The translations under genes were made by a program, and so were the position numbers. The notes under the pieces are model-generated. The model had not been told where the DNA came from. It made no database searches and saw only the letters and a program-made list of their open reading frames with translations. DNA of 64,000 nt from NCBI GenBank assembly GCA_041742135.1, contig JBGSJG010000004.1:45975-109974 (forward strand). Reading direction: 5' to 3'. Shown in pieces: positions 1 through 64,000 of the stretch. Numbering within the stretch: position 1 is the stretch's first letter; the number at the start of each line of letters is the position of its first letter. This DNA comes from Patescibacteria group bacterium. GTDB lineage: Bacteria > Patescibacteriota > Microgenomatia > UBA8517.

Positions 1-525
1 GTCACTTGGAATTGTCGCTACATGAAGAGCTAGAAACACTAACGGTACGACCATAAATCTGTGGGTAAAAAGCCAAATGTGATAGCTGAGTTTAGAGTAC
101 AAAGTAAGCACAATTAAAAGAGTAAAGCCGAAAAGCGCAAGTTTACCGTAGTTGTATGGCATATATGAAATGTTTAAAAAATAAATCTTTATGTTTTGCC
201 AGAGCCCGGCGGAGCCGAACAAGAGGAGTGTGGGGTGCACGAGCATCAGATAAAATGCTACTTTTCCGGTGAGCTTGTGCTGTTTATAGACTTTATCAAG
301 GCCTCCGAAAAGATTTTCAAAATATTTAAGACGGGCGGCAAGGAGTAAATTAAGCCCAACTAGTACTGCGGCAAAAAGCCCAGCCAATTGTGTTAGTGAA
401 GACACTGGGAAGCGAGTGATTAAAGAAAGGTCGCTTTTAGCCATGAGCCACAAGATCAGTGTTCCTCCCAGTAAAAAAGTGTAGGTGGTTGTTAGGTTCT
501 TGCGAGCCTTAGGACTTTGTATCAT
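1..525 (-). CDS. ferric-reductase-like (FRD/MsrQ-type) heme-binding transmembrane protein, N-terminal part; gene runs off window start
   Basis: Minus-strand ORF whose ATG (525-523) overlaps the TGA of the upstream LCP gene (ATGA). Translation is multi-TM with bis-His motifs HKLTGKVAFYLMLVH (H-x13-H) and HRFMVVPLVFLALH (H-x12-H). Confidence 0.45.
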   Translation of the reverse strand, partial: MIQSPKARKNLTTTYTFLLGGTLILWLMAKSDLSLITRFPVSSLTQLAGLFAAVLVGLNLLLAARLKYFENLFGGLDKVYKQHKLTGKVAFYLMLVHPTLLLFGSAGLWQNIKIYFLNISYMPYNYGKLALFGFTLLIVLTLYSKLSYHIWLFTHRFMVVPLVFLALHVATIPSD

Positions 526-1637
526 TTGATTTCAAGTTTAATGAAATTTTGAACTTCTTGCCAGTTTCCGTTACCTGCCTTTGGAATTAATATAAATTGC
601 CCGTCACTGCTGGTTGAGTTTTGAAGATAGTCGTCGAGTGTGATGTTTTTGGGAGTGTAGTCCAGAGGGTTTCCGCTGTGGGCTAGAATTTCAATTAAGC
701 TTACCTCGGTAATGTCGGTTTTAATCATGGAACCAAATTCAGTAAAAAACTTATCGATGTTGTTTAGGGCATCAAGTGAAATTAGTTTGTTACGCACCGC
801 CGTCAGGACCGCCTGCTGGCGCTGCCCGCGGGCAAAGTCACCACCATGCTGATCTGAGTGGCGGGAACGGACAAATTTTAGAGCAGTCGCTCCGTCCATC
901 TCGGTTTTCCCCGCGTCAAAATGCAGGTGTTCATAGCGACAAGTGAATTGTTTTTCCAGATTAAAGCCAGAATAAAGTCTGTGAACCTCCTCCATTTTTT
1001 CGGGGGTGAAGCCACAGGTTTCATTTTCAAGACCTACGACAGGATAAAAGTAATCATCAAACGTCACAGGCACATCGACAACAATTCCATCAATGGCATC
1101 AATGGCGCGTTCAAAACTTCGAAAATCAACTGCGGCATAAAAATCCACGGGAAGGCCCGTTACTTCTTGGGCTGCCATCTTTGCCATTGCTCCGCCGCCG
1201 TCTTGACCTTTAAACTCTGGCTGTTTTAGAGGGTAGCCTGAGTCGTCATTGCCAATCGCAAAAGCTGCATTAATTTTATAATTTTGATTTTGGTCACTTC
1301 TAATTGGAAGCTTTACCCAACTGTCTCGGGGGATAGCGATGAGATTTACCTTTTTAGTTGTAGTGTTGACGTTTGCCAAAACTATTGCATCAGACAAGCC
1401 TCCTCCCGAGTGTCCAGTGCCACCGTAGCCTAAAAGGAGGATGTTAAAAGTATCTTTTTCTGGCTCGGCAAGTGTGTGAGAGCCAACTTTTTCCAAAATT
1501 GCTGAAGTTTTAGGAATAACAACGCTACGTTTTTGGCTTTTTACCAAAAGAATCATAGATACCGAGGCTGCTACAACGGAAGCAATGAAGCAAATAATAA
1601 TTACTCGGCCTGAGAAAGTTTGCAGAAGCGTCTTCAT
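522..1637 (-). CDS. LytR-CpsA-Psr (LCP) family cell-envelope phosphotransferase
   Basis: N-terminal TM anchor. Core LLLGYGGTGHSGGGLSDAIVLANVN matches the LCP catalytic region. Confidence 0.75.
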   Translation of the reverse strand: MKTLLQTFSGRVIIICFIASVVAASVSMILLVKSQKRSVVIPKTSAILEKVGSHTLAEPEKDTFNILLLGYGGTGHSGGGLSDAIVLANVNTTTKKVNLIAIPRDSWVKLPIRSDQNQNYKINAAFAIGNDDSGYPLKQPEFKGQDGGGAMAKMAAQEVTGLPVDFYAAVDFRSFERAIDAIDGIVVDVPVTFDDYFYPVVGLENETCGFTPEKMEEVHRLYSGFNLEKQFTCRYEHLHFDAGKTEMDGATALKFVRSRHSDQHGGDFARGQRQQAVLTAVRNKLISLDALNNIDKFFTEFGSMIKTDITEVSLIEILAHSGNPLDYTPKNITLDDYLQNSTSSDGQFILIPKAGNGNWQEVQNFIKLEIK

Positions 1638-1942
1638 TTGTGCTCTGTGCTTTTTTCCTTTTGTTTTCGAAGCCTACGCTCGAGATCATCCGCTAGGCTG
1701 GTTATCGCAAAAAAAAGCTCTTTGTGAGACCCTTCTGAATAAATGTTCTGTCCGGGGATATCTAGCCTGCACTTGGCTTTAAAACCCCACCGTTCGTTTC
1801 GCTCTATTCGCAGATCAATACCCACAGAATCAGCCGGGGATTTCTTAAAATATTTACTAATCTTCCTTAGAAGTTTCTTTTCGACTTCAGATTTAATTTC
1901 CGGTGTCAGCTCTACTCCTTCTGTGGCAATTTGTAGCTTCAT
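1634..1942 (-). CDS. hpf: ribosome hibernation promoting factor (HPF/RaiA)
   Basis: About 100 aa. Starts MKLQIATEGVELTPEIKSEVEKKL..., the typical HPF/YfiA N-terminus. Stop/start overlap with the LCP gene. Confidence 0.75.
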   Translation of the reverse strand: MKLQIATEGVELTPEIKSEVEKKLLRKISKYFKKSPADSVGIDLRIERNERWGFKAKCRLDIPGQNIYSEGSHKELFFAITSLADDLERRLRKQKEKSTEHK

Positions 1943-1973
1943 GAACTGAGTATATTATACTACTACATACAGC

Positions 1974-2933
1974 ATGGAGAAGGAAGAGTATTTTAAGGCG
2001 GAAATAATTGAGGAAGATGGAGCGCTCCGGCTACGGGCATTGGATGGTAGTCTTAGTAGCCAAGAATTTGAAGTAACGCTTCTAGATGTAGCTCAAGAGA
2101 AGCAGGGTTTTAATGTTGGAGAAAAAGTTGTGGTTTTGGCAACTGCAAATCCCGAAGGAACGCAGTTTACCATTGTCGATTATGTACGCCATGACGCGTT
2201 AACTCTCCTATTTGTCTTGTTTGTATTTGTGGCGGTAATAGTTGGGCGCAAGTGGGGAGTGGCCTCGCTTGTAGGCATGGCATTTTCTTTCTTGGTGATA
2301 TTCATGTTTATATTGCCAAGAATTATCGCCGGGGGGGATCCAGTTTTTAACACAATCTTGGGAGCATCGTTTATAGTCCCTGTCACTTTTTATATGTCGC
2401 ATGGTTTTTCGGACAAGACACATGTAGCGATATTTTCGACAATAATTACGCTTATAATTATAGGCGTGCTTGCGGCGTTTTTTATACAACTGGCGCACCT
2501 GACTGGCTATGCCGCTGAAGAGGCAATCTTTTTACAAAATTTGGGAGAGTTTAATATTCGAGGGATTTTACTGTCGGGAATTATTATTGGTTCTTTGGGA
2601 GTGCTGGACGATATAACGATTTCTCAGGCTAGTATAGTTTTGGAGCTTTACAGCTCTAACGCCAAAACATCAAAAGGCGACCTCTACAGGCGCGCGATGA
2701 ATGTGGGCCGCGACCATATTGCTTCGCTTGTTAACACTTTGGTTTTGGTTTACACCGGAGCTTCTTTGCCTTTACTACTTTTATTCACAGAGTCTGGAAG
2801 GAGCTTTTCCGACATTATTAATATTGAAATGGTTGCGGACGAAATCGTTAGAACGCTGGCTGGCAGCATTGGTCTAATTATTGCTGTTCCTTTGACAACT
2901 TTTATTGCAGTTTATGCATTAGCTAAAAAATAA
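1974..2933 (+). CDS. YibE/F-like integral membrane protein
   Basis: 319 aa. Soluble N-terminal segment followed by six or more hydrophobic helices. Confidence 0.45.
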   Translation: MEKEEYFKAEIIEEDGALRLRALDGSLSSQEFEVTLLDVAQEKQGFNVGEKVVVLATANPEGTQFTIVDYVRHDALTLLFVLFVFVAVIVGRKWGVASLVGMAFSFLVIFMFILPRIIAGGDPVFNTILGASFIVPVTFYMSHGFSDKTHVAIFSTIITLIIIGVLAAFFIQLAHLTGYAAEEAIFLQNLGEFNIRGILLSGIIIGSLGVLDDITISQASIVLELYSSNAKTSKGDLYRRAMNVGRDHIASLVNTLVLVYTGASLPLLLLFTESGRSFSDIINIEMVADEIVRTLAGSIGLIIAVPLTTFIAVYALAKK

Positions 2934-2962
2934 ATGTGTAAAAATTGTCGATGGATTCTTGT

Positions 2963-3805
2963 CTATTCGTCGTGCGAGAATTTGTTTAGCAATTCTTTGA
3001 GCATGTTTTCACTGTAATTCTCTCTTGTTATCTGAAATAACATTTTAAATGTTCCACCTCCAAATTGCTCGTCTGTTTGTGTCTCTAGGTTTTTCCAGTC
3101 ACCAGTTAATCTAGCTTCAATAATCAAGTCCATCCATGAAGGAATTTTGCACTCTATTAGTGAATGTAAACGGACAAAGTTGTCTGCAACCAAAGACATG
3201 CGAGTGCCTAAATCTGTAAAAATATATGAGACATAAGTTTTCGGTGACGGCAAAGACTTTTCTTCCAGTTCTTTTCTCAGGGCTGCCATTTTTTGTGTTT
3301 TTAAAATATAGTCATCTTTGAATAGTAATTTCGCTCGGTGTGTGACGTAGAATTCTTCTTCTTTACTTACAAACCCTTCTTCAAAGAAGTAGCCCTGATA
3401 GCTTCGGATTTCGTTGTTTTTGTTTTTCACCGGAATCGGAACAATCGACTTTAGGCAATAAAGATGATCTAGTTCATGGAAAAGCAATGAAACAATGTCT
3501 AGGTTTGACATTCCCGGTTCTACAAAGATGACCACTACTGCATTTAAAGTAAGAGCTAACGAATTTGAAAAATCACTGTCTTGCCTTCCGCCAGCGTTGA
3601 CATATGCAGCGCTAACGGTGGCATTGTGTTTGCTGGGTATTAAATAGATGCGAGGCTCTGATGATTTAAAATTGTATTTCTCAGCCCGCTTGGAAAAATA
3701 ATTAATTAAATAAGATCGCTCGCTTACTAAACTTGCCCCAACCTTTTTCTGTAGTTTTTTTAAAATAGATTCCATTAAATTTTTCCTATAATTTGTTTTT
3801 ACCAC
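2963..3805 (-). CDS. hypothetical protein with HExxH motif (putative zinc metallohydrolase)
   Basis: LLFHELDHLYC motif in mid-protein. Start overlaps the end of ung by 7 nt, suggesting translational coupling. Confidence 0.35.
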   Translation of the reverse strand: MVKTNYRKNLMESILKKLQKKVGASLVSERSYLINYFSKRAEKYNFKSSEPRIYLIPSKHNATVSAAYVNAGGRQDSDFSNSLALTLNAVVVIFVEPGMSNLDIVSLLFHELDHLYCLKSIVPIPVKNKNNEIRSYQGYFFEEGFVSKEEEFYVTHRAKLLFKDDYILKTQKMAALRKELEEKSLPSPKTYVSYIFTDLGTRMSLVADNFVRLHSLIECKIPSWMDLIIEARLTGDWKNLETQTDEQFGGGTFKMLFQITRENYSENMLKELLNKFSHDE

Positions 3806-4470
3806 TCAATAGGTTCTTTGTCGTGCAGAATTAGGTAAGCATTCGTTTTTGTAAAATGGCGGCAACCAAAAAAGCCTTTGTCTGCTGAAAAAGGGGAAGG
3901 GTGGGGAGCTACGAGGACTAAATGCTTTTCTCGGTCGATGAACTCTCCCTTTTTTTGTGCATATGCTCCCCACAAGAGAAACACTAAGTTTGTTTTGTTA
4001 TTGGCGAGATACTTTACAGCGGCGTCCGTGAACTCCTCCCAGCCTTTTGCTTGGTGGCTTCCCGGACTACCACCGCGAACTGTCAAGGTTGCATTTAAAA
4101 GTAGCACTCCTTGTGTTGCCCAGCGAGTCAAGTTTCCATCGTTTGGCGGCCTTTTGCCTGTGTCGCCTTCAATTTCTTTGTAGATATTGTGAAGAGATGG
4201 GGGAACTGGTACTCCTTCGGGAACAGAAAAAGAAAGCCCGTGTGCTTGGCCTGCCCCGTGGTAGGGATCCTGGCCTAAAATAACCACTTTTGTATTTTCA
4301 ATGGGCGATGCATCAAAAGCTGTGAAAATTTTTTGAGGCGGTGGGTATACCGTGGCAGTGGCATACTCAGATTTTACGAACTTTGCAAGGCTGGCAAAGT
4401 AAGGCTTCTCAAATTCATCTGAAAGTACTTTTTTCCAGGATGACTCAAGTTTTACATCCATCAGCCACAA
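3799..4470 (-). CDS. ung: uracil-DNA glycosylase, family 1
   Basis: VVILGQDPYHGAGQAHGLSFSV (GQDPYH water-activating loop). C-terminal HPSP motif. Confidence 0.9.
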   Translation of the reverse strand: MWLMDVKLESSWKKVLSDEFEKPYFASLAKFVKSEYATATVYPPPQKIFTAFDASPIENTKVVILGQDPYHGAGQAHGLSFSVPEGVPVPPSLHNIYKEIEGDTGKRPPNDGNLTRWATQGVLLLNATLTVRGGSPGSHQAKGWEEFTDAAVKYLANNKTNLVFLLWGAYAQKKGEFIDREKHLVLVAPHPSPFSADKGFFGCRHFTKTNAYLILHDKEPIEW

Positions 4471-4514
4471 GTTTACACCAAATTAGTATATATTTAACTA
4501 AGGGGGTGATTTAG

Positions 4515-4691
4515 ATGAAGAAAAAAGATATGAGACAAGTGTCTCAAGTTTTAATAGCTGGAGCCGTTATCGCCGTAGTATTGGCCGCTATTGGGTATAC
4601 CGGGGTTGATATTTGGCTGGCTTCAACTCAATGGCTTTTGGTCGCGGCTGTTTTGGCCTTGTTTGGAGTTTATACCAAAATAAACTCATAG
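4515..4691 (+). CDS. small membrane protein (58 aa, two TM helices)
   Basis: AGGGGGTGA ribosome-binding site 6 nt upstream of the ATG. Not in the ORF track because it is under 60 aa. Hydrophobic composition. Confidence 0.45.
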   Translation: MKKKDMRQVSQVLIAGAVIAVVLAAIGYTGVDIWLASTQWLLVAAVLALFGVYTKINS

Positions 4692-4728
4692 TTTTGACAC
4701 CTTTATGCTTTTTTGTTAGGCTTGTGTC

Positions 4729-5190
4729 ATGAAAGCCGCCGTATTTTTGGTGGTAGTTTTGCTTCTGGGTCTTGTCGGCTTTTTATTTTTATCAAAGTCT
4801 CGTGACAACACTCCTAAAATTACCGATGAAGCAGCCACTCAAACAGTAGAAGTCGAGAATAAAATTGAGGAAATATTTGGGAGAAATATTCCTGACGATG
4901 TAGAAAAGCTGTCCCTTACAGATTTGACCAACGAAAGCTTGTTGGCTATTGCGACAAGAAAAGAAGAATCGGGCAGTGTCGAATTCTCGGTTTTAGCTGA
5001 TTTGCCAGAAAACCAAGAATCATATGAGGTCTGGGCTGGCGCGAGTAGCCAAACTGCTCAGAAAATTGGGAGTTTGATATCGGCTAAAGCCGGGTACATT
5101 TTTGAAGAAAACTCTCTTGGAGCACTTTCTGATTTTGAGTATGTTGCAATTATGCGTTCTGGCCAGAAAATGCTTGAAGGGTCCTTTTAA
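4729..5190 (+). CDS. membrane-anchored hypothetical protein
   Basis: N-terminal TM helix (AAVFLVVVLLLGLVGFLFL) followed by an acidic soluble domain. Confidence 0.45.
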   Translation: MKAAVFLVVVLLLGLVGFLFLSKSRDNTPKITDEAATQTVEVENKIEEIFGRNIPDDVEKLSLTDLTNESLLAIATRKEESGSVEFSVLADLPENQESYEVWAGASSQTAQKIGSLISAKAGYIFEENSLGALSDFEYVAIMRSGQKMLEGSF

Positions 5191-5200
5191 TACTTCAATT

Positions 5201-5209
5201 TGGTACAAT
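5201..5209 (+). promoter_or_regulatory. extended -10 element TGgTACAAT
   Basis: TGnTAnAAT match 7 nt upstream of the ATG at 5216. Implies a leaderless or very short leader transcript. Confidence 0.3.
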
Positions 5210-5215
5210 GAACTA

Positions 5216-5923
5216 ATGAAAAGGTTGACCGCAATACTGCTCGTGTCTTTATTTTTCATGGTGTCTCTACGCTCGGCGCAGGCTGCAATGCTAACTTTTA
5301 CTAAAAATGGCGAGGTTTATTGGAATGTTTTGGGTCTTGAAGATAGTACCTTGGAAGTGACGAAGGTTGTGGAGAAATTTGTAAGTGGGATGCCTTCAAC
5401 TGTAATTTTGTCAAACGATCAGGGGACAGTAAGGTTAAGTTATGGTGATCGTGGTGAGCGCGAGGTCGACATTTCGGGCTATAACGAGGACATTGTTGAG
5501 ATCGAAGGCAAGGAGTCAGCAAAAAAACTTTTTATTCGAGCGACCGACAACGGTTTTTCGATTCGAGAAAAAGCTATTACCGCAAATACCAGCTTTCCTA
5601 TAAAAATTAATTCGCCCCAAAATAAAATTGCAGTAACCACGCCTTCAGGTGAGAGGTTTCTGTCAGTTTCACCATTTGATGCAGTGAACCAGATTGTGCG
5701 CACCAATATCATAAGCGCGTTTGCGGGGGAGGCAACAATCGATTTAGTCGAAAAAAGTGAGGGGGAAATTGCCTACGTCATAATTGGCAAGAAGGATATT
5801 CAACTTTTTAATATTTTTATGATTGAAGTGCCAATAACAGCTGAAGTTTCAGCACTCAGTGGCAACGTCATTGATGTAGTTAGCCCACTTTGGTATTCTG
5901 TTGTAGATTTTCTGTTGGTTTAA
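5216..5923 (+). CDS. secreted hypothetical protein
   Basis: Start moved to the internal ATG that gives a signal peptide (MKRLTAILLVSLFFMVSLRSAQA). The track start at 5102 overlaps the previous gene. Confidence 0.45.
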   Translation: MKRLTAILLVSLFFMVSLRSAQAAMLTFTKNGEVYWNVLGLEDSTLEVTKVVEKFVSGMPSTVILSNDQGTVRLSYGDRGEREVDISGYNEDIVEIEGKESAKKLFIRATDNGFSIREKAITANTSFPIKINSPQNKIAVTTPSGERFLSVSPFDAVNQIVRTNIISAFAGEATIDLVEKSEGEIAYVIIGKKDIQLFNIFMIEVPITAEVSALSGNVIDVVSPLWYSVVDFLLV

Positions 5924-5938
5924 TTTAGTTCTTATCCA

Positions 5939-6598
5939 ATGTTATTTGTTAATTTTAAAACTTACGAAGAAGCTTCAGGTTTTTTTGGACTGGAACTTCT
6001 CGAAAAACTTGGCGAAGCAGCTCGCGAGAACCAGACAAAAGTTGTTGCAGTTATGCAGGCTGCCGATATCCGAGAAGCTACGATTTCTTCTGGGCTTGAA
6101 ATCTGGGCTCAGCATGTTGATGCAGTAGACTATGGAGCTCACACTGGAGCAATTTTGCCCGAGGCTGTTTTGACAGACGGCGCGGCTGGCACATTTTTAA
6201 ATCACTCAGAGAATAAATATCAGGACCACAAAGCGCTTGAGGCTGTAGTTGAGCGCTGCCGAAAAATTGGGCTCAAGACTTTAGTTTTTGCAGCAGACAT
6301 TTCTGAGCTTAAAAAGATATTGGCTTTAAAGCCAGATTTTGTTTCTTACGAACCACCTGAGCTGGTTGGTAGTAAAACCACGTCAGTTGCCGAGGCTAAG
6401 CCGGAAGTAATTGCTGAAGCGGTTAAGCTTTCACACGAAGCTCGAATTCCTTTAATTGTGGGGGCAGGCATTAAATCTAAAAAAGATGTGGAAGTAAGTG
6501 TTAGTTTGGGAGCAGATGGGGTGGCGGTTGCAAGCGATATTGTTAAGGCCGAGGATCCTAAAAAAGAAACGATCGATCTTTTAGAGGGGTTTAAATAA
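5939..6598 (+). CDS. tpiA: triosephosphate isomerase, archaeal-type (short form)
   Basis: 219 aa. INFKTY-like N-terminus (MLFVNFKTYEE) and GAHTGAILPEAV...GTFLNHSENK align closely to Pyrococcus-type TIM rather than the bacterial NWKMN type. Confidence 0.85.
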   Translation: MLFVNFKTYEEASGFFGLELLEKLGEAARENQTKVVAVMQAADIREATISSGLEIWAQHVDAVDYGAHTGAILPEAVLTDGAAGTFLNHSENKYQDHKALEAVVERCRKIGLKTLVFAADISELKKILALKPDFVSYEPPELVGSKTTSVAEAKPEVIAEAVKLSHEARIPLIVGAGIKSKKDVEVSVSLGADGVAVASDIVKAEDPKKETIDLLEGFK

Positions 6599-6600
6599 TT

Positions 6601-7035
6601 ATGAAAATTTATATTGGTGCGGATCACAGAGGTTTTGAGCTTAAAAAGAAAGTTTTAGCTTGGCTTTCGGAGGCTGTTGACATGGGTGCTTTTGAGTATG
6701 ACCCACAAGACGACTATACGCTTTATGCCGAAAAAGTGGCTTCAATGGTCGTGGACAATAACGCTCGTGGAATATTGCTTTGTGGCTCGGGAGTGGGAGT
6801 TGACGTTGTGGCAAATAAGTTTGATAACGTGCGAGCATCGGTTGGTAAGTCTCCCGAGCAAGTGGCGGCCGGCCGTCGTGACGACAATATGAACATTTTA
6901 GTAATTGCGGCAGACTATACGAATGAAGAAGAAGCCAAACAAATGGTTGAGGCTTTTACTAAAACCAAGTTTTCAGGGAAAGCACGCCACAGGCGAAGAC
7001 TTAAAGATATTGAAAGAATCGAGGCTAATAATTAA
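6601..7035 (+). CDS. rpiB: ribose-5-phosphate isomerase B (RpiB/LacAB family)
   Basis: MKIYIGADHRGFELKK...GILLCGSGVGVDVVANK. Confidence 0.85.
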   Translation: MKIYIGADHRGFELKKKVLAWLSEAVDMGAFEYDPQDDYTLYAEKVASMVVDNNARGILLCGSGVGVDVVANKFDNVRASVGKSPEQVAAGRRDDNMNILVIAADYTNEEEAKQMVEAFTKTKFSGKARHRRRLKDIERIEANN

Positions 7036-8051
7036 TGAAAGTTCAAACTTTTGAGGAGATCGATCTTACTGGCAAGAGAGTTTTAGTGAGAGCTGACTTG
7101 GATGTTCCGTTTGAAGGCACAGAGGTCCGCGATGATTCTAGAATCGTAAACTGCACTCCCACCTTTAAGCGAATTTTGGAAAAAGGAGCAGCCCAGCTTT
7201 TAATTTTGGGGCATATTGGCAAATACGAAGGAGAGGAAAAAACCGTGTCGACTGAGTTTTTAGTTCCAACTTTGGAAAAATTACTTGGGGAGAGTGTGAA
7301 GTTTGTATCCGGAATGCCTCCAACGGGAGAGCTGGCGGGCAGAATAATCTTATTAGATAACGTCCGAAAAGACCCCAGAGAAGAACAAAATAGCGATGAG
7401 TTTTCGAAGGGAATTGCACGACTTGCCGACACTTATGTTAACGAAGCTTTTGCTACTTCTCACAGAGAGCACTCTTCAATTGTTGGCATTTCAAAATTTC
7501 TACCTAAGTACGCTGGGATTCGTTTCGCGCGTGAAGTGGAAACACTCTCGGAGATTTTGGAAAATCCAAAAAAGCCAGTTGTGGCGCTAATTAGTGGAAT
7601 TAAGAGAGATAAATTAACTTATATAAATAATTTTTTGGGCTTTTCCGATCGCATTTTAGTTGCAGGGAGGCTTCCTGAGTACATTGAGGACAACGATCCT
7701 CTGAGAAGTAACTCGAAGGTGGTTGTTGCTCGATTGATTCCAGACAAGGAGGATATAACAATTCATGCGATCGAGGCATTCGAACAGGAAATTGACCGTG
7801 CGGAAACTGTGATTGTCGCTGGAGTTTTGGGCAAATATGAAGAAGAGGGTCACAGGCAGGGGACGAAGCGCGTGTTTGAAAAAGTGGCAAATTCTAGCGC
7901 ATATAAACTTATGGGCGGAGGAGACTCTGAAGCCGCCGCATCGCTTTTTGGCATAACTGACAAATTTGACTGGATTAGTACGGGTGGAGGCGCCATGCTT
8001 GAGTTTTTGGCAAAAGGAACTTTACCTGGGATTGAAGCATTGATACACTGA
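7035..8051 (+). CDS. pgk: phosphoglycerate kinase (short, 338 aa)
   Basis: GKRVLVRADLDVP N-terminus. GGGDSEAAA...GGGAMLEFL C-terminal motifs. ATGA overlap with rpiB. Confidence 0.85.
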   Translation: MKVQTFEEIDLTGKRVLVRADLDVPFEGTEVRDDSRIVNCTPTFKRILEKGAAQLLILGHIGKYEGEEKTVSTEFLVPTLEKLLGESVKFVSGMPPTGELAGRIILLDNVRKDPREEQNSDEFSKGIARLADTYVNEAFATSHREHSSIVGISKFLPKYAGIRFAREVETLSEILENPKKPVVALISGIKRDKLTYINNFLGFSDRILVAGRLPEYIEDNDPLRSNSKVVVARLIPDKEDITIHAIEAFEQEIDRAETVIVAGVLGKYEEEGHRQGTKRVFEKVANSSAYKLMGGGDSEAAASLFGITDKFDWISTGGGAMLEFLAKGTLPGIEALIH

Positions 8052-8054
8052 ACT

Positions 8055-9170
8055 ATGATTAAGGTAGGAATAAATGGATTTGGAAGAATTGGCAGGCTTG
8101 CGTATCGTGTGGCGCTTAGCAAGCACACGGGCGAGATTGAAATTGCGGCAGTGAACACTTCAGGATCGATGAACACGGCAGGTTGGGCGCATTTGGTCAA
8201 CTACGACACGATGTATCGCAGGTTTGAGCACGAAGTTCATGCTGAAGAAATTCGTGACCCAAAAGAAGTAACTGATGAAAATCCTGAGATTGGAAAACTT
8301 AAAACCGAGGGCCATGAAACTGTCGTACTTGCTCAAAGAGAGCCAGACAAAATTCCATGGGGCAAATACGGGGTAGATGTAGTGATCGAATCTACTGGAA
8401 AATTTATTAAAGAAGAGGATGCTAAAAAACATGCAGTGGGTGGAGCCAAGAGGGTAGTAATTTCAGCCCCTTCCAAAGGTGGCAATGTGGGGACTTATGT
8501 CTTGGGTGTAAATGATTACCCTTCGACAAGCTCAGGGCAAGCAGCTCCTACTGTCATATCAAATGCTTCTTGCACCACAAACTGTGTTGCCCCTGTGGCC
8601 TCAGTAATTCATAGTAACTTTGGAATAGAAAAAGCCATGATGACTACGGTTCACGGCTATACTGATGATCAAAACCTTCAAGATAATTCTCACAAAGACT
8701 TGCGCCGTGCTCGTGCGGCTGCTGTAAACATTGTGCCTACTTCCACAGGCGCAGCTATCGCAACAACCGAAACCATCCCCGAACTCAAAGGAATTTTTGA
8801 TGGAATGAGTCTTCGTGTGCCTGTAATTACGGGTTCAATTACTGACTTCACATTCCTTCTTAAAAAAGTTGTAACCATCGAAGAGGTGAATGAGGCTTTT
8901 AAAAAAGCTGCCGAGAATGCGCTATACAAAGGCATTCTGGCAGTAAGCGAGGAGCCATTGGTTAGTAGTGACATAATTGGAAGAAGCGAATCGGCAATAG
9001 TGGATTTGGGATTAACTCAAATTGTCGACGGAAACATGCTTAAAGTTTTTGCTTGGTATGACAACGAATGGGGATATACCAATAGACTTGTCGAACAAGT
9101 TATTCGAGTAGGAAGGACTCTTGAAACTCAAACTGCCCCAAGCGACCCGATAACGCTTTCTCATCAATGA
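8055..9170 (+). CDS. gap: glyceraldehyde-3-phosphate dehydrogenase
   Basis: INGFGRIGR Rossmann motif. Catalytic SNASCTTNC segment. Confidence 0.9.
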   Translation: MIKVGINGFGRIGRLAYRVALSKHTGEIEIAAVNTSGSMNTAGWAHLVNYDTMYRRFEHEVHAEEIRDPKEVTDENPEIGKLKTEGHETVVLAQREPDKIPWGKYGVDVVIESTGKFIKEEDAKKHAVGGAKRVVISAPSKGGNVGTYVLGVNDYPSTSSGQAAPTVISNASCTTNCVAPVASVIHSNFGIEKAMMTTVHGYTDDQNLQDNSHKDLRRARAAAVNIVPTSTGAAIATTETIPELKGIFDGMSLRVPVITGSITDFTFLLKKVVTIEEVNEAFKKAAENALYKGILAVSEEPLVSSDIIGRSESAIVDLGLTQIVDGNMLKVFAWYDNEWGYTNRLVEQVIRVGRTLETQTAPSDPITLSHQ

Positions 9171-9814
9171 AAGACATCGAAATAATTCCTGGCATTTTGA
9201 CCAACAATTCCGAAGAGCTTCGTTCTCTTTTGGCGCGTGCAACGGGCGTGGCAAAACGAGTTCATATAGATATTATCGATGGCGTTTTTGCTGGCAATAA
9301 AACTATCGATCCGTCGGTACTAAACAATATCGACAATTCACTTTTAATTGATTTTCATTTGATGGTAAAAAGCCCCATAAGCTGGCTTGAAAAGTGTTTG
9401 CAAGCTGGAGGAGCTCGTGCGATTGGTCAAGTAGAAAGGATGAATGACCCGGAAGAGTACGTTAAAAAGTGCCAAGGATTGGGATTGTCTCCCGGGTTGG
9501 CATTGGATCTAACTACCCCGGTGGATTATATTGAGCCTCGGATTTTGATGGATGTGGACGTTGTACTTCTAATGAGTGTTCCGGCTGGCTACGGAGGGCA
9601 GAAATTTGAAGACTCGGTTTTAACAAAAATTAAGGAATTAATAGAAATTCGCGGGCGAGACTCTCAGCCTTTTAAAATAATTGATGATGGGGGGATAGTT
9701 TTATCAAACGTTGACGATGTCGCTCGAGCTGGTGTTGACGAGGTAGTAATTGGCCAGAGAATTTTTGAAGGGGATTTGAAAGACAATATCGCAAAATTTA
9801 AAAGTGCCGCATGA
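9167..9814 (+). CDS. rpe: ribulose-phosphate 3-epimerase
   Basis: HIDIIDGVF...DFHLMV motifs. Start overlaps the gap stop. Confidence 0.85.
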   Translation: MKDIEIIPGILTNNSEELRSLLARATGVAKRVHIDIIDGVFAGNKTIDPSVLNNIDNSLLIDFHLMVKSPISWLEKCLQAGGARAIGQVERMNDPEEYVKKCQGLGLSPGLALDLTTPVDYIEPRILMDVDVVLLMSVPAGYGGQKFEDSVLTKIKELIEIRGRDSQPFKIIDDGGIVLSNVDDVARAGVDEVVIGQRIFEGDLKDNIAKFKSAA

Positions 9815-9831
9815 TATGTTAACCTGAAGAC

Positions 9832-10683
9832 ATGGAAAAGCTCTCGCTTGAAGATTTGGAGAAAAAAGCAGTTGAAGTAAGAAAAGACATAATAAAAATG
9901 CTTCTGGCCGCAGAAAGTGGCCACTCAGCAGGCCCCTTGGGAATGGCAGATATTTTTACCGCCATGTACTTTAACGTAATGAACCATAATCCCGAGGATC
10001 CCAACTGGGAGGATCGAGACAGGCTGTTTTTGTCCGCAGGCCACATTGTTCCGGTTCGATATGTCACAATGGCCCACGCCGGATATTTTCCAAAAGTCTG
10101 GTTAAAAAAACTTAGAAAACTGGGCTCACCTTTGCAGGGACACCCAGAGCGCACTAAGCTTCCCGGACTTGAGTCCACCTCTGGCCCCTTGGGCGAGGGC
10201 TTAGCGCAAGCCGCGGGTTATGCTTATGCCGCGCGAATGGACAATAAACGCTTCCGAGTGTTTTGTGTTTGTAGTGATGGAGAGCATGATGCAGGCAACC
10301 ATTGGGAGGCTGTTTTATTTGCCGGCAAATACAGGCTTTCAAATTTAACTGTCTTTGTTGATCGAAATAATATTCAAATAGACGGACACACCGAAGACAT
10401 CATGCCTCTGGAGCCTTTGGCTGCCAAATACGAGGCTTTCAATTGGCATGTTTTACATATTGATGGCCACAATATAGAAGAGATAATTGACGCAGTAAAC
10501 CATGCTCGGGCGGTTTACGAAAAGCCAACTGTGATTATTGCCCACACTATTCCCGGTAAAGGGGTAAGTTTTATGGAAGGAATGTATGAATGGCACGGCA
10601 AGCCACCTAATGAAGAGGAAGCCAAAAAGGCACTACATGAGTTGAGATCTTTGGGTGGCAAAATTCACGGCGAGCATGAGTGA
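9832..10683 (+). CDS. transketolase, N-terminal (TPP-binding) subunit
   Basis: GHSAGPLGMADI...SAGH motif. 283 aa, so a split-type transketolase. Confidence 0.85.
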   Translation: MEKLSLEDLEKKAVEVRKDIIKMLLAAESGHSAGPLGMADIFTAMYFNVMNHNPEDPNWEDRDRLFLSAGHIVPVRYVTMAHAGYFPKVWLKKLRKLGSPLQGHPERTKLPGLESTSGPLGEGLAQAAGYAYAARMDNKRFRVFCVCSDGEHDAGNHWEAVLFAGKYRLSNLTVFVDRNNIQIDGHTEDIMPLEPLAAKYEAFNWHVLHIDGHNIEEIIDAVNHARAVYEKPTVIIAHTIPGKGVSFMEGMYEWHGKPPNEEEAKKALHELRSLGGKIHGEHE

Positions 10684-11107
10684 CTTTCAGTCGAATAATT
10701 CAAGAAAGATAGTTAAAGTGGCGTTGGCTGTGCTTTTGGCAATCTTGTTTACAATTTCAACTCTACTTTATGCAATCACATTTGCATTCGTTTATGACTT
10801 GCGCAGTGTTTTAATTAATGCAAATTCAACACTTTCAATATTTCTGACGATAATCCCGTTCATGTTGGTCGGGTTTTGGTATTTTGTATTTAGAAAAATT
10901 GTTAATACGCCGAAAAAGTTTGTATTATTTTTGCTGATTCTAGCAGTAGTATTAACTTTTAACAAAGTGGTACTTAATCATAAAAGTGAATGCAATCGCA
11001 TAACAGATACTGGTGCTGAGTTCACGATGGCGCATTATTTGTTTACATTCAGGTGCGGTGATCCGCCACCGGCATCACAGTTTTATCAACCAGATTATTT
11101 ATATTGA
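10655..11107 (+). CDS. hypothetical membrane protein
   Basis: Three to four hydrophobic helices. Start is uncertain, with an alternative ATG at 10676. Confidence 0.35.
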   Translation: MAKFTASMSDFQSNNSRKIVKVALAVLLAILFTISTLLYAITFAFVYDLRSVLINANSTLSIFLTIIPFMLVGFWYFVFRKIVNTPKKFVLFLLILAVVLTFNKVVLNHKSECNRITDTGAEFTMAHYLFTFRCGDPPPASQFYQPDYLY

Positions 11108-11148
11108 TAATAAGAGTGTTATTATCTATGATAGTTACAGGTTAAAGC

Positions 11149-11667
11149 ATGAATGATCCACACAATTACGACAAATTAAACGTAGTCAAAATTATTGTTG
11201 AATCCCCAAATGGGAAGATACTTTTGATTCAAGAGCCTGTAATGAACGAATGGATGCCTGGGCGATGGGGGCTTCCAGGTGGCAGAACCGTCGAAAAGCA
11301 GTCTTTAAAAGATGCTGCACAGGCTAAGATGCAGGAGGATTTGGGCCGACAACTCCCGATAATTGGTCTTTTTAAGATTGAGGAGCTATTAATTGATAGC
11401 CGCACAGTTATGATGTTTATAGTTGTTGCTAAAGCTGACGATGAGTTTGTTCCGGGAGGTAAAGCGTACGCCCATAAATGGGCAGATTGGGCAGAAATCT
11501 CTCAGATGCACATAGAGGAGTTTACCGAGTATTACTCACAGAAGCTTTTCGATCAATTTTTTAATCAACCACGAAATCTTTGTTCAATGGACATAATCGA
11601 AAGTCATACATATTATCTTTTCTCAGGAGAATCTGAATACAAGCGCTGGTGGGGACGCGAAAGTTAA
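11149..11667 (+). CDS. NUDIX hydrolase
   Basis: Nudix box region GRWGLPGGRTVEKQSLKDAAQAKMQEDLG. Confidence 0.6.
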   Translation: MNDPHNYDKLNVVKIIVESPNGKILLIQEPVMNEWMPGRWGLPGGRTVEKQSLKDAAQAKMQEDLGRQLPIIGLFKIEELLIDSRTVMMFIVVAKADDEFVPGGKAYAHKWADWAEISQMHIEEFTEYYSQKLFDQFFNQPRNLCSMDIIESHTYYLFSGESEYKRWWGRES

Positions 11668-12662
11668 TGTTAAATCGTGAACTTAAACTATCAAGCAAAC
11701 TCTTCGATAAGGACATAGAAAAACTTCCAACCCGTGATGGATATGGACATGGATTAGTCGAAGCAGGCGAGCAAGATGAGCGGGTGGTAGCCTTGTGTGC
11801 GGACTTATCTGACTCAACTCGTACTTCATGGTTTCGAGATAAATATCCTGAAAGATTTATCCAAGTTGGTGTGGCCGAGCAACTTCTGGCGACTGCTGCC
11901 GCGGGAATGGCAGAATACGGCAAAATTCCATTTATCGCGTCATACGCTACTTTTTCTCCGGGAAGAAACTGGGAGCAAATTAGAACTGCAATTGCCCTAA
12001 ACGATGTCCCTGTAAAAATTGCAGGCTGTCATGCTGGAATTTCCGTTGGCCCGGATGGAGCAACTCATCAGGCTTTGGAAGACTTGGCGACAATGCGAGC
12101 CATTCCCAACATGATAGTTGTCTATCCATGTGACGCAATTGAGGCTAAAAAAGCCACGCTTGAGGCAGCTTTTAACGGCAAGCCAACTTACCTTCGCTTT
12201 GCTCGCGAGAAAACAGCGGTGATGAGCACCGAGGAGACGCCTTTTAAAATTGGCAGGGCGGAAGTCTTTTGGGAAGAAACTGATCCTCAAGTGGCAATTG
12301 TTGCTTGCGGCCCATTGGTTTACGAGGCTTTAAAGGCCGCGAAAAAACTTTCGGCAAGTAAAATCGCCTCGGTTGTTATAAATAATCATACGATTAAGCC
12401 AATCGACGAACGGACGATTGTGAAATTCGCAAAGCTTGCCGGAGCAGTTGTTACTGTTGAAGAGCATCAGGTTAATGGAGGACTGGGAGGGGCGGTGTCT
12501 GAAGTGTTGGCCAAAAATTTCCCAGTACCTATGGAATTTGTGGGCATGCAGGACAGTTTTGGGGAATCGGGCGAGCCAGAGGAGCTGCTTAAAAAATTTG
12601 GCATGAAGGCAGATGACATTGTGGAGGCTGCAAAGAGAGTGATACGACGGAGAACTTCTTAA
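11667..12662 (+). CDS. transketolase, C-terminal (pyrimidine-binding) subunit
   Basis: ATG at 11667 overlaps the NUDIX stop (TAATG). The track start at 11649 is GTG. Pyr-binding and C-terminal domain similarity (FIQVGVAEQ..., AGCHAGIS). Confidence 0.85.
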   Translation: MLNRELKLSSKLFDKDIEKLPTRDGYGHGLVEAGEQDERVVALCADLSDSTRTSWFRDKYPERFIQVGVAEQLLATAAAGMAEYGKIPFIASYATFSPGRNWEQIRTAIALNDVPVKIAGCHAGISVGPDGATHQALEDLATMRAIPNMIVVYPCDAIEAKKATLEAAFNGKPTYLRFAREKTAVMSTEETPFKIGRAEVFWEETDPQVAIVACGPLVYEALKAAKKLSASKIASVVINNHTIKPIDERTIVKFAKLAGAVVTVEEHQVNGGLGGAVSEVLAKNFPVPMEFVGMQDSFGESGEPEELLKKFGMKADDIVEAAKRVIRRRTS

Positions 12663-12711
12663 TCGGAACAATTTGCTTAGTACTACTGAAAGCTGATACA
12701 AATAACTTGCA

Positions 12712-13614
12712 ATGCTTCTTCGATCAAAATTAAATTCAGGTATAGTTCACCTTTTGGTATTAATAATACCTGTTGTCTTGGCGGTAATTGTGGGTGGCTT
12801 TGCTCTTAGCAGGAACACCAAGACAGATAACAATATTGAGAGTGTGACGCCTAGCCCTGAGGCAACTTTGGAGTCTGGAAATACTTCAACCCCGACCTCT
12901 ACAAGTAAGGCCACAACGTCGCCTACCAAGAAGAGTACTTCTACGCCTAAAGCCTCACCAAAAGCAACAGCAACGAGTTCAAACTCTGGGTCCAGTAATT
13001 CTTACAATCTTTCTGTGGCTACTGGTGCCGTAAAAGTTGCAGTTAAAGCTAGTAGTGGGGTGGTGGTGGGAGATCAGCTAGTAGAAATTATGGCTCAATC
13101 TGGTTCGAAAGTTTTAGTAAACAAATCAAGTGACAAAGATACGCAAGTCGCAAGACAGGGAAGTAACACCGTAACTTTTTCTGCCGTACCCCCCGGGCCG
13201 TACACTGTGCGAGCTCAGTACAAAGGCCAATGGACGGGAAATTATAATGTAAATGTTTCCAGTGGCCAAGAAGCTTATGTTGAAATTGTGGTTGTTGGCG
13301 ATACTCCGACAGCGGCTCCCACCCCAACCCCCAAGCCAAAACCAGAGTGCTTTAACCCCGTAATCTATCCGTCTTCTACGGGGACTGCGCCATATGACGT
13401 TTTGCTTCAGCCAGGAGGATCAGCTGGAAGCTCAGGTGGAATGGTGGGTTACCAGTGGGATTACACGGGAGACGGTTCTTGGGACACAGAAGTTTCACCT
13501 AACGCAATCAATTATACTTATCAAACCGCTGGCACTTATAACGTAAAAATGCGTGTGTTGGGAAGTAACGGAGAGTACAGTAATACCTGCCAGACGACAT
13601 TGACTGTTAATTAG
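12712..13614 (+). CDS. secreted S/T/P-rich protein with C-terminal PKD-like domain
   Basis: Signal or TM N-terminus, low-complexity linker. C-terminal YQWDYTGDGSWDTE...TYQTAGTYNVKMRV is PKD-like. Confidence 0.5.
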   Translation: MLLRSKLNSGIVHLLVLIIPVVLAVIVGGFALSRNTKTDNNIESVTPSPEATLESGNTSTPTSTSKATTSPTKKSTSTPKASPKATATSSNSGSSNSYNLSVATGAVKVAVKASSGVVVGDQLVEIMAQSGSKVLVNKSSDKDTQVARQGSNTVTFSAVPPGPYTVRAQYKGQWTGNYNVNVSSGQEAYVEIVVVGDTPTAAPTPTPKPKPECFNPVIYPSSTGTAPYDVLLQPGGSAGSSGGMVGYQWDYTGDGSWDTEVSPNAINYTYQTAGTYNVKMRVLGSNGEYSNTCQTTLTVN

Positions 13615-13642
13615 GATTAAACCTCAGAAGCAAAACGGGTGG

Positions 13643-14674
13643 TTAAAAGAAAGAATACATAAAATCGTCCGGCATATATTCTTCTGAATTCGCTGCCGCG
13701 AGTACTCCAAGACGCTCTTCTTCGGTTTTAATCGACATCCAATTTACCTCGTGTGGACCATGCCCAACCGACTTGTCGTACTCGAAACTCATATTTACTC
13801 TAAAATCAACCGTTTTCGGAATTGTACTGATCACGTCCACTTTAAATTTAGCTGAATCTTCTTCTGCTCCGAATTCTGTGTTTCCCAAGGGCACCCCAGG
13901 AAGTTTTTCCTGATATACAGCAAAGTCATGTCCCTCCTGTTCCGCTGCGCTGAAATTGGGAAGAATATGCTTCGCGCTGTACGGATTTTTATGGTGCCTT
14001 TTGTAGGTATCCAGTGTTGCAATGTCTACTCCAAAGCGGGGAATATAAAGCTCGATTGGATCGGTATTTATTATATCTTCTGTGGAATTTAGGCAAAGAA
14101 CAAACTTTGCCTCAACGCCCGCATCTTTCATGAATGTCACAAATTCTTCCCACCAGACAACGAATTCTTCCCCGTGCCGAATCCCAAACCACTTTTGGAC
14201 CTCTCTTTGATTCGCCTCGTAATTTACCCTTAATCCGGTATCTTTGCCCAACAGTTTCACTCTTTGTGCAAGAACTGCATATTTTCTGAATCTATCTGGA
14301 TCGTGAATGTTGTATCCAAGACTTAGGATTACACTTTTGCCCATCGCTTTTGCTTTATTTATTTCAGCAATATCTGAAGGGTTGGAAAGCTCGTTATCAA
14401 CAAAAAAACCAGCGATTTGGCCCTGTTTGCCAAAGAGTTGAGAATATTCTTCGTAGCGATTGCCGTGGGGCCAATAACCAAAAGCTACCGAGGATGGAGG
14501 AACCACCTCTAACAGTTTTGGTTTTTTATTTCTTACCTCTCTAACGATTTCTGTATATGCGACATGGAGGAATTCTGAGGCAACTGGAGCTCCCACCAAA
14601 GCTCCCGCAGCCGCACCTCCAGACATCTTCAAAAAATCTCTTCTGGACAGCTGCCAATTTGTTTCAATACTCAA
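13643..14674 (-). CDS. Tat-exported hypothetical protein (possible TIM-barrel glycoside hydrolase)
   Basis: Twin-arginine signal SRRDFLKMSGGAAAGAL. The function guess is weak. Confidence 0.4.
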   Translation of the reverse strand: MSIETNWQLSRRDFLKMSGGAAAGALVGAPVASEFLHVAYTEIVREVRNKKPKLLEVVPPSSVAFGYWPHGNRYEEYSQLFGKQGQIAGFFVDNELSNPSDIAEINKAKAMGKSVILSLGYNIHDPDRFRKYAVLAQRVKLLGKDTGLRVNYEANQREVQKWFGIRHGEEFVVWWEEFVTFMKDAGVEAKFVLCLNSTEDIINTDPIELYIPRFGVDIATLDTYKRHHKNPYSAKHILPNFSAAEQEGHDFAVYQEKLPGVPLGNTEFGAEEDSAKFKVDVISTIPKTVDFRVNMSFEYDKSVGHGPHEVNWMSIKTEEERLGVLAAANSEEYMPDDFMYSFF

Positions 14675-14720
14675 CTATCGTGATTGTATATAGTTACCTC
14701 AATAATATCTATGGTTGAGG

Positions 14721-15062
14721 TCACAGATCGGGAACAGGTGACTCGGTCGGTGTAGGTGTGGGAGTTGGAGTAGGTGATGGAGTTGCCGTGGCTTCGATGA
14801 AAACTCTCGTCGGCCTTTGGTTAAGATAAACCCCAACAGGAATTGCCAAAACCATAACAAGAACTACAACAGCCCCGACGATGGTTTTTATTGGATATTT
14901 TTTCTTAAGCTCCTCTATGGGATTGGCTTCGGGAGGCTCGTGAGAAAGAAGTGAAGACACACCTGACGGATCGGTAGGAATGTTGTGGGGGTTAAAGTAA
15001 TCAGGGGTTTTGCCCGAAGGTTGGCTGGGAGATACAAAAGTATCGTTCATTTCCTTGCCCAT
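14721..15062 (-). CDS. membrane-anchored protein with C-terminal (PT)n repeat
   Basis: One TM helix. ATPSPTPTPTPTPT tail. Confidence 0.4.
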   Translation of the reverse strand: MGKEMNDTFVSPSQPSGKTPDYFNPHNIPTDPSGVSSLLSHEPPEANPIEELKKKYPIKTIVGAVVVLVMVLAIPVGVYLNQRPTRVFIEATATPSPTPTPTPTPTESPVPDL

Positions 15063-15088
15063 TATAGCCTAAAATGTTACATTGAAGT

Positions 15089-16084
15089 ATGAGTGAAATC
15101 GCTCTGATTGCCCAAAAACTTGTTAGTGACAATAAGGGAATTTTGGCGGCTGATGAAAGCTTCGGGACGATTGAAAAGCGCTTTGAGAAAATTGGCATTG
15201 AAAATACAGAGGAAAACAGGAGGATTTACCGAGAACTTCTTTTTACCACTCCAAATATTGAAGAGTTTATAAGTGGCGTCATCATGTTTGATGAAACCCT
15301 TCGCCAACACTCGGGCGATGACAGAAGTTTTGTGCAAGTTCTTGCAGACCGCGGCATAATTCCGGGCATAAAAGTGGATCTTGGCAAAGTGCCTCTGGCG
15401 GGCTTTCCCGATGAAGACATCACAGAAGGTATAGATGGGCTCCGGGAACGGCTGGCCGATTACAAAAATCTGGGAGCCAAATTTACCAAATGGCGAGGAG
15501 TCTATAAAATTGGAAGTGGTCTTCCCAGTAAAGCGGCAGTTCATGCAAACTCTCACTTATTGGCCAGATACGCCGCTCTTGCTCAAGAAGCCGGCTTGAC
15601 CCCCATAGTAGAGCCAGAGGTGTTGATGGATGGAGCTCACAACCTCGAGGACTGCGCAAATGTGACAAGGATGGTTTTAGACGCCGTTTTCGAGCAGCTA
15701 ATAATGCACAAAGTTGATCTTACTGGTATTTTACTTAAGCCTAATATGGTTATTCCCGGAGAAGGTGCGACAGATCAGTCCACCCCGGAGGCAATTGCCG
15801 CGGCTACTATAGAAGTATTTAGAACTTCAGTGCCAGCAGATGTGCCGGGAATTGTATTTTTGTCTGGTGGCCAGAGTGCGACTGAAGCTACAAAGAATCT
15901 CTGTGAAATTAACCGCGAGAAAAATAAACACCCTTGGGCATTAAGCTTTTCCTTTGGCCGCGCTTTGCAAAATGATGCCTTAGAAACTTGGCACGGGGAT
16001 GGAAATAATTGGCAAGCTGCTCAAGAAGTTTTTTACAATGCCGCAAAGGCAGATGCCGAGGCCAGAAGGGGAGTGTGCTCATGA
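15089..16084 (+). CDS. fructose-bisphosphate aldolase, class I (eukaryotic-like)
   Basis: GILAADESFGTIEKRF...ENTEENRRIYRELLF is near-identical in pattern to animal ALDOA. Confidence 0.85.
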   Translation: MSEIALIAQKLVSDNKGILAADESFGTIEKRFEKIGIENTEENRRIYRELLFTTPNIEEFISGVIMFDETLRQHSGDDRSFVQVLADRGIIPGIKVDLGKVPLAGFPDEDITEGIDGLRERLADYKNLGAKFTKWRGVYKIGSGLPSKAAVHANSHLLARYAALAQEAGLTPIVEPEVLMDGAHNLEDCANVTRMVLDAVFEQLIMHKVDLTGILLKPNMVIPGEGATDQSTPEAIAAATIEVFRTSVPADVPGIVFLSGGQSATEATKNLCEINREKNKHPWALSFSFGRALQNDALETWHGDGNNWQAAQEVFYNAAKADAEARRGVCS

Positions 16085-17070
16085 ACCAGCTGGTAATTTT
16101 TGGTTCAGCCAGAATTGATGCTTTTTTAACCCTCCCAGATGAAAAGGCGGATACATTTTGTGAACTGGACACCAAAAAATGTGTTCTTCAGCTTTCCTAT
16201 GCCAGTAAAATCCCCATGAAATCGGTTAATTTTCTACTTGGCGGCAATGGTGCCAACGTGGCCGTGGGAACAAAGCGCATGGGAGTTGCCAGCGTCTTGG
16301 CTGCAGAGGTTGGCTTTGGAGTGATGGGAGATTATGCCAAACGGGAGCTGGTCGCGCAAGATGTGGACGTTTCTCACGTTACTCAGACCCCAGACGTTCC
16401 TGCGGGTTTTGGTGCGGTGATTAACTACCAAGGAGAGCGTACAATTTTGTCTTATTATCCACCGGCTGAGCCGCCTTTTCCGGATAATGTTTGCGAAGCC
16501 GAGTGGGCTTATTTAACTTCAGTTGGTGAATCTTTTGAAAAATATTATGAAAAAATTCTTAAATGGGTCAATAACTGCAATCCAAAAATTGCTTTTAACC
16601 CCGGAGGCAGGCAGATTTCTTTAGGCAAAGAGTGGATCGCTCCTTATTTGGCAAAGACAGAGCTTTTATTGGCAAATCGCGAGGAATGCCAAGATATTGT
16701 TGATTTTCATGATAGTTTTGGAAAAGAGAAAGAGCTGATGGGAAAACTCATTGAGACCGGAGTTAAAAAAGTGGTGATTACAGATGGTAGAAATGGCTCT
16801 TTTGGCTATGACGGAGAAAAATATTATCGATTGGGCATCATCCCAGTAGAGGCGATTGAACGAACCGGTGCGGGGGACGCCACAAGTACTGGAATACTCG
16901 CGGCTTTAATAAAAGGCAAGAATCTTGGTGAAGCGATGATGTGGGGAATGCTTAATTCCACTTCTGTAATTGGGTACGTGGGGCCTCAACCGGGACTTTT
17001 GCACGAGCGAGACATTTCAGTCTGGCTTGAGCGGGCAAAAAGTGCAGGAATTGGTGTGGAGGAGTTTTAA
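16081..17070 (+). CDS. PfkB/ribokinase-family sugar(-phosphate) kinase
   Basis: ATGA overlap with the fba stop. C-terminal TGAGDATSTG motif (DTxGAGD anion hole). Confidence 0.75.
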   Translation: MNQLVIFGSARIDAFLTLPDEKADTFCELDTKKCVLQLSYASKIPMKSVNFLLGGNGANVAVGTKRMGVASVLAAEVGFGVMGDYAKRELVAQDVDVSHVTQTPDVPAGFGAVINYQGERTILSYYPPAEPPFPDNVCEAEWAYLTSVGESFEKYYEKILKWVNNCNPKIAFNPGGRQISLGKEWIAPYLAKTELLLANREECQDIVDFHDSFGKEKELMGKLIETGVKKVVITDGRNGSFGYDGEKYYRLGIIPVEAIERTGAGDATSTGILAALIKGKNLGEAMMWGMLNSTSVIGYVGPQPGLLHERDISVWLERAKSAGIGVEEF

Positions 17071-17651
17071 TTTATAAGCTGAAAAGTATCCAACATGTGT
17101 GTGAAGGCTGCTTCTTCTCTAGCTAATTCCTCTTCTGATATGGGATCCTCATTTTGAGGAATATATTCTTTCCTATATGTAAAGCTATACATATTATTTC
17201 CGTTAAGTATGTGAATAGTTCTTTCCTTTTCGTTATCCCTCGTAAGTGCTTGGTAGTTTTTAAAGGGATAGACTTTAAAATTTTCATTCCTAGAAATAGC
17301 ATCAAACGTATCTGCCTTTCCAATTATGAAGTTGAATACAAAAGCAGAGCTTGAATTATTTTTAAAACGTAGATTGGTGTGAAATCCAATGCTAGTTTCT
17401 GAAGGAAGTGCAGACACTCAATCTGGGAATTCAAAACTTATATTATATTTATTACTGGTCACTATTTTGTAATTGTTCTCAACAGGCGTAATAGTAAAAG
17501 ACTCATCGCGATAAACCGTTGAGGCAGGTGTTTGTTGCACCTCTTCTTTAGTGTTGTTAATGTTTGGTCTAAAGATAAATGCAGCTATTCCAATTACGGC
17601 AATAAGTACAATTAGCAGAATTACTTGAATGAATCCTTTAGTGTTTGTCAT
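17067..17651 (-). CDS. hypothetical membrane-anchored protein interrupted by an in-frame TGA (two same-frame ORFs 17651-17418 and 17417-17067)
   Basis: N-terminal TM (IQVILLIVLIAVIGIAAFIF). The 77-aa and 116-aa pieces are in one frame, separated only by TGA at 17420-17418. Confidence 0.3.
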
Positions 17652-17687
17652 CTTTCATAATCTTATCATTTTTGTTAGAGTTTAGTT

Positions 17688-18674
17688 ATGAAGGTGTTTG
17701 TAAGTCGCAAAATCCCCGGAGAAACGCTAAAGCGTCTTTTTGATTCAGGGCATGAAGTGCATGTGTCAGAGTTTGATCGGCCACTGACCTCCGAGGAATT
17801 TTTGGAAGGAGCTCGTGGGTGTGATGCTGTGCTGTCTTTATTGTCGGACAAAATCGATGGGGAAGTAATTGATGCGATTGGGCCGCAGCTAAAAATTGTA
17901 AGTAACTATGCCGTGGGCTTTGACAATATAAAAGTTCCAGAGCTGACTGAAAAAGGCGTGGTTGTGGCAAATACTCCAAGCGATGAAGTCAATGAGTCAG
18001 TTGCCGAGCACGCTTGGGCGCTGATGTTGGCCTTGGCTCGAAGGATTGTTGAAGCAGATGAATCAACTCGAAGGGGAGCGTATAAAGGCTGGGAACCCGG
18101 GATTTTTTTGGGAGTAAATATGATCGGCAAGACTCTGGGAATTGTGGGTATGGGAAGAATCGGAGAAATGACGGCGCGGCGTGCTAAGGGATTTAGTATG
18201 CGAGTGTTATATAACAAAAGAACCCCTGATCCGCGTGCGGAGGCGGAACTCGGGGTGGAGTTTGCTGATCTTGACCGCCTTTATGCAGAGAGTGATTTTA
18301 TTTCTTTGCATGTTCCACTGACGGATGAAACCCGCCATATGATAAACCGCGATTCTATAGGAAAAATGAAGCAAGGTGTGATTATTGTTAACACTGCTCG
18401 AGGGCCTGTGATTGATGAGGGAGATTTAGTGGATGCAATTCGTGCTGGAAAAGTAGGAGGGGCGGGGTTGGATGTTTTTGATAACGAACCAAACATTAAT
18501 CCAGAACTTGTTGCGATGGAGAATGTGATTTTAACGCCTCACATTGCAAGCGCTACTTGGGAGGCTAGAAACAAAATGGGAGAAATGGCAGTGGGAGCAA
18601 TACTTGATACTCTTTCGGGAAATAAACCTTCAAATATTGTAAACGAAGAGGTGTGGGACAGAAGGAGACAGTAA
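17688..18674 (+). CDS. D-isomer-specific 2-hydroxyacid dehydrogenase (glycerate/phosphoglycerate dehydrogenase family)
   Basis: GIVGMGRIGEMTARRAKGF NAD-binding motif. Catalytic R/E/H region (HIASAT). Confidence 0.8.
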   Translation: MKVFVSRKIPGETLKRLFDSGHEVHVSEFDRPLTSEEFLEGARGCDAVLSLLSDKIDGEVIDAIGPQLKIVSNYAVGFDNIKVPELTEKGVVVANTPSDEVNESVAEHAWALMLALARRIVEADESTRRGAYKGWEPGIFLGVNMIGKTLGIVGMGRIGEMTARRAKGFSMRVLYNKRTPDPRAEAELGVEFADLDRLYAESDFISLHVPLTDETRHMINRDSIGKMKQGVIIVNTARGPVIDEGDLVDAIRAGKVGGAGLDVFDNEPNINPELVAMENVILTPHIASATWEARNKMGEMAVGAILDTLSGNKPSNIVNEEVWDRRRQ

Positions 18675-19169
18675 CTATCTTCTTGCCTCAATAACCTCTT
18701 TTTGTTCGCCTTCGGCTCGCACCACAACTCTCCTTGTTTTTGTGTCTTCAAATACAGTATAACCCGTATTTACTGGTTTTCCGTTGGGATCAACTGGAAG
18801 TGACTCAAGGTATTTGGGTACGAGCCATTGTGCCAAGTTGTAGCAGGGGGCGGAGGAACCAACGCAGGTTTCTTTTGAGGGAAAACCTGGGGGAAGCTCT
18901 CCGTCGTTTTCGCTAGCATACTGATAAATAGCACTCCCGATAGCGATTACGTCAGACTGCCTTTGTGTATCTCTTGCTTTTTGGAATTGTTCGCCCGGAT
19001 TGACACTTACAAGTACGCTTGAAGCCATAAAACCCGCAAATGCGATAACGCCAACAAGCACCACTAGAAATACTACTAAACCCCCAAGCAAGAACCATTT
19101 TAGTTTGTTGGACTTTTTTGGAAGCTCAGGAGTAGGTGCCTGGGGTCCTATAAAATTTGTGGGTTCCAT
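18675..19169 (-). CDS. pilin/pseudopilin-like protein with atypical N-terminus
   Basis: TM helix, then ARDTQRQSDVIAIGSAIYQY...YLESLPVDPNG...GYTVF, which resembles a GspG/ComGC-type globular domain. Lacks the canonical G/FTLIE class-III signal. Confidence 0.35.
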   Translation of the reverse strand: MEPTNFIGPQAPTPELPKKSNKLKWFLLGGLVVFLVVLVGVIAFAGFMASSVLVSVNPGEQFQKARDTQRQSDVIAIGSAIYQYASENDGELPPGFPSKETCVGSSAPCYNLAQWLVPKYLESLPVDPNGKPVNTGYTVFEDTKTRRVVVRAEGEQKEVIEARR

Positions 19170-19202
19170 AATTTATTATCTCATAAAGCATATGACAAAA
19201 GT

Positions 19203-20456
19203 CTATTGCCGATATTTTATTGCAGCTACAAAGTCGTCCTCAAAGGCATAAACATAGATGTATGGATCCGCATAGTTAATTTTTAGGTCAGTATCAGCGA
19301 ATGTCTTGAGGCCGAATATTTTAATTGGTTTGAGAGTTTTACTGTCAAAAGCGTAAAAGTTGGTCGTAAACCCTCCGCCGTAAATGACGTCTTTAAGAAA
19401 CACATCACCCGCGTCCGAAACGTGGTCTAACCGGTTGTTGGCTTGCCAGATTGTTTTGCCTGTATCACTATTAAGTGCGTAAAGTTTACTATTTTTATAG
19501 CTGTCAATGTATAAAATGTTGTTTTTGTGTCGCAATGTTGACACCCCACCCTCGATTTTCTGTGACCAAAGTGCGCCCCCGCTCTGAACATCGATTGCCA
19601 GAATCCTTGATGCTTTTGCCGCATAAAGTGTTTTATTTACAATTTCTGTCTGGATATCCTGAAATTCGTCGTCGCTCATGCTATGCGACCACTTTTCTTG
19701 CCCAGAAGGCAGATTATATCCTTTTACGGTTTTATCAAAAACCAATAATGTATTTTCAATAATGTCAAAAGTTGCATCACCTAGATTTTTGTAAACAGCA
19801 ATTAGTTTTCCGTTTTTGGCATTAAGAATATATATGTTTGATCTAACAGGAAGTGAGGTGTAAAGATCATCACAGTAGCCCAAGCCTGCCACATAATCTC
19901 CGAAAAGCCGAAAACCAATAGGGAAGCAGTCAACGCTTGGTATGGAGTATTTCCAGACAGTGTTGCCCCGAGCATCTTTTCGTGTCACAACAGTAGCGCT
20001 GCCCTCTTTTTTAACCGTTATTTCTTCCGTTTTGTATTCTTCTGGCTTCTGATCAACTCTTACCCCTGTTTGTTTTTCGATAGCAATTACTTCTGGTTTA
20101 TTGGTATAGATAAAAGCAAATTCACTGCTTGAATTAACATGTATTCCGCTTATGCCGTCGGCAAAGCTATCTTCCCACTTTTTTTGCCCGGATTTGGCGT
20201 CCAGTACTACCAACTTATTGCCTTGTATGGGTAGAAACAACAATCCTTGGTTGTAAGCCGGGAAGCCGGAGTTTTTTGCGATTGGAGCCTCAAGTTTAAT
20301 TTGCCATGCTTGCCAAGGCTTTTCAATTTCAATATCTTCAAACTTGATTGATTTTTGGTTTTGAAAGTTTAACGAAGTAGGACGGAAAAACAAAACACCT
20401 AACCCAAACAATAAAAAAATGATAAGAAAATGAGCAACACCGCTTTTGTGGGGCAT
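19203..20456 (-). CDS. PQQ-like beta-propeller repeat protein (BamB-like), membrane-anchored
   Basis: Start chosen at the ATG with a GGGT ribosome-binding site. N-terminal TM. Repeated ...G..W...... propeller blades. Confidence 0.55.
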   Translation of the reverse strand: MPHKSGVAHFLIIFLLFGLGVLFFRPTSLNFQNQKSIKFEDIEIEKPWQAWQIKLEAPIAKNSGFPAYNQGLLFLPIQGNKLVVLDAKSGQKKWEDSFADGISGIHVNSSSEFAFIYTNKPEVIAIEKQTGVRVDQKPEEYKTEEITVKKEGSATVVTRKDARGNTVWKYSIPSVDCFPIGFRLFGDYVAGLGYCDDLYTSLPVRSNIYILNAKNGKLIAVYKNLGDATFDIIENTLLVFDKTVKGYNLPSGQEKWSHSMSDDEFQDIQTEIVNKTLYAAKASRILAIDVQSGGALWSQKIEGGVSTLRHKNNILYIDSYKNSKLYALNSDTGKTIWQANNRLDHVSDAGDVFLKDVIYGGGFTTNFYAFDSKTLKPIKIFGLKTFADTDLKINYADPYIYVYAFEDDFVAAIKYRQ

Positions 20457-20487
20457 AACTACCCTAGTATAGTACAATTGTTTTGCC

Positions 20488-21510
20488 ATGAAATTATTCG
20501 GTCGTAGAAAAAAAGAAGAAGACGACGTAGAATCCAAAGAACCTAAGGATCTTGAGAGGCCCAAGCGCATTCGCAAAAAGAAAGAGGAGCCGCCAAAGCC
20601 TTGGGGACGCTCTGAGCGCTACTTGGTACTTGGCGTACTTGGAGTGACTGTTATAGGGGCTGCATTTTTAGCTCTTTCCGCGCGTGAATGGAAACTTCCT
20701 GGCCTGCCTCGTCTGGGGCTTCCTAAAGGCATGCTTGAGCAAAGCTATGTCTTGGAAGGTGAAGTACCCGCAAAGGACACGAGTCTTATTATCAGTGAGT
20801 TTAATCGTTTGACACAAGAGTTGTCAGGAGTATACGGCCTTTATGTGGCAAACCTAAACACCGACGCTACTTATGGCATAAATGAAGGAGAAGAGTTTGA
20901 AGCGGCTTCACTTATGAAGCTTCCCGTAATGGCAATGATGTATTCGATGCACGAAAATGGTGACATTGACTTGGATGATGTTTATTCGCTGAAGGATACG
21001 GATCGAGTTGGAGGGTCGGGGAGCATTGTTTATCAGCCTACGGGAACTGAATACTCCTATCGTGAGCTGGTTGATTACATGGGGCAACAATCTGACAACA
21101 CTGCTCTTCGCGCCTGTTTAAATTTACTGGGTGAGGGGAATGTAGAAAATTATATACAAAGCATTGGAATGACCAATACATCTTTTGCTGATAACTCAAC
21201 AACTCCGCGTGACATTGGATTGTTTTTTAAAAAGCTTTGGACCGCCAAGTTAGTCGAGAAGAAAAATCGTGACGCAATACTAAAGTCTTTGACAGATACG
21301 ATTTACGAAGACTGGATTCCACTTGGAATACCAGAAGTTCGCGTTGCTCATAAATTTGGCCGAGAGGTGCATGTGGTGAACGATGCTGGTATTGTCTTTG
21401 GCTCAGACCCTTTTGTTTTGGTAATTATGAGTAAAGGTGTTTTGGAAAAAGAAGCTGACGAATTTATTCCGGCGATGGCGTCGGTCGTGTACAATTTTGA
21501 GGCACGCTAG
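20488..21510 (+). CDS. class A beta-lactamase-like serine hydrolase, membrane-anchored, K-rich N-terminus
   Basis: SLMK (SxxK) and SDN motifs. HKFG approximates the KTG triad element. Confidence 0.55.
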   Translation: MKLFGRRKKEEDDVESKEPKDLERPKRIRKKKEEPPKPWGRSERYLVLGVLGVTVIGAAFLALSAREWKLPGLPRLGLPKGMLEQSYVLEGEVPAKDTSLIISEFNRLTQELSGVYGLYVANLNTDATYGINEGEEFEAASLMKLPVMAMMYSMHENGDIDLDDVYSLKDTDRVGGSGSIVYQPTGTEYSYRELVDYMGQQSDNTALRACLNLLGEGNVENYIQSIGMTNTSFADNSTTPRDIGLFFKKLWTAKLVEKKNRDAILKSLTDTIYEDWIPLGIPEVRVAHKFGREVHVVNDAGIVFGSDPFVLVIMSKGVLEKEADEFIPAMASVVYNFEAR

Positions 21511-23515
21511 ATTCTTCTAAAAACCATTCAGTTCGCCCACATACTTTTTTTTGTACCAAACCAGCGGGTATTTCCCAGGGATGATTACTCGCGTCGGCTA
21601 CTAAATTTGTCATTATTGAATTCCAAATTGGTGAAGCACCGGTGATTCCGGACGCCACTCGGCTCATGGGAGCATTGTTATTATTGCCCACCCAGACTGC
21701 CACTAGATAGTTTTGATTGTAGCCAACAGTAAGATTGTCGCGCAGATCATTGCTTGTTCCAGTTTTGACAGCGATTTCACGATGATTTGGAATTACAAGC
21801 GCAGAATGGCTCCCAAAAGCTGGGGAGCGTGCATCATTGTCGCGAAGAATATCAGTCAAGATAAAGGCGACTCTGGGGTCTAGGGCCTGGGTTTCTGTTG
21901 GCTTATGTGTGAATATTACTTTGTCTTCAGAGTTTTTTATTTCTTTTATTGCCGAAAATTCTGGACGGTTACCGCTATTGGCTAGGGTTGTATATACGCT
22001 TGAAAGCTCAAGAAGTGTCACTTCACCACCTCCAAGAGTTAGGGATAACCCGAACCGTGACGGGTCACTCCATGAATTAATTCCCATTTTTCGACCCATT
22101 TGAATCATGTTACTAACTCCAATTGAATTTAGTACACGAACGGCTGGAATATTTCTTGACTCGGCCAAGGCACTTCGAAGAGTTATCTTGCCACGATATT
22201 TATTGTCATAATTTTTGGGAACATATGGCTGTGTTCCCGCGGCTTCAAATTTGACAGGGCTATCATCAAGTAGCGTCATCGCTGTGAAGCCGTGCGACAA
22301 GGCGTAAGCGTAGTTAACAACTTTTATTGAAGACCCGGGCTGTCGCGGCATGAGGGTTACGTTCACGTTTCCGTCAATGTCTTGAGCAAAGTAATTTTTC
22401 GATCCAACCATCGCAAGAATTTCCCCTTTTTTTGGGTCTATCACCAAAGCTGCGCCGTTACCCACCTTTAGGTTTGTCAATTTATCAACTTCGCGGGCAA
22501 CTGCTTCTTCGGCCAAATTTTGAATATTTATGTCAAGAGTTGTGGTAACTTCGTAGCCTTTGGTAAAAATTTCTTCGCCATACATTTTTACTAAAAGTTC
22601 TCGAACATAAAATACAAAATGTGGAGCTTTAATATCGGTTGTGTGAGGGACAACCTCGACATGTTCTGTCATTGCCTCGTCATATCGTGGTCCGGAAATA
22701 TACCCTTCGTTTTTCATGAGTCCCAAGACTTCATCTTTTCGTTTTTGGGCCAAATCTGGATCTGTGCCGTGTGGGGAAAGCAGACTTGGGCTTTTGGGAA
22801 GGCCAGCTAAAAGAGCGGCTTGGGCAAGGCTGAGCTCGTTTATAGGCTTATTAAAATAATATTGTGACGCTTCGGCAATTCCGTAGGCCGTTCCGCCATA
22901 ACTTACTTCGTTTAGGTACATTTCAAGTATTTCATCTTTTGAGTATTTTTGCTCCACCGCGATCGCAATTAAAACCTCACGGACTTTTCGCCACAAGGTC
23001 TTTTCAGGCGACAGAAGGGCATTTTTAACCAATTGCTGTGTAATTGTCGATCCGCTAGTTATTCTGCCGTCTTTGGCAAATTTTATTATCGCCCTCCCCA
23101 TACCTTTTATGGAAAACCCGGGATGATTGTAAAATTCTGCGTCTTCAGCGGCTAGTGTCGCAAGCCGTACATGCAGAGGAACATCCGCGAGGTGCACTAG
23201 TGTTCTGTCTTTGTCTTTAAAAAGTTTGTATAGAAGAACTCCATTTTTGTCGTAAATTTTTGTTGTAACATCGATGTTTCTTTTCGAAAGCTCATCAGGG
23301 CGAGGAAGACTGCGCATAAAAAAATTCCAAAAAAAAGCTACAGACAAATAAAATATCAAGATGGAAAGGATAAGAGAGAGGGTGATTTTTGGAAGTACTC
23401 CACGCAAAGAAATTTGTGATATAGCAAACACTATAAGAGATATCCCTACGAACCCAAAATATAATGGAAGCCCGATAATACGGAATATTTTCGCAATAAC
23501 GTTTCTAGGACCCAC
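21464..23515 (-). CDS. class A penicillin-binding protein (glycosyltransferase GT51 + transpeptidase)
   Basis: EDAEFYNHPGFS GT51 motif. Transpeptidase SxxK/SxN region. N-terminal TM. Confidence 0.85.
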   Translation of the reverse strand: MGPRNVIAKIFRIIGLPLYFGFVGISLIVFAISQISLRGVLPKITLSLILSILIFYLSVAFFWNFFMRSLPRPDELSKRNIDVTTKIYDKNGVLLYKLFKDKDRTLVHLADVPLHVRLATLAAEDAEFYNHPGFSIKGMGRAIIKFAKDGRITSGSTITQQLVKNALLSPEKTLWRKVREVLIAIAVEQKYSKDEILEMYLNEVSYGGTAYGIAEASQYYFNKPINELSLAQAALLAGLPKSPSLLSPHGTDPDLAQKRKDEVLGLMKNEGYISGPRYDEAMTEHVEVVPHTTDIKAPHFVFYVRELLVKMYGEEIFTKGYEVTTTLDINIQNLAEEAVAREVDKLTNLKVGNGAALVIDPKKGEILAMVGSKNYFAQDIDGNVNVTLMPRQPGSSIKVVNYAYALSHGFTAMTLLDDSPVKFEAAGTQPYVPKNYDNKYRGKITLRSALAESRNIPAVRVLNSIGVSNMIQMGRKMGINSWSDPSRFGLSLTLGGGEVTLLELSSVYTTLANSGNRPEFSAIKEIKNSEDKVIFTHKPTETQALDPRVAFILTDILRDNDARSPAFGSHSALVIPNHREIAVKTGTSNDLRDNLTVGYNQNYLVAVWVGNNNNAPMSRVASGITGASPIWNSIMTNLVADASNHPWEIPAGLVQKKVCGRTEWFLEESSVPQNCTRPTPSPE

Positions 23516-23543
23516 TTTAATAATATTATCAAAAACCCTATAG

Positions 23544-25838
23544 TCAGTGAAGAGGATATTTTACTGAAACTTGTAGCATTGGGCCTGTGCAATCAAGGCA
23601 TATAACCGTCTCTAGTGGATCGCGGATTATCAAATGGCTTTCGGGATGTACCTGCTCTGGAAGAGCTTCGGCGTTGGCAAGGTTTCCAGTATCGTTAAAA
23701 ACCAGTACGTCTTGGCGAATAGCACTGCCTTCAGGTACAGTGTCAGCCAGATAGTACTCAAACCGAGTAGGGCAATCGTGAGTAGCATCGTTGGGTATGG
23801 CGCCAGTTGTGGCACAAACACTTGCCCCCACAACGTCGCTCGGTTGTTTTGGCCAAGCATGGCCTTTTTCTTCGGAAGAGTAGTAACCGCTCTCGGCTTT
23901 GCTTAAAACTTCTTTCATAATTTTATTCCATATAGGTGATGCTCCTGAAACGCCGGATACCGCGCCTCCCATGGGGGAGTTATCATTGTTTCCCACCCAA
24001 ATTAATGTAAGCGCTTGCTCGGTATAGCCAATTGTCCAGTTGTCACGCCCGTCGTTTGTGGTACCTGTTTTGACGGAAACTTCTGGGTGGCCGGAAACTA
24101 CCAAGTAGGAGCTGCCTCCAAAAGCAGCACTTCTGGCATTATTATCGTGGAGAATATGCGAGATAATAAATGCCGGACCGGGATCCATGACACGATCTCC
24201 TTCAATATCGGCATTGGGCTTTTTTTCATAAAGAACTTGGCCTTTCCAGTCTGTGATCTTAATGAAAGCTGAGAATTCCTTTTTGACTCCCTGATTAGCG
24301 AGGGTTGAGAAAGCCTGCGCCATGTCAATTGGGCGCACCTCGCCACCACCTAAGGTCAAAGAAAGACCATAATCAGAAGTGTTGTTAAACGTTGTAATAC
24401 CCATTTTTCCAGCAAAGTCTATGAACTCTTTGAGACCATTTAGGGCTAAAACGCGGACCGCTGGGATATTGTATGAGTTGCCAAGAGCGAACCTAGTTTG
24501 AGTCGCACCATGGAAGCTTCCATCGTAATTTTTGGGGCAATAAGCGGCTTGGCCTAAAACATTAAAACATGTAGGAATATCAGCTAGGGGAGTGCTTGCA
24601 GTAATTGTTTTGTTTTGGATCGCAAGAGCATAGTTTAAAGGTTTGATTGAAGATCCTGGTTGGCGAAGAGCAAAAATAATATTTACCTTACCGTCTTCAT
24701 CTTGGGCAAAATAGTCTTTCGAGCCGACCATGGCGAGGATTTCGCCTGTATTGGGCTTGACCACAAGAGCTGCTCCATTGCCCACTTTAAGTTCCGAAAG
24801 CTTGTCAACTTCGGCAAAAACAGCTTCTTGAGCGTGCTCTTGTAACTCCAAATCCAAAGTAGTTGTAACTCGCAAGCCCCCTTGCTCCACGACAGCCTCA
24901 CCGTACTCTTCGGCCAATTGCTCTTTTATCCACAGCACGAAGTGGGGTGCTTTGAGGGAAGTTGGCTCGGCATAGACAATCTCTGAATCGCGAGCCGCAT
25001 CTGCTTCTTCCTGGCTAATGTGGCCATCCTCGACCATTCGGGCTAGTACGGTTTTTTGCCGATCACGCGCAAGCTCTGGGCGCGAACCAAAAGGCGAGTA
25101 TCTACTCGGAGCTGCTGGGAGGCCAGCCAATAGCGTGGCCTCAGAAAGTGTTAAGTCTTTTGCCTTTTTACCAAAATACATCTCACTTGCAGCCTCGATC
25201 CCGTACGAGGTCGAGCCGTAAGGAATTTGATTTAAATACATACTTAATATCTCGTCTTTGGAGTATCTTGCCTCGACAATAAGAGCCAAGACAAACTCGC
25301 GGATTTTGCGCCTTACAGTGCGCTCTGGGGACAAAAGTGTGTTTTTGACAAGCTGTTGGGTGAGTGTTGAGCCACCCTCTAGCTTTTGCCTAAAAAGATT
25401 TTTATATAGTGCTCGAGCCATACCTGTCACCGAAAAACCGGGGTGCTTATAAAAATCTTTATCTTCGATTGATATTGTGGCGTCTACAACATAGTCGGGA
25501 AGCTCCGAAATGTCGATTGGCGAGCGGCGCTTGTCAGCAAATATTTCATAAACAAGCTCTCCATTGCGGTCAAAAATCTTTGTAGATACTGGTTCTTGTT
25601 CTTTAAAAAGTCCCGCTATTGGAAGCCCCCAAAAGACCCAAACACCAAAGCCTCCGAGTAAAACACTCATAAGTACTATTGGGATAGCGATTTTTTTGGA
25701 AACTTTTAGCTTTCTCGGAAGCTTAAACTTAAGCCTAGGCACGCTGAGTTGTTTTCTTGGTTTTGCTTTCTTGGTTACTTTGACAATTTGCTTGTCTCGG
25801 GCCAGCTTTTTAGATAGTTTTTTTGCACTTTTTGCCAT
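23544..25838 (-). CDS. class A penicillin-binding protein paralog with C-terminal extension
   Basis: EDKDFYKHPGFS GT51 motif. Transpeptidase domain. K-rich N-terminus plus TM. Confidence 0.85.
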   Translation of the reverse strand: MAKSAKKLSKKLARDKQIVKVTKKAKPRKQLSVPRLKFKLPRKLKVSKKIAIPIVLMSVLLGGFGVWVFWGLPIAGLFKEQEPVSTKIFDRNGELVYEIFADKRRSPIDISELPDYVVDATISIEDKDFYKHPGFSVTGMARALYKNLFRQKLEGGSTLTQQLVKNTLLSPERTVRRKIREFVLALIVEARYSKDEILSMYLNQIPYGSTSYGIEAASEMYFGKKAKDLTLSEATLLAGLPAAPSRYSPFGSRPELARDRQKTVLARMVEDGHISQEEADAARDSEIVYAEPTSLKAPHFVLWIKEQLAEEYGEAVVEQGGLRVTTTLDLELQEHAQEAVFAEVDKLSELKVGNGAALVVKPNTGEILAMVGSKDYFAQDEDGKVNIIFALRQPGSSIKPLNYALAIQNKTITASTPLADIPTCFNVLGQAAYCPKNYDGSFHGATQTRFALGNSYNIPAVRVLALNGLKEFIDFAGKMGITTFNNTSDYGLSLTLGGGEVRPIDMAQAFSTLANQGVKKEFSAFIKITDWKGQVLYEKKPNADIEGDRVMDPGPAFIISHILHDNNARSAAFGGSSYLVVSGHPEVSVKTGTTNDGRDNWTIGYTEQALTLIWVGNNDNSPMGGAVSGVSGASPIWNKIMKEVLSKAESGYYSSEEKGHAWPKQPSDVVGASVCATTGAIPNDATHDCPTRFEYYLADTVPEGSAIRQDVLVFNDTGNLANAEALPEQVHPESHLIIRDPLETVICLDCTGPMLQVSVKYPLH

Positions 25839-25866
25839 GCTTCAAATTATACCCTAAAATGGAAAG

Positions 25867-26373
25867 GTGAAGATAAAGTCTAAGCCTTGGTGGAATTATT
25901 TAGAGGATGATTTGAAAGAGTCGCTGGAGCTGTCGTTTTATTTGGCAACGCGCTCAAGCGAGTGGAGTAAAAAGTTTTACGATTATTCATTTATAGTCTT
26001 TCCTGCGGCAAAAGCGTATGAAGGTTTTTTGAAAAAATTGTTTTACGATATGGATCTTATATCAAAAGAAGATTATTTTGGTAAACATTTTAGGATCGGC
26101 AAAGCCTTAAATCCGGAGCTTGAAGAGCGATTCAAAGCAGAGGGTTGGGTTTATGGCCGCTTAAGCCAATTTTGCGGTGGTGACAACTTGCCGGAAACTC
26201 TGTGGCAGACATGGAAGCAATCAAGAAATCTTCTTTTTCATTGGTTTCCGAACGAAAAAAATACAGTAAGCCACAACGAGGCAGTCGAGAGGCTTTTGAC
26301 CATAACCAATGCAATAGATACAGTTTACTCGGTATGTCCTGTACAATTAAACAAAGGTAAGTATGGGCAGTAA
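25867..26373 (+). CDS. hypothetical protein, possible HEPN-like (RNxxxH)
   Basis: SRNLLFHWF fits the HEPN R-[N]-x3-H motif. No other recognisable domain. Confidence 0.3.
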   Translation: MKIKSKPWWNYLEDDLKESLELSFYLATRSSEWSKKFYDYSFIVFPAAKAYEGFLKKLFYDMDLISKEDYFGKHFRIGKALNPELEERFKAEGWVYGRLSQFCGGDNLPETLWQTWKQSRNLLFHWFPNEKNTVSHNEAVERLLTITNAIDTVYSVCPVQLNKGKYGQ

Positions 26374-27022
26374 AAGTCAGCCAAATCTTTTTCATTTAAA
26401 GCACGCGTTAGTTTTTTATACATATTTGTTTATTGTATGGGGTTTTTATCGGCTTTTGTTTCAAGCTCCTGTTGCCATCGAAGAACTTTTGGTTAAGCCA
26501 GTAGTGTGGCTCGTTCCTCTTATATATTTACTGCGCGTTGAGCGCGCGAGCTTGGCAAGCATTGGGGTTGTTTTTAATAATTTCTTCAAAGTCATTTATT
26601 TTGTCCTTGGTCTTGGGTTTGTGTTTAGTATTTTTGCGCTGCTTGTGAATTTTCTTAAATATAATAATTTGAACTTTGGAGCAAATCTCGGTGAAGTCAG
26701 CTTTGGTTTGGCTATTGGGCTTTCTTTTATTACGGCCGTTACCGAAGAAATTACCTTTAGGGGATACATGCTCACTCGCCTTATGACATTTGTAAAAAAC
26801 CAAACTCAAGCAACTGTGATAATCAGCTTAGGTTGGACCCTGGTACATTTGCCAATTGCGATTTTTGATTGGAAGCTGGATGTTATCCCGCTTTTAGTTT
26901 ACGTTGTGGTGATTTTTCTGTTTTCAGCCGGGACAACTTATGTATTTCTGAAAACCCGTAACATTATCGCCCCGATTCTTCTTCATGTTTTATGGCAATG
27001 GCCAATTATTTTGTTCAGGTAG
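26363..27022 (+). CDS. CPBP family intramembrane metalloprotease (CAAX protease/Abi)
   Basis: TAVTEEITFRGY (EExxxR motif). Multi-TM. Overlaps the preceding ORF by 11 nt. Confidence 0.7.
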   Translation: MGSKSQPNLFHLKHALVFYTYLFIVWGFYRLLFQAPVAIEELLVKPVVWLVPLIYLLRVERASLASIGVVFNNFFKVIYFVLGLGFVFSIFALLVNFLKYNNLNFGANLGEVSFGLAIGLSFITAVTEEITFRGYMLTRLMTFVKNQTQATVIISLGWTLVHLPIAIFDWKLDVIPLLVYVVVIFLFSAGTTYVFLKTRNIIAPILLHVLWQWPIILFR

Positions 27023-27092
27023 CACGAATAATCCCCGAAACGTTGACATAAAACGCTGCCGCCGTTACGATAGTAACTACCCAATGCGAAAT

Positions 27093-27686
27093 AAGTTGGC
27101 CCTGCTGCCTAGTCTTTTAGTCGCCTTCATAGTTTTGTTTATTTCTATATATAAAACAGCTTCCGTTAAATACGTCTTTAGCCAAGAGCCTTCACCCACC
27201 CCCGCAAATTCTGTCGTGAATGTTGATTATCCACTTCCCAGTCCCGTGATGACGCCTGAGAATTTTTTGTGGCCTGCACATGCATTCGCGGATCGACTGC
27301 ACGCTTCAGTTGCAACCAGTGAAATTGAGAGGGCGGAACTTCTACTGGGAGACGCAGACAATCGGCTGGTCTCAGGGCGCGATATGTACAATCGAGGAAA
27401 GATTGAAGAAAGTTTTGTTGTTTTGGCCAAGGCAGAAGGTTATTTATTTCAAAGCTTAGAAATGGCGATTTTAAGCGAGCAAGTGGAAGAAAAAGAACTA
27501 TTTTTGGCCCATCTCGCTATAGCATCGCTTAAGCATCGAGAAATTCTAGAGACAATACTCATTACTTCGCCTGAAGATGGTCGTGCAGTGATGTCGCGTT
27601 TACTGGACACTCCCAAGCTAGTTTATGAATTGTCTTCTGGCGAGCTTCGCAACAACGGCCTCACAGCACCCTCAAACCCTTTTTAA
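27093..27686 (+). CDS. secreted hypothetical protein
   Basis: Start moved to the ATG giving a signal or TM N-terminus (MRNKLALLPSLLVAFIVLFISIY). Confidence 0.4.
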   Translation, partial: KLALLPSLLVAFIVLFISIYKTASVKYVFSQEPSPTPANSVVNVDYPLPSPVMTPENFLWPAHAFADRLHASVATSEIERAELLLGDADNRLVSGRDMYNRGKIEESFVVLAKAEGYLFQSLEMAILSEQVEEKELFLAHLAIASLKHREILETILITSPEDGRAVMSRLLDTPKLVYELSSGELRNNGLTAPSNPF

Positions 27687-27806
27687 AACTGACATCTTCT
27701 GATACATTTATTAATGGTTGACAATGCATATGTAGTGGTGTTTGATGGAGACTACTACTGTCCATGGTGATTTTGAGTTTCACGAATGAAAAGCTGAAGG
27801 AGTTAA

Positions 27807-28250
27807 ATGAAATGTCCGTTTTGCACAAATTCAAGTTCACAAGTGCTGGAGTCCAGAACAGTAGAAGAGGGTAAAGCAATACGCAGGAGGCGCGAATGCG
27901 AACACTGCGGTAAACGATTTACTACTTACGAAAGGACAAAAAGTAGTGTACTTTGGATTATCAAAAAGGATGGGAAACGCGAACCTTTTGATAAAGACAA
28001 AGTAAGACGAGGGATTTTGAGGGCTATCGAGAAGCGTCCGGTGTCACTCGACTTAGTCGAGGACATTGTTTCTGATCTCGAGCGGGAGATGCTTAAAAAA
28101 GAGAGAGCCGAGATTCCTTCGAAAGTGATTGGTAGGGCGATTATGAGGAGGCTTAAGCGGATTGATAAGGTTGCATGGCTCAGGTTCGCAAGTGTATATT
28201 TGGAGTTTGAAGATGTAAGTGATTTTGAAAAAGCAATCAATAAAATATGA
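27807..28250 (+). CDS. nrdR: transcriptional repressor NrdR
   Basis: MKCPFCTNSSSQVLESR...CEHCGKRFTTYE zinc ribbon plus ATP-cone. Confidence 0.9.
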   Translation: MKCPFCTNSSSQVLESRTVEEGKAIRRRRECEHCGKRFTTYERTKSSVLWIIKKDGKREPFDKDKVRRGILRAIEKRPVSLDLVEDIVSDLEREMLKKERAEIPSKVIGRAIMRRLKRIDKVAWLRFASVYLEFEDVSDFEKAINKI

Positions 28251-30823
28251 CAAAAAACGGTTTAGATAAGACAAAAAAAGGTGATTTTCGCGATGAACGC
28301 AAGTCTAAACTCTTCTTTGTACCCAAAGATGAGCTAACCTCCAAGACGGAACTTGAAGATCTTCGAAAGACCGTGTTTATGGATCGCTATTCTCTTCGCG
28401 ACGCGGATGACACGCCAATGGAGCAGTACCCCGAGCAAATGTGGACGAGAGTGGCCAAAGGTGTCTCGCAATTTGAGAAAAATAAAACGCTTCAGGCAAA
28501 GTGGGAAAAGAAATTTTATTCTGTTATGAAAGACTTTAAGTTTGTTCCTGCAGGGCGTATTTTGTCGGGCGCTGGAACTGGTTATGAAGTGACTTTTTTC
28601 AACTGCTACGTAATTCCTTCTCCTAGTGACTCTCGAGGTGGAATTATGGAAAACATTACCCAAACTGTTGAAATTCAATCTCGCGCTGGCGGAGTAGGGG
28701 TAAACCTCTCGACTCTTCGCCCCCGTGGGGCACGCGTCAGAAAAGTAAACGGCACAAGTAGCGGCCCTGTTAATTGGGCGGCACTATACTCAACAGCTAA
28801 TCACGATGTCATTCAACAAGGCGGAAGCCGCCGCGGCGCCCTGATGCTCATGCTTAACGATTGGCACCCCGATGTTGAAGAATTTATTCGTGTTAAAGAA
28901 GATCTGACTAAAATCCCGGGAGCCAACTTGTCTGTATGTGTAACTGACAAATTTATGGATGCGGTCAAGGCTGATGGCAATTGGGATCTTATTTTCCCAG
29001 ATTATGCCAACACTCCCGATTATGATGATTTTTGGGATGGAGACATAGATAAATGGATTGAATCTGGCCGCAAAGTCACGGTCTATAAAACCGTCAAAGC
29101 TCGCGAAGTATGGGACATGATTGCCGGCGCGGCGTGGAGGAGTGCTGAGCCCGGGCTTCACTTTATTGAGCGAAGTAATAAAAGAAGCAACACCTATTAC
29201 TTTGAAAAGCTCATTGCCACAAATCCCTGTGGTGAGCAGCCTCTAGGGGCTTGGGCGGTGTGTAACCTTGGTGCCATGAATTTAACCGCGTATGTTAAAA
29301 AGGATGGCAGTTTTGACTACGAATCTCTTGAGCGCGATGCCTCAGTTGCGATGCGTTTTATGGACAATGTGATTGAAGCGAATTTCTACTTTTACTCCGA
29401 AACATATGAATCTCAAATGGATATTAGGCGCACGGGCTTGGGAACAATGGGCCTTGGGGATGCGCTTATTATGATGAAAATCAAATACGGCTCGGACGAG
29501 TCTGTGAGGGTGATTGAGAAAATCTATAAGACAATTCGCGATTCAGCTTATCGCACCTCTGCACTTTTGGGAGCTGAAAAAGGTGTGTTTAGAAAATTTG
29601 ATCGCGATAAATATCTTAATGCTTGGTTTGTAAAAAGATTGCCAGAGGACGTTCGTGAATCCATTTCCAAAAATGGCATCCGAAATGCTGTACTTTTGAC
29701 CCAAGCCCCCACAGGAACTACATCGCTTTTGGCAGGAGTGAGCTCCGGAATCGAGCCTGTATACAATTTTGAATTTAAACGTAAAGATCGAACAGGGGAG
29801 CATATTGTCTACCATCCACTATTTGAGGCATGGAAGAAAGAGCACCCCAGTGAGCCCAAGCCAGAGCACTTTGTATGTGCCATGGATTTGTCCCCCGAGG
29901 AGCACTTGAAAGTTCAAGCAAAGGTTCAGGAATATACCGACAGCTCTATTAGTAAAACCGTGAATGCCCCCGAGAACTATTCGGTGGATGATGTTCGAGA
30001 ACTTTATACGAAAGCCTATGAATGGGGTTGTAAAGGTATAACCTTTTTCCGTGATGGATCCCGCGCTGGAGTTTTGGAAAGTGTCAAAGAGGAAAAGCCA
30101 AAAGAAACCTCTGCGGATGCACCGGCGAGAGTTGAACCAGAAAAAGAGCCAGAGCCTGTGGTGGCAAGTGCACCTATCCGTGAGGCAGATCAGTTGGCAC
30201 TGCCAGTGTCGCCTGAGGCTGGAGCAAGACTTATTAATCGCCCGTTTGTGGTTCACGGAGCTACTTATAAACTTAAAACTCCAGTAGGGACGGCATTTAT
30301 CACCATCAATAACGATGACGCAGGGGAGCCTTTGGAAATGTTTATTAATATCGGTAAAGCCGGAAGCGACGTCAGCGCCTTTGCAGTGGCTTTGGGTCGC
30401 ACGATTTCTGCTTCACTTCGGTTCAGAAGCACGCTTTCAGCTAAAGAGCGAGCCTTGGAGATTGCGGAGCAGCTTAAAGACATTGGAGGCCGCCGCTCAG
30501 TTGGCTTTGGCCAGAGCAGAATTCGCTCGCTTCCAGATGCCATAAGTGTAGCTTTGACTACTCATTTTGGTTTTACATTAAATGGTAACGGGCTTCACAC
30601 AAATGGCCATTCGCAGGACAAAGTAACTTTGACGCAAAATGAGACGGAGCTTATGGGTGTAGGAGCTTTGGGAGTGGATAACCCCGGAGGGCAAGTTATG
30701 ATGATGGCTGAGGAGCCCCAGTATGGGGCCAAGGTGGACCTCTGCCCCGAGTGCGGTGAACATACACTAGTTTTTGAAGAAGGCTGCGCCAAGTGCTACT
30801 CGTGTGGCCATGCTGAGTGCTAG
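28247..30823 (+). CDS. nrdJ: ribonucleoside-diphosphate/triphosphate reductase, class II (adenosylcobalamin-dependent)
   Basis: NPCGEQPL catalytic motif. 858 aa. C-terminal CxxC...CxxC tail. ATGA overlap with nrdR. Confidence 0.9.
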   Translation: MTKNGLDKTKKGDFRDERKSKLFFVPKDELTSKTELEDLRKTVFMDRYSLRDADDTPMEQYPEQMWTRVAKGVSQFEKNKTLQAKWEKKFYSVMKDFKFVPAGRILSGAGTGYEVTFFNCYVIPSPSDSRGGIMENITQTVEIQSRAGGVGVNLSTLRPRGARVRKVNGTSSGPVNWAALYSTANHDVIQQGGSRRGALMLMLNDWHPDVEEFIRVKEDLTKIPGANLSVCVTDKFMDAVKADGNWDLIFPDYANTPDYDDFWDGDIDKWIESGRKVTVYKTVKAREVWDMIAGAAWRSAEPGLHFIERSNKRSNTYYFEKLIATNPCGEQPLGAWAVCNLGAMNLTAYVKKDGSFDYESLERDASVAMRFMDNVIEANFYFYSETYESQMDIRRTGLGTMGLGDALIMMKIKYGSDESVRVIEKIYKTIRDSAYRTSALLGAEKGVFRKFDRDKYLNAWFVKRLPEDVRESISKNGIRNAVLLTQAPTGTTSLLAGVSSGIEPVYNFEFKRKDRTGEHIVYHPLFEAWKKEHPSEPKPEHFVCAMDLSPEEHLKVQAKVQEYTDSSISKTVNAPENYSVDDVRELYTKAYEWGCKGITFFRDGSRAGVLESVKEEKPKETSADAPARVEPEKEPEPVVASAPIREADQLALPVSPEAGARLINRPFVVHGATYKLKTPVGTAFITINNDDAGEPLEMFINIGKAGSDVSAFAVALGRTISASLRFRSTLSAKERALEIAEQLKDIGGRRSVGFGQSRIRSLPDAISVALTTHFGFTLNGNGLHTNGHSQDKVTLTQNETELMGVGALGVDNPGGQVMMMAEEPQYGAKVDLCPECGEHTLVFEEGCAKCYSCGHAEC

Positions 30824-30880
30824 AAAATCCTCAAATCATCCTCGCCTTGGATAAATGGTAAGATTTATTTATCACTACTT

Positions 30881-31873
30881 ATGTCAGAGGATGGGCAGAT
30901 CATCAAACCAGAAGATATCGGCATTGAACCTGAAACAGTAATTCATGAGAAATCTGACGGGTCGGTTATGGGAGGTTTGTACGCCGCTCCCTGGGGAAGC
31001 TCGACAGGAAACCATGAGATTTTTATAGACACAATCGACTCAGAAAGAAGCGCAACTCTACAAAGAATAACAAGAGCAGCTGATAATATTAGAAACCCAA
31101 ATCAAACAACAGAAATTAACGGGTTGTTCTCTGCTTCTGAACGGGAGGTTGTTGCATCAAGACTGGAAGAGATATCAGAAAAATTACTAATGGATGAAGC
31201 TTACCGGAAATCTATGGTTGATCTCATGAGAATGCACGAAGAAATGCATAGGCTTAGAGAAGTGAGAATTCCCTCTAGTGGGTTTAATGTCGAAGATTCT
31301 GTGATGGACCACTTAGCCGATGGAATGGATGACGAGGAGGATTACAGTCAATTATTGAACAATTACTACAAAGGTTTAAATCAATTCGCGATTTACGATG
31401 AAACTTACGCACAGATTGGTGGAATTAGAAATGCTTACGGTGAGAGTGATCAAGATGTTAGGCGGGATTTTGTCTTTATGTCTTTTGCATTTTCTGCGCA
31501 AGAATTACTGGCAAGCAGCGAACCTGATATTTTAGGCAGTCTTTATAAAGTTCATCAAAATCCCACAATACCATTTCTTTTACCAAGTCATGAATTATCA
31601 AAAATTATTATAGCGTCTGGGGCGGGGGACTTGTCAGCTAAAGCGATGCGTGGAGAAATTTCTGAAAGTGAGTACAAGCAAATCGCAAGAACTTCAATTA
31701 AACGAGCTGTTTTAACCCCAGAATCAATTCTTTTCGAACTTGATAATAAAAACAGTCTGGTGATTGAGGTCGATCGTTGCTTGGGTGATAGCGCAAGATT
31801 AGTTAATGAATCTGTTTTACAAATGAATAGTGCCTATGAAAACAGTCAGCAAAGTGCTGGTAGTGAGCAATAA
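30881..31873 (+). CDS. acidic hypothetical protein (orphan ORF inside duplicated nrdJ 3' ends)
   Basis: 330-aa ORF with no recognisable motifs. Confidence 0.4.
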   Translation: MSEDGQIIKPEDIGIEPETVIHEKSDGSVMGGLYAAPWGSSTGNHEIFIDTIDSERSATLQRITRAADNIRNPNQTTEINGLFSASEREVVASRLEEISEKLLMDEAYRKSMVDLMRMHEEMHRLREVRIPSSGFNVEDSVMDHLADGMDDEEDYSQLLNNYYKGLNQFAIYDETYAQIGGIRNAYGESDQDVRRDFVFMSFAFSAQELLASSEPDILGSLYKVHQNPTIPFLLPSHELSKIIIASGAGDLSAKAMRGEISESEYKQIARTSIKRAVLTPESILFELDNKNSLVIEVDRCLGDSARLVNESVLQMNSAYENSQQSAGSEQ

Positions 31874-31881
31874 ATTTACAT

Positions 31882-31926
31882 GAAGGCTGTGCCAAGTGTT
31901 ATGCTTGCGGACATAGTGAATGTTAG
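31882..31926 (+). repeat. second copy of the last 15 codons of nrdJ (EGCAKCYACGHSEC*), diverged mainly at synonymous sites
   Basis: Compare 30779-30823. Differences are mostly third-position or conservative (S/A swaps). Confidence 0.8.
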
Positions 31927-31951
31927 TTCGCAAATATAACGAGTGAAACGA

Positions 31952-31980
31952 GTTACTCCTGCGGCCACGCAGAGTGCTAG
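31952..31980 (+). repeat. third partial copy of the nrdJ 3' end (..YSCGHAEC*)
   Basis: 29-nt match with synonymous substitutions, 25 nt downstream of copy 2. Confidence 0.7.
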
Positions 31981-32014
31981 GATAAACTCCGTATTTGTGG
32001 TAAAATCACGAACT

Positions 32015-32455
32015 ATGAGTTTAGAAAGGTATCCCGACAACCGCCTCGATGACATTCCAGATCAAACACACTTTCCAGAGATAGTTGACGATTTGTGTCG
32101 TCTTTATGATTCTCACAATGGTCTATCACTTTTGGATCTTGATGAGATCGGTATATCAGTGCCTGGGTTCTTAGAAGTACGACCCAGGGTCAGTTCGCAA
32201 GATCAGAATTCAGGCGAGGAATACAATTGGTTTGCGGTTTTTGTGTTTAATGTTGATGGCAGCGAAGTCCGCGCAGCAATTCCTTGGAGAAATGACAGTG
32301 ATCGGGCTGGCGATGTGGCGCTAGGGAGGTCAATTACGTTTTTTGCTCCAGAAGGCATTGATAATGAAAAGGTAGAAGGATTAGCTCAGGAGCTGTTTGA
32401 TTCTCTAAACGCTTATACAAAGAAGCAATTTTTACCTCCTGATATGGTAAATTAA
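32015..32455 (+). CDS. hypothetical protein
   Basis: Start placed at MSLERYPD. The upstream part of the track ORF reads through the nrdJ-end repeat in another frame. Confidence 0.35.
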   Translation: MSLERYPDNRLDDIPDQTHFPEIVDDLCRLYDSHNGLSLLDLDEIGISVPGFLEVRPRVSSQDQNSGEEYNWFAVFVFNVDGSEVRAAIPWRNDSDRAGDVALGRSITFFAPEGIDNEKVEGLAQELFDSLNAYTKKQFLPPDMVN

Positions 32456-32456
32456 C

Positions 32457-33002
32457 TTGATGCCTATCTATACCAAAAAAGGGGACAAGGGGGAGACGGG
32501 GTTAATTGCCCAAAACCCAGAAGAGAAAATTCGAGTATCAAAAGACTCGGCTCGTGTTGAAGCCATCGGAGCAATTGATGAGCTTAATTCTTATCTTGGA
32601 GTTTGTCTTTCGTTTAGCAATATTCCCGAGCGCGCACCATTTTTGAAAGCGATTCAAGTGAATCTTTTTACTATAAACTCGATACTGGCTGGGAGTGACC
32701 TGAAATTTAATAAAAGCCACACCACACGATTGGAAAAGGAAATCGATAAAATCGACCTCAAAGTTACAAAACTTACGACTTTTGTAATGCCTGCTGGGAC
32801 TGTGTTCGCAACTCATTTGATGTATGCTCGCACACTAGCACGAAAAGCCGAGAGGCGCGCTGCAGGGCTTGCCAAAATCGAAAAAGTTCACCCAAATATT
32901 TTGATGTATCTAAACAGACTTAGTGACATGATTTTTACGCTTTTCCGAGAAGCCAATCACGAAGCGGGAATCCCTGAGACTTATTGGAAGGGCAAGCCCT
33001 AA
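32457..33002 (+). CDS. ATP:cob(I)alamin adenosyltransferase, PduO/MMAB type
   Basis: MMPIYTKKGDKGETGL...SKDSARVEAIGAIDELNSYLG, the classic PduO-type N-terminus. Confidence 0.85.
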   Translation: MMPIYTKKGDKGETGLIAQNPEEKIRVSKDSARVEAIGAIDELNSYLGVCLSFSNIPERAPFLKAIQVNLFTINSILAGSDLKFNKSHTTRLEKEIDKIDLKVTKLTTFVMPAGTVFATHLMYARTLARKAERRAAGLAKIEKVHPNILMYLNRLSDMIFTLFREANHEAGIPETYWKGKP

Positions 33003-33844
33003 CAACCTTCGTAAACGCCGTCGCATTTCGGACAGTGATCTCCCGCCGACATATATCCATTAATTGAGGCGCCGCAGTTGCCACAATTTTTGACATACTT
33101 TTTCTCACCACTTGCAGGCGAGTAAATTAAGAGTCTTGCTCCACTAGTACTTAAGTTTGCAAAAGTCTTCATGCCAACGGGGCAGCTTATGGGGTTTTCC
33201 CCCAGAAACCCTGATGTTTGCATCTCCTGAACTACAAGTTCGGGGGCGATACCCGCTCGAATTTTTTCTGCGAAATATTCTGCATTACTACGATTTGTTG
33301 GTTGAAGCACCTCTGGTTTTTTGTGTGACACAGACTCGATCCAGGTAAGTACCGCAAAGTATGTTTCATCTTCGTCTGGTGCGCTAATTAAGACACCTCT
33401 TTGTTCCTCGGGCTTAGGAATTTCTCCGTCGTATAGGATTGCAGAGTAGAGGAGAACCTTTTGCATTTTTTCGTTATAAACAATTTGATAAATCATTGTT
33501 TTGTTGCAGGGATAAACCCCTTCGAGTTTTGGGCTATGCCAGATAAAGACTCCTTCTTCTGTCTCTGCAACGCGTTTTTGAAGTTCCTGGGCAATTTGAT
33601 ATTCAACGCCGGGTGCAATGTGGGAAAGTATCGGGTCGCCCGTGTCCTCATCTATTAAAACTCCATCTTGGATTAGGTAAGGACGCGAATCTGGTGTGCG
33701 GTTGGTTTCGTTCGAGATACTTAGAAGTCTTGTTGTTAAGTCTTCTTTTTTAATGGATGGGTCTACCCAGTCGGAGGTCACCCAATTTAAAACCGTAACT
33801 TCGGGTGATTCTGCAAACGATGGTCTGATATCTACTGCCAACAT
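32999..33844 (-). CDS. hypothetical protein with C-terminal double zinc-ribbon (CGNCG...CPKCDG)
   Basis: Cysteine pairs at the C-terminus. No catalytic motif recognised. Confidence 0.4.
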   Translation of the reverse strand: MLAVDIRPSFAESPEVTVLNWVTSDWVDPSIKKEDLTTRLLSISNETNRTPDSRPYLIQDGVLIDEDTGDPILSHIAPGVEYQIAQELQKRVAETEEGVFIWHSPKLEGVYPCNKTMIYQIVYNEKMQKVLLYSAILYDGEIPKPEEQRGVLISAPDEDETYFAVLTWIESVSHKKPEVLQPTNRSNAEYFAEKIRAGIAPELVVQEMQTSGFLGENPISCPVGMKTFANLSTSGARLLIYSPASGEKKYVKNCGNCGASINGYMSAGDHCPKCDGVYEGC

Positions 33845-34057
33845 ATTTCTTGCTCGAGAACCCCTCGGTTTACTCGGGGTAAACAGTTGCTAGTTTTCCG
33901 GCTCTTCGACTCATTACACTCGCTCAAAGCTATAGCTTTCGTACTATAGTGGTGAGCGTAGTCGAACCACGGTTGCGGCACAGCTTGGGATTTTCACCCA
34001 ATTCCTTGAACACAACTTGTAACTATCAATATACAATTAATCGCAAAGAATACAAGA

Positions 34058-34101
34058 TCCTTCGACTGCCTGCCCGCGCAGGCTGGCGCTCAGGATGAAT
34101 C
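34058..34101 (+). repeat. 44-nt GC-rich palindrome-containing repeat, copy A
   Basis: tccttcgactgcctgcccgcgcaggctggcgctcaggatgaatc. 39/44 identical to copy B at 38667. Confidence 0.8.
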
Positions 34102-34151
34102 TGTCAGTTTGCTTTTGAGGTTATAAGCCTAAAAGTATACAATAGTACAGT

Positions 34152-34496
34152 ATGACAATTGCAGAATCCCAGCCTCCCATCGATGCGTCTGTTGTTGAAA
34201 TTCCGGATCAGCCAGAAATTCCATCCAATATTGAAACTGCAACCGGGGTAACGAGCGTTCCCACGACACCTGCTCCAATTCAAGGACCTGCTGACCAGCC
34301 AGTCGTGCAATCAGTGCCCGCCCCCGCACAAAATACGCCACAGGTAAAAATTCCAGCGGTTGATGAGAAACAACTTGAGGAATATTCTCGCGGCAACAAG
34401 ACCGACGCGAAGACTTGGTTTGGAGTTTTTTGGATCCGAAAAATTAAGCAGGCAATAGGTGGCGGGCTTTCAGTAATTTTTGGGAAAACACAATGA
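34152..34496 (+). CDS. proline-rich small protein, translationally coupled to the downstream ATPase
   Basis: P/Q/V-rich. C-terminal amphipathic WFGVFWIRKIKQAIGG. ATGA overlap with the next gene. Confidence 0.4.
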   Translation: MTIAESQPPIDASVVEIPDQPEIPSNIETATGVTSVPTTPAPIQGPADQPVVQSVPAPAQNTPQVKIPAVDEKQLEEYSRGNKTDAKTWFGVFWIRKIKQAIGGGLSVIFGKTQ

Positions 34497-36823
34497 ATGT
34501 GCTTACTAGCTTACTAACAACAATTTTTTTGGGGTTGTTCGCGTTTATGTTCTTTTTTTTGTTTTTTCTGGCAATTCTTTGGTACGTAATCGAGCGTGTG
34601 CGGGCGAATGATCGTGAAGAAAAATCACTAGAATCAATTTTGCTTGAGGTTACGGTTCCTCGGGGGAATGAAATAAAAGTTGACGCTATGGAGCAGCTTA
34701 TTTCTTCGTTTGCTTCGATTAAGAAAAGCGGCTGGAAAATGCGCTTTAAGAGCCAGCCCACAATTTCGTTTGAAATACTTGGCAGAAACGAAGACATCAG
34801 GTTTTTCATCTGGGTACCTAAAGACCTTCGTGATTTTATCGAAAAACAAATTAACGGAGCTTACTCGGATGCTCATGTAATTGAAGTCCCCGAATACGAA
34901 ATTTTTACTGAGGAGGGCAAGGTTGCTTATAAAGCTTTTGAGCTTCGTAAAGAAAATTATTTTCCAATTAAAACATTCAAGGAGTTGCCAACTGATGCTC
35001 TGGCGACAATTACTTCGGCAATAGGGAAGATGAGTAAAGGTGAAGCAGCGGCTGTACAAATTCTTGTGTCTCCTACGCAGTCAGAGTGGCAAAAGGAAGG
35101 CCGAGCTTTTATCTCAAACACTAAAAAGCAGGAGTCAGACCCCACAAAGGCCAAGTTTTCTGTTTCTGCAAAAACTCTGGAAGCTGTAGAAAACAAAGTA
35201 AGTAAACCCGGTTTTGCAGTGGCTATTAGGATTGTAGTGGTATCTGAATCGGAGACGACGGCCAATGTTCATCTAAGTAATATCGCCAGCTCCTTTGCTC
35301 AGTATTCTAGCGATGTAAACAGTTTTACTTCCAAGAAAATCAAAAACAAAGGAGCTTTTGTCGAAAACTTCATTTACCGTTACATGCCTTCTGGCATTTT
35401 TGACAGAAGTGTTTCAATTTTAAATTCTGAAGAAATTGCTACGGTGTTTCATTTTCCAAACAAACTTGTTGCCACTCCGCACATTAAATGGCTCAATGCA
35501 AAAACTGCTCCGGCCCCAGCAGAGATTCCTCAAGAGGGCTTATTTATGGGCTATTCCACATATCGAGGTCTCAAGCGACCGGTTTACATTTCTGAAGTTG
35601 ATCGCCAGAGACACACATACATCATCGGAAAAACCGGTACTGGTAAATCTAAATTTTTGCAAAGCCAGATCTTACAAGACATTGAAGCAGGCCGCGGGCT
35701 TTGCTTTATGGATCCACACGGTGACGCTGTGGAGGAGCTTTTGGGCATGATTCCGCCTGAGCGTGCGGAGGATGTGATTTATTTTAGGCCAAGCGATTCG
35801 CTTCGCCCGATGGGCTTGAATTTACTTGAAGCCAAAACTGAAGATCAAAAGCATTTCGTGGCAACATCGGTTATTAACATGATGTACAAGCTTTTTGATC
35901 CATATAAAACTGGAATTGTGGGGCCGAGATTTGAACATGCTGTGAGAAACGCCATTTTGACTGTCTTGGCGGATGAAGGTGCTACGTTTGTGGAGGTTAT
36001 GCGTGTTTTGACGGATGCTAATTATGTTCGCGAATTACTGCCTAAAGTTGATGACCCGATTGTTCGCAGATACTGGACAGATCAGATTGCCCAAACCTCT
36101 GACTTTCATAAATCCGAAGTTTTGGACTACATAACCTCTAAGTTCGGGCGTTTTGTTACCAATAAAATGATCAGAAACATTATTGGTCAGTCTCAATCAT
36201 CGTTTAACTTTCGCGAGGTGATGGATCAAGGAAAAATTTTGTTTATTAATTTGTCTAAGGGTGAGCTTGGGGAGGAGAACTCTAACTTTTTGGGCTTGGT
36301 CATTGTGCCAAGAATCTTAATGGCTGCCATGAGCCGCTCTGATATTCCTGAAGAACAGCGTCGTGATTTTTATCTTTATGTCGACGAGTTTCAGAATTTT
36401 GCCACGCCAGATTTTGCCCAGATACTTTCAGAAGCCAGAAAATATCACTTAAGTTTGACTGTGGCAAATCAGTTTATTGGCCAAATTGACGATGAGATTA
36501 AAAACGCAATATTTGGTAACGTAGGTACGCTCATCACGTACCGCGTAGGTGTGAGCGATGCGCAATATCTGGCGCACGAATTTACACCGACTTTTGGTGA
36601 GGATGACCTTCTTAATATCGAAAAATACAACGTCTACATGAAGACGATTGTCCAAAATGAGCCAGTTCCGCCATTTTCTATGGCTGTGCCGGGAGACATC
36701 ATGGATAAGCTTAAAAACAGAAATCTCAAGCTTGCCGAGGCCTTAAAGGAAATGAGCCGGCTCAAATTTGGTCGAGACGTACGGCTTGTGGAACAAGAGA
36801 TTACGAGACGTGCCAAGTTGTAA
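34493..36823 (+). CDS. VirD4/TrwB/TraG-like type IV coupling-protein family ATPase
   Basis: Two N-terminal TM helices. Walker A IIGKTGTGKSKF, then CFMDPHGD. C-terminal YVDEFQNF...RKYHLSLTVANQ (TraG-D_C-like). Confidence 0.65.
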   Translation: MNVLTSLLTTIFLGLFAFMFFFLFFLAILWYVIERVRANDREEKSLESILLEVTVPRGNEIKVDAMEQLISSFASIKKSGWKMRFKSQPTISFEILGRNEDIRFFIWVPKDLRDFIEKQINGAYSDAHVIEVPEYEIFTEEGKVAYKAFELRKENYFPIKTFKELPTDALATITSAIGKMSKGEAAAVQILVSPTQSEWQKEGRAFISNTKKQESDPTKAKFSVSAKTLEAVENKVSKPGFAVAIRIVVVSESETTANVHLSNIASSFAQYSSDVNSFTSKKIKNKGAFVENFIYRYMPSGIFDRSVSILNSEEIATVFHFPNKLVATPHIKWLNAKTAPAPAEIPQEGLFMGYSTYRGLKRPVYISEVDRQRHTYIIGKTGTGKSKFLQSQILQDIEAGRGLCFMDPHGDAVEELLGMIPPERAEDVIYFRPSDSLRPMGLNLLEAKTEDQKHFVATSVINMMYKLFDPYKTGIVGPRFEHAVRNAILTVLADEGATFVEVMRVLTDANYVRELLPKVDDPIVRRYWTDQIAQTSDFHKSEVLDYITSKFGRFVTNKMIRNIIGQSQSSFNFREVMDQGKILFINLSKGELGEENSNFLGLVIVPRILMAAMSRSDIPEEQRRDFYLYVDEFQNFATPDFAQILSEARKYHLSLTVANQFIGQIDDEIKNAIFGNVGTLITYRVGVSDAQYLAHEFTPTFGEDDLLNIEKYNVYMKTIVQNEPVPPFSMAVPGDIMDKLKNRNLKLAEALKEMSRLKFGRDVRLVEQEITRRAKL

Positions 36824-36831
36824 GCTTCATT

Positions 36832-36840
36832 TGGTATAAT
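36832..36840 (+). promoter_or_regulatory. extended -10 TGgTATAAT upstream of the tRNA cluster
   Basis: Perfect TATAAT with TG at -14/-15, about 10 nt before the first tRNA-like sequence. Confidence 0.45.
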
Positions 36841-36850
36841 ATCCTCACTT

Positions 36851-36887
36851 GGGCCATTCGTTCATCGGCTAGGACGGGATTCTTATA
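36851..36887 (+). pseudogene. 5' half of a split tRNA gene (tRNA#2), ending in anticodon loop CTTATA
   Basis: GGGCCAT acceptor strand and D-arm. Pairs with the 3' half at 36994-37033. Confidence 0.6.
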
Positions 36888-36998
36888 GCGCAAAAATGGG
36901 CCTGTCGTTCAATGGTAGGACACCATTCTTATAAAGTGGACACGAAGGTTCGATTCCTTCCAGGCCCACATTTTTGCGATATATCGTGATGCGTTATA
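36883..36998 (+). mobile_element. 106-nt insertion in the anticodon loop of tRNA#2, carrying an intact tRNA gene
   Basis: Flanked by 10-nt inverted repeats CGCAAAAATG (36889-36898) and CATTTTTGCG (36969-36978), and by a duplicated TTATA (36883-87 and 36994-98). Confidence 0.4.
36898..36968 (+). tRNA. tRNA, anticodon UAU (Ile-type, AUA-reading) by manual cloverleaf; no encoded CCA
   Basis: Acceptor GGGCCTG/CAGGCCC. D-stem GTTC/GGAC. Anticodon stem CCATT/AGTGG, loop CTTATAA. T-arm GAAGG-TTCGATT-CCTTC. 71 nt. Confidence 0.6.
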
Positions 36999-37033
36999 AA
37001 GTCCAAAGGATGGTTCGACTCCATCATGGCCCA
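36994..37033 (+). pseudogene. 3' half of split tRNA#2
   Basis: TTATAA-AGTCC...GATGG-TTCGACT-CCATC-ATGGCCC-A. Anticodon stem and acceptor are perfectly complementary to the 5' half at 36851-36887. Confidence 0.6.
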
Positions 37034-37103
37034 CAAGTAGGACGGATTTTTGTGACAACGAAGATTCGAAAATTTTGCGAAGCAAAAGAGTCAAGCTTTG
37101 CTT

Positions 37104-37121
37104 ATTCCTTCCAGGCCCACA
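37104..37121 (+). repeat. 18-nt direct repeat identical to the 3' end of the tRNA (ATTCCTTCCAGGCCCACA)
   Basis: Exact match to 36953-36970. Att-core-like, about 210 nt from the end of the integrase gene. Confidence 0.6.
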
Positions 37122-37124
37122 CTA

Positions 37125-37340
37125 ATGACAAAAGACGAAAAGAAAAAATACGACACTCTGGTAGAGGAACACAAGAAAGTTGCCGAGAAGTTAGAGTTTC
37201 TTCACAGAGGATTTCGGGGAGTGAGCCACGAAAATTCTGCTGCTGAGATGCGCTACACTACAATTCAGGTGTACGAAGCCCATCTTAAAAGTATCGAGGA
37301 AGCCATGAAACTACTGATTGCTGATGAGAAAAGCTTATAA
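37125..37340 (+). CDS. small charged hypothetical protein
   Basis: 71-aa ORF (MTKDEKKKYD...) between the tRNA-end repeat and the integrase. Confidence 0.3.
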   Translation: MTKDEKKKYDTLVEEHKKVAEKLEFLHRGFRGVSHENSAAEMRYTTIQVYEAHLKSIEEAMKLLIADEKSL

Positions 37341-38204
37341 CTCTTCTAGCCTTGGCGAGTGGCCACTTTCTTTTACGTTGGCAATTTGAAGATAGCGCTC
37401 TGTGGTTGATAGTCTTCTATGTCCTGCCGCTTGAGAAATAGTTACAAGGTCAACACCTCTTTTAATGTTTTCAATCAAAAAAGTGTTGCGAAGGTCGTTG
37501 ACCGAAAACTCAGAAAGCTCTGCTCTTTGAAGATATCTGTCAATTAAGGCTCGAATATTTCTTATTGCTAGTGGGTTGCCCGTTTTACTGACGAATAAAT
37601 AAGGAGAAGTAGCATCGCTTCGCTCGCGAAGATAATCCTCAATTGCGGCTCTGGCGGTTTTATTTAGAGGAATTCTGCGCTCTGGTTGAGTAGCATATGC
37701 GTCGATAACCACTTCATCCCTTTTAACATCAGACACTTTTAAGTTTGCAACTTCCGATATTCGCATGCCAGTCTGAAGAATTAGTTCAATCATTGCAGCG
37801 ACTTTACGGTCATATTTTGCTGTATCACGAAGCGATCGGTACTCAATGGGGGACAAATATCCGGGCTCTGGGGCGTTAATTTCTGGGTGGCTTACTTCGC
37901 GCGACGGATCTTCCTCGATGTAGCCTTCATCTTTTACCCAACGGAAAAAAGTTTTCACCGCGTTAAGTTTTCGCGATGTCGATTTTGGGGTATATTTATG
38001 AGACAAAAGATGATCACGAAAACCCTCCAAGTCTCGCAAGGTTATGTTTCTCGGGTCGACAACGCTCTTGTGGCTCAAGTATTCAGTTAGCTGTTCCAAA
38101 TCGGAGCCATAAGCTAGAATGGTGGAAGGGGAGCGCTTTTTGTCTGTAAGTTCTTGAATAAATCTTGGCACAAGGTCGCCTAAAGTGACGCTAAATTGGT
38201 TCAT
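37335..38204 (-). CDS. tyrosine site-specific recombinase (phage-integrase/XerCD family)
   Basis: N-terminal SAM-like core-binding domain (TILAYGSDLEQLTEYL). C-terminal R...HRRLSTTERYLQ catalytic signature. Confidence 0.8.
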   Translation of the reverse strand: MNQFSVTLGDLVPRFIQELTDKKRSPSTILAYGSDLEQLTEYLSHKSVVDPRNITLRDLEGFRDHLLSHKYTPKSTSRKLNAVKTFFRWVKDEGYIEEDPSREVSHPEINAPEPGYLSPIEYRSLRDTAKYDRKVAAMIELILQTGMRISEVANLKVSDVKRDEVVIDAYATQPERRIPLNKTARAAIEDYLRERSDATSPYLFVSKTGNPLAIRNIRALIDRYLQRAELSEFSVNDLRNTFLIENIKRGVDLVTISQAAGHRRLSTTERYLQIANVKESGHSPRLEEL

Positions 38205-38306
38205 TTTAAATTACTATATACATTTGATGATACCATATTACTATTCGCAGTCAACATTATGGGACAGAAATATTCTTGTAGTAAATTACTATAAACAATA
38301 AATACC

Positions 38307-38666
38307 ATGAAAAAATTTTCATCGGCGGTACTGATTTTTGTATCATTTTTATTGATATTGTCCTTCGCCAGAGGTGTTTTTAGGCTTATCTCATCAAGAG
38401 ATAAAATTGACAAAGCACGGGAGCGACTTTCACAACTACAGGTAGAAAAAGAACAGCTGACTACCAAGCTCAAAGAAATAAACTCGGATACTTTTAAAGA
38501 GGTTCAGTTGAGGGACAATCTTGGCTTGGCAAGGGAAGAGGAGACTGTGGTGGTCCTTCCGAGCGAAGATGTTCTTCGCAAGCTTTCACCCAGAATTCAA
38601 AAGGAACAACTACAAAAAGAAGATAAGCCCATTTGGCAAAAATGGGTTGATTTATTTACTGAATAG
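38307..38666 (+). CDS. septum formation initiator family protein (FtsB/DivIC-like)
   Basis: TM plus coiled coil plus LRDNLGLAREEETVVVLPSE, similar to the FtsB C-terminal motif. Confidence 0.55.
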   Translation: MKKFSSAVLIFVSFLLILSFARGVFRLISSRDKIDKARERLSQLQVEKEQLTTKLKEINSDTFKEVQLRDNLGLAREEETVVVLPSEDVLRKLSPRIQKEQLQKEDKPIWQKWVDLFTE

Positions 38667-38710
38667 TCCTTCGACTGCCTGCCTGTGCAGGCGGGCGCTC
38701 AGGACGACTC
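38667..38710 (+). repeat. 44-nt GC-rich palindrome-containing repeat, copy B, followed by further GC-rich hairpins to about 38750
   Basis: Starts 1 nt after the FtsB-like stop. GGCCGGG-AGTCGCG-CCCGGCC hairpin downstream. Confidence 0.8.
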
Positions 38711-38844
38711 CGTCGTCGGTTGCGGGGCCGGGAGTCGCGCCCGGCCTAGGAGATTATGAGCCTCCTGTGCAACTCTACACTACCCCGCATATCACCCTCA
38801 ATTGTTTTCAAGGGTGTCCTATTATACCTCGAAGTGTAAAGATG

Positions 38845-38904
38845 GCAAAACAAGTTTGAGTTTGGAAGCTCAAAAAGGTAAAATTGACTCACGTCAGGGT
38901 AGCT
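38845..38904 (+). repeat. 60-nt perfect direct repeat, copy A (tRNA-Met promoter plus first 12 nt of the tRNA)
   Basis: Identical to 40574-40633. Followed here by a non-foldable tRNA-like tail, not a tRNA. Confidence 0.9.
38879..38884 (+). promoter_or_regulatory. -10 box TAAAAT inside repeat copy A (duplicated tRNA promoter now facing the lipoprotein gene)
   Basis: Same element at 40608-40613 sits about 9 nt upstream of the tRNA-Met 5' end. Confidence 0.35.
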
Positions 38905-38970
38905 AACTCCGAAGAGATAGGGGCTCATAATCACTAGGTTGGAGTTCGATCCTTTCCCTTGATACAAAAC

Positions 38971-40464
38971 ATGACCGACACCGAAGAGCCAACAGTAGCT
39001 AATAACACGATAAGTAGGCGAACTTTTCTTAAAATGGCGGTTGCTACTGGCGCAGGATTGTTGGCTTCTTGTGTTCCAGGTTCCACTGAACCCAGCACTT
39101 CAACTCCGACTCCAGAACCTTCTCGGACACCAACTATTGCACCTCCAACTCACGAGCCGACGCCAACAGAAACTCCTGACCCGATTGAGCGTTATAACGA
39201 GTTAAAAGAAATGGACGTCACTGAATTGGATTTGGACGAAGCTCTGAATATCGTAAATGAATCGTATAGAGCAATTACGGCCAGAGATAGAACGCAGATT
39301 GCGTTTGACGAGGACTCTTTTGCTTTTGACAGAAGTGTGCCGGCAATAGACGAGAGAAGAAGAGAACGAGTTCGTGGCCAAAAGCAGACTTTGCAGTATC
39401 TTAAAAATGCAATGTTTGCTTTGGATGAAATTAGAAAAGAGGCCGATGCTGAGCAATATATTTATTCCACGCGCCATCAGAGAATCGTACTGGTGAATGA
39501 TCAAGGAATGGAAACCGGTGCAGGGAGGACATCTTTCAGCGTTAATCAGCCATACGAAGACGTTCAGATTCGTTTTAACGAGAGAATGGATCAAGAGGTT
39601 GCGGCAAACGAGCTGGTTCCGGCCATGCTTTGGCCAGGGCAGATTCCTCAGGGGGAGCCACCCTCTTATAATGCTGATGAATGGGACCTGTTATCCAGTT
39701 TTCTTCATGTCGCGATTGCGGAGAAACTGGGTATTGATAACCAGTTTGAAAGAGTTGCTCAAAATCAGTTCGGAGTTGTTTTTCCAGAAGGACAAGATTT
39801 AAGAAGCACTGGTGAATTTTACGGCTTGCAAACGGTTGGACTCTCGCAAGAAAACAGAAACGCCCTGTCCTATTTTAACGAAGCGTACCATTTAGTTATA
39901 TTTAATCGGATGCGGGCAGCGGGAATTGAAGCCACAGATATATTAAAAGCACTCGATGAAATTTGGATGGCCGATCGGAGCTATTGGATAGATAGTGGGC
40001 AATTTGAGCAAACAAGACAAGACCTTTCGCAAGCGAGTATTTATGAAAGAGATTTTGAAGGAAGTAGTGATAAGCCGTTCTCAACTGTATTCGCGATCCA
40101 AGTTTGGGGGGAAAATGGTATTCGACTCATATCGACTCGGCGCAATAACGTTGAAGTTACTTTAGGTGTTGATCCGAGTAACCCTCGTGAAGCTGGGCTT
40201 TATTGGCCTCAAAACGACTATTTTAGAGTTGAGAGGGGAGATGGTGAAATTCTTTATGAGGGTGGTGGCTATCAAGAATTGCCTCAAAGTACAGATAATG
40301 AGTTGAACTTTGTTCGACTACAAGAAATACCTAACGTGTCTCCGGGAGAAAAATTGAAAATCATTCATCGAGAGGCACGATTCAATCCAGAAAATGGTGC
40401 TTTTGAGGATGTTTCTGAGGGAGACAAAGAGTATGAAGTATTGGCACCTCGGTGGATTAATTAA
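38971..40464 (+). CDS. Tat-signal lipoprotein, hypothetical
   Basis: SRRTFLKMAVATGAGLLASC (twin-arginine plus lipobox). T/P-rich linker. ATG at 38971 preferred over the TTG at 38959. Confidence 0.5.
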   Translation: MTDTEEPTVANNTISRRTFLKMAVATGAGLLASCVPGSTEPSTSTPTPEPSRTPTIAPPTHEPTPTETPDPIERYNELKEMDVTELDLDEALNIVNESYRAITARDRTQIAFDEDSFAFDRSVPAIDERRRERVRGQKQTLQYLKNAMFALDEIRKEADAEQYIYSTRHQRIVLVNDQGMETGAGRTSFSVNQPYEDVQIRFNERMDQEVAANELVPAMLWPGQIPQGEPPSYNADEWDLLSSFLHVAIAEKLGIDNQFERVAQNQFGVVFPEGQDLRSTGEFYGLQTVGLSQENRNALSYFNEAYHLVIFNRMRAAGIEATDILKALDEIWMADRSYWIDSGQFEQTRQDLSQASIYERDFEGSSDKPFSTVFAIQVWGENGIRLISTRRNNVEVTLGVDPSNPREAGLYWPQNDYFRVERGDGEILYEGGGYQELPQSTDNELNFVRLQEIPNVSPGEKLKIIHREARFNPENGAFEDVSEGDKEYEVLAPRWIN

Positions 40465-40573
40465 TTTCACGAACTGAAAGGGTCGCAAAATTATTTTTGT
40501 CCTATCGAGAAGAGTTTGTTTCGGAGTATGGAATGCTTGTCGAATGCGCCATACGCCTCTTAGTTCAAATTAC

Positions 40574-40633
40574 GCAAAACAAGTTTGAGTTTGGAAGCTC
40601 AAAAAGGTAAAATTGACTCACGTCAGGGTAGCT
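40574..40633 (+). repeat. 60-nt perfect direct repeat, copy B (native promoter and 5' end of tRNA-Met)
   Basis: See copy A. Confidence 0.9.
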
Positions 40634-40695
40634 CAGCTGGTTAGAGCACAGCATTCATAACGCTGCGGTCGTGGGTTCGAATCCCACCCCTGACA
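40623..40695 (+). tRNA. tRNA-Met (anticodon CAU; could alternatively be a lysidine-type Ile2)
   Basis: GTCAGGG/CCCTGAC acceptor. GCTC-AGCTGGTTA-GAGC D-arm. Loop TTCATAA. GTGGG-TTCGAAT-CCCAC T-arm. Confidence 0.8.
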
Positions 40696-40723
40696 CTTTA
40701 TTTTTTCCGTTTACGGTATAAAA

Positions 40724-41014
40724 TTGCTTATGTCTTCCTTTGATAATTTTAAACACGACGAACATCCACGCATGGGTGACACCCTGACTCTAAACACCAA
40801 CGGCATTGATTTCGTTAATGTGATTCTTGAACCAGCAGGAGACACTGTAACCAGCCCATACAAGGTAACTCATGGAGGAGAATTGCCTGATGGTTCAGTT
40901 TGGATGAACTTTGGAGATTGTTGTGGCTGGACAAAACCGGGCTTTGAATTAAAAGAATTTAGCAGAGACTTGTTTGTTTGCATGTCAGTACCGGCAGGAA
41001 CAGAAAGAAGATGA
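40724..41014 (+). CDS. hypothetical protein
   Basis: 96-aa ORF. No motif recognised. Confidence 0.3.
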   Translation: MLMSSFDNFKHDEHPRMGDTLTLNTNGIDFVNVILEPAGDTVTSPYKVTHGGELPDGSVWMNFGDCCGWTKPGFELKEFSRDLFVCMSVPAGTERR

Positions 41015-41061
41015 ATTGGCTCACTCTTTAAATAACTTCTAATCTAAGCTACTATTGACCC

Positions 41062-42042
41062 ATGGATAAAGTGATTTTTTCTGGCATTAAGCCTTCAGGA
41101 AAACCTCATTTGGGCAATTATATTGGTGCTATTAAACACTGGGCCACAGACCAAGGTGTGGGTAAGCAATATTTTTGTATTGTCGATCTGCACGCGATAA
41201 CCGTTGAGCAAGACCCAGTGGAGCTCAAAGAAAACGCCTTGGAATTGGCGGGGCTACTTTTAGCCTGTGGAATTGATCCTGAAAAGTCTACACTGTTTAT
41301 TCAGTCCCATAACCCCGATCACGCTAATTTGGGCTGGATATTAAACTGCTACACCTCAATGGGGCAGATGAGCCGCATGACTCAATACAAGGAGAAAAGT
41401 GAAGGCCGTGAATTTGTAAGTGTTGGATTGTTTGATTATCCAGCTTTGATGGCCGCCGACATTCTCTTGTATGACACAACAGAAGTGCCAATTGGAGATG
41501 ATCAAAAGCAGCACGTTGAGCTTACTCGCGATATTGCCCAGCGTTTTAATGCTCGTCACGGTGAAACATTTTTTTTGCCAGAACCGATAATTCCTAAAAT
41601 GGGTGCTAGGATAATGAGCTTGTCAGATCCAACAAAAAAGATGAGTAAAAGCATTACTGATCCATCAGGAACTATTAATTTAACTGATTCAGCTGATGAA
41701 ATAAGAAAAAAGATAATGTCAGCTGTTACTGATAATGAAAATCTTGTAGCTTTTGATGAAGCAAGACCTGGGATTTCCAATTTAATGCAAATTTTTAGTC
41801 AGACCACTGGTAAAAATATGCAAGAAATCGAGAGTGAATTTGGAACTAGTGGTTATGGCGATTTCAAAAAAGCAGTGGCAGAGTCAGTAATTCTTGCTTT
41901 GGATCCAATTCAAAAGAGATATGAAGAACTAAGAAGTAACGGTGCTCTTGAGGAAATTCTAAGAAAGGCAGCTGAGGGAGCATATGCCGTATCTCATAAA
42001 AAACTTACCGAGGTTTATCGTAAAATTGGCTTTATCGAATAA
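41062..42042 (+). CDS. trpS: tryptophanyl-tRNA synthetase
   Basis: HIGH-type PSGKPHLGNYIGA and KMSKS motifs. Confidence 0.9.
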   Translation: MDKVIFSGIKPSGKPHLGNYIGAIKHWATDQGVGKQYFCIVDLHAITVEQDPVELKENALELAGLLLACGIDPEKSTLFIQSHNPDHANLGWILNCYTSMGQMSRMTQYKEKSEGREFVSVGLFDYPALMAADILLYDTTEVPIGDDQKQHVELTRDIAQRFNARHGETFFLPEPIIPKMGARIMSLSDPTKKMSKSITDPSGTINLTDSADEIRKKIMSAVTDNENLVAFDEARPGISNLMQIFSQTTGKNMQEIESEFGTSGYGDFKKAVAESVILALDPIQKRYEELRSNGALEEILRKAAEGAYAVSHKKLTEVYRKIGFIE

Positions 42043-42404
42043 TGGACGAAATTACATTTGATCAATTTCAGGCGATTGATATCCGAATTGGAACAGTTAC
42101 CGAAGCCTCAGTTCCCGAGTGGAGCCATTGGGTGATGAAGTTGACGGTAGATTTGGGTGAAGAAATCGGGACAAGAATCATTTTTTCGGGAATCATGAAT
42201 TTTTATAAACCGGAAGAATTGGTGGGCAGACAGTTTCCCTTCGTTGTTAATTTGAAACCCAAAAAGATAGGTCCAGCAGGGGATTTCTCCCAAGGCATGA
42301 TGCTTATGGCCGTTGTTCCGGATGAATCCGGAGAACCGGAAAAAGAATTACCGGTGTTACTGGGTATTGAAAAGAAGGTTCCAGACGGTTCAAAAGTGAG
42401 GTAA
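42042..42404 (+). CDS. tRNA-binding domain protein (Trbp111/CsaA/EMAP-like OB fold)
   Basis: IDIRIGTV...VVNLKPKKI...GMMLM pattern of pfam01588-type domains. ATG overlaps the trpS stop. Confidence 0.65.
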   Translation: MDEITFDQFQAIDIRIGTVTEASVPEWSHWVMKLTVDLGEEIGTRIIFSGIMNFYKPEELVGRQFPFVVNLKPKKIGPAGDFSQGMMLMAVVPDESGEPEKELPVLLGIEKKVPDGSKVR

Positions 42405-42446
42405 GTTGCGCTCGCAATAGTGAACTTCGAATGATATAATCCCACT

Positions 42447-44288
42447 GTGGCGAAAAAGAAAAGAATTGAGCTTAAATTCAAGATAAATCTTTGGAGAATC
42501 GCGATTGTTGGCCTCTTCGTGCTTTTCATGGCTCCCTTCGTTTTGGCCATGTTTCAGACCAGAATTGATAATTCTAAAATCGACCTTTCACAAGCTTTAG
42601 TGGACATTAAAGAAGGAAAAGTTGAAACTGTGGAAGTTGAAAGCGAAAGCCTGACTTTAATTTACAAAGACGGTGAAGAAAAGACCACTGTTAAAGAGGC
42701 GACAGTTAGCTTCCCAGAACTTCTAGACACCTCTGGAATTGAGCCTCAAAACGTTAAATACACAGTGAGTGACCAAACTGTCTCCCGAGCTTTGGGCGAA
42801 ATTATGGGCATAGTTTTGCCTCTACTTATTATGGCTGTGATATTTATTGTAATTTTTAGAATGCAATCCCGTGGGGCTCAGGAAATTTTTAGCTTCGGCA
42901 GAAGCAAGGCAAAGCTCTTTGCAAAAGGTAAGCAATCTGTAACTTTTAAAGACGTAGCAGGAGTCGATGATGCTAAAAAAGAACTTGAAGAGGTCGTCGA
43001 CTTTTTGAAAAATCCACTTAAATATCGAAAAATAGGAGCACGAACTCCCAAAGGCGTACTTTTGTTTGGACCAGCCGGAGTTGGTAAAACTCTTTTAGCT
43101 CGTGCGGTTGCCGGGGAGGCAGGAGTGCCTTTCTTCTCGATGGCCGGGTCCGAATTTATGGAAATGCTTGTTGGAGTGGGGGCTTCCCGTGTACGTGATT
43201 TATTTGCTCAAGCTAAAGCAAGTGCACCAGCAATAATTTTCATCGATGAAATAGACGCTATTGGCAGGCAGCGTGGGCGTGGCGTTATGGGTGGGCACGA
43301 TGAGCGCGAGCAAACCTTGAACCAGATACTAGTCGAGATGGATGGCTTTACTCCCAATGACAACGTAGCAGTTATTGCAGCAACTAACAGGGGAGATTTA
43401 CTTGATCCGGCTCTTCTTCGCCCCGGCCGTTTTGATCGAAGAGTGGTTTTGGATATGCCTGACAAAGATGGCAGGCTTGCAATACTCCATATTCACGCAC
43501 GAGGAAAGAAGTTTGGTAAAGGCATAAAGTGGGAGAAAATTTCTGATCGGACAGTTGGCTTTTCTGGGGCGGATCTGGAAAACATGCTTAATGAAGCTGC
43601 GATTGCCGCGGCGCGTGAAGATAAAGATGCTATAAGCATGAGCGAAATTGAGGAAGCGGCTACTAAGGTAAAACTTGGGCCGGCTAAAAAGAGGCTTCAG
43701 TCAGAAGAAGACAAAAAAATAACGGCTTATCACGAAGCGGGGCATGCAATAGTGACGCATTATTTGCCTAAAACCGATCCGGTTCAGAGGATTTCCATTG
43801 TTGCTCGTGGAATGAGCTTGGGCCACACACTGATTCCTCCGGCCGCTGATCGCACTCATGAGACCCGCAGCCGTCTCTTGGATCAAATTGCCGCAATGCT
43901 TGGTGGTCGTGCTGCGGAAGAAGTGGTATTTAACGAAATGACAGCCGGAGCTTCAAATGATATTGAGCACGCCACAACGGTAGCCCGCGCAATGGTTGAG
44001 GACTTTGGAATGAGCGCCTTGGGACCGGTTAACTTTGGCTCAACTTCAGAGGAGCTGGCAACAGCTATGCCTTGGGAAGGTGGGGATTTGTCTGACTCCA
44101 TGAGAGAGAAAATTGACAAAGAGGTTTCAGGAATTATCGAAGCAGGCCGCAAAAAAGCTATTGAGATCGTCAAAAAGAATAGAAAAATGCTTGATAAGGT
44201 TGCACTGGCCTTGCTTGAGAAAGAAACTCTTGATCAGGATGATTTTGAAAAAATCGTTGGGAAAAAGAAAAACGGCGAAGAAAAGTAA
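42447..44288 (+). CDS. ftsH: ATP-dependent zinc metalloprotease FtsH
   Basis: N-terminal TM pair. AAA Walker [18 protein letters not shown] zinc site. Confidence 0.9.
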
Positions 44289-44316
44289 GACCTGGACTCT
44301 GCTAAAATAGCTTCAG

Positions 44317-45210
44317 ATGAATAAATTAGTAATTTTTGATGGCAATGCCATAATGCACCGGGCATATCATGCATTGCCACCCTTAAACGCCAGAAATGGT
44401 GAGCCAATAAATGCAGTTTATGGGCTCATTTCCATGCTTCTTAAGGTAATTGAAGACATCCGCCCGACACATATTATTTTTGCATTTGACCGCCCTGAGC
44501 CGACATTCAGAAAAAAAATACTAGAAAGCTATCAAGCCCAGCGACCCGAGATGGAAGCGGAACTGTCTTCTCAATTTAAAAAAGCCCAAGACGTGCTTCG
44601 TGCCTTTGGAGTTCCGGTTTATGACAAGGCAGGCTTTGAAGCAGATGATGTAATTGGAACTATTGCGAAAAAAATCAAAAACGAGGAAGTGCTAATTGTG
44701 ACTGGAGACCGTGATATGCTGCAGTTGGTACATAAAAATATTAAGCTTTACATGCCAGTTAAGGGTTTGACGGATGCACGGGAGTTTGGAGACGCCGAAA
44801 CAATTGAGCGAATGGGCGTGCCACCAGATCAAATTGTTGATTTTAAAGCACTTGTTGGAGACCCTTCAGACAACTATAAAGGTGTTCCTGGAATTGGTCC
44901 TAAAACTGCCATCAGCTTGTTGGAAAAGTATAAAAATCTCGACGACATTTACGAGCATCTTGCCGAACTACCTCCAAAAATTAAAGAAAAACTTGTGATG
45001 CATAAAGACTCGGCGTATCAGTCCCAAACTCTTGCGCGAATTGTCACAGATGTGGAAATTAATTTTGATTTAGATAGCGCAAAAGCATGGAATCTTTATT
45101 CTGGCGAAGTAGATAAATTATTTGAGCAAATCGGCTTTAGAACGCTAAGCCGCAGAGTGAAAGAAGTGGGGAAAAAGTTAGTTGACGAAAAACAAATGAG
45201 TTTGTTGTGA
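44317..45210 (+). CDS. standalone 5'-3' exonuclease (PolI N-terminal/FEN-like)
   Basis: LVIFDGNAIMHRAYHA N-terminus. H3TH motif GVPGIGPKTA. Confidence 0.8.
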   Translation: MNKLVIFDGNAIMHRAYHALPPLNARNGEPINAVYGLISMLLKVIEDIRPTHIIFAFDRPEPTFRKKILESYQAQRPEMEAELSSQFKKAQDVLRAFGVPVYDKAGFEADDVIGTIAKKIKNEEVLIVTGDRDMLQLVHKNIKLYMPVKGLTDAREFGDAETIERMGVPPDQIVDFKALVGDPSDNYKGVPGIGPKTAISLLEKYKNLDDIYEHLAELPPKIKEKLVMHKDSAYQSQTLARIVTDVEINFDLDSAKAWNLYSGEVDKLFEQIGFRTLSRRVKEVGKKLVDEKQMSLL

Positions 45211-45224
45211 AATAAAATATAAAA

Positions 45225-46328
45225 ATGAAAATTGCACTTGTGCACGATTATCTACGCGATCTAGGGGGAGCTGAGCGGGTACTTTTGGCCTTAAGTGATA
45301 TTTATCCCGAGGCGCCGATTTATACGGCTTTTTACAGCAAAAATTCTCCTGCTGGCGAAGTGTTTGCCAAGAAAACAATTCACGAAAGCGCGTTTGCGCC
45401 ACTACTTAAAATTTGGCGGCTTTATAGCCCTTTGCGCTTTTTACTTCCTTGGATTTGGGGGAGTATTGATTTGTCTGATTATGATTTGGTGATAACTTCG
45501 TGTTCCAACTACATTGCCCGTGGCTTTAAGGTAGGGAAAAACACAAAAGTTGTAGCTTATTGCCACACTCCACCAAGATTTTTATATGGAATGAAAACTG
45601 GGTATGATTGGAAAAAGAACTTTTTTACCAGAATGTACGGCTTGGTTGTCGCACATTTTTTAAGAGTTTTTGATTGGGAGAGCGCACAAAAAATTGATCA
45701 CTGGATTGTAAATTCCGAAAATGTTCGCGCTCGTGTTAAAAAATATTACAGAAAAGATGCTGTAGTTATATACCCCCCGATAGAAACCGAGAAGCTCTCG
45801 CGTGCCACCCAGGGAGTTACGAAAGAAAATTATTTTTTGATAGTTGCCCGGCTTGTTGGTTCCAAGGGTTTGGAAGAGGCAATTGTTGCGGCGAATGAGC
45901 TTGATGTTCCTCTTAAAGTTGTCGGGGACGCCGATGGCTTTACGGCTGTGGCAAATAGGCTTAGAGGAATTGGTAAAAGTAATGTAGAGTTTGTTGGAAG
46001 AGTGAATGACGAGAAGCTTTGGAAATTATATGCCAAAGCTCGCGGTTTTATAGCTTTAGCGCGGGATGAGGATTTTGGCATGACTGTTGTAGAAGCTCAA
46101 GCGGCAGGTACGCCGGTTATCGCCTTTAATGGCGGCGGGTTTACAGAGAGCATAATCGATGGTAAAACAGGTATTTTTGTCAACGACACTGATGTCGCAA
46201 CTCTCAAAAAGGCTTTTAAGCGCTTTAGTCAAATAAAGTGGGACAAAAAAGTAATAATGAAAAATGCTGATAGATTCGGAGTAGCGAGATTTGAGAGAGA
46301 AATTAAGCAGCTTGTGGAAGCTGTTTAA
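45225..46328 (+). CDS. glycosyltransferase family 4
   Basis: ALVHDYL..GGAERV N-terminus. EDFGMTVVEAQAAGTPVIA C-terminal GT-B motif. Confidence 0.75.
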   Translation: MKIALVHDYLRDLGGAERVLLALSDIYPEAPIYTAFYSKNSPAGEVFAKKTIHESAFAPLLKIWRLYSPLRFLLPWIWGSIDLSDYDLVITSCSNYIARGFKVGKNTKVVAYCHTPPRFLYGMKTGYDWKKNFFTRMYGLVVAHFLRVFDWESAQKIDHWIVNSENVRARVKKYYRKDAVVIYPPIETEKLSRATQGVTKENYFLIVARLVGSKGLEEAIVAANELDVPLKVVGDADGFTAVANRLRGIGKSNVEFVGRVNDEKLWKLYAKARGFIALARDEDFGMTVVEAQAAGTPVIAFNGGGFTESIIDGKTGIFVNDTDVATLKKAFKRFSQIKWDKKVIMKNADRFGVARFEREIKQLVEAV

Positions 46329-47162
46329 TTTTTTCGACATGTGCATTAAGTTCTGCCAGGTCGGTAATTCCATCCATTACATTTATCAGAGTCCGATCGA
46401 CTCCATATTCGACCACATTCCCTTCGGCGTCAACAAAAGACTGGAGTGGGGTAAAAAGCTCAAGCAGCCCTTTTCTCTCTAAGGTCTTATGCTGGGCGTT
46501 TTCCACATCTGCAATTTTCTCAGGATCACTCATTCGTGTTTCGATTAAGATAGCATGAGTCTCGCGGCGAAATTGTTCGAATGTAATTTCCCCCGCCAAA
46601 TTGTACTTTTTGCAAAATCATAAGATTTTGCCTCGGCGCTCCGCGCCTCGTCATGATATTTTTTGCCTATAATCCAAGCATTTTTAAATTCGCACGCCAG
46701 CGTGCGGTCGGTGATACGAAAGTTCGAACCAATCTTTTTAAAAAAATCTCTAATTATTTCAGGATTTTTTTGTTGAGCAAAATTTTGGGCTCGGTTGGCC
46801 TCTTTTAGAAATTCAAAGGCAAGTTCGAACCGATTATTGCTCTTTCGCCCAAAAGCAGTTATTTTTTCCTCCAAATCTTTTTTGGCGAGAATGAGTTTAT
46901 ATTTTTTAGAGGTGTATTCTGTTTGTGACAAACTGCCTTCTAGATGCAAATCGAGTAGTCGGTCAAGTTTTGTTTCGGTATCGAGTAACTCACTTCTCGC
47001 TTTTTGGGCGAAGGAGCTTTCGGCTTGGTTAATTTCAATTTTTTCTTTTTCAAATTCTGCAATTGAGGCATTAACCCAAGCCGAAGACAAAGAAACTTTT
47101 TTGATTTCTTCTTTTATTTGAAAAGTGATGGAAGAACGGTTGTTGTAACAAGAGGAAAGCAA
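46303..47162 (-). pseudogene. remnant of a large serine recombinase gene (C-terminal coiled-coil/DUF4368-like region only, frameshifted, catalytic domain missing)
   Basis: LDRLLDLHLEGSLSQTEYTSKKYKLILAKKDLEEKI coiled-coil pattern. Two overlapping ORFs (46545-47162 and 46303-46599) in different frames. Confidence 0.4.
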
Positions 47163-47423
47163 GGATCAGATATCTATTACACAGAAAAAGGTATTTTAAA
47201 AACAAATCATATTAATGCAATTTTGACAGATGAGATTGTTGATCACACAGGTGCTGGTGATTGTTATAAATCAGGTTTTTTTGCAACATATTTTAAAAAT
47301 AAAGGTGTTGTAAGAGCATGTGAAGTTGGTGCATTGGCAGGTAAATTTTGTGTATCTGAAAAAGGGGGACTTTTGTCTAATAATTCTATATTACAGATTA
47401 AAAAGGAAATACAGAATGTTTAA
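47118..47423 (+). pseudogene. C-terminal fragment of a PfkB/ribokinase-family kinase (5'-truncated), AT-rich
   Basis: VVTRGKQGS...DHTGAGDCYKSGF equals only the last 100 aa or so of a ribokinase fold. About 30% GC versus about 43% in flanks. Confidence 0.45.
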
Positions 47424-48072
47424 AACAATCGACGAAATAGGTAAAAGATATCGTTTTGCAACAACACTGCCAATAGTTGGTGACGAAGAAGGTTTGGGGC
47501 TTACAAGTTATCAATCTGCTTCTGAACATACGGCCAAGAGAATTTTAGAAAAACTAGGAACAGTAAATGTATTAGAACTTTGTTCAGGGGTTGGTGGTAC
47601 TACTGTGTTTTTAGCAAAAAAATTAGAACACATATATTCAATAGATTTAAAACCATTGAGAATCAAGGCAGCAAAGATTAACGCACAATCATTTGGTGTT
47701 GCAAATAAAATTACATTTATTTGCGGTGATGTGTTAGATGAAAAGTTGTTAATTAAATTTAAAAATAATAATATTCAGGCTGTTGTTACTGATGTAGAGT
47801 GGAGGGACGATTTGTCTAACTCATTATTAGAAACTACACCAGATATTACAAAAACTATTCCACCTACTCCTATACTTTTTGAAAAAATAAATAGACTTAT
47901 TTGCCCAAATATTATTATGCATATGGCGGCAAATACCAACAAAGAACAACTTCAGCAACTTTGTGATTGTGAAATTGAAGAAATGATATTTGGGGGGGTG
48001 GTTAAGTTCATAAATGTTTACTTTGGAAAATTAATAAATAGTATTGGAACTACCCAATTTATTATGAGATAA
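47416..48072 (+). CDS. class I SAM-dependent methyltransferase (TGS1/RNA-cap-guanine-N2-like pattern), AT-rich
   Basis: VLELCSGVGGTTVFLA (motif I) and ITFICGDVLD. Confidence 0.5.
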   Translation: MFKTIDEIGKRYRFATTLPIVGDEEGLGLTSYQSASEHTAKRILEKLGTVNVLELCSGVGGTTVFLAKKLEHIYSIDLKPLRIKAAKINAQSFGVANKITFICGDVLDEKLLIKFKNNNIQAVVTDVEWRDDLSNSLLETTPDITKTIPPTPILFEKINRLICPNIIMHMAANTNKEQLQQLCDCEIEEMIFGGVVKFINVYFGKLINSIGTTQFIMR

Positions 48073-48127
48073 TTAATGAAATAAAGTAGTAAAATACTTT
48101 CAGTTATATATTTTTAAAATAAAAAAC

Positions 48128-48580
48128 ATGGCAGATCAAATAGACATTTCCAAACTTCACTCAGTAATTGTTAATGCAGTTGTCGAAAAAGATGGAAAAA
48201 TATTAGTTTCTCAAAGAAGCTTCGAAGAGGCTCATGAACCAGGTAAATGGACTATTCCAGGGGGAAAGGTGGATAAGACCGAAGGAGATGTTTTTAATAT
48301 AGTTGAAAAAACTTGTGCTCGAGAAGTAGAGGAAGAAACAGGCGTAATAATAAAGGAAGACGCTCATTTAATTACAAACAATACTTTTATTAGATCAAAC
48401 GGACAACATGTTATCGCTTTGATTTGTTTGTGTCATTGGTCATCAGGTGAAGCGCAGGCACTTGAAGATACGATTGGCGTCAAGTGGATTTCTGAAAATG
48501 AAATCGATTCAATTGAATTTGCTCCAAATGTCAAAGGTTATATTAAAAAGGGATTTGAAATACTTAATAATTTAAAATAA
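48128..48580 (+). CDS. NUDIX hydrolase (second copy)
   Basis: Nudix box GKWTIPGGKVDKTEGDVFNIVEKTCAREVEEETGV. Confidence 0.7.
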   Translation: MADQIDISKLHSVIVNAVVEKDGKILVSQRSFEEAHEPGKWTIPGGKVDKTEGDVFNIVEKTCAREVEEETGVIIKEDAHLITNNTFIRSNGQHVIALICLCHWSSGEAQALEDTIGVKWISENEIDSIEFAPNVKGYIKKGFEILNNLK

Positions 48581-48581
48581 T

Positions 48582-48755
48582 ATGACCGAGAAAAAACCAG
48601 TTATAGCCCAAGATACTATCGATGAAATTAATCAAGGTAAGATAAAATTACCCACAAATGAGGCATATGATGCCGCTGATGAATTTGGTGAGTCAAGAAT
48701 GAGACCACCAGCACCAGTGGTTAAAACTGAGAAATCAGAAAAGAAACCAGCATAA
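48582..48755 (+). CDS. small hypothetical protein (57 aa)
   Basis: ATG 2 nt after the NUDIX stop. K/E-rich. Below the ORF-track size cutoff. Confidence 0.25.
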   Translation: MTEKKPVIAQDTIDEINQGKIKLPTNEAYDAADEFGESRMRPPAPVVKTEKSEKKPA

Positions 48756-48797
48756 TCGATTGACACCAAATTCATCCCCAAAACAATCCTCATCCCT

Positions 48798-48852
48798 GCT
48801 CGAGTATGACGGAAGGAGGGGGTTGGGGGGAGGAATTCCGTCATAATCGAGC
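48798..48852. repeat. 17-bp inverted repeat (1 mismatch) enclosing a G-rich 21-nt loop (GGAGGGGGTTGGGGGGAGGAA)
   Basis: GCTCGAGTATGACGGAA / TTCCGTCATAATCGAGC. Confidence 0.7.
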
Positions 48853-48898
48853 AATTACAAATAACGGTCGTCCCCGCCGTTATGAAAGAATTGAAATC

Positions 48899-48987
48899 AC
48901 CCAGCAAAAAATTATTCTTTTCCTTTTTGATTTAAATTTTCGGCGCGCATTCATAAAAATAAATAAAGAAAATTTTTTTGCTGGGTG
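48899..48987. repeat. 16-bp inverted repeat CACCCAGCAAAAAATT / AATTTTTTTGCTGGGTG flanking a 56-nt AT-rich segment (MITE-like)
   Basis: Seen directly. A third small hairpin ATAACGG-TCGTCCCCG-CCGTTAT lies at 48861-48883. Confidence 0.65.
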
Positions 48988-49034
48988 GCAATCCATGAGC
49001 AAGTGGAGTGCAACGGCGGGGATGACCTCCTTAT

Positions 49035-49592
49035 TCAGGGTTTTGTCCAAAAAATGTTCGAACTTCGTCCAAAAAACACTCTGTCGTATTGGGTATGGAG
49101 AAAAGCGTGATAACCATTTAGGTGTTTTCCAGTGGCAATTGTTTGTAAGGCTATGGCCTTTACATGTTCAAGAGTTTGTAGCCTTTGAGTCTCACCGCCA
49201 TATATAAAAGCATGTTCTGGGTGAGAGGGGTCAAATGAATGGGCAACTTCGTGGTCAGAAGCACTATCAATTGCCTGTGCAGGTAAAGCAACGAGCCGAC
49301 TATAAAATGTTAACTTTCCTTTATCTGGGCCGCTTGGTGTGTGAGTTCCCAACAAATCAGGATGGTCGGCTGAGTTTTCGGCCTCCTCAAGAGCGGGAAT
49401 CATATCTACAGGCAGTCCTCTCCTTGCGATTCTTTGGCGGACATCAGCCATATCAAAAATGTAATACTCGTCGTCTGGTCGTGAAATTGATTCCAAGTGG
49501 CGCAGCCTGGCTTCGTATCCTTCAATTCTTGTTCTTTCAGGTTCTATGTAATCTCGGCGTGGGTCAAAACTAACTCTTCTTTTCTCTGCCAT
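49035..49592 (-). CDS. YgjP/DUF45-like metal-dependent hydrolase (HExxH)
   Basis: HEVAHSFDPSHPEHAF resembles the YgjP HELAHLxHxNHSxxFW signature. Confidence 0.5.
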   Translation of the reverse strand: MAEKRRVSFDPRRDYIEPERTRIEGYEARLRHLESISRPDDEYYIFDMADVRQRIARRGLPVDMIPALEEAENSADHPDLLGTHTPSGPDKGKLTFYSRLVALPAQAIDSASDHEVAHSFDPSHPEHAFIYGGETQRLQTLEHVKAIALQTIATGKHLNGYHAFLHTQYDRVFFGRSSNIFWTKP

Positions 49593-49672
49593 GGAGGAAA
49601 TTATAACCTGTTGTCGGGCTTAATGCAAAAATTTCTTTGTGATAAGGTATACTAATTTATTCGCAACTACTT

Positions 49673-50521
49673 ATGCCAGAGCTTCCAGAGGTCCAATCAA
49701 TCAGAAACCAGCTTGAGAAATATGTCACAGGGCATAAGCTCGAGAGCGTAGAAGTTATAAATAAAAAAATTGCTCCTGACGATTTTACTCCTATTGTTGG
49801 GTCAAAATTTAAAGGTTTCCGGCGTTTTGGAAAGGTGCTTGTTTTTGATTTTGATAATGGTTACTCTACAGTTTCTCATATTAAACTGACCGGACAGTTT
49901 GTTTATCGTGGGCCAAATCTCAAAAACCCACCCACATTATCAAAAAAAATCAACGATGGCTTGGGAGGGCGCCACACGCATGTGGTATTTCATTTAGACC
50001 GCAAAGGACTTTTGTATTACAATGATTTTCGCCGATTTGGATGGATAAAGCTTACTAAAACCAAAGACGTTCCCGAATTTGATTTTATTAAAAAGCTCGG
50101 GCCCGAGCCCTTGGACGAGCTCACTTTTGAGAAATTTAGCGCTTTACTTGGCAAAACTCGCCGTGCTGTAAAAGTGGTGATTATGGATCAGTCCAAAATG
50201 GGTGGAGTTGGCAATATCTATGCAAACGATGCCTTGTGGGATAGCCAAATTTTGCCGAGCCGTCCGGCAAATAGCCTTAGTCAAAACGAAGCAAAAGCAT
50301 TGTTTAATTCGATTGAAAAAGTGTTAAAAAAAGGAATCGCGACTGGGGGCGCAAGCGAGCTTTCTTTTGTGACTCCAGACGGAGGTGAAGGGGATTACCA
50401 AAATCACTTTCTGGCATATGGAAAACAGGGAACTCTCTGCCCAAGATGCAAAAAAGAAAAGTTCAAAAAGGTAGCCTTGGGTGGCCGGGGAACTTACTTC
50501 TGTCCGAGGTGTCAAAAATAA
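49673..50521 (+). CDS. mutM: formamidopyrimidine-DNA glycosylase (Fpg/Nei family)
   Basis: MPELPEVQ N-terminus (catalytic Pro2/Glu3). H2TH. C-terminal CPRC...CPRC zinc finger. Confidence 0.8.
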   Translation: MPELPEVQSIRNQLEKYVTGHKLESVEVINKKIAPDDFTPIVGSKFKGFRRFGKVLVFDFDNGYSTVSHIKLTGQFVYRGPNLKNPPTLSKKINDGLGGRHTHVVFHLDRKGLLYYNDFRRFGWIKLTKTKDVPEFDFIKKLGPEPLDELTFEKFSALLGKTRRAVKVVIMDQSKMGGVGNIYANDALWDSQILPSRPANSLSQNEAKALFNSIEKVLKKGIATGGASELSFVTPDGGEGDYQNHFLAYGKQGTLCPRCKKEKFKKVALGGRGTYFCPRCQK

Positions 50522-51580
50522 ATGCTTCAAAAACTAGAACTTAAAAACTTCAGAAACTTTGCCAAAAAGTCACTTGATTTTACAGGTGGAATCACTGTTG
50601 TAGTTGGGGAAAACGCATCGGGCAAAACAAATATATTGGAGGCAGTCGCGCTTTTGTCCACCGCAAAAAGTTTTCGGGCTGGGGTCGAGGAGGAAATGGT
50701 CAATTATGATGAGGAAGTGGGAAGAGTCTCGGGTAAAATATCAGACGAAACTAGCCTAGAAGTAGTGCTTACAAGAGGAGTAATCACTCGAGGCGAGATT
50801 ACCGAGCGCGTGGCACGCAAGAAGCTACTGGTAAATGGGGTTAGTAAGCGCATGGTCGATTTTGCTGGAATTTTTAAGACCGTGTTATTTAGACCTCAGG
50901 ATATGGATTTGGTAAGCCAATCGCCGTCCCTTCGAAGAAAGTTTTTAGACTCAGTGCTTTCTCAAGTCGACCGTGAATATCATCGAGCAATTCTGTCTTA
51001 CGAAAAAGGACTACGCCGCCGCAATAAACTTTTGTATCGCATACGCGAAGAAGGCATATCGCGATCGCATTTGTACTTTTGGGACAAGCTTCTTATTAAA
51101 AATGGCGACTACATTAGCGCAAAGCGTGAAGAGCTGATCGACTATATTAATGAAACCCAAAAACTTGGGGATAATAATTTTAGCCTTACTTACGACAAAA
51201 GCGTAATTTCGGAAAGTAGACTTTTGCAGTATAAACTTGAAGAAGTCGCATCAGCCACGACTTTGGTCGGCCCTCATCGCGATGATTTGATTTTTTTGGA
51301 AGGCAAACGCGATTTGGCCAAATACGGCTCGCGAGGAGAGCAGAGGATGAGCGTTTTATGGCTTAAAATAGGCGAATTAGATTACATCACGAAATCAAGT
51401 GGTGACCTGCCTGCGCAGGCAGGAAAACCAACCCTTCTTTTGGACGATATTTTCTCAGAGCTTGATCACGAGCACAGAAGGCTGGTGGGGGAGATCGCAG
51501 GGCGGCAACAAACCATAATCTCAACAGCAGATCCGCATTATCTTGAGTTTGAAGATGGGTTTGACAAGATTGAACTATAA
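50522..51580 (+). CDS. recF: DNA replication and repair protein RecF
   Basis: Walker A GENASGKTN. C-terminal LLLDDIFSELD Walker B/D-loop. Confidence 0.8.
   Translation: MLQKLELKNFRNFAKKSLDFTGGITVVVGENASGKTNILEAVALLSTAKSFRAGVEEEMVNYDEEVGRVSGKISDETSLEVVLTRGVITRGEITERVARKKLLVNGVSKRMVDFAGIFKTVLFRPQDMDLVSQSPSLRRKFLDSVLSQVDREYHRAILSYEKGLRRRNKLLYRIREEGISRSHLYFWDKLLIKNGDYISAKREELIDYINETQKLGDNNFSLTYDKSVISESRLLQYKLEEVASATTLVGPHRDDLIFLEGKRDLAKYGSRGEQRMSVLWLKIGELDYITKSSGDLPAQAGKPTLLLDDIFSELDHEHRRLVGEIAGRQQTIISTADPHYLEFEDGFDKIEL
51406..51423. repeat. perfect 18-nt palindrome CCTGCCTGCGCAGGCAGG inside recF, encoding LPAQAG
   Basis: Self-complementary. Identical to the copy in the GH57 gene. Related to the core of the 44-nt intergenic repeats. 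Confidence 0.85.
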
Positions 51581-51615
51581 GCAAAGCTTGAGATTTTCAA
51601 TCATAGGGCATAAAA

Positions 51616-51834
51616 TTGGTCATGCCAGCTGAAAGACCATCGGCTCAACCGCCTCTTCCGGGGATAGGACTAGAGGAGACTTCTGTTTATGATGCTTTGC
51701 ACCTTAAACACCCACAACTAGTCGTAATCGCTCCAACCCCCGATAGAGGCAAAGTTGTAAAAAGAGTTCAGGCCAGGCCACAATCAACGCAGGCTCGGAC
51801 AAGCTGGATAGATTATAGCAACCCAGATAAATAA
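51616..51834 (+). CDS. small hypothetical protein
   Basis: 72-aa ORF downstream of recF. Confidence 0.3.
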   Translation: MVMPAERPSAQPPLPGIGLEETSVYDALHLKHPQLVVIAPTPDRGKVVKRVQARPQSTQARTSWIDYSNPDK

Positions 51835-51866
51835 TATTGGGAGTTAGAATCTAGTATACTTACTTC

Positions 51867-52706
51867 ATGGATGTGTTTGACCCCAAAGACGTAAAAAAAA
51901 TTTATACACCTCTTAAGAATTCTTCTGGTGAGCAAAATGGCCAAGTGACAATTATTGGAGGCTCGAGTCTCTTTCACGGACCACCATTTCTAGCTATCCA
52001 GGCCGCGTCTCGGATTGTTGACATGGTTTTTTTTGCCACTCCGCACGAGCCGCTGCGCGATGTTGCGGCTAACTTGAAAGCAAGAGTCTCAAGCTTTATC
52101 TGGGTGCCATTTGACGAAGTGGAGGACTATGTTAAAAAGTCCGATGCCATTTTGATCGGCCCGGGATTCATGCGTGCTCACAGCGAAAAAGCTAACGGAG
52201 AGGCGAGTCATTATTGTGATGAAGCGTGTAAGTTATCAAAAGAAATAACTCAAAATTTACTAACCAAGTTTCCCGATAAACGGTGGGTGATTGATGCAGG
52301 AAGCTTACAAGTGATGGACCCAACTTCTATTCCGCCGATGGCAATTCTTACTCCAAATAAAAAAGAATACAAAATTCTGTTTGATGACTTAGATCCTTAC
52401 GAGGCGGCTCATAAATATAATTGCGTTATAGTTCTTAAAGGTCCAACAACTTTTGTTTACTCTCCAAGCGAAAGTGTGGAGGTACATGGAGGCAATCCGG
52501 GCATGACTAAGGGTGGAACGGGAGATACAATGGCGGGCCTAACCGTGGCACTTTTGGCTAAGAATGAACCATTTTTGGCTGCAACTGTCGGAGCTTACGT
52601 AGTTAAAGCGGCTGGAGACGCGTTATATAAAAAACAGGGAGTTTATTACAATTCTGACGATTTAGCTGCTCAAGTGCCTCAGACTTTATTTGAATTACTA
52701 AAGTAA
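51867..52706 (+). CDS. ADP-dependent NAD(P)H-hydrate dehydratase (YjeF C-terminal domain family)
   Basis: GGNPGMTKGGTGDTMAGLTVALLA C-terminal signature. Confidence 0.7.
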   Translation: MDVFDPKDVKKIYTPLKNSSGEQNGQVTIIGGSSLFHGPPFLAIQAASRIVDMVFFATPHEPLRDVAANLKARVSSFIWVPFDEVEDYVKKSDAILIGPGFMRAHSEKANGEASHYCDEACKLSKEITQNLLTKFPDKRWVIDAGSLQVMDPTSIPPMAILTPNKKEYKILFDDLDPYEAAHKYNCVIVLKGPTTFVYSPSESVEVHGGNPGMTKGGTGDTMAGLTVALLAKNEPFLAATVGAYVVKAAGDALYKKQGVYYNSDDLAAQVPQTLFELLK

Positions 52707-52745
52707 ACCTTGTTTTTTCCGCAGGTTTTGCAATAATTAATCACA

Positions 52746-53807
52746 ATGTATTCTCCTAAGTTTCTAATTTCTAATGCGATACTCAAGCACATTGGCCAGA
52801 TTGAGGCTGCTAAAGAGGTTGTAGAAAATGCTCCACTAGTTCCTGACTTTGTTAAAGATTTTAAGTCGGACGCCATGGTTCGTACGGTTTACCACGGAAC
52901 TCAGATGGAAGGTAACGACTTGACCCTTCTTCAGGCAAAGCAAGTTATTGAAGGTGAATCGGTAATTGCACACGAACGAGATATCCAAGAAGTAATTAAC
53001 TATCGAAATGTTGCGGAGCTTTTGGACCAGCTGGCAGTTAAGCGTGCAGGGTATGACATGGAGTCCTTGCTCGACATTCATAGGACCACTGTCGACAAGC
53101 TAGTAGACCCTTCTAAGTCAGGTGTGCTTCGCACATCTCAGGTGGTTATTAAGGAGCAGGGAACAGGGAAGGTTATTTTTACTCCTCCCGCGGCTGTTGA
53201 AGTGCCTTACTTGCTTGCGGATTTTCTGACTTGGCTAAACGACGCATCGGCTCGTGAAATCCACCCCGTTCTTCGTGCTGGGATTACGCATTATGTAATG
53301 GTAACAATCCATCCATTTGTGGAAGGCAACGGCAGAACTGTTCGCGCTTTTAGCACTCTAGTTCTTATTCGCGAAGGCTATGACATCAAGAGGTTTTTTG
53401 CGATAGAGGAGCACTTCGACCGCGATTTGGCAGCTTATTACGATGCCTTTTTCAAAGTCGATAGCCAAGGTGGCGATATTTCCATTCGCGATTTGACTCC
53501 TTGGCTGGAGTATTTTTCTCGTGTTGTGGCGGTTGAACTGACTAAAATCAAAGAAAAAGTCAGGCAACTTTCGGTAGACAGTCGCCTTAAAGTGAAAATT
53601 GGCGAACAAGTGGCGCTTTCTGCTCGTCAAGTGAAGCTGATAGAATATTTAAGTGAACACGGAAGTGCCGTCATGAAGGATCTGCGTGATGTAATGCCTA
53701 TGATTTCGGAGGATACCGTACTTCGGGATTTAAAAGACATGCAACATAAGAATATAATAGATAAGGAGGGTAGCACGAAAGCCGCCCGTTATGTGTTAAA
53801 ACACTAA
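52746..53807 (+). CDS. Fic family protein (AMPylator-type) with C-terminal winged-helix domain
   Basis: HPFVEGNGRTVRA Fic motif. N-terminal QMEGN (putative inhibitory-helix variant). Confidence 0.8.
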   Translation: MYSPKFLISNAILKHIGQIEAAKEVVENAPLVPDFVKDFKSDAMVRTVYHGTQMEGNDLTLLQAKQVIEGESVIAHERDIQEVINYRNVAELLDQLAVKRAGYDMESLLDIHRTTVDKLVDPSKSGVLRTSQVVIKEQGTGKVIFTPPAAVEVPYLLADFLTWLNDASAREIHPVLRAGITHYVMVTIHPFVEGNGRTVRAFSTLVLIREGYDIKRFFAIEEHFDRDLAAYYDAFFKVDSQGGDISIRDLTPWLEYFSRVVAVELTKIKEKVRQLSVDSRLKVKIGEQVALSARQVKLIEYLSEHGSAVMKDLRDVMPMISEDTVLRDLKDMQHKNIIDKEGSTKAARYVLKH

Positions 53808-54011
53808 ATGGTTCCAACTGACCCACAATTTTTGTATATGATTTTGGTACTCCCAACTCTTTTTGGGCTAACTTTGGTCGGCGAAGGTTTAAACAAAGTA
53901 GTCCACCATGAGTGGCATGGGTTAATTAGCCTCCTGTTTGGCTCGGCTTTTATTGGACTTGTCGTTTTTGCTTTCTTGTTTTTCTCCACGTATATTAAAA
54001 AATCTATTTGA
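53808..54011 (+). CDS. small two-TM membrane protein
   Basis: Hydrophobic 67-aa ORF. ATGA overlap with the ligase start. Confidence 0.35.
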   Translation: MVPTDPQFLYMILVLPTLFGLTLVGEGLNKVVHHEWHGLISLLFGSAFIGLVVFAFLFFSTYIKKSI

Positions 54012-55714
54012 AATTCATGACTGCGAGCAATCTGAGTAAGTATTTTGAGGAGCTTGAAAAAACTTCTTCAAGAATTTCGATTACAAAAATATTAGCGGAG
54101 CTTTTTAATGAGCTTTCAGAAGAGGAAATTGATAAAGCTGTTTATATGATGCTTGGGAGCTTGGCTCCAAATTATAGAAGCATTGTTTTTAATGTGGCGG
54201 AAGCCATGATGATGCGTGCAATATCTCGGGCGTATAACGTAGAGCCGCAAGAAGTAAAAACTATTTACAAAAAAATGGGCGACTTGGGGAAAGTCGCAGA
54301 GAGTCTTAATCGTGGTAAAGGTAATGATTTAATTGTCAGTGAGTTGTACTCAAAGCTTTCCCAAATCGCGAAGTGTGAAGGGGAGGGAAGCCAAGAGAGA
54401 AAGATTGAACTACTGGCAGATCTTCTTGTTTCTGTAAATCCCCTCACATCTCGTTTTGTAGCAAGAATTACGCTTGGGAAACTAAGACTTGGCTTTTCTG
54501 ACAAAACCGTTATCGATGCGCTTTCATGGATGGAAACGGGAGATAAAACAAACTCCAAAAAGATTGAAGCTGCTTTTCAAGTTGTGCCTGATATTGGCAA
54601 AATCGCGCGCGAGGTTAGGGCAAAAGGATCGGGAGGCCTGCTTAACGAGATCTCTCCAACCATTGGAATTCCTGTGATTCCCATGCTTGCCCAAAGAATC
54701 AAGTCGGCTGATGAAATGATTAAAAAGATGGACAATGTGGCGGTTGAGCCAAAATTCGACGGTCTGCGCGTTCAAATACATTTTGCGCGGGGTAAGAAAA
54801 TTGGTGCATTTACAAGAAACCTTAACGACATTAAGGATATGTTTCCAGAACTTGAGTCAATTGGTGAGTATGTGAATGCCGATTCGGTGATTTTGGACTC
54901 AGAAGCTGTTGGGCTTGATGCTGAAACTATGAAGATGGCAGATTTCCAGACCACAATGCATCGGCGCCGCAAGCATGATATTGAAAATTTTGCTAAGGCA
55001 AACCCGTTAACATTTCAGGTTTTTGATGTGATGAGTAAAGACGGGGAAAGTTTTATGGATAAAAATTATGAAGAGCGAAGAGCGGTGCTAAAAAAGCTAT
55101 TTTCAAAAAACAAGACTTTCTTGGTGGATGAGTACATGATAACTCAAAATGCAGGAGATATTCGAAAAAAACATGAAGAATATCTAGCACGGGGACTAGA
55201 GGGGGCGATGATTAAAAAGGTCGACAGTGGATATGTGCCGGGTAGAACGGGTTGGAGATGGGTCAAGATGAAAGAGGTGGATGGCACACGCGGAAAATTA
55301 TCTGACACTGTTGACTGTGTTGTGATGGGCTATACACGAGGAAAAGGAAAGCGAGCAGACTTTGGAGTTGGCCAGTTTTTAGCGGGTGTACTCGACCATG
55401 ACAAAATTAAGTCTATTACAAAAGTGGGAACGGGGCTGACGGACGAGCAGTTTCGCGCATTAAATGACAAATTGAAAGATATTGTAGTGGCCCTAAAACC
55501 AGTTGAGTACGAAGTGCATAAAGATCTATATCCTGATTTTTGGGTAGAGCCGAAAGTGGTGGTTGAGCTTGCGGCCGATGAGCTGACTAAATCGCCAAAG
55601 CACACAGCAGGGCTGGCTTTAAGGTTTCCAAGACTGGTGAGGTTTAGAGAAGATAAGTCGGTCAAGCAAATCACTACAATTTCGGAAATTCTAGAGATCG
55701 CTAAGCTCGGTTAA
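54008..55714 (+). CDS. ATP-dependent DNA ligase (archaeal/eukaryotic LigI-like)
   Basis: Motif I EPKFDGLR (KxDG). 568 aa with N-terminal DNA-binding, adenylation and OB domains. Confidence 0.8.
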   Translation: MKFMTASNLSKYFEELEKTSSRISITKILAELFNELSEEEIDKAVYMMLGSLAPNYRSIVFNVAEAMMMRAISRAYNVEPQEVKTIYKKMGDLGKVAESLNRGKGNDLIVSELYSKLSQIAKCEGEGSQERKIELLADLLVSVNPLTSRFVARITLGKLRLGFSDKTVIDALSWMETGDKTNSKKIEAAFQVVPDIGKIAREVRAKGSGGLLNEISPTIGIPVIPMLAQRIKSADEMIKKMDNVAVEPKFDGLRVQIHFARGKKIGAFTRNLNDIKDMFPELESIGEYVNADSVILDSEAVGLDAETMKMADFQTTMHRRRKHDIENFAKANPLTFQVFDVMSKDGESFMDKNYEERRAVLKKLFSKNKTFLVDEYMITQNAGDIRKKHEEYLARGLEGAMIKKVDSGYVPGRTGWRWVKMKEVDGTRGKLSDTVDCVVMGYTRGKGKRADFGVGQFLAGVLDHDKIKSITKVGTGLTDEQFRALNDKLKDIVVALKPVEYEVHKDLYPDFWVEPKVVVELAADELTKSPKHTAGLALRFPRLVRFREDKSVKQITTISEILEIAKLG

Positions 55715-55725
55715 AAAAACTAACT

Positions 55726-58191
55726 GTGTTAGCATTGGGTATGGGCAACACTCTTAAAGGCTTAAGTCAAGTTGAGGCTGATGCTTTACTGGCAAAATTT
55801 GGCCCAAATGTCCTGCCAGAAACCCCTCCGCCTTCAGACATTCAAATTCTTCTGTCTCAGATTAAAAGCCCTTTGGTGTATATTCTTATTTTTGCCGGGG
55901 TTGTGACCTTTTTTCTTCGTGATTACAGTGACACGACAATAATTCTTTTAGCTGTGCTGATTAATACAATGTTGGGCTTTTTCCAAGAAAGACGAGCCGG
56001 GAGAGCTCTGGCGGCACTCAAAAACATGCTCCGGCCAGAAGCTTTGGTAATTCGAGAAGGCGAGCGACTTAAGATACCGGTCGAAAATCTTGTGCCCGGA
56101 GATATCGTAGTTTTGCCCCAAGGGGAAAAGGTTCCCGCTGATGGCGAAATCATAGAGGCTAGTCGTTTGTATGTTGAGGAGGCAATGCTCACAGGGGAGA
56201 GCGCGCCAGTCTCCAAAGAGCTGACGGACAAAATATATATGGGGACTATTGTTACTGCGGGATTTGGAATGATGAGAGTAGAGCTCACAGGCAACAAGAC
56301 CAAGCTTGGAGATATTGCTCTTAGCGTCCAAGGCGCAGGAGAGGATACTCCTCTTCGTAAACAGCTAAAGGCCTTAAGTAGACAATTGTCTTTGTTGATT
56401 GTGGCGATGATAGTCTTTGTCTTTGTTCTGGGGCTAGTTCGCGGTCGCGATTTTTATGAAATTTTTACTACTTCAGTGGCTCTTGCCGTTTCTGCCATCC
56501 CCGAGGGCTTACTGGTTGCATTGACGGTAATTTTGGCAGTTGGCATGCAAAGGATTCTTAAGGCAAAAGGGCTTGTTCGTAATCTCCTGTCGGCGGAGAC
56601 ACTAGGTGGAGTGACGACTATTTGTGTTGATAAGACCGGCACACTGACGGAAGGCCACATGAAGCTCGTGAGCTTGGCGGGCGAGCGACCATTGATGGCA
56701 AAGCAGGCAGTCTTGTCTAATGACCGAGACGATCCTTTGACAATAGCCGCTTGGGAGTGGGGAGTGCGTGAACTGCGCGATGTAGATGTTAAAGGAGAAA
56801 AAATCGACGATTACATAGATAAACATGCGAGGCTTGATACTATTCCGTTTTCATCTCACGATCGCTTTTCTGCAACACTCCATAAATGGAGAGATGGCAA
56901 AAATATGATGTTTGTAAATGGCGCACCAGATTTTGTGTTGGAGTGGTGCAAATTAAACCGAAGTGAAAAAGATGATTGGACCAATGTCATTAATAAAATG
57001 ACTTCAAAAGGCATGAGAGTTATGGGCATGGCTACAAGAATGTTGCCAGCCCGAAAAACCAAGATTTCAAAGGAGCTGGCTAATGAAGATCTGTCGTGGA
57101 TTGGTCTTATGGGGTTTTCAGATCCAGTTCGATCTGGGGTTTCCGATAGCTTGTCGCTTGCCCGCAAAGCGGGAATAAGGACTATTATCATAACTGGAGA
57201 TTATCCCCAAACTGCAAAAAACGTTGCGTCCCAGTTGGGAATCGAAATCCAAAACGATAAAATCGTACTTGGTGAAGAGTTGTCCAAGATGGGGGCGGAT
57301 GAGCTTTCAACAATTTTAGCGGACCGCTCGCCAATACTTTTTGCTCGGACAACTCCGGAGCAGAAGTTAAAGATTGTAGAAGCCCTGAAAAAGAACGGAG
57401 AAGTTGTTGCGATGACTGGGGACGGGGTAAATGATGCACCGGCGCTTTCACAAGCTGATATCGGTATTGCGGTAGCGGAGGCGACAGATGTTAGTAAAGA
57501 ATCCGCAGATCTCGTTTTACTCGACTCTAATTTTAAAACCATAATCGCATCAGTCGAGGAAGGCCGCGGCATATTTGATAATGTCAGGAAGGTGCTTCTG
57601 TACTTACTAAGTGGCGCATTTAGCGAAATTTCTGCAGTATGCTTGGCAATTTTGTTTGCCTTGCCTTTGCCCGTTACGGCTACGCAAATTCTTTGGATCA
57701 ATTTGGTGTCTGACAGTTTCCCGAGCCTTGCTTTGACTTTGGACCCCAAACGCCCAAGCGCCATGAGTGAGCCACCGCGTGATCCTCGGCAGCCGCTTGT
57801 AACCAGGTGGATGGTGCTCTTGATTGCTTTTGTCAGTGTATTTTCTGGAGCTTCAGCTTTGTTTCTTTTTAATATGGTGATTAGCTCAACTGGGGATCTT
57901 ACTTTGGCCCGCTCGGTGGCCTTTGCCGCACTTGGGGTTAACTCTTTGGTTTATGTGTTTTCGCTTCGTTCACTTAAGGCCTCGATCTTTAAGTCAAATC
58001 CTTTTAAGAATAGATGGCTTTTAGCCGGAGTATTCGGCGGGTTTGTGCTGCAAGTTGTACCATTTGTTTTTAGCCAGACCCAATCCTTTTTTGGAGTAAG
58101 TGCGATTCCGGCGATTTATTGGTTATATATTATGGTACTTACTTTACTCATGCTTGTATTGATAGAATTGTCTAAACTTTTAATCAAATGA
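55726..58191 (+). CDS. P-type cation-transporting ATPase, Ca2+ (type IIA)-like
   Basis: DKTGTLT, PEGL (SAIPEGLLVAL), GDGVNDAPAL. Confidence 0.8.
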   Translation: MLALGMGNTLKGLSQVEADALLAKFGPNVLPETPPPSDIQILLSQIKSPLVYILIFAGVVTFFLRDYSDTTIILLAVLINTMLGFFQERRAGRALAALKNMLRPEALVIREGERLKIPVENLVPGDIVVLPQGEKVPADGEIIEASRLYVEEAMLTGESAPVSKELTDKIYMGTIVTAGFGMMRVELTGNKTKLGDIALSVQGAGEDTPLRKQLKALSRQLSLLIVAMIVFVFVLGLVRGRDFYEIFTTSVALAVSAIPEGLLVALTVILAVGMQRILKAKGLVRNLLSAETLGGVTTICVDKTGTLTEGHMKLVSLAGERPLMAKQAVLSNDRDDPLTIAAWEWGVRELRDVDVKGEKIDDYIDKHARLDTIPFSSHDRFSATLHKWRDGKNMMFVNGAPDFVLEWCKLNRSEKDDWTNVINKMTSKGMRVMGMATRMLPARKTKISKELANEDLSWIGLMGFSDPVRSGVSDSLSLARKAGIRTIIITGDYPQTAKNVASQLGIEIQNDKIVLGEELSKMGADELSTILADRSPILFARTTPEQKLKIVEALKKNGEVVAMTGDGVNDAPALSQADIGIAVAEATDVSKESADLVLLDSNFKTIIASVEEGRGIFDNVRKVLLYLLSGAFSEISAVCLAILFALPLPVTATQILWINLVSDSFPSLALTLDPKRPSAMSEPPRDPRQPLVTRWMVLLIAFVSVFSGASALFLFNMVISSTGDLTLARSVAFAALGVNSLVYVFSLRSLKASIFKSNPFKNRWLLAGVFGGFVLQVVPFVFSQTQSFFGVSAIPAIYWLYIMVLTLLMLVLIELSKLLIK

Positions 58192-59177
58192 TAGTTGTTT
58201 ATCTTGTTTTGATTGCTATTTGTTCTTTAATCCTTATTAAGGCTGCCGATTTGACAGTAAGTGCAATTTCGCGCTTAAGCGAGGTGACGCGCGCCGGGTC
58301 CTTTTTCATTTCAGCGATTGTAATAGCAATTGGTACATCTTTCCCTGAATTGTTTGTTGGTCTAACTTCAGCAATCAACGGTTCTCCTAATTTGAGTTTT
58401 GGAAATGTACTTGGCGCAAATATCGCCAACATTGCTCTGATTGCCGGAATTGGAGCCGTCGTTTTTAATCGCGTCCAAGTGCAAGGAGAAATTGTCAGGC
58501 GGGACTTGGCGATTGCTCTAATTGCAGGCCTTACTCCTTTTATTCTTGTTTTCGATCTAGAGCTTGGTCGCGTAGACGGTTTGGTTCTGCTGTCAATTTA
58601 TGGTGTGTATGTTTCAAGCTTGTTCCGCGAGCGATATATGCAAATTGCCAAGACTCGAAGCGAGTCGGGCAGTCAAAATTTAGATAAGATTTTTCGGCAA
58701 ATATCTACGGTTGGTAAAAATCACTTTCAGGACTTTGGAAGAATGTTTTTAGGTGTTGCCTTACTCTTAGCTTCAGCAGAGGGGATAGTTCGAATTGCAA
58801 AACAGATATCGTTAATGCTATCTATTCCTGTTTTTATCGTAGGTTTGATCATTGTTTCTCTTGGCACAACTTTGCCCGAGTTGGCTTTTTCGATACGGTC
58901 TTTAAGAGACCGGCATCCAACAATGTTTTTTGGCAACTTGCTGGGTTCAATTATCGCTAACTCAACGCTAGTTATTGGACTGACTTCTGTAATTTCGCCG
59001 CTTCAAATAGAGGCGATTAACGAATATGCGGTGGCTCTTGCGACTTTTGTTTTGGTGTTTTTATTGTTCTCTCTTTTTGTACGCACCAAAGCTGCTCTTG
59101 TTAGGTGGGAAGCGGTGATTTTACTACTTTGTTATATTGTATTTGTGATAGTAGAATTCTTTGGAGTAGGGAGGTGA
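58188..59177 (+). CDS. Ca2+/cation antiporter (CaCA family, YrbG-like)
   Basis: Two alpha-repeats GTSFPELFVGL and GTTLPELAFSI. ATGA overlap with the ATPase gene. Confidence 0.75.
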   Translation: MIVVYLVLIAICSLILIKAADLTVSAISRLSEVTRAGSFFISAIVIAIGTSFPELFVGLTSAINGSPNLSFGNVLGANIANIALIAGIGAVVFNRVQVQGEIVRRDLAIALIAGLTPFILVFDLELGRVDGLVLLSIYGVYVSSLFRERYMQIAKTRSESGSQNLDKIFRQISTVGKNHFQDFGRMFLGVALLLASAEGIVRIAKQISLMLSIPVFIVGLIIVSLGTTLPELAFSIRSLRDRHPTMFFGNLLGSIIANSTLVIGLTSVISPLQIEAINEYAVALATFVLVFLLFSLFVRTKAALVRWEAVILLLCYIVFVIVEFFGVGR

Positions 59178-59181
59178 TTTT

Positions 59182-59499
59182 GTGAGCGAAACATCAACAG
59201 GGCTTAAAAAAGAAACGGCAGCAGCATTGTCCTATCTTTTAGGTCCAATTACTGGCGTTATTGTTTTGGTTTTGGAAAAAGACGAGTACATACGTTTCCA
59301 AGCGATGCAATCAATTGTCGTATTTATAAGCTTGTTTGTTCTGCACTGGGTGCTCGGAATTACCGTAATATTGGCATTTTTGTTACCCTTGGTATCATTA
59401 GTCTCTTTTGTTCTTTGGCTGGTTTTAATCTATAAAGCGCTACAGGGAGAAAAATTTCAAGTTCCCTTTTTGGGCAAGTACGTAACGAAATTGTTATAA
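59182..59499 (+). CDS. DUF4870-like small membrane protein
   Basis: YLLGPITGVIVLVLEKDEYIRFQAMQS pattern. Confidence 0.45.
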   Translation: MSETSTGLKKETAAALSYLLGPITGVIVLVLEKDEYIRFQAMQSIVVFISLFVLHWVLGITVILAFLLPLVSLVSFVLWLVLIYKALQGEKFQVPFLGKYVTKLL

Positions 59500-59503
59500 A
59501 AAA

Positions 59504-59989
59504 ATGAAGCTTATAGTAGGCTTGGGAAATGTTGGAGCAAAGTATGAAAATACTAGGCATAATGCTGGGTTTAAGTTTGTTGATGAGTTTGACAAATTTA
59601 AACCCAAAGGCGCGGCTCTTCATAAGCCAGACACCATGATGAATAATTCTGGTGCTTTTGTCGCGAAATTAATAAATAAAAACAACTTGGACATTAGCAA
59701 TCTTTACATTGTGCATGATGATTTGGATTTGCCTCTAGGGGGTTTTAAGATTCAATTTGGCAAAGGCCCTAAGGTTCACAATGGTATTAACTCTATTGAA
59801 GAGCACCTTGGATCAGGCGATTTCTGGCGTGTACGCATTGGGGTAGACAACCGCGACACAGATAACCGCACTCCTGGAGATAAATATGTGCTCGAGGAAT
59901 TTACGCCAGAGGAGCGGGAAAAGCTATTTCAAGTAATGAAAAATGCGACTACAGAATTAGTTTTGCACTTACAAAATGTCGACCGATAA
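59504..59989 (+). CDS. pth: peptidyl-tRNA hydrolase
   Basis: MKLIVGLGNVGAKYENTRHNAGF N-terminus. Confidence 0.85.
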   Translation: MKLIVGLGNVGAKYENTRHNAGFKFVDEFDKFKPKGAALHKPDTMMNNSGAFVAKLINKNNLDISNLYIVHDDLDLPLGGFKIQFGKGPKVHNGINSIEEHLGSGDFWRVRIGVDNRDTDNRTPGDKYVLEEFTPEEREKLFQVMKNATTELVLHLQNVDR

Positions 59990-60281
59990 AAAAGCTGGCT
60001 TTACAAGTATTGGAAAAGTACTTGGAGGAATTGAACGCACGAAAGATAAATACATTTCTCGAGAGTTTCAAAAATACGGCTACGATTTGGCAGTCGAGTT
60101 GGGAGACGAAAAGCACAAGGCACTTTACATCAAGCTGGCCAAGCAGCACTCCAGAGGTCATCTGGAGGCTGCGCGCAACTTCGTCAAAGACGCTTATCAG
60201 GTTAAATCTAAAGGCAGGCTCTTTATGTGGAAATTAAAAGAGCTGGCTCGCGCCCGTGAGAATAAAGACGGTGGCAAATAG
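59976..60281 (+). CDS. basic hypothetical protein
   Basis: 101-aa ORF overlapping the pth stop by 14 nt. Confidence 0.3.
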   Translation: MSTDKKAGFTSIGKVLGGIERTKDKYISREFQKYGYDLAVELGDEKHKALYIKLAKQHSRGHLEAARNFVKDAYQVKSKGRLFMWKLKELARARENKDGGK

Positions 60282-60328
60282 ATTTTGCATGCGCTAATAT
60301 GAGTTAGTATGCGAGTGTTTCTAGTGGT

Positions 60329-60862
60329 ATGAAAAAACAACTGGTAATTTATTATGCTTTATTTATTCTTTTATTTTTACTAATTTCACTGGCACGCGGA
60401 TGGCTCGCGGCACCATATATCGCTTTGTGGATCGGAGGCGCGATTGGCGCAATCTTGCCCGATGTGGACCACCTTATTTATATTTACTTACTAAAACCTC
60501 ACGAGCTTACAAGCCAGAGGGCGAGCAGGATGATTTCGCGCCGGGAAGTTTGGTCGGCTTTAAATTTACTTGCAACTACGCGATCTGAGAGGACAAACTT
60601 AATATTTCACACGGCGGTGTTTCAATTAGTTTTTGCTGCATTTACCTTTTTTGTTATCACTTCCTCATCCAATCTCTTTGGCAGGGGGATTGTTTTGGCT
60701 TTTTATTTGCATCTTTTGATAGATCAATACCTTGATTTTACTCAGCTTGGAAATATATCCCATTGGACAAAAGGCCTAAATATCAACTTGGATCGCGACA
60801 AGACTGTTTTTTACTGGGCAGCGATGGGGCTGTTGCTGGTTTTGTTTAGTTTTATTTTTTAG
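60329..60862 (+). CDS. membrane protein, possibly metal-dependent hydrolase (YdjM/DUF457-like)
   Basis: Four to five TM helices. LPDVDH and conserved His residues. Confidence 0.3.
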   Translation: MKKQLVIYYALFILLFLLISLARGWLAAPYIALWIGGAIGAILPDVDHLIYIYLLKPHELTSQRASRMISRREVWSALNLLATTRSERTNLIFHTAVFQLVFAAFTFFVITSSSNLFGRGIVLAFYLHLLIDQYLDFTQLGNISHWTKGLNINLDRDKTVFYWAAMGLLLVLFSFIF

Positions 60863-60879
60863 TCCATTGGTTATACAAC

Positions 60880-62079
60880 ATGAAAGTATTAATGTTCGGT
60901 TGGGAATTTCCGCCGTTTAATAGCGGCGGCTTAGGCGTGGCCTGCCAAGGGCTTGCGCATGCGTTGTGCTCACAAGGAGTTGATCTTACTTTCGTGCTTC
61001 CCAGAAGACTCGGAGTTTCTTCCAACCGTTTCCGTTTTCGCTTTGCAGATGGCAATGGTTTTGAGGAGCTTGAGGTTGATTCGCTTTTAGTGCCCTACGT
61101 GACTTCAAAAAAATACGGCAACCTACTTCGTGATGCACCTGTCGGGATGTACGGCTCAAACTTGTTTGCTGAAGTAAAAAGATACGCAGCTGCGGCTAAA
61201 CAAATTGCTCGAAGTGAGTCTTTTGATGTTATTCATGCACACGATTGGCTAAGTTTTGGTGCAGGAATTGCCGCAAAAGAAGTTAGTGGTAAGCCTTTGG
61301 TAACCCATGTTCATGCTACCGAAGTGGATCGCACGGCTGGGCATGTTAATGATTATATTTTTAACGAAGAAAAAAGAGGAATTACCGCTTCGGACAGAGT
61401 GATCACAGTAAGCGATTTTACTAAACGTGTACTCATTGATAAGTATGGGGTTGATGGCGGCAAAATTAGTGTGGTTCATAACGGCGTAGATCCTGGGAAC
61501 TTTACCACTAAAGCATCAGTTTCAAAGATTACCAAGCTTAAGTCGAAGGGTTACAAAATTGTTTTGTTTGTTGGCAGAATTACGATCATGAAAGGCGTGG
61601 ATTATTTTATTTCTGCGGCGCGCAAAGTACTTGTCTATGACCCGAAGGTGATGTTTTTGATTGTTGGTGCGGGGGACATGGAAGGCCAAGTGATGCAGCA
61701 AGCGGCTTCCTTGGGAATCTCGAATAAGGTTCTTTTCCCAGGTTTTTTGCGTGGAGAAGAGTTGTCGGAGGCTTACCGCTCTGCTGACTTGTTTGTTATG
61801 CCCTCGGTTGCTGAGCCTTTCGGCCTGACTTCGCTTGAGTCTCTCTTGCACGGAACACCGGTCCTTATTTCTAAGCAATCAGGGGCTTCGGAGGTTTTAA
61901 GAAATGCCCTAAAGACAGATTTTTGGGATGTGGATGACATGGCGGACAAAATTCTCTCAGCGGTTAATTACAAAAGTCTTCATGACGAATTGGCTATTAA
62001 TGGAAGAAGAGATGTTGAGGCTTGTAATTGGCCCAAGGCAGCCAACGAATGCATTCAAATTTATCAAAGCCTATTATGA
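60880..62079 (+). CDS. glycogen/starch-synthase-like glycosyltransferase (GT-B; GT4/GT5)
   Basis: FPPFNSGGLGV resembles the GlgA K-x-GGL region. C-terminal E..G.T..E GT-B motif. Confidence 0.6.
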   Translation: MKVLMFGWEFPPFNSGGLGVACQGLAHALCSQGVDLTFVLPRRLGVSSNRFRFRFADGNGFEELEVDSLLVPYVTSKKYGNLLRDAPVGMYGSNLFAEVKRYAAAAKQIARSESFDVIHAHDWLSFGAGIAAKEVSGKPLVTHVHATEVDRTAGHVNDYIFNEEKRGITASDRVITVSDFTKRVLIDKYGVDGGKISVVHNGVDPGNFTTKASVSKITKLKSKGYKIVLFVGRITIMKGVDYFISAARKVLVYDPKVMFLIVGAGDMEGQVMQQAASLGISNKVLFPGFLRGEELSEAYRSADLFVMPSVAEPFGLTSLESLLHGTPVLISKQSGASEVLRNALKTDFWDVDDMADKILSAVNYKSLHDELAINGRRDVEACNWPKAANECIQIYQSLL

Positions 62080-63311
62080 CAAGTATTTGCTTCTATTTTC
62101 AGGTTCATCAGCCAAGGCGAATTAAAAAATATCGTTATTTTGACATTGGCAATAACTCCTCATATTTCGACGACTCAAGTGAATCAAATTTAAACAATAA
62201 AAAAATTCTCCAAAAAGTTGCAGCTAAAAGCTACATTCCTACCAATCGTGTTCTTTTGGAACTTCTTCGCGCACATCCCGAATTTAAGGTGTCTTTTTCT
62301 CTTTCAGGCCTTGCAATTGAGCAGTTTGAAGAATTTTCCCCTGAAACTTTAGAGTCATTCCATGACCTTTTTTCCACAGGCCAGGTGGAGGTTTTAAGTG
62401 AAACTTATTATCATTCTTTGTCCTTTTTGTATTCAGGAGCAGAATTTAAAAGCCAAGTTGATCTTCACGCAAAAAAACTTAAAAAGGTGTTTGGCTTGTC
62501 CAAGCCTAAGGTTTTTAGAAATACAGAGTTAATTTACAACAACGATCTTGCTCGTGAAGTTGAAAAAATGGGTTATGTTGGAATCTTGGCCGAAGGGGCG
62601 GACCATGTGATGGGTTGGCGTAGCCCGAATTTTGTATACCTGCCTGCGCAGGCAGGTCGGCCAATTGAAAGAAAACAGATTAAGTTATTACTTAAAAACT
62701 ACAAACTGTCTGACGATATTGCTTTTCGATTTTCTGAAAAATCTTGGAAAGAGTATCCCCTGACCGCCGAGAAGTTCGCAAATTGGGTGAATGCCATAAA
62801 TGGAAATGGCCAGGTTGTTAATTTGTTTATGGATTATGAGACATTCGGGGAGCACCAGTGGGAAGACACTGGGATTTTTGATTTTTTGCGAGCTTTGCCC
62901 GGAGAACTCCTTAAACACCCAGACAATGATTTTGTGACTCCATCTGAAGCGGTTAAGCGTTACGCGCCGGTCGGTGAAATTGATATGCCAAATTTTGTTT
63001 CTTGGGCGGATGTTGAGCGAGATTTGTCTGCTTGGCTTTCTAATTCCATGCAATCAGACGCGATAGTGAAATTGTATGCCATGAAAGACAAAGTGTTGGC
63101 CACTAAAAACAAGAAACTTGCCGAGGATTGGAGGAGGCTGACTACTTCGGATCATTTTTATTACATGTGTGTTAAATGGTTCGCTGACGGCGATGTTCAT
63201 GCTTACTTCAACCCTTACGAGTCGCCTTACGATGCGTTTCGTTATTACATGAATGTATTGACAGATCTGCAAACGCGCATAAAACCCGCAAAAAAAGTGA
63301 GATCGCTATGA
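62076..63311 (+). CDS. glycoside hydrolase family 57
   Basis: CFYFQVHQP N-terminus (GH57 HQP motif). ATGA overlap with the upstream GT. Confidence 0.6.
   Translation: MTSICFYFQVHQPRRIKKYRYFDIGNNSSYFDDSSESNLNNKKILQKVAAKSYIPTNRVLLELLRAHPEFKVSFSLSGLAIEQFEEFSPETLESFHDLFSTGQVEVLSETYYHSLSFLYSGAEFKSQVDLHAKKLKKVFGLSKPKVFRNTELIYNNDLAREVEKMGYVGILAEGADHVMGWRSPNFVYLPAQAGRPIERKQIKLLLKNYKLSDDIAFRFSEKSWKEYPLTAEKFANWVNAINGNGQVVNLFMDYETFGEHQWEDTGIFDFLRALPGELLKHPDNDFVTPSEAVKRYAPVGEIDMPNFVSWADVERDLSAWLSNSMQSDAIVKLYAMKDKVLATKNKKLAEDWRRLTTSDHFYYMCVKWFADGDVHAYFNPYESPYDAFRYYMNVLTDLQTRIKPAKKVRSL
62638..62657. repeat. perfect 20-nt palindrome ACCTGCCTGCGCAGGCAGGT inside the GH57 gene, encoding (Y)LPAQAG(R)
   Basis: Self-complementary. 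The core 18 nt are identical to the recF copy. Confidence 0.85.
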
Positions 63312-64000
63312 ACCCTTGGTGGCACAATGCAGTAATTTACGAAGTTTATGTTGACAAGTTCGCGGGGAACTTTAAAAGCCTGAGCACAAAGCTGGATTAT
63401 TTTAATTACCTTGGAGTTAACACTTTGTGGCTTTTGCCTCACTACAGTTCACCTATGATTGATGGTGGGTATGATATTTCTGATTACACCTCTGTTAGAG
63501 CAGATTTAGGAGACACTCAAGACTTTGAGGAGTTTGTCTCTGAGGCGCACCGAAAAGGAATTAGAGTGATAGTGGATCTTGTTTTAAACCACACATCAGA
63601 TGTGCATCAGTGGTTTATAGATGCGCGCTCGTCCAAGTCGGACCCCAAACGTGATTGGTACTTGTGGTCCGATAACACCGATAGGTTTTCTGAGGCCTTT
63701 GTGCACTTTAGGAACATTAAGGCTAGCAATTGGATACAAAACGCCCAAACTAATGATTATTATTACGCCAGTTTTTATCCTCAGCAACCTGACTTGAATT
63801 GGGACAATCCAGAAGTTTACGAAGCAATGCTTGGTGTCATGAAGTTTTGGCTTGTGCGTGGGGTAGATGGATTTAGACTTGACGCTGTCTCGCGGCTAAT
63901 TAAGCGTGATAACACAAATTGTTTTGCACTTCCCGAAACACACCAGATAATTAAAAGACTTAGAGCAGACATTGGCCGTGAGTACCCCGATGCAATCCTT
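63308..64000 (+). CDS. GH13 alpha-amylase-family enzyme (trehalose-synthase/amylosucrase-like), 3'-truncated by window end
   Basis: DLVLNHTSDVHQWF (GH13 region II). Start overlaps the GH57 stop. Confidence 0.8.
   Translation, partial: MNPWWHNAVIYEVYVDKFAGNFKSLSTKLDYFNYLGVNTLWLLPHYSSPMIDGGYDISDYTSVRADLGDTQDFEEFVSEAHRKGIRVIVDLVLNHTSDVHQWFIDARSSKSDPKRDWYLWSDNTDRFSEAFVHFRNIKASNWIQNAQTNDYYYASFYPQQPDLNWDNPEVYEAMLGVMKFWLVRGVDGFRLDAVSRLIKRDNTNCFALPETHQIIKRLRADIGREYPDAIL

What the first reader, a model, noticed from the sequence alone, without database searches (positions are those of the whole stretch)
38845..40633. 60-nt perfect direct repeat duplicating the tRNA-Met promoter and 5' end, bracketing a Tat-lipoprotein gene
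The sequence GCAAAACAAGTTTGAGTTTGGAAGCTCAAAAAGGTAAAATTGACTCACGTCAGGGTAGCT occurs twice, 1729 bp apart. Copy B runs into an intact tRNA-Met. Copy A runs into a 55-nt stretch that has a tRNA-like T-loop (GAGTTCGATCC) but cannot form a cloverleaf. A 498-aa Tat-lipoprotein gene follows copy A. The repeat contains a plausible -10 box (TAAAAT) and the transcription start, so the lipoprotein gene appears to have captured a tRNA promoter. A perfect 60-mer in an otherwise unique region implies a recent insertion or duplication event. It may have been catalysed by the nearby recombinase using the tRNA 5' region as the crossover site.
Basis: seen in the sequence. Interest (0 to 1): 0.55.

Follow-up and report, generated by a model that had tools for sequence, protein, structure and literature searches.

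The report
tRNA promoter copy drives lipoprotein gene
In an uncultured small-genome bacterium (CPR, Microgenomates), a 1.7-kb piece carrying one orphan lipoprotein gene lies between two identical copies of a methionine-tRNA promoter plus the tRNA's first 12 bases, so both the new gene and the tRNA are headed by that promoter sequence; this is a familiar kind of tRNA-linked insertion, but at the unusual 5' end.

Summary
A perfect 60-mer occurs at 38845-38904 and 40574-40633. Each copy holds 48 nt of promoter (-35 TTGAGT, 17 nt, -10 TAAAAT) plus the first 12 nt of the elongator tRNA-Met.

Copy B heads the intact tRNA. Copy A heads a full-length but decayed tRNA-Met pseudogene, not just a T-loop. 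That pseudogene ends 6 nt before the ATG of a 497-aa Tat-lipoprotein ORF with no detectable homologue.

About 50 related Microgenomates loci with enough flank keep the same neighbourhood: tRNA-Ile(UAU), Xer-like recombinase, DivIC, initiator tRNA, elongator tRNA-Met, usually then TrpRS. None shows the lipoprotein or this duplication. Copy A sits where the elongator tRNA normally sits, so the resident gene was split after position 12 by a 1729-nt unit.

The -10 box lies 8-9 nt before tRNA position 1 in most relatives that have a promoter there (about 30 loci). ORFs that start a few nt after a tRNA are common in the clade. Promoter capture is therefore well supported.

Recency and the enzyme are not established. 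The recombinase is a conserved resident gene, not cargo.

Side finding: complete tRNA genes nested inside the anticodon loop of displaced tRNA genes, in the window (tRNA-Ile) and in relatives.

The parts
38718..38789 (-). Initiator tRNA-fMet (UGCGGGG... U1:A72, unusual CGCGACU T loop). It is transcribed divergently from repeat copy A. Its promoter (-35 TTGCCA 38848-38843, -10 TATAAT ending at 38821) overlaps the first 4 nt of copy A.
   Evidence: ARAGORN. Rfam tRNA 45 bits. Orthologues with compensatory changes occur in about 40 related loci. Promoter scan 11 of 12.
38845..38904 (+). Repeat copy A: 48 nt of promoter (-35 TTGAGT 38856-38861, -10 TAAAAT 38879-38884, internal inverted repeat TTTGAG-N8-CTCAAA) plus tRNA-Met positions 1-12 (38893-38904). 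It lies 103 nt from the initiator tRNA, which is the usual position of the elongator tRNA-Met gene in relatives.
   Evidence: Conserved -10 spacing in relatives. Divergent tRNA pair in relatives.
38893..38964 (+). Decayed elongator tRNA-Met pseudogene. The first 12 nt belong to copy A. It has a 7-bp acceptor stem, a CUCAUAA loop, a destroyed D arm, and discriminator A at 38964. It is the likely 5' leader of the lipoprotein mRNA.
   Evidence: Rfam tRNA 22.9 bits, full length. Elongator HMM 27.3 bits against initiator 6.3. Fold z -0.57. Not called by ARAGORN.
38971..40464 (+). ORFan Tat-signal lipoprotein gene (497 aa; SRRTFLK, lipobox LLAS|C, Pro/Thr-rich linker). The ATG lies 6 nt after the pseudo-tRNA discriminator. 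There is no Shine-Dalgarno sequence, as for the neighbouring genes.
   Evidence: Only a self hit among 5.8 billion clusters and 1.84 billion representatives; the other hits cover only the signal and linker. GC 0.443 and GC3 0.362 match the neighbours.
40465..40573 (+). 109-nt spacer between the lipoprotein stop codon and copy B. No terminator-like site was found, so read-through into the tRNA is possible.
   Evidence: no terminator hit. (no homology with the flank upstream of copy A).
40574..40633 (+). Repeat copy B: the same promoter plus tRNA positions 1-12.
40622..40696 (+). Intact elongator tRNA-Met(CAU). It is the vertical orthologue of the tRNA upstream of TrpRS in the closest relative: a 35-nt stretch of the D and anticodon arms is identical to L082.
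   Evidence: L082 sequence compared.
37335..38204 (-). Xer-like tyrosine recombinase (context only, not part of the insertion). It is conserved at this position between tRNA-Ile(UAU) and DivIC/tRNA-Met in relatives.
   Evidence: Pfam Phage_integrase 102.6 bits. NCBIfam XerD 153.7, XerA 151.5 and XerC 146.2 bits, all below the equivalog cut-offs. Synteny.

Best explanation
The resident elongator tRNA-Met gene normally sits about 50-210 nt from the divergently transcribed initiator tRNA. Here it has been split after its 12th base by a 1729-nt unit.

The unit consists of the remainder (positions 13-73) of a different, decayed tRNA-Met, then 6 nt, then an orphan Tat-lipoprotein ORF, then a 109-nt spacer, then a second copy of the promoter plus tRNA positions 1-12.

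The result is two identical promoter modules.
- Copy A drives a transcript that begins 1-2 nt before the pseudo-tRNA and runs into the lipoprotein ORF.
- Copy B, possibly with read-through from copy A, drives the intact and presumably essential tRNA-Met.

The pseudo-tRNA leader mimics the tRNA-then-ORF layout common in this clade. There, 3' processing of the tRNA would leave a nearly leaderless mRNA.

The left junction lies in the conserved tRNA 5' segment (GTCA(A/G)GGTAGCT). This suggests that a 'tRNA-Met then lipoprotein' unit from the same or a closely related lineage recombined with the resident gene, using tRNA homology as an anchor. The 60 nt would then have been duplicated by single-crossover (Campbell-type) or template-switch insertion.

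Shown: the parts, their identity, the conserved promoter, the ancestral position and the absence in relatives. Inferred: transcription from copy A, processing, the direction of the event and the recombination mechanism.
For: - The repeat is exact, with sharp edges on both sides.
- Copy A occupies the canonical slot of the elongator tRNA next to the initiator tRNA. L084 is a mirror image with an 89-nt spacer, and many metagenome loci have a divergent pair about 50-210 nt apart.
- Copy B's tRNA is the orthologue of the tRNA upstream of TrpRS in the 80%-identical relative L082. The pseudo-tRNA is far more diverged but belongs to the elongator family.
- The lipoprotein and the duplication are absent from L084, L086 and about 47 further loci.
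- The -10 box is conserved 8-9 nt before the tRNA in most relatives that have a promoter there (about 30 loci), and both copies score as promoters.
- About 20 of 150 tRNAs in related loci are followed within 12 nt or less by an ORF of at least 60 aa. An example is tRNA-Ile followed by the small ORF in L086 and, via a tRNA remnant, in the window.
- No terminator lies between the ORF and copy B.
- The gene has native-like composition.
- Similar single-ORF insertions flanked by 30-35-nt direct repeats of target sequence occur in the same module elsewhere: L141 (30 nt, perfect, includes a degenerate tRNA-Ile promoter copy), L161 (33 nt, perfect, includes the initiator tRNA 3' end, GIY-YIG ORF) and L134.
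Against: - No conspecific genome with an empty site was found, so insertion is inferred only from relatives at 80% TrpRS identity or less.
- A pristine 60-mer beside a heavily decayed pseudo-tRNA is awkward for a simple recent insertion of a functional tRNA-led unit. Either the donor tRNA was already dead, or the repeats are kept identical by gene conversion.
- The pseudo-tRNA folds poorly, so RNase P/Z processing is doubtful.
- There are no expression data.
- No donor was found. The ORF has no homologue anywhere searched, and the 28-31-nt sub-strings tested (two from the repeat, one from the pseudo-tRNA) are absent from the viral and JGI metagenome contigs.
Confidence: 0.5

Rival explanations
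1. Old paralogues plus gene conversion. Two elongator tRNA-Met genes, A and B, each with its own promoter, have long flanked the lipoprotein gene. A became redundant and decayed. A recent conversion tract copied B's promoter and first 12 nt onto A (or the reverse), possibly selected because it restored lipoprotein expression.
For: - The pseudo-tRNA is tRNA-like over its whole length and is much older-looking than the 60-mer.
- The right edge of identity falls in the most conserved tRNA segment, where a conversion tract could end.
- The gene has native-like composition.
Against: - There is no residual homology upstream of the 60-mer to anchor the left end of a tract.
- No relative shows two elongator tRNA-Met genes flanking an ORF in this way, or the lipoprotein.
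- Other perfect direct repeats flanking single ORFs in the module (L141, L161) involve no paralogue and look like insertions.
Confidence: 0.2
2. A circular 1.7-kb cassette (60-mer, pseudo-tRNA, lipoprotein, spacer) was integrated by site-specific recombination. The neighbouring Xer-like tyrosine recombinase, acting in trans, catalysed it at a site inside the 60-mer. The imperfect 11-8-11 inverted repeat ACAAGTTTGAG-TTTGGAAG-CTCAAAAAGGT is a candidate site. This would work like elements that exploit Xer.
For: - The insert is bounded by direct repeats and contains no recombinase.
- A tyrosine recombinase lies 640 nt away.
- There is an inverted repeat inside the 60-mer.
- tRNA genes on both sides of this recombinase are rearranged in many relatives.
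Against: - The recombinase is conserved in place in relatives without the insertion, so it is not cargo.
- The inverted repeat is not conserved upstream of tRNA-Met in relatives.
- It is not shared with the repeats of L141, L161 or L134.
- 48 of the 60 nt are fast-evolving promoter DNA, an odd choice for an att site.
- There is no GC-skew switch here, as a dif locus at a replication terminus would show.
Confidence: 0.12
3. Assembly artefact or mixed population. The chromosome has only promoter then tRNA-Met, and the 1.7-kb segment is a separate molecule or strain variant sharing the 60-mer, threaded into the contig by the assembler.
For: - Independent Logan assemblies of two runs both stop inside the 60-mer. 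L349 ends 22 nt into copy A, and L081 starts 10 nt before the end of copy B. No contig seen here crosses a copy.
Against: - Breaks at a repeat longer than k, and inside tRNAs, are expected in k=31 graphs and do not speak against the tandem order.
- A 1.7-kb replicon with no replication gene is implausible.
- The source contig is 453,693 nt long.
- Both junction types are needed for any path through the graph.
Confidence: 0.05

Closest known systems
Integrative elements and small genomic islands inserted in tRNA genes (attL/attR repeats containing part of the tRNA; Reiter 1989 and Williams 2002, cited from memory; tRNA fragments reviewed in PMC9897764)
   Same: - Direct repeats that include part of a tRNA gene bracket the foreign DNA.
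- The tRNA stays intact after insertion.
- A partial or degenerate tRNA copy is left at the other end.
- Relatives lack the insert.
   Different: - The duplicated part is the promoter plus the 5' end, not the 3' end.
- The insert is a single 1.5-kb ORF with no integrase.
- 48 of the 60 repeat bases are non-coding promoter.
- The neighbouring recombinase is outside the repeats and conserved in relatives.
tRNA-mRNA co-transcription units (for example the E. coli thrU-tyrU-glyT-thrT-tufB operon, from memory; tRNA then ORF junctions in related loci)
   Same: An ORF lies directly downstream of a tRNA(-like) sequence and depends on the tRNA promoter. tRNA end-processing would define the mRNA 5' end.
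   Different: The tRNA here is a pseudogene that folds poorly, so it may act only as a leader. The promoter is a duplicated copy rather than shared.
Insertion-duplication by single crossover of a circular DNA (Campbell-type integration), and homology-facilitated illegitimate recombination in naturally transformable bacteria (from memory)
   Same: A short stretch of homology (tRNA 5' segment or promoter) is duplicated on both sides of the acquired DNA. No dedicated element-encoded enzyme is needed.
   Different: Not demonstrated in CPR bacteria. The donor and the circular intermediate are hypothetical.
Elements that exploit host Xer recombinases (IMEX such as CTX phage; pdif modules of Acinetobacter plasmids; from memory)
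   Same: The cargo has no recombinase of its own, and a Xer-family recombinase is encoded nearby.
   Different: No dif-like site is conserved or duplicated. The locus is not at a skew switch. pdif modules are bounded by inverted, not direct, sites.

Membership tests
tRNA-targeting integrative element / genomic island | Direct repeats at both ends that contain part of the target tRNA gene | tested here: met
   A 60-nt perfect repeat includes tRNA-Met positions 1-12.
tRNA-targeting integrative element / genomic island | The repeated segment is the 3' part of the tRNA, so the element restores the 3' end | tested here: not met
   The repeat is the promoter plus the 5' end. No 3' fragment of tRNA-Met occurs elsewhere in the window.
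tRNA-targeting integrative element / genomic island | An integrase gene inside the element, next to one att site | tested here: not met
   The only long ORF between the repeats is the lipoprotein; the two others are short and lie within it, on the opposite strand or in another frame. The recombinase at 37335-38204 is outside and is conserved in relatives without the insert.
tRNA-targeting integrative element / genomic island | Presence/absence polymorphism with a clean empty site | tested here: inconclusive
   It is absent from all relatives found, but the closest with usable flank are only 65-68% identical (integrase, TrpRS). No conspecific genome was found.
Functional tRNA gene (for copy A's downstream sequence) | Cloverleaf with conserved D and T loop elements, scoring above the tRNA model threshold | tested here: not met
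   Rfam 22.9 bits against the threshold of 29. Not called by ARAGORN. No G18G19. The minimum-energy fold is not a cloverleaf and z is -0.57.
Sigma-70-type promoter (for the 60-mer) | -35 and -10 hexamers with 16-18 nt spacing at a suitable distance from the transcript start, conserved in relatives | tested here: met
   TTGAGT, 17 nt, TAAAAT in both copies. A -10 box lies 8-9 nt before tRNA position 1 in most relatives that have a promoter there, about 30 loci. The actual start site is not testable here.
Tat-exported lipoprotein | Twin-arginine motif (S/T-R-R-x-F-L-K) followed by a hydrophobic region and a lipobox cysteine | tested here: met
   SRRTFLK and LLAS|C are read directly. The HMM support is borderline: Pfam 20.6 bits against 22.7, and TIGR01409 16.7 bits, equal to its cut-off. 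Whether the organism has a Tat translocase was not tested.
Xer recombinase (XerC/D/A/S) for ORF 37335-38204 | Score above the equivalog cut-off, and a cognate dif site | tested here: inconclusive
   XerD 153.7 bits (cut-off 329.6) and XerA 151.5 bits (cut-off 220). The catalytic R..HxxR..Y residues are conserved. No dif site was identified and the window has no skew switch.
Xer-exploiting element (IMEX) | Insertion at, and duplication of, a dif-like 28-31-bp site recognised by the host Xer | tested here: inconclusive
   An imperfect 11-8-11 inverted repeat lies inside the 60-mer. It is not conserved in relatives, and there is no independent evidence that it is a Xer site.

The most novel reading that the evidence does not exclude
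The 60-nt duplication may be one product of a recombination system that works on the tRNA genes flanking a conserved Xer-like recombinase in Microgenomates. The same module shows three other kinds of event.
- Complete tRNA genes, bounded by 8-13-bp inverted repeats, inserted after about position 36/37 of the anticodon loop of the resident tRNA with the same anticodon. These are 'tRNA-in-tRNA' cassettes, sometimes doubly nested.
- Flips of tRNA orientation between lineages.
- Single-ORF insertions bounded by 30-60-nt duplications of target sequence.

If one enzyme, the resident recombinase or an unknown one, moves gene-less mini-cassettes into tRNA genes in trans, this would be a new class of tRNA-targeting mobile cassette. 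The lipoprotein unit would be its largest cargo seen here.
Probability: 0.1. Interest if true: 0.75.

Novelty: new variant of a known kind. Interest (0 to 1): 0.42.

Why it matters
It shows how a small-genome CPR bacterium can add a lineage-specific surface protein gene without losing an essential single-copy tRNA. The promoter and tRNA 5' end are duplicated, so the newcomer inherits a strong housekeeping promoter and a tRNA-like leader.

Known tRNA-linked insertions duplicate the 3' end (stated from memory, not checked against the literature). A 5'-end and promoter duplication with a single-gene cargo and no integrase extends that picture.

It also points to a conserved module (tRNA-Ile, recombinase, DivIC, tRNA-fMet, tRNA-Met) as a hot spot of gene gain in Microgenomates. 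The nested tRNA genes found alongside may be of greater interest than the original finding.

Tried and rejected
- **Homologues of the lipoprotein.** The word-indexed search, the exhaustive phmmer search of 1.84 billion representatives and the viral contigs gave only a self hit. The other hits cover only the signal and Pro/Thr linker.
- **Structure prediction.** The single-sequence AlphaFold model had pLDDT 40.7, too poor for a fold search, so none was run.
- **Exact look-up of the lipoprotein in public assemblies.** Nothing is on record.
- **DNA scans.** Sub-strings of the 60-mer and the pseudo-tRNA body gave no hits in viral contigs. A 28-nt sub-string of the 60-mer gave none in JGI metagenomes.
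- **Pseudo-tRNA as a displaced initiator-type 3' half.** Rejected, because it fits the elongator HMM much better.
- **The 60-mer as a longer, older duplication.** Rejected, because there is no flank homology.
- **A paralogue of the insert elsewhere in the window.** None found.
- **Cassette motifs near phage tRNAs.** The motifs GCGATATATCG and TTATAGCGCAAAA gave only chance-level hits in viral contigs.
- **Locus at a replication terminus, with dif next to xer.** Rejected, because GC skew is monotonic across the window.
- **Williams 2002.** The paper could not be read, so statements about 3'-end preference come from memory.
Full report
**Observation.** The 60-mer occurs exactly twice on the + strand, at 38845-38904 and 40574-40633, with no match in 100 shuffles (searches find the same pair). 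Alignment of the flanks shows no significant similarity upstream of the repeat, and none downstream beyond the tRNA body. The unit therefore has sharp edges. Copy B overlaps the first 12 nt of tRNA-Met(CAU) at 40622-40696 (ARAGORN; Rfam 68.3 bits).

**What follows copy A.**
- The 72 nt at 38893-38964 align end to end with the Rfam tRNA model, but at only 22.9 bits against a threshold of 29.
- I built HMMs from the tRNAs of related loci. Against these, the sequence fits elongator tRNA-Met (27.3 bits; 19.7 bits without the 12 shared bases) and not the initiator (about 6 bits).
- Read by hand, it keeps a 7-bp acceptor stem (GUCAGGG/CCUUGAU, two G-U pairs), a CUCAUAA anticodon loop and a UUCGAUC T loop.
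- The D arm is destroyed (no G18G19) and the T stem is weak.
- RNAfold gives no cloverleaf and a z-score of -0.57, against -3.03 for the real tRNA.
- It is a tRNA-Met pseudogene. Its discriminator base (38964) lies 6 nt before the ATG at 38971.

**The ORF.**
- ORF 38971-40464 encodes 497 aa with SRRTFLK, a lipobox (LLAS|C) and a Pro/Thr linker.
- It has no homologue in the word-indexed search, in an exhaustive search of 1.84 billion representatives (the other hits cover only the signal and linker) or in viral contigs.
- Its GC and GC3 values match neighbouring genes.
- A single-sequence structure model was unusable (pLDDT 40.7).

**Organism and neighbourhood.**
- TrpRS (41062-42042) is closest to Microgenomates proteins (Woesebacteria, Amesbacteria). 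The nearest are 80% identical and lie on very short contigs; the rest are 68% or less.
- Relatives L084 and L086 show the same gene order: T4SS-coupling-like protein, tRNA-Ile(UAU), small ORF(s), tyrosine recombinase, DivIC, two tRNA(CAU) genes, small variable ORFs, TrpRS, tRNA-binding protein, FtsH. The lipoprotein is absent.
- A scan of JGI metagenomes with an alignment of the three recombinases returned 80 loci at 43-72% identity.
- Of the 51 loci with at least 1.5 kb of downstream flank, 42 have tRNA-Ile(UAU) within 3.5 kb downstream. Of the 51 with at least 1.5 kb of upstream flank, 47 have tRNA-Met(CAU) within 3.5 kb upstream.
- The recombinase is Xer-like. XerD, XerA and XerC score about 150 bits, all below the equivalog cut-offs. 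The window has no GC-skew switch.
- It is therefore a conserved resident gene, not the integrase of an element that carries the lipoprotein.

**The two CAU tRNAs.**
- The minus-strand tRNA at 38718-38789 (45 bits) is the clade's initiator tRNA. Its UGCGGGG...CCCCGCAA sequence is conserved, with compensatory changes, in about 40 loci.
- In most relatives the initiator and the elongator tRNA-Met form a close pair, often divergent and about 50-210 nt apart.
- Copy A starts its tRNA portion 103 nt from the initiator, which is the canonical elongator slot. The initiator's -35 box overlaps the first 4 nt of copy A.
- Copy B's tRNA shares an identical 35-nt stretch of the D and anticodon arms with the tRNA upstream of TrpRS in the closest relative, L082. 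It is the vertical gene.
- The simplest reading is that the resident gene was split after position 12 by 1729 nt, comprising pseudo-tRNA positions 13-73, the ORF, a 109-nt spacer and a second 60-mer.

**Promoter.**
- Both copies carry TTGAGT, 17 nt, TAAAAT.
- In most relatives that have a promoter there (about 30 loci), the elongator tRNA-Met is preceded by TGnTAAAAT or TATAAT ending 8-9 nt before position 1. The window has the same spacing (-10 ends at 38884, tRNA starts at 38893).
- Transcription should therefore start 1-2 nt before the (pseudo-)tRNA.
- In related loci, about 20 of 150 tRNAs are followed within 12 nt or less by an ORF of at least 60 aa. Examples are tRNA-Met followed by TrpRS, and tRNA-Ile followed by the small ORF in L086.
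- Neighbouring genes also lack Shine-Dalgarno sequences (read).
- 'tRNA promoter, tRNA(-like), a few nt, ORF' is thus a normal expression layout in this clade.
- No terminator-like site lies between the ORF and copy B.
- Promoter capture is well supported by sequence and comparison, but there are no expression data.

**Origin.**
- The left junction falls in the most conserved tRNA segment. The pseudo-tRNA's 3' acceptor strand implies an original 5' strand of GUCAAGG, one base different from the resident GUCAGGG.
- This fits recombination between a 'tRNA-Met then lipoprotein' unit and the resident gene, anchored in tRNA homology, with duplication of 60 nt (single-crossover or template-switch insertion).
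- A pristine 60-mer next to a long-dead tRNA means one of two things. Either the incoming tRNA was already a pseudogene, or the two 60-mers are kept identical by gene conversion. 'Recent' is therefore not proven.
- The rival is two old paralogues plus a conversion tract. It lacks upstream homology to end the tract and has no parallel in relatives.
- The recombinase model has no positive evidence. The inverted repeat in the 60-mer is not conserved.
- An assembly explanation is unlikely but untested. Two independent Logan contigs stop inside the 60-mer, as expected for a repeat longer than k.

**Parallels in the same module.**
- L141 has a perfect 30-nt direct repeat (the recombinase 3' end, followed by a degenerate copy of the tRNA-Ile promoter) around a 194-aa ORF.
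- L161 and L162 have a perfect 33-nt repeat, including the last 9 nt of the initiator tRNA, around a GIY-YIG ORF.
- L134 has a 35-nt repeat at 86% identity around a 182-aa ORF.
- Small insertions bounded by target duplications therefore recur here. This favours insertion over paralogue conversion.

**Side finding.**
- The window's tRNA-Ile(UAU) (36898-36969) lies inside the anticodon loop of another, still perfectly foldable, tRNA-Ile. That outer tRNA has its 5' half at 36852-36888 and its 3' half at about 36994-37035.
- The same 'X5, leader, complete tRNA Y, trailer, hairpin, X3' structure occurs for tRNA-Ile in L094, L106, L112, L113 and L155, and probably in L107 and L123.
- It occurs for the elongator tRNA-Met in L134 (doubly nested), L138 and L159.
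- The inner tRNA is flanked by 8-13-bp inverted repeats in 7 of 11 cases. No non-nested tRNA among 127 has 7 bp or more.
- Outer halves look more decayed the further out they lie.
- Literature searches found group I introns in Patescibacteria tRNAs (PMC13011429; also seen here in relatives' initiator tRNA) and tRNA fragments left by element integration (PMC9897764). They found nothing on nested tRNA genes.

**Verdict.**
- The finding is real, and the promoter-capture reading is sound.
- It is a 5'-polarity variant of the well-known tRNA-linked insertion, specific to this lineage.
- The age and the enzyme are unknown.
- The nearby recombinase is a conserved resident gene whose involvement is unsupported but not excluded.

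Noticed in passing
window 36851-37121: tRNA-in-tRNA. The complete tRNA-Ile(UAU) (36898-36969) sits inside the anticodon loop of a second tRNA-Ile. It is flanked by leader GCGCAAAAAT and the complementary trailer CATTTTTGCG, followed by ATATATCGTGATGCG. The outer tRNA's 5' half (36852-36888) and 3' half (about 36994-37035) would rejoin into a perfect cloverleaf. The whole 184 nt folds at about -66 to -70 kcal/mol, z -4.26. A third, broken tRNA-Ile remnant (37036-37121, with a 34-nt insertion in its T loop) ends 3 nt before the small ORF's ATG at 37125.
   Followed up: partly
L094, L106, L112, L113, L155 (tRNA-Ile); L134, L138, L159 (tRNA-Met); coordinates: The same nested structure recurs in relatives: outer 5' half, leader, complete inner tRNA with the same anticodon, trailer complementary to the leader, short hairpin, outer 3' half. 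L134 is doubly nested. The junction lies after about position 36/37 of the anticodon loop. Inverted repeats of 8-13 bp flank 7 of 11 inner tRNAs, and none of 127 ordinary tRNAs has 7 bp or more. Two motif groups appear: GCG-YTATA-GCG with the CGATATATCG palindrome, and CTG-TCATG-RCA with the TGACATGTCA palindrome. I found no description of this in the literature searched.
   Followed up: partly
L101 5317-5505, L161 2411-2632 and about 13 further loci: The initiator tRNA-fMet of many relatives is interrupted in the anticodon loop (after position 33) by a group I intron (Rfam RF00028, 89 and 76 bits). The window's initiator has no intron. This kind of intron is already described for Patescibacteria (PMC13011429).
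   Followed up: yes
window 38718-38789 (-): The initiator tRNA has U1:A72, a T loop reading CGCGACU instead of UUCGAxU, and a D loop without GG. Relatives with a normal UUCGA/UUCAA T loop have CGG in the D loop. Those with CG in the T loop (window, L084, L089, L095, L133) have AGAG instead. The two elbow-forming loops therefore co-vary.
   Followed up: partly
L141 6824-6853 / 7441-7470; L161 2674-2706 / 3220-3252; L134 6857-6891 / 7423-7458: Other single-ORF insertions in the same module are bounded by 30-35-nt direct repeats of target sequence. The targets are the recombinase 3' end plus a tRNA-Ile promoter copy (L141), the initiator tRNA 3' end (L161) and the spacer between the recombinase and tRNA-Ile (L134). 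The L161 cargo is a GIY-YIG nuclease fragment.
   Followed up: partly
elongator tRNA-Met upstream regions of about 30 related loci: The -10 box lies at a fixed 8-9 nt before tRNA position 1. These tRNAs would therefore be transcribed with almost no 5' leader. Many ORFs start 1-12 nt after a tRNA 3' end.
   Followed up: partly
loci L088-L167: The orientation of tRNA-Ile varies between lineages (7 '+' against 35 '-' relative to the recombinase). So does the orientation of the two tRNA-Met genes (tandem, divergent or convergent), while the surrounding protein genes stay in order.
   Followed up: no
window 33871-34053 (-): A cobalamin-riboswitch-like sequence scores 29.1 bits, just under the Rfam threshold of 31.5. 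It lies upstream of ORF 32999-33844 (-), which has no Pfam hit.
   Followed up: no
window 34058-34105 and 38667-38714: A GC-rich 48-nt repeat (88% identical) contains the hairpin GCCTGC-N4-GCAGGC. The second copy lies between the DivIC stop codon and the 3' end of the initiator tRNA. The first lies upstream of the 114-aa ORF and the T4SS-coupling-like gene. It may be a terminator or a small repeated element.
   Followed up: no
L349 (run SRR28170473) and L081 (run SRR28170474): Independent Logan contigs of two sequencing runs match the window exactly but stop inside the 60-mer, 22 nt into copy A and 10 nt before the end of copy B. This is consistent with the 60-mer being a branch point in the read graph.
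   Followed up: partly

Follow-up and report, generated by a model that had tools for sequence, protein, structure and literature searches.

Within the 64-kb stretch of patescibacterial DNA analysed here (the window), positions 46594-49079 most probably (roughly an 80% likelihood) represent the decayed, immobilised insertion of a large serine recombinase (LSR) cassette inside a host gene. On the minus strand the order is host 5' half, cassette end (motif and hairpins), cargo, recombinase unit and host 3' half; this layout equals that of arrays common in Patescibacteria, which are ultra-small bacteria, and the insertion is read as an array copy. A sequence-only reading had proposed a horizontally acquired, partly degraded mobile element, and this description holds, given the foreign composition, the absence in relatives and the mobile-element debris. 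Its limits have changed: the element begins at 46594 rather than 46303, and ends at 49079 rather than 49035.

The lineage-specific interval and the interrupted host gene

In the nearest relatives, which are of the Woesebacteria type (L009, L010 and L011), the gene order is FtsH-exonuclease-GT4-fpg-recF, and the interval from GT4 stop to fpg start codon (ATG) measures 4-25 nt, whereas the two genes lie 3,344 nt apart in the window. Since GT4 and fpg adjoin in the relatives, window positions 46329-49672 are lineage-specific DNA. A check of synteny between GT4 and the "YgjP-like" gene had been suggested; the block is absent in relatives, with GT4 and fpg abutting.

Sliding-window analysis showed that GC content is not uniform, and the AT-rich island noticed earlier was recovered (about 0.31, compared with 0.43 in the flanks). 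In 400-nt segments, GC is 0.285-0.347 across 47000-48600 and 0.38-0.50 in the flanks; the 1.5-kb segment 47251-48750 (0.323) is the minimum over the whole 64 kb. GC at third codon positions (GC3) averages 0.389±0.048 for 55 ORFs of the window. The only ORFs below 0.30 are the four cargo genes, namely a pfkB fragment (0.137), a methyltransferase (0.205), a NUDIX gene (0.225) and a 57-aa ORF (0.241), which lie 3-5 SD under the host mean.

Two minus-strand ORFs flank the element, one of 98 aa (46303-46599) and one of 185 aa (49035-49592). To judge from their alignments they are halves of one host gene, encoding an HExxH protein, that was split by a precise insertion of ~2.49 kb at 46594-49079. 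The intact product of ~267 aa is now divided between them. The 5' part of the gene (49080-49592) supplies ~171 codons of the 185-aa ORF, which then reads across the boundary and picks up 14 foreign residues encoded by the element; the 3' part (46303-46593) is the 98-aa ORF, whose first codons, TTG-GCG, are borrowed from the element end. Residues 51-167 of the 185-aa ORF align with residues 33-148 of the homologue P0162 (E = 7e-19), and residues 1-92 of the 98-aa ORF continue at P0162 149-240 (45% identity, E = 2e-23). With a second homologue, P0164, the corresponding matches are residues 22-165 to 16-152 (E = 9e-16) and, for the 98-aa ORF, P0164 165-253. The rejoined protein aligns without gaps to 8 family members, and the 98-aa ORF has host-like composition (GC 0.44, GC3 0.38). 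Two earlier assignments were discarded on these grounds: 46303-46599 is not a frameshifted recombinase piece, since alignment with P0162/P0164 makes it the 3' part of a host gene unrelated to the recombinase, and the "YgjP-like" ORF is not a separate gene. Counting against this explanation, the HExxH gene is itself missing in the nearest relatives.

The recombinase remnant, the cassette end and intact arrays

The recombinase remnant (46593-47131, minus strand) comprises the final 539 nt of an LSR unit, of which 134 nt are the terminal repeat. It encodes residues ~321-511 of 513 and has 129 protein homologues; against the 513-aa recombinase of L019 the match covers residues 321-511 at 72% amino acid identity (tblastn). 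A full-length relative carries PF00239, PF07508 and PF13408, whereas the remnant is without catalytic, recombinase and zinc-ribbon domains. A serine recombinase remnant had therefore been recognised correctly, and is present on the minus strand, but it is truncated at its 5' end by a deletion rather than frameshifted. Nucleotide identity is 80-83% to dozens of contigs (L033, L052, L037 and others), with alignments to LSR relatives always starting at 47130/47131, and the remnant stops exactly at the end of the terminal repeat and the core.

The 3' end of the recombinase reading frame contains the unit's right terminal inverted repeat (46593-46726, minus strand, 134 nt). Its counterpart in L019 is 10887-11020, and this sequence matches the reverse complement of L019 9270-9403 with 99-100% identity; such pairing was seen in about 15 loci. 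At the junction of unit terminus and host DNA is a CG core (46594-46595), the presumed crossover dinucleotide, followed on the minus strand by host sequence GGGGAAATTAC-ATTCGAAC. All junctions of related loci have an identical C-CG-CCAA core. The distance from ATTCGAAC to the CG is 11 nt, as it is for the T-loop in 65 tRNA ends. On its other side the remnant joins the pfkB fragment at a deletion junction (47121-47131) with short imperfect microhomology (AAAAG.GA.GG), placed at 47127-47131 by a three-way comparison of the window, recombinase loci and L004.

The opposite end of the element carries a structured module of ~270 nt (48770-49034, plus strand), recognised by three hairpins, covariation and homology to other loci. 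Hairpin 1 pairs 48798-48814 with 48836-48852; hairpin 2 pairs 48869-48881 with 49012-49024 and encloses 48899-48920/48965-48986; hairpin 3 pairs 49025-49032 with 49037-49046 (inverted repeats I10, I2 and I15 are the module's set). The three strong hairpins reported before are real: the inverted repeats in 48797-49027 give a minimum free energy z of -5.5, a fold that was not equalled in 100 shuffles. The module can be aligned over ~270 nt with those of 9 other loci. Compensatory changes occur in 26 of its 57 pairs, and 95% of cells are paired (46-53% with slid partners), a value matched by none of 500 shuffles. The proposal that the hairpins are MITE-like was rejected in favour of this conserved, covarying cassette end module; they have no second copy within the window, so nothing there shows a multi-copy MITE.

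Beyond the module is a 45-nt terminal motif (49035-49079, plus strand; TCAGGGTTTTGTCCAAAAAATGTTCGAACTTCGTCCAAAAAACAC), which doubles as the end of the 185-aa ORF (its final 14 codons and stop) and which we read as an attP-type half-site. It has 83-95% identity to the sequence directly outside the left repeat of the LSR unit in about 40 loci. Of the 80 recombinase loci, 48 contain its 32-nt core, which is absent from all other fetched loci; the window has a single copy, without mismatches to L018, L027, L028, L029 and L053. Module and motif together form the end of a class of cassettes associated with this LSR.

The array of which the window holds a decayed copy was found in 80 metagenome contigs. 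An intact LSR unit is 1.8 kb long, encodes the 513-aa LSR, is flanked by perfect 134-nt inverted repeats and adjoins the 3' end of a tRNA-Ser gene. A tRNA abuts in 58 of 66 assessable loci, and is tRNA-Ser in 55 of those 58. Recombinase-less cassettes adjoin the unit, bounded by perfect inverted repeats of 190-400 nt. For 13 of them these bounds were mapped, and all 7 that were protein-scanned contain restriction-modification or related, defence-type genes. The half-site motifs have two spacings from the core, with 65 instances at 11 nt and 61 at 16 nt (GTTCGAAC); the difference matches the 5 bp by which the zinc-ribbon motif is displaced between the attB and attP sites of LI integrase (PMC3783163). 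At the ends of the unit's own 134-nt repeats, the GTTCGAA motif is missing at both spacings. The fetched loci and viral contigs yielded neither an excised circle nor an empty-site junction, so that mobility is judged from distribution only.

The low-GC cargo and its probable route of entry

The cargo begins with a 5'-truncated pfkB-family kinase (47118-47423, plus strand), a pseudogene fragment retaining the last ~98 of ~287 codons. As had been noticed, it is truncated: only positions 221-298 of the 302 in profile PF00294 are covered, with 75.5% amino acid identity to residues 190-287 of the 287-aa PfkB of L004. Its stop overlaps the ATG (ATGTTTAA) of an intact class I methyltransferase of 218 aa (47416-48072, plus strand). 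The TGS1-like assignment was confirmed by PF09445 (Methyltransf_15; 61 bits, cut-off 22) and by human TGS1 (3gdh), the best solved relative (E = 5e-16). There are 39 homologues with 48-80% identity, and all those with a source name are patescibacterial. Next comes an intact, MutT-like NUDIX hydrolase of 150 aa (48128-48580, plus strand), also as predicted (PF00293, E = 6e-16; PDB relatives are MutT/NUDIX proteins), with 94% amino acid identity to its L004 counterpart. The block ends with a 57-aa ORF (48582-48755, plus strand), 69% identical to the L004 57-aa ORF in the same position.

Window positions 47127-48745 match L004 9712-11327 with 77.5% nucleotide identity, beginning inside pfkB, and the four genes are collinear with the last four of a patescibacterial nucleotide-salvage operon in L004. 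The order Pribosyltran-GuaA-Tmk-PfkB-MTase (Methyltransf_15)-NUDIX is kept in L004-L008, L095 and L097. In comparison, the window keeps only the last 1.63 kb, cut inside pfkB, far below host GC and within a mobile-element remnant. Values of dN/dS against L004 (0.02-0.18; 0.04 for the methyltransferase and 0.02 for NUDIX) indicate purifying selection. The pfkB, methyltransferase and NUDIX genes do not come from a phage or plasmid; the cargo is the 3' end of a salvage operon from a lower-GC Patescibacterium, and a low-GC carrier of this operon does exist (L097, GC 0.29).

We infer that the block arrived as cassette cargo and not via a separate event. A less likely but substantial alternative is that an array integrated and decayed, and that a 1.63-kb operon fragment, never cassette-borne, came in at a later time, when DNA taken up from a lower-GC Patescibacterium recombined illegitimately and took the place of the first cargo, which would probably have been restriction-modification genes. 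Salvage-operon genes are cargo in none of the 80 recombinase loci, and the protein-scanned cassettes hold restriction-modification or defence-type genes. Furthermore, the operon of the relatives is chromosomal and the 45-nt motif was not found in it, so the low-GC block may have entered separately; its left junction is an illegitimate join with microhomology. Against this, the block ends on its right (48755) within about 15 nt of the start of end-module homology, and the genes face the outer cassette end, like the cargo of most mapped cassettes. At least 2 extra breakpoints would also be required, whereas one deletion accounts for both truncated 5' ends.

Proposed integration and decay, and relation to known systems

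Under the cassette reading, the recombinase would insert elements in circular form, with conservative, site-specific recombination taking place at the CG. Cassette ends would present the GTTCGAA motif 16 nt from the core, as attP-type half-sites, and the tRNA T-arm would present it at 11 nt, as an attB-type half-site. Here, a look-alike site within the host gene (...ACA[GA]GGGGAAATTAC-ATTCGAAC) may have been used. The central dinucleotides at the two junctions are now unequal (GA and CG), so excision would be blocked. Since the host/motif junction is without the canonical CG, we interpret the event as integration at a mismatched pseudo-site; mutation or a 3-nt deletion there would have a similar appearance. 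Later, an illegitimate deletion whose junction is seen at 47127-47131 would have taken the inner cassette end and the upstream cargo, together with the recombinase gene from its start through two thirds of its length. Of the cargo, methyltransferase and NUDIX remain as intact genes.

It is unlikely that the window holds instead a dead copy of an invertible, shufflon-like system in which the LSR flips inverted-repeat segments beside tRNA-Ser. Chains of 2-4 adjacent segments, each with perfect inverted repeats, overlap at their ends in L019 and L047; the central CG is self-complementary, giving sites without polarity, and the perfect repeats suggest ongoing exchange between them. However, the 1.8-kb unit recurs with 87-95% nucleotide identity in dozens of unrelated flanks, beside four tRNA-Ser isoacceptors, tRNA-Asp and tRNA-Trp and here in a protein-coding gene, cargo is wholly different from cassette to cassette, and contigs break at the unit ends. 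Such varied sites, cargo and breaks need movement between sites, with which inversion could coexist.

A chimeric assembly join at repeats is very improbable. Many contigs do end at the LSR unit and the motif, which are both repeats, and Logan contig L001 ends 2 nt short of the outer motif end, leaving the motif/host junction (49079/49080) without an independent spanning contig. Nevertheless, 3 of the 4 junctions are covered with 100% identity by separate short Logan contigs from two sequencing runs (SRR28170473 and SRR28170474), a 453,693-bp NCBI contig carries 100% identical copies of the methyltransferase and the 185-aa ORF, and the flanks are complementary, gap-free halves of one gene, which is not expected from a chimera. 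Least credible of all is a native block shaped by gene-specific constraints without horizontal transfer: the operon is phylum-wide and under purifying selection, but in L004 its GC equals that of its own genome (0.37-0.39 and 0.366), and the window copy, with its low GC3, starts mid-gene between element debris in an interval that relatives do not have.

The cassette arrays resemble several known systems. SCC elements of staphylococci and enterococci are moved by Ccr large serine recombinases, site-specifically, into the 3' end of the housekeeping gene rlmH, and accrete side by side, some without a recombinase and frequently with restriction-modification cargo. The arrays share all these features except that the target is the tRNA-Ser 3' end instead of rlmH; they also differ in having one recombinase gene in its own 1.8-kb unit, perfect terminal inverted repeats (134-400 nt), a conserved structured end module of ~270 nt and patescibacterial hosts. 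Tn4451/Tn5397-type elements (TnpX/TndX) are small and non-phage, with a single large serine recombinase, a circular form, resistance cargo in one element and insertion sites resembling their own joint. By analogy the present elements may be comparable, but those are not known to target tRNA genes or to have separate recombinase-less cassettes or long perfect repeats.

The recombinase has at most 29% identity to annotated phage or plasmid relatives. With phage serine integrases (A118/LI, Bxb1, phiC31) it shares the domain order Resolvase, Recombinase, zinc ribbon and coiled-coil tail, crossover at a central dinucleotide (presumed here) and a recognition motif 5 bp nearer the centre in target-type than in element-type half-sites (PMC3783163). 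Unlike in those systems, the element-type arms are long perfect palindromes, and element ends of several kinds seem to be served by a single enzyme. Phage genes are absent, viral contigs gave no match, and no directionality factor was identified here. In tRNA-gene islands and tycheposons, cargo arrays are likewise stacked beside a tRNA gene whose 3' end the element restores (PMC4383910; 10.1101/2020.12.28.424599). Tyrosine recombinases were found in 910 of 937 tycheposon elements (10.1101/2020.12.28.424599), whereas the present arrays have a serine recombinase, and tRNA replacement is limited to a few terminal bases (the CCA end). These recombinase-driven cassettes, normally located at serine-tRNA genes, are apparently an undescribed family.

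The interrupted host gene and its AT-rich insertion

When species-representative genomes were scanned with the fpg product, four relatives emerged, one of them a Woesebacteria MAG with 75% identity. Three of the four share the gene order FtsH, 5'-3' exonuclease, GT4, fpg, recF, with the GT4 stop codon lying 4-25 nt from the fpg start. In the window GT4 and fpg are 3,344 nt apart and, given the adjacency of the two genes in relatives, all of 46329-49672 is lineage-specific. The sequence-only reading had proposed looking for a synteny break between GT4 and a YgjP-like gene; the break is present, and the interval absent from relatives is wider than the AT-rich island delimited by that reading.

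The island itself is borne out by both sliding-window GC and a check of codon positions. GC in 400-nt windows is 0.285-0.347 over 47000-48600, compared with 0.38-0.50 on either side, and the lowest 1.5-kb window of the entire 64 kb is 47251-48750 (GC 0.323), nearly all others lying at 0.39-0.47. Mean GC3 is 0.389±0.048 for the 55 long ORFs of the window; the values are 0.137 for the pfkB fragment, 0.205 for the methyltransferase, 0.225 for the NUDIX gene and 0.241 for a 57-aa ORF, with all other window ORFs at 0.30 or more.

The reading frames flanking the insertion are the two parts of a single host gene (46303-46599 and 49080-49592). In an exhaustive profile-free search, the 98-aa ORF matches, from its own first residue, only the C-terminal ~90 residues of proteins of 250-380 aa, and the 185-aa ORF matches the N-terminal ~150 residues of those same proteins (E = 7e-19 and 9e-16). 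Rejoined, the two halves give a protein that needs no gap across the junction when aligned with eight family members, and that shares with them the signatures GLP, HExxH, QT, YH and ETHAI...R..P..V..AQ. What had been taken for a YgjP-like gene is the N-terminal half of this split gene; a word-indexed homologue search with the 185-aa ORF gave no match beyond itself, and relatives were reached through the 98-aa ORF only. The last 14 residues and the stop codon of the 185-aa ORF come from a 45-nt motif at the end of the inserted DNA (49035-49079). Both halves of the gene are host-like in composition. The family (P0162-P0195) has no Pfam model; it shares the HExxH motif and conserved GLP, LNGYH and ETHAI, and the gene is missing from the GT4-fpg interval of the nearest relatives.

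Recombinase remnant and salvage-operon cargo

On the minus strand, a 205-aa ORF matches 129 homologues (~70-75% identity), and PF07508 and PF13408 (Recombinase, zinc ribbon) are present in the longer ones. Only residues ~321-511 of 513 are retained in the window copy, where the C-terminal coiled-coil/tail is homologous to the family and none of the Pfam recombinase domains is found (PF00239 with the active-site serine, PF07508 and PF13408 are all missing). By comparison, a full-length relative in a metagenome array (L019 9506-11047, 513 aa) has Resolvase PF00239 at residues 16-161, Recombinase and Zn_ribbon_recom. The window copy is thus the dead remnant of a true member of the large serine recombinase (LSR) family. 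A metagenome scan identified 80 recombinase loci, in most of which the ORF extends ~165 codons further upstream of the matched part, to ~510-540 aa.

Nucleotide homology to these loci (80-83%) spans 47131 down to 46593 and always starts at 47130/47131. A three-way comparison places the switch from recombinase to pfkB sequence within 47121-47131, over a few shared bases. This is an illegitimate deletion junction that removed the 5' ends of both genes, and not the frameshift that had been proposed for the recombinase. By its domain content the enzyme is classed as a true LSR; its identity to annotated phage and plasmid recombinases does not exceed 29%, and viral contigs provided one distant recombinase match and no motif. 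phrog_95 integrase matches the remnant weakly and other PHROGs matches are generic. A phage or plasmid origin was rejected on these grounds.

Four genes or gene fragments follow the junction. The assignments made from sequence of a truncated pfkB, a TGS1-like methyltransferase and a NUDIX gene all held. The PfkB fragment (101 aa) covers only profile positions 221-298 of 302 and lacks the N-terminal substrate-binding part of the ~290-aa fold; its C-terminal DTxGAGD ATP/anion-hole motif is kept (...IVDHTGAGDCYKSGF...). No upstream pfkB sequence is present in any frame of the window, homology to the salvage operon of another Patescibacterial contig (L004) beginning at 47118-47127. The methyltransferase (47416-48072), whose ATG overlaps the pfkB stop codon, scores 61.2 bits with PF09445 (Methyltransf_15; cut-off 22) and contains the SAM-binding motif VLELCSGVGG. 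Its sole good solved relative is human trimethylguanosine synthase TGS1 (3gdh, 3egi; E = 5e-16). By profile score and PDB relatives the NUDIX assignment is solid (PF00293, 59 bits against a cut-off of 21). Of the Nudix box, the core REVEEETGV is present, but in GKVDKTE-GDVFNIVEKTCA-RE there are 12 residues between the first E and RE, compared with 7 in the consensus GX5EX7REUXEEXGU.

The methyltransferase has 39 homologues (48-80% identity), and all those with a named source are Patescibacterial. Every readable context is an operon of phosphoribosyltransferase, GMP synthase, thymidylate kinase, a 286-aa PfkB and the methyltransferase, usually with NUDIX; a nucleoside-deoxyribosyltransferase-like gene upstream or the 57-aa ORF downstream is found in some. 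This gene order is conserved in Patescibacteria (L004 5656-11337; L005-L008; L095; L097 795-5779), and in L097 a radical-SAM gene takes the place of NUDIX. A cap-methyltransferase-like (TGS1-like) enzyme sits within a nucleotide-salvage operon, whose GMP synthase, kinases and NUDIX hint at a nucleotide or an RNA as its candidate substrate.

Window 47127-48745 is 77.5% identical in nucleotide sequence to L004 9712-11327, from pfkB residue 190 to the 57-aa ORF, and the cargo originates from the salvage operon. None of the upstream operon genes was found anywhere in the window. In L004 the operon has a GC content of 0.37-0.39, the same as its own genome (0.366), so that low GC in the window is not intrinsic to these genes; an operon carrier with ~29% GC is known (L097). 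Values of dN/dS against L004 are 0.02-0.18, the pfkB fragment included, indicating that until recently the block was evolving as functional genes. The reading frames of the methyltransferase and of NUDIX are unbroken, and two salvage genes of foreign origin thus remain intact in the host genome. Elsewhere in the window, 16237-16953 contains a distant second pfkB-family gene, 22% identical to PfkB of L004, and 11149-11286 a further NUDIX-like stretch; the host may therefore have PfkB and NUDIX functions of its own.

Recombinase units and cassettes at tRNA-Ser genes

In other loci the recombinase is found in a unit of ~1.8 kb whose nucleotide identity is 87-95% over dozens of contigs with unrelated flanks, many contigs ending at its boundaries. 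The unit is bounded by 134-nt inverted repeats (96-100% identical, perfect in several loci), the right one falling within the 3' end of the recombinase gene. A convergent tRNA 3' end abuts the right end of the unit in 58 of the 66 assessable loci: 55 are tRNA-Ser, with all four isoacceptors represented, 2 tRNA-Asp and 1 tRNA-Trp. Directly to the left of the unit, many loci have a 2.5-8-kb segment flanked by 190-400-nt inverted repeats (97-100% identical, often perfect), and several such segments can stand in tandem (L019, L047). As in SCC arrays, recombinase-less cassettes are stacked beside the LSR element, at one conserved chromosomal site, in L016, L019, L030, L038, L046, L047, L050, L067, L087, L088 and L093; unit and cassettes together are exemplified, among the 80 loci (L015-L094), by L019 9229-11044 and L030 944-11020. 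The core C-CG-CCAA is common to all junctions and equals the CCA end of tRNA-Ser.

Cassette gene content varies from locus to locus. Proteins were sampled for 7 of the 13 mapped cassettes, and each has restriction-modification or related genes: NgoPII with a C5 methylase, EcoRV, BsobI, a type I system, a type III system, a D12 methylase with an AAA_15 ATPase, and RadC. Neither the salvage genes nor the host-gene halves co-occur with the recombinase in the 80 loci.

Several loci have unusual arrangements. The 9.2-kb contig L020 has a whole recombinase unit at both ends (1-1966 and 7207-9172), a 1,966-nt perfect inverted duplication round ~5.2 kb that represents either a composite-transposon-like structure or an assembly artefact. 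In L066 the unit lies between two complete, identical tRNA-Ser(GGA) genes in inverted orientation (9186-9275, 11015-11104), and in L036 the left side has a tRNA-Ser and the right side the 45-nt motif; neither fits simple integration at one tRNA. The L019 array also contains, in another repeat-bounded segment, a diverged second recombinase-like stretch (3081-3847, 66% nucleotide identity to 9680-10449), and a 501-aa paralogous serine recombinase is encoded inside a cassette of L047 (4029-5534).

The 45-nt motif of the window (49035-49079) matches the outer 42-45 nt of cassette repeats at ~40 loci with 83-95% identity. Its 32-nt core matches five loci without a mismatch; 48 of the 80 recombinase loci contain it, the window has one occurrence, and the fetched loci outside this set have none. 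Inward of the motif, ~270 nt aligns lengthwise with the modules of nine other loci. This intergenic region (48756-49034) does contain the three strong inverted repeats seen by the sequence-only reading, and folds far better than shuffled sequences (z = -5.5); its counterparts in other loci are likewise rich in GC and in excess structure (z < -3 for 47 of 67). Of the 57 pairs in the consensus fold of the end module, 26 show compensatory double changes. Paired cells amount to 95.2%, compared with 46-53% when partners are slid by 1-3 columns, and none of 500 shuffles equalled the observed covariation. On the strand reading toward the outer end there are 33 G-T cells versus 9 A-C cells, a weak hint of an RNA-level role. 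Rfam returned only microRNA-model noise below threshold on the hairpins. A MITE identity, prompted by the "MITE-like" label of the sequence-only reading, was abandoned: the hairpin arms have no second copy in the 64-kb window, and in other loci the module forms the two ends of 2.5-8-kb gene-carrying cassettes and is not a free small unit. The three hairpins are a conserved structured cassette end module.

The distance between the CG and a GTTCGAA-type motif is 11 nt in 65 tRNA ends, the motif there being the T-loop, and 16 nt in 61 cassette ends. In LI integrase the recognition motif of the zinc ribbon is at positions 16-24 of attP half-sites and 11-19 of attB half-sites, a shift of 5 bp (PMC3783163). 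Here an 8-bp motif occupies positions 17-24 in cassette ends and 12-19 in tRNA ends. Because the shift is like that of LI integrase, the cassette ends can be read as putative attP-type arms and the tRNA T-arm as a putative attB-type arm. Read in this way, the two spacings, 11 and 16 nt, confirm in nature and on a large sample an attB/attP geometry that had been proposed from a single crystal structure. The unit's own repeat ends have no GTTCGAA-type motif.

The order of junctions observed is flank-CG-cassette, cassette-CG-unit and unit-CG-tRNA, the order that would result if circular elements with palindromic joints had integrated one after another at the tRNA-proximal site. The predicted joint of a cassette circle, or of an empty palindrome, is CAAAAAACAC-CG-GTGTTTTTTG, and that of a recombinase-unit circle ...AAAATTGG-CG-CCAATTTT... 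No excised circles or empty-site junctions were found in the fetched loci and viral contigs, and no motif-CG-motif, repeat-CG-repeat or tRNA-CG-motif junctions in the fetched loci.

As for tRNA genes of the window itself, 36898-36969 encodes tRNA-Ile with anticodon TAT (UAU), an uncommon bacterial way to read AUA, near two tRNA-Met(CAT) genes at 38718 and 40622. The tRNA-Met at 38718-38789 (minus strand, ARAGORN) falls below the Rfam tRNA gathering score, and the other two window tRNAs are above it.

Insertion history and place among known elements

Read on the minus strand from 49592 to 46303, the window has the host 5' part, the motif, the hairpin module, the 57-aa ORF, NUDIX, the methyltransferase and truncated pfkB, then the deletion, the 3' third of the recombinase with its terminal repeat, CG and the host 3' part. 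This is the order of a canonical array, with the host gene replacing flank and tRNA; both ends of the element are identified, and one decayed cassette and a recombinase remnant are left at a non-canonical site. The cargo genes are oriented toward the outer end, as in most mapped cassettes. The operon fragment probably came as cassette cargo and not through a separate event.

Host sequence restarts right after the unit's terminal TTGG-CG (GGGGAAATTAC-ATTCGAAC), with a T-loop-like motif 11 nt from the core. As this spacing is of the attB type, the element appears to have used a tRNA look-alike within a protein-coding gene, and we infer site-specific integration at this pseudo-site. A leftover tRNA 3' end was also considered for the stretch 46560-46598 and rejected, since residues that the host protein family conserves are encoded there; the term tRNA-like pseudo-target suits the stretch better. 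The best reconstruction of the uninterrupted gene would read ...CAA TAC GAC AGA GGG GAA ATT..., giving the family length at that point (predicted sequence, CAATACGACAGAGGGGAAATTACATTCGAAC).

The central dinucleotides of the two junctions differ, being CG at 46594-46595 and GA (minus strand) at 49080-49081, as opposed to CG throughout canonical arrays. A target with GA might have been joined to an element with CG, the mismatched crossover being resolved by replication so as to leave one dinucleotide at each junction. Unequal dinucleotides would prevent excision, and the element may thus have been locked in. An alternative to the mismatched crossover is a small deletion at the motif junction, which would likewise leave a dinucleotide other than CG there. 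That the whole arrangement is an assembly chimera is unlikely, given that independent short contigs span three of the four junctions and that the flanks are complementary halves of one gene. Two short Logan contigs overlapping the window (L001 and L003, runs SRR28170473/SRR28170474) stop 2 nt short of the outer end of the motif (49077-49079) and in the 134-nt repeat (46677), respectively, end points that fit recurrence of the motif and the repeat elsewhere in the same samples.

Among known systems, SCC elements come closest; they use Ccr serine recombinases and stack cassettes at the 3' end of one housekeeping gene. Tycheposons likewise form tRNA-adjacent arrays, but with tyrosine recombinases (10.1101/2020.12.28.424599). 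Literature searches turned up no account of a Patescibacterial cassette system that combines a serine recombinase with tRNA-Ser; a 2025 paper reports restriction-modification genomic islands in Patescibacteria, with the mechanism not given. The window copy is in itself ordinary, dead debris. The element family that it revealed looks like something new, related to known LSR-driven cassettes.

We put at roughly one in two the probability that the remnant is the footprint of an undescribed, still active, two-part family of Patescibacterial mobile elements that uses the CCA ends of tRNA-Ser. One part would be an autonomous 1.8-kb unit, a single LSR between perfect 134-nt inverted repeats. The other would consist of recombinase-less cassettes with perfect inverted repeats of 190-400 nt, a structured end module and interchangeable, mostly restriction-modification cargo. 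All elements would integrate at the tRNA-Ser CCA end, the T-arm serving as attB-type and the 45-nt motif as attP-type half-site.

If this is true, such cassettes can move genes of core metabolism (nucleotide salvage) across distant lineages and insert at tRNA-mimicking sites within protein genes. For the window itself, the vague AT-rich island gains a history resolved to the base pair: a tRNA look-alike in a host gene was probably struck, the element was probably locked in, and a single deletion then eroded it. Genomes of Patescibacteria are tiny, and the cells rely on scavenged nucleotides and are almost beyond the reach of genetics. A compact LSR with readable sites (the tRNA-Ser T-arm and the 45-nt motif) could explain the movement of defence and metabolic genes in these bacteria, and it readily suggests itself as a candidate integration tool for them.
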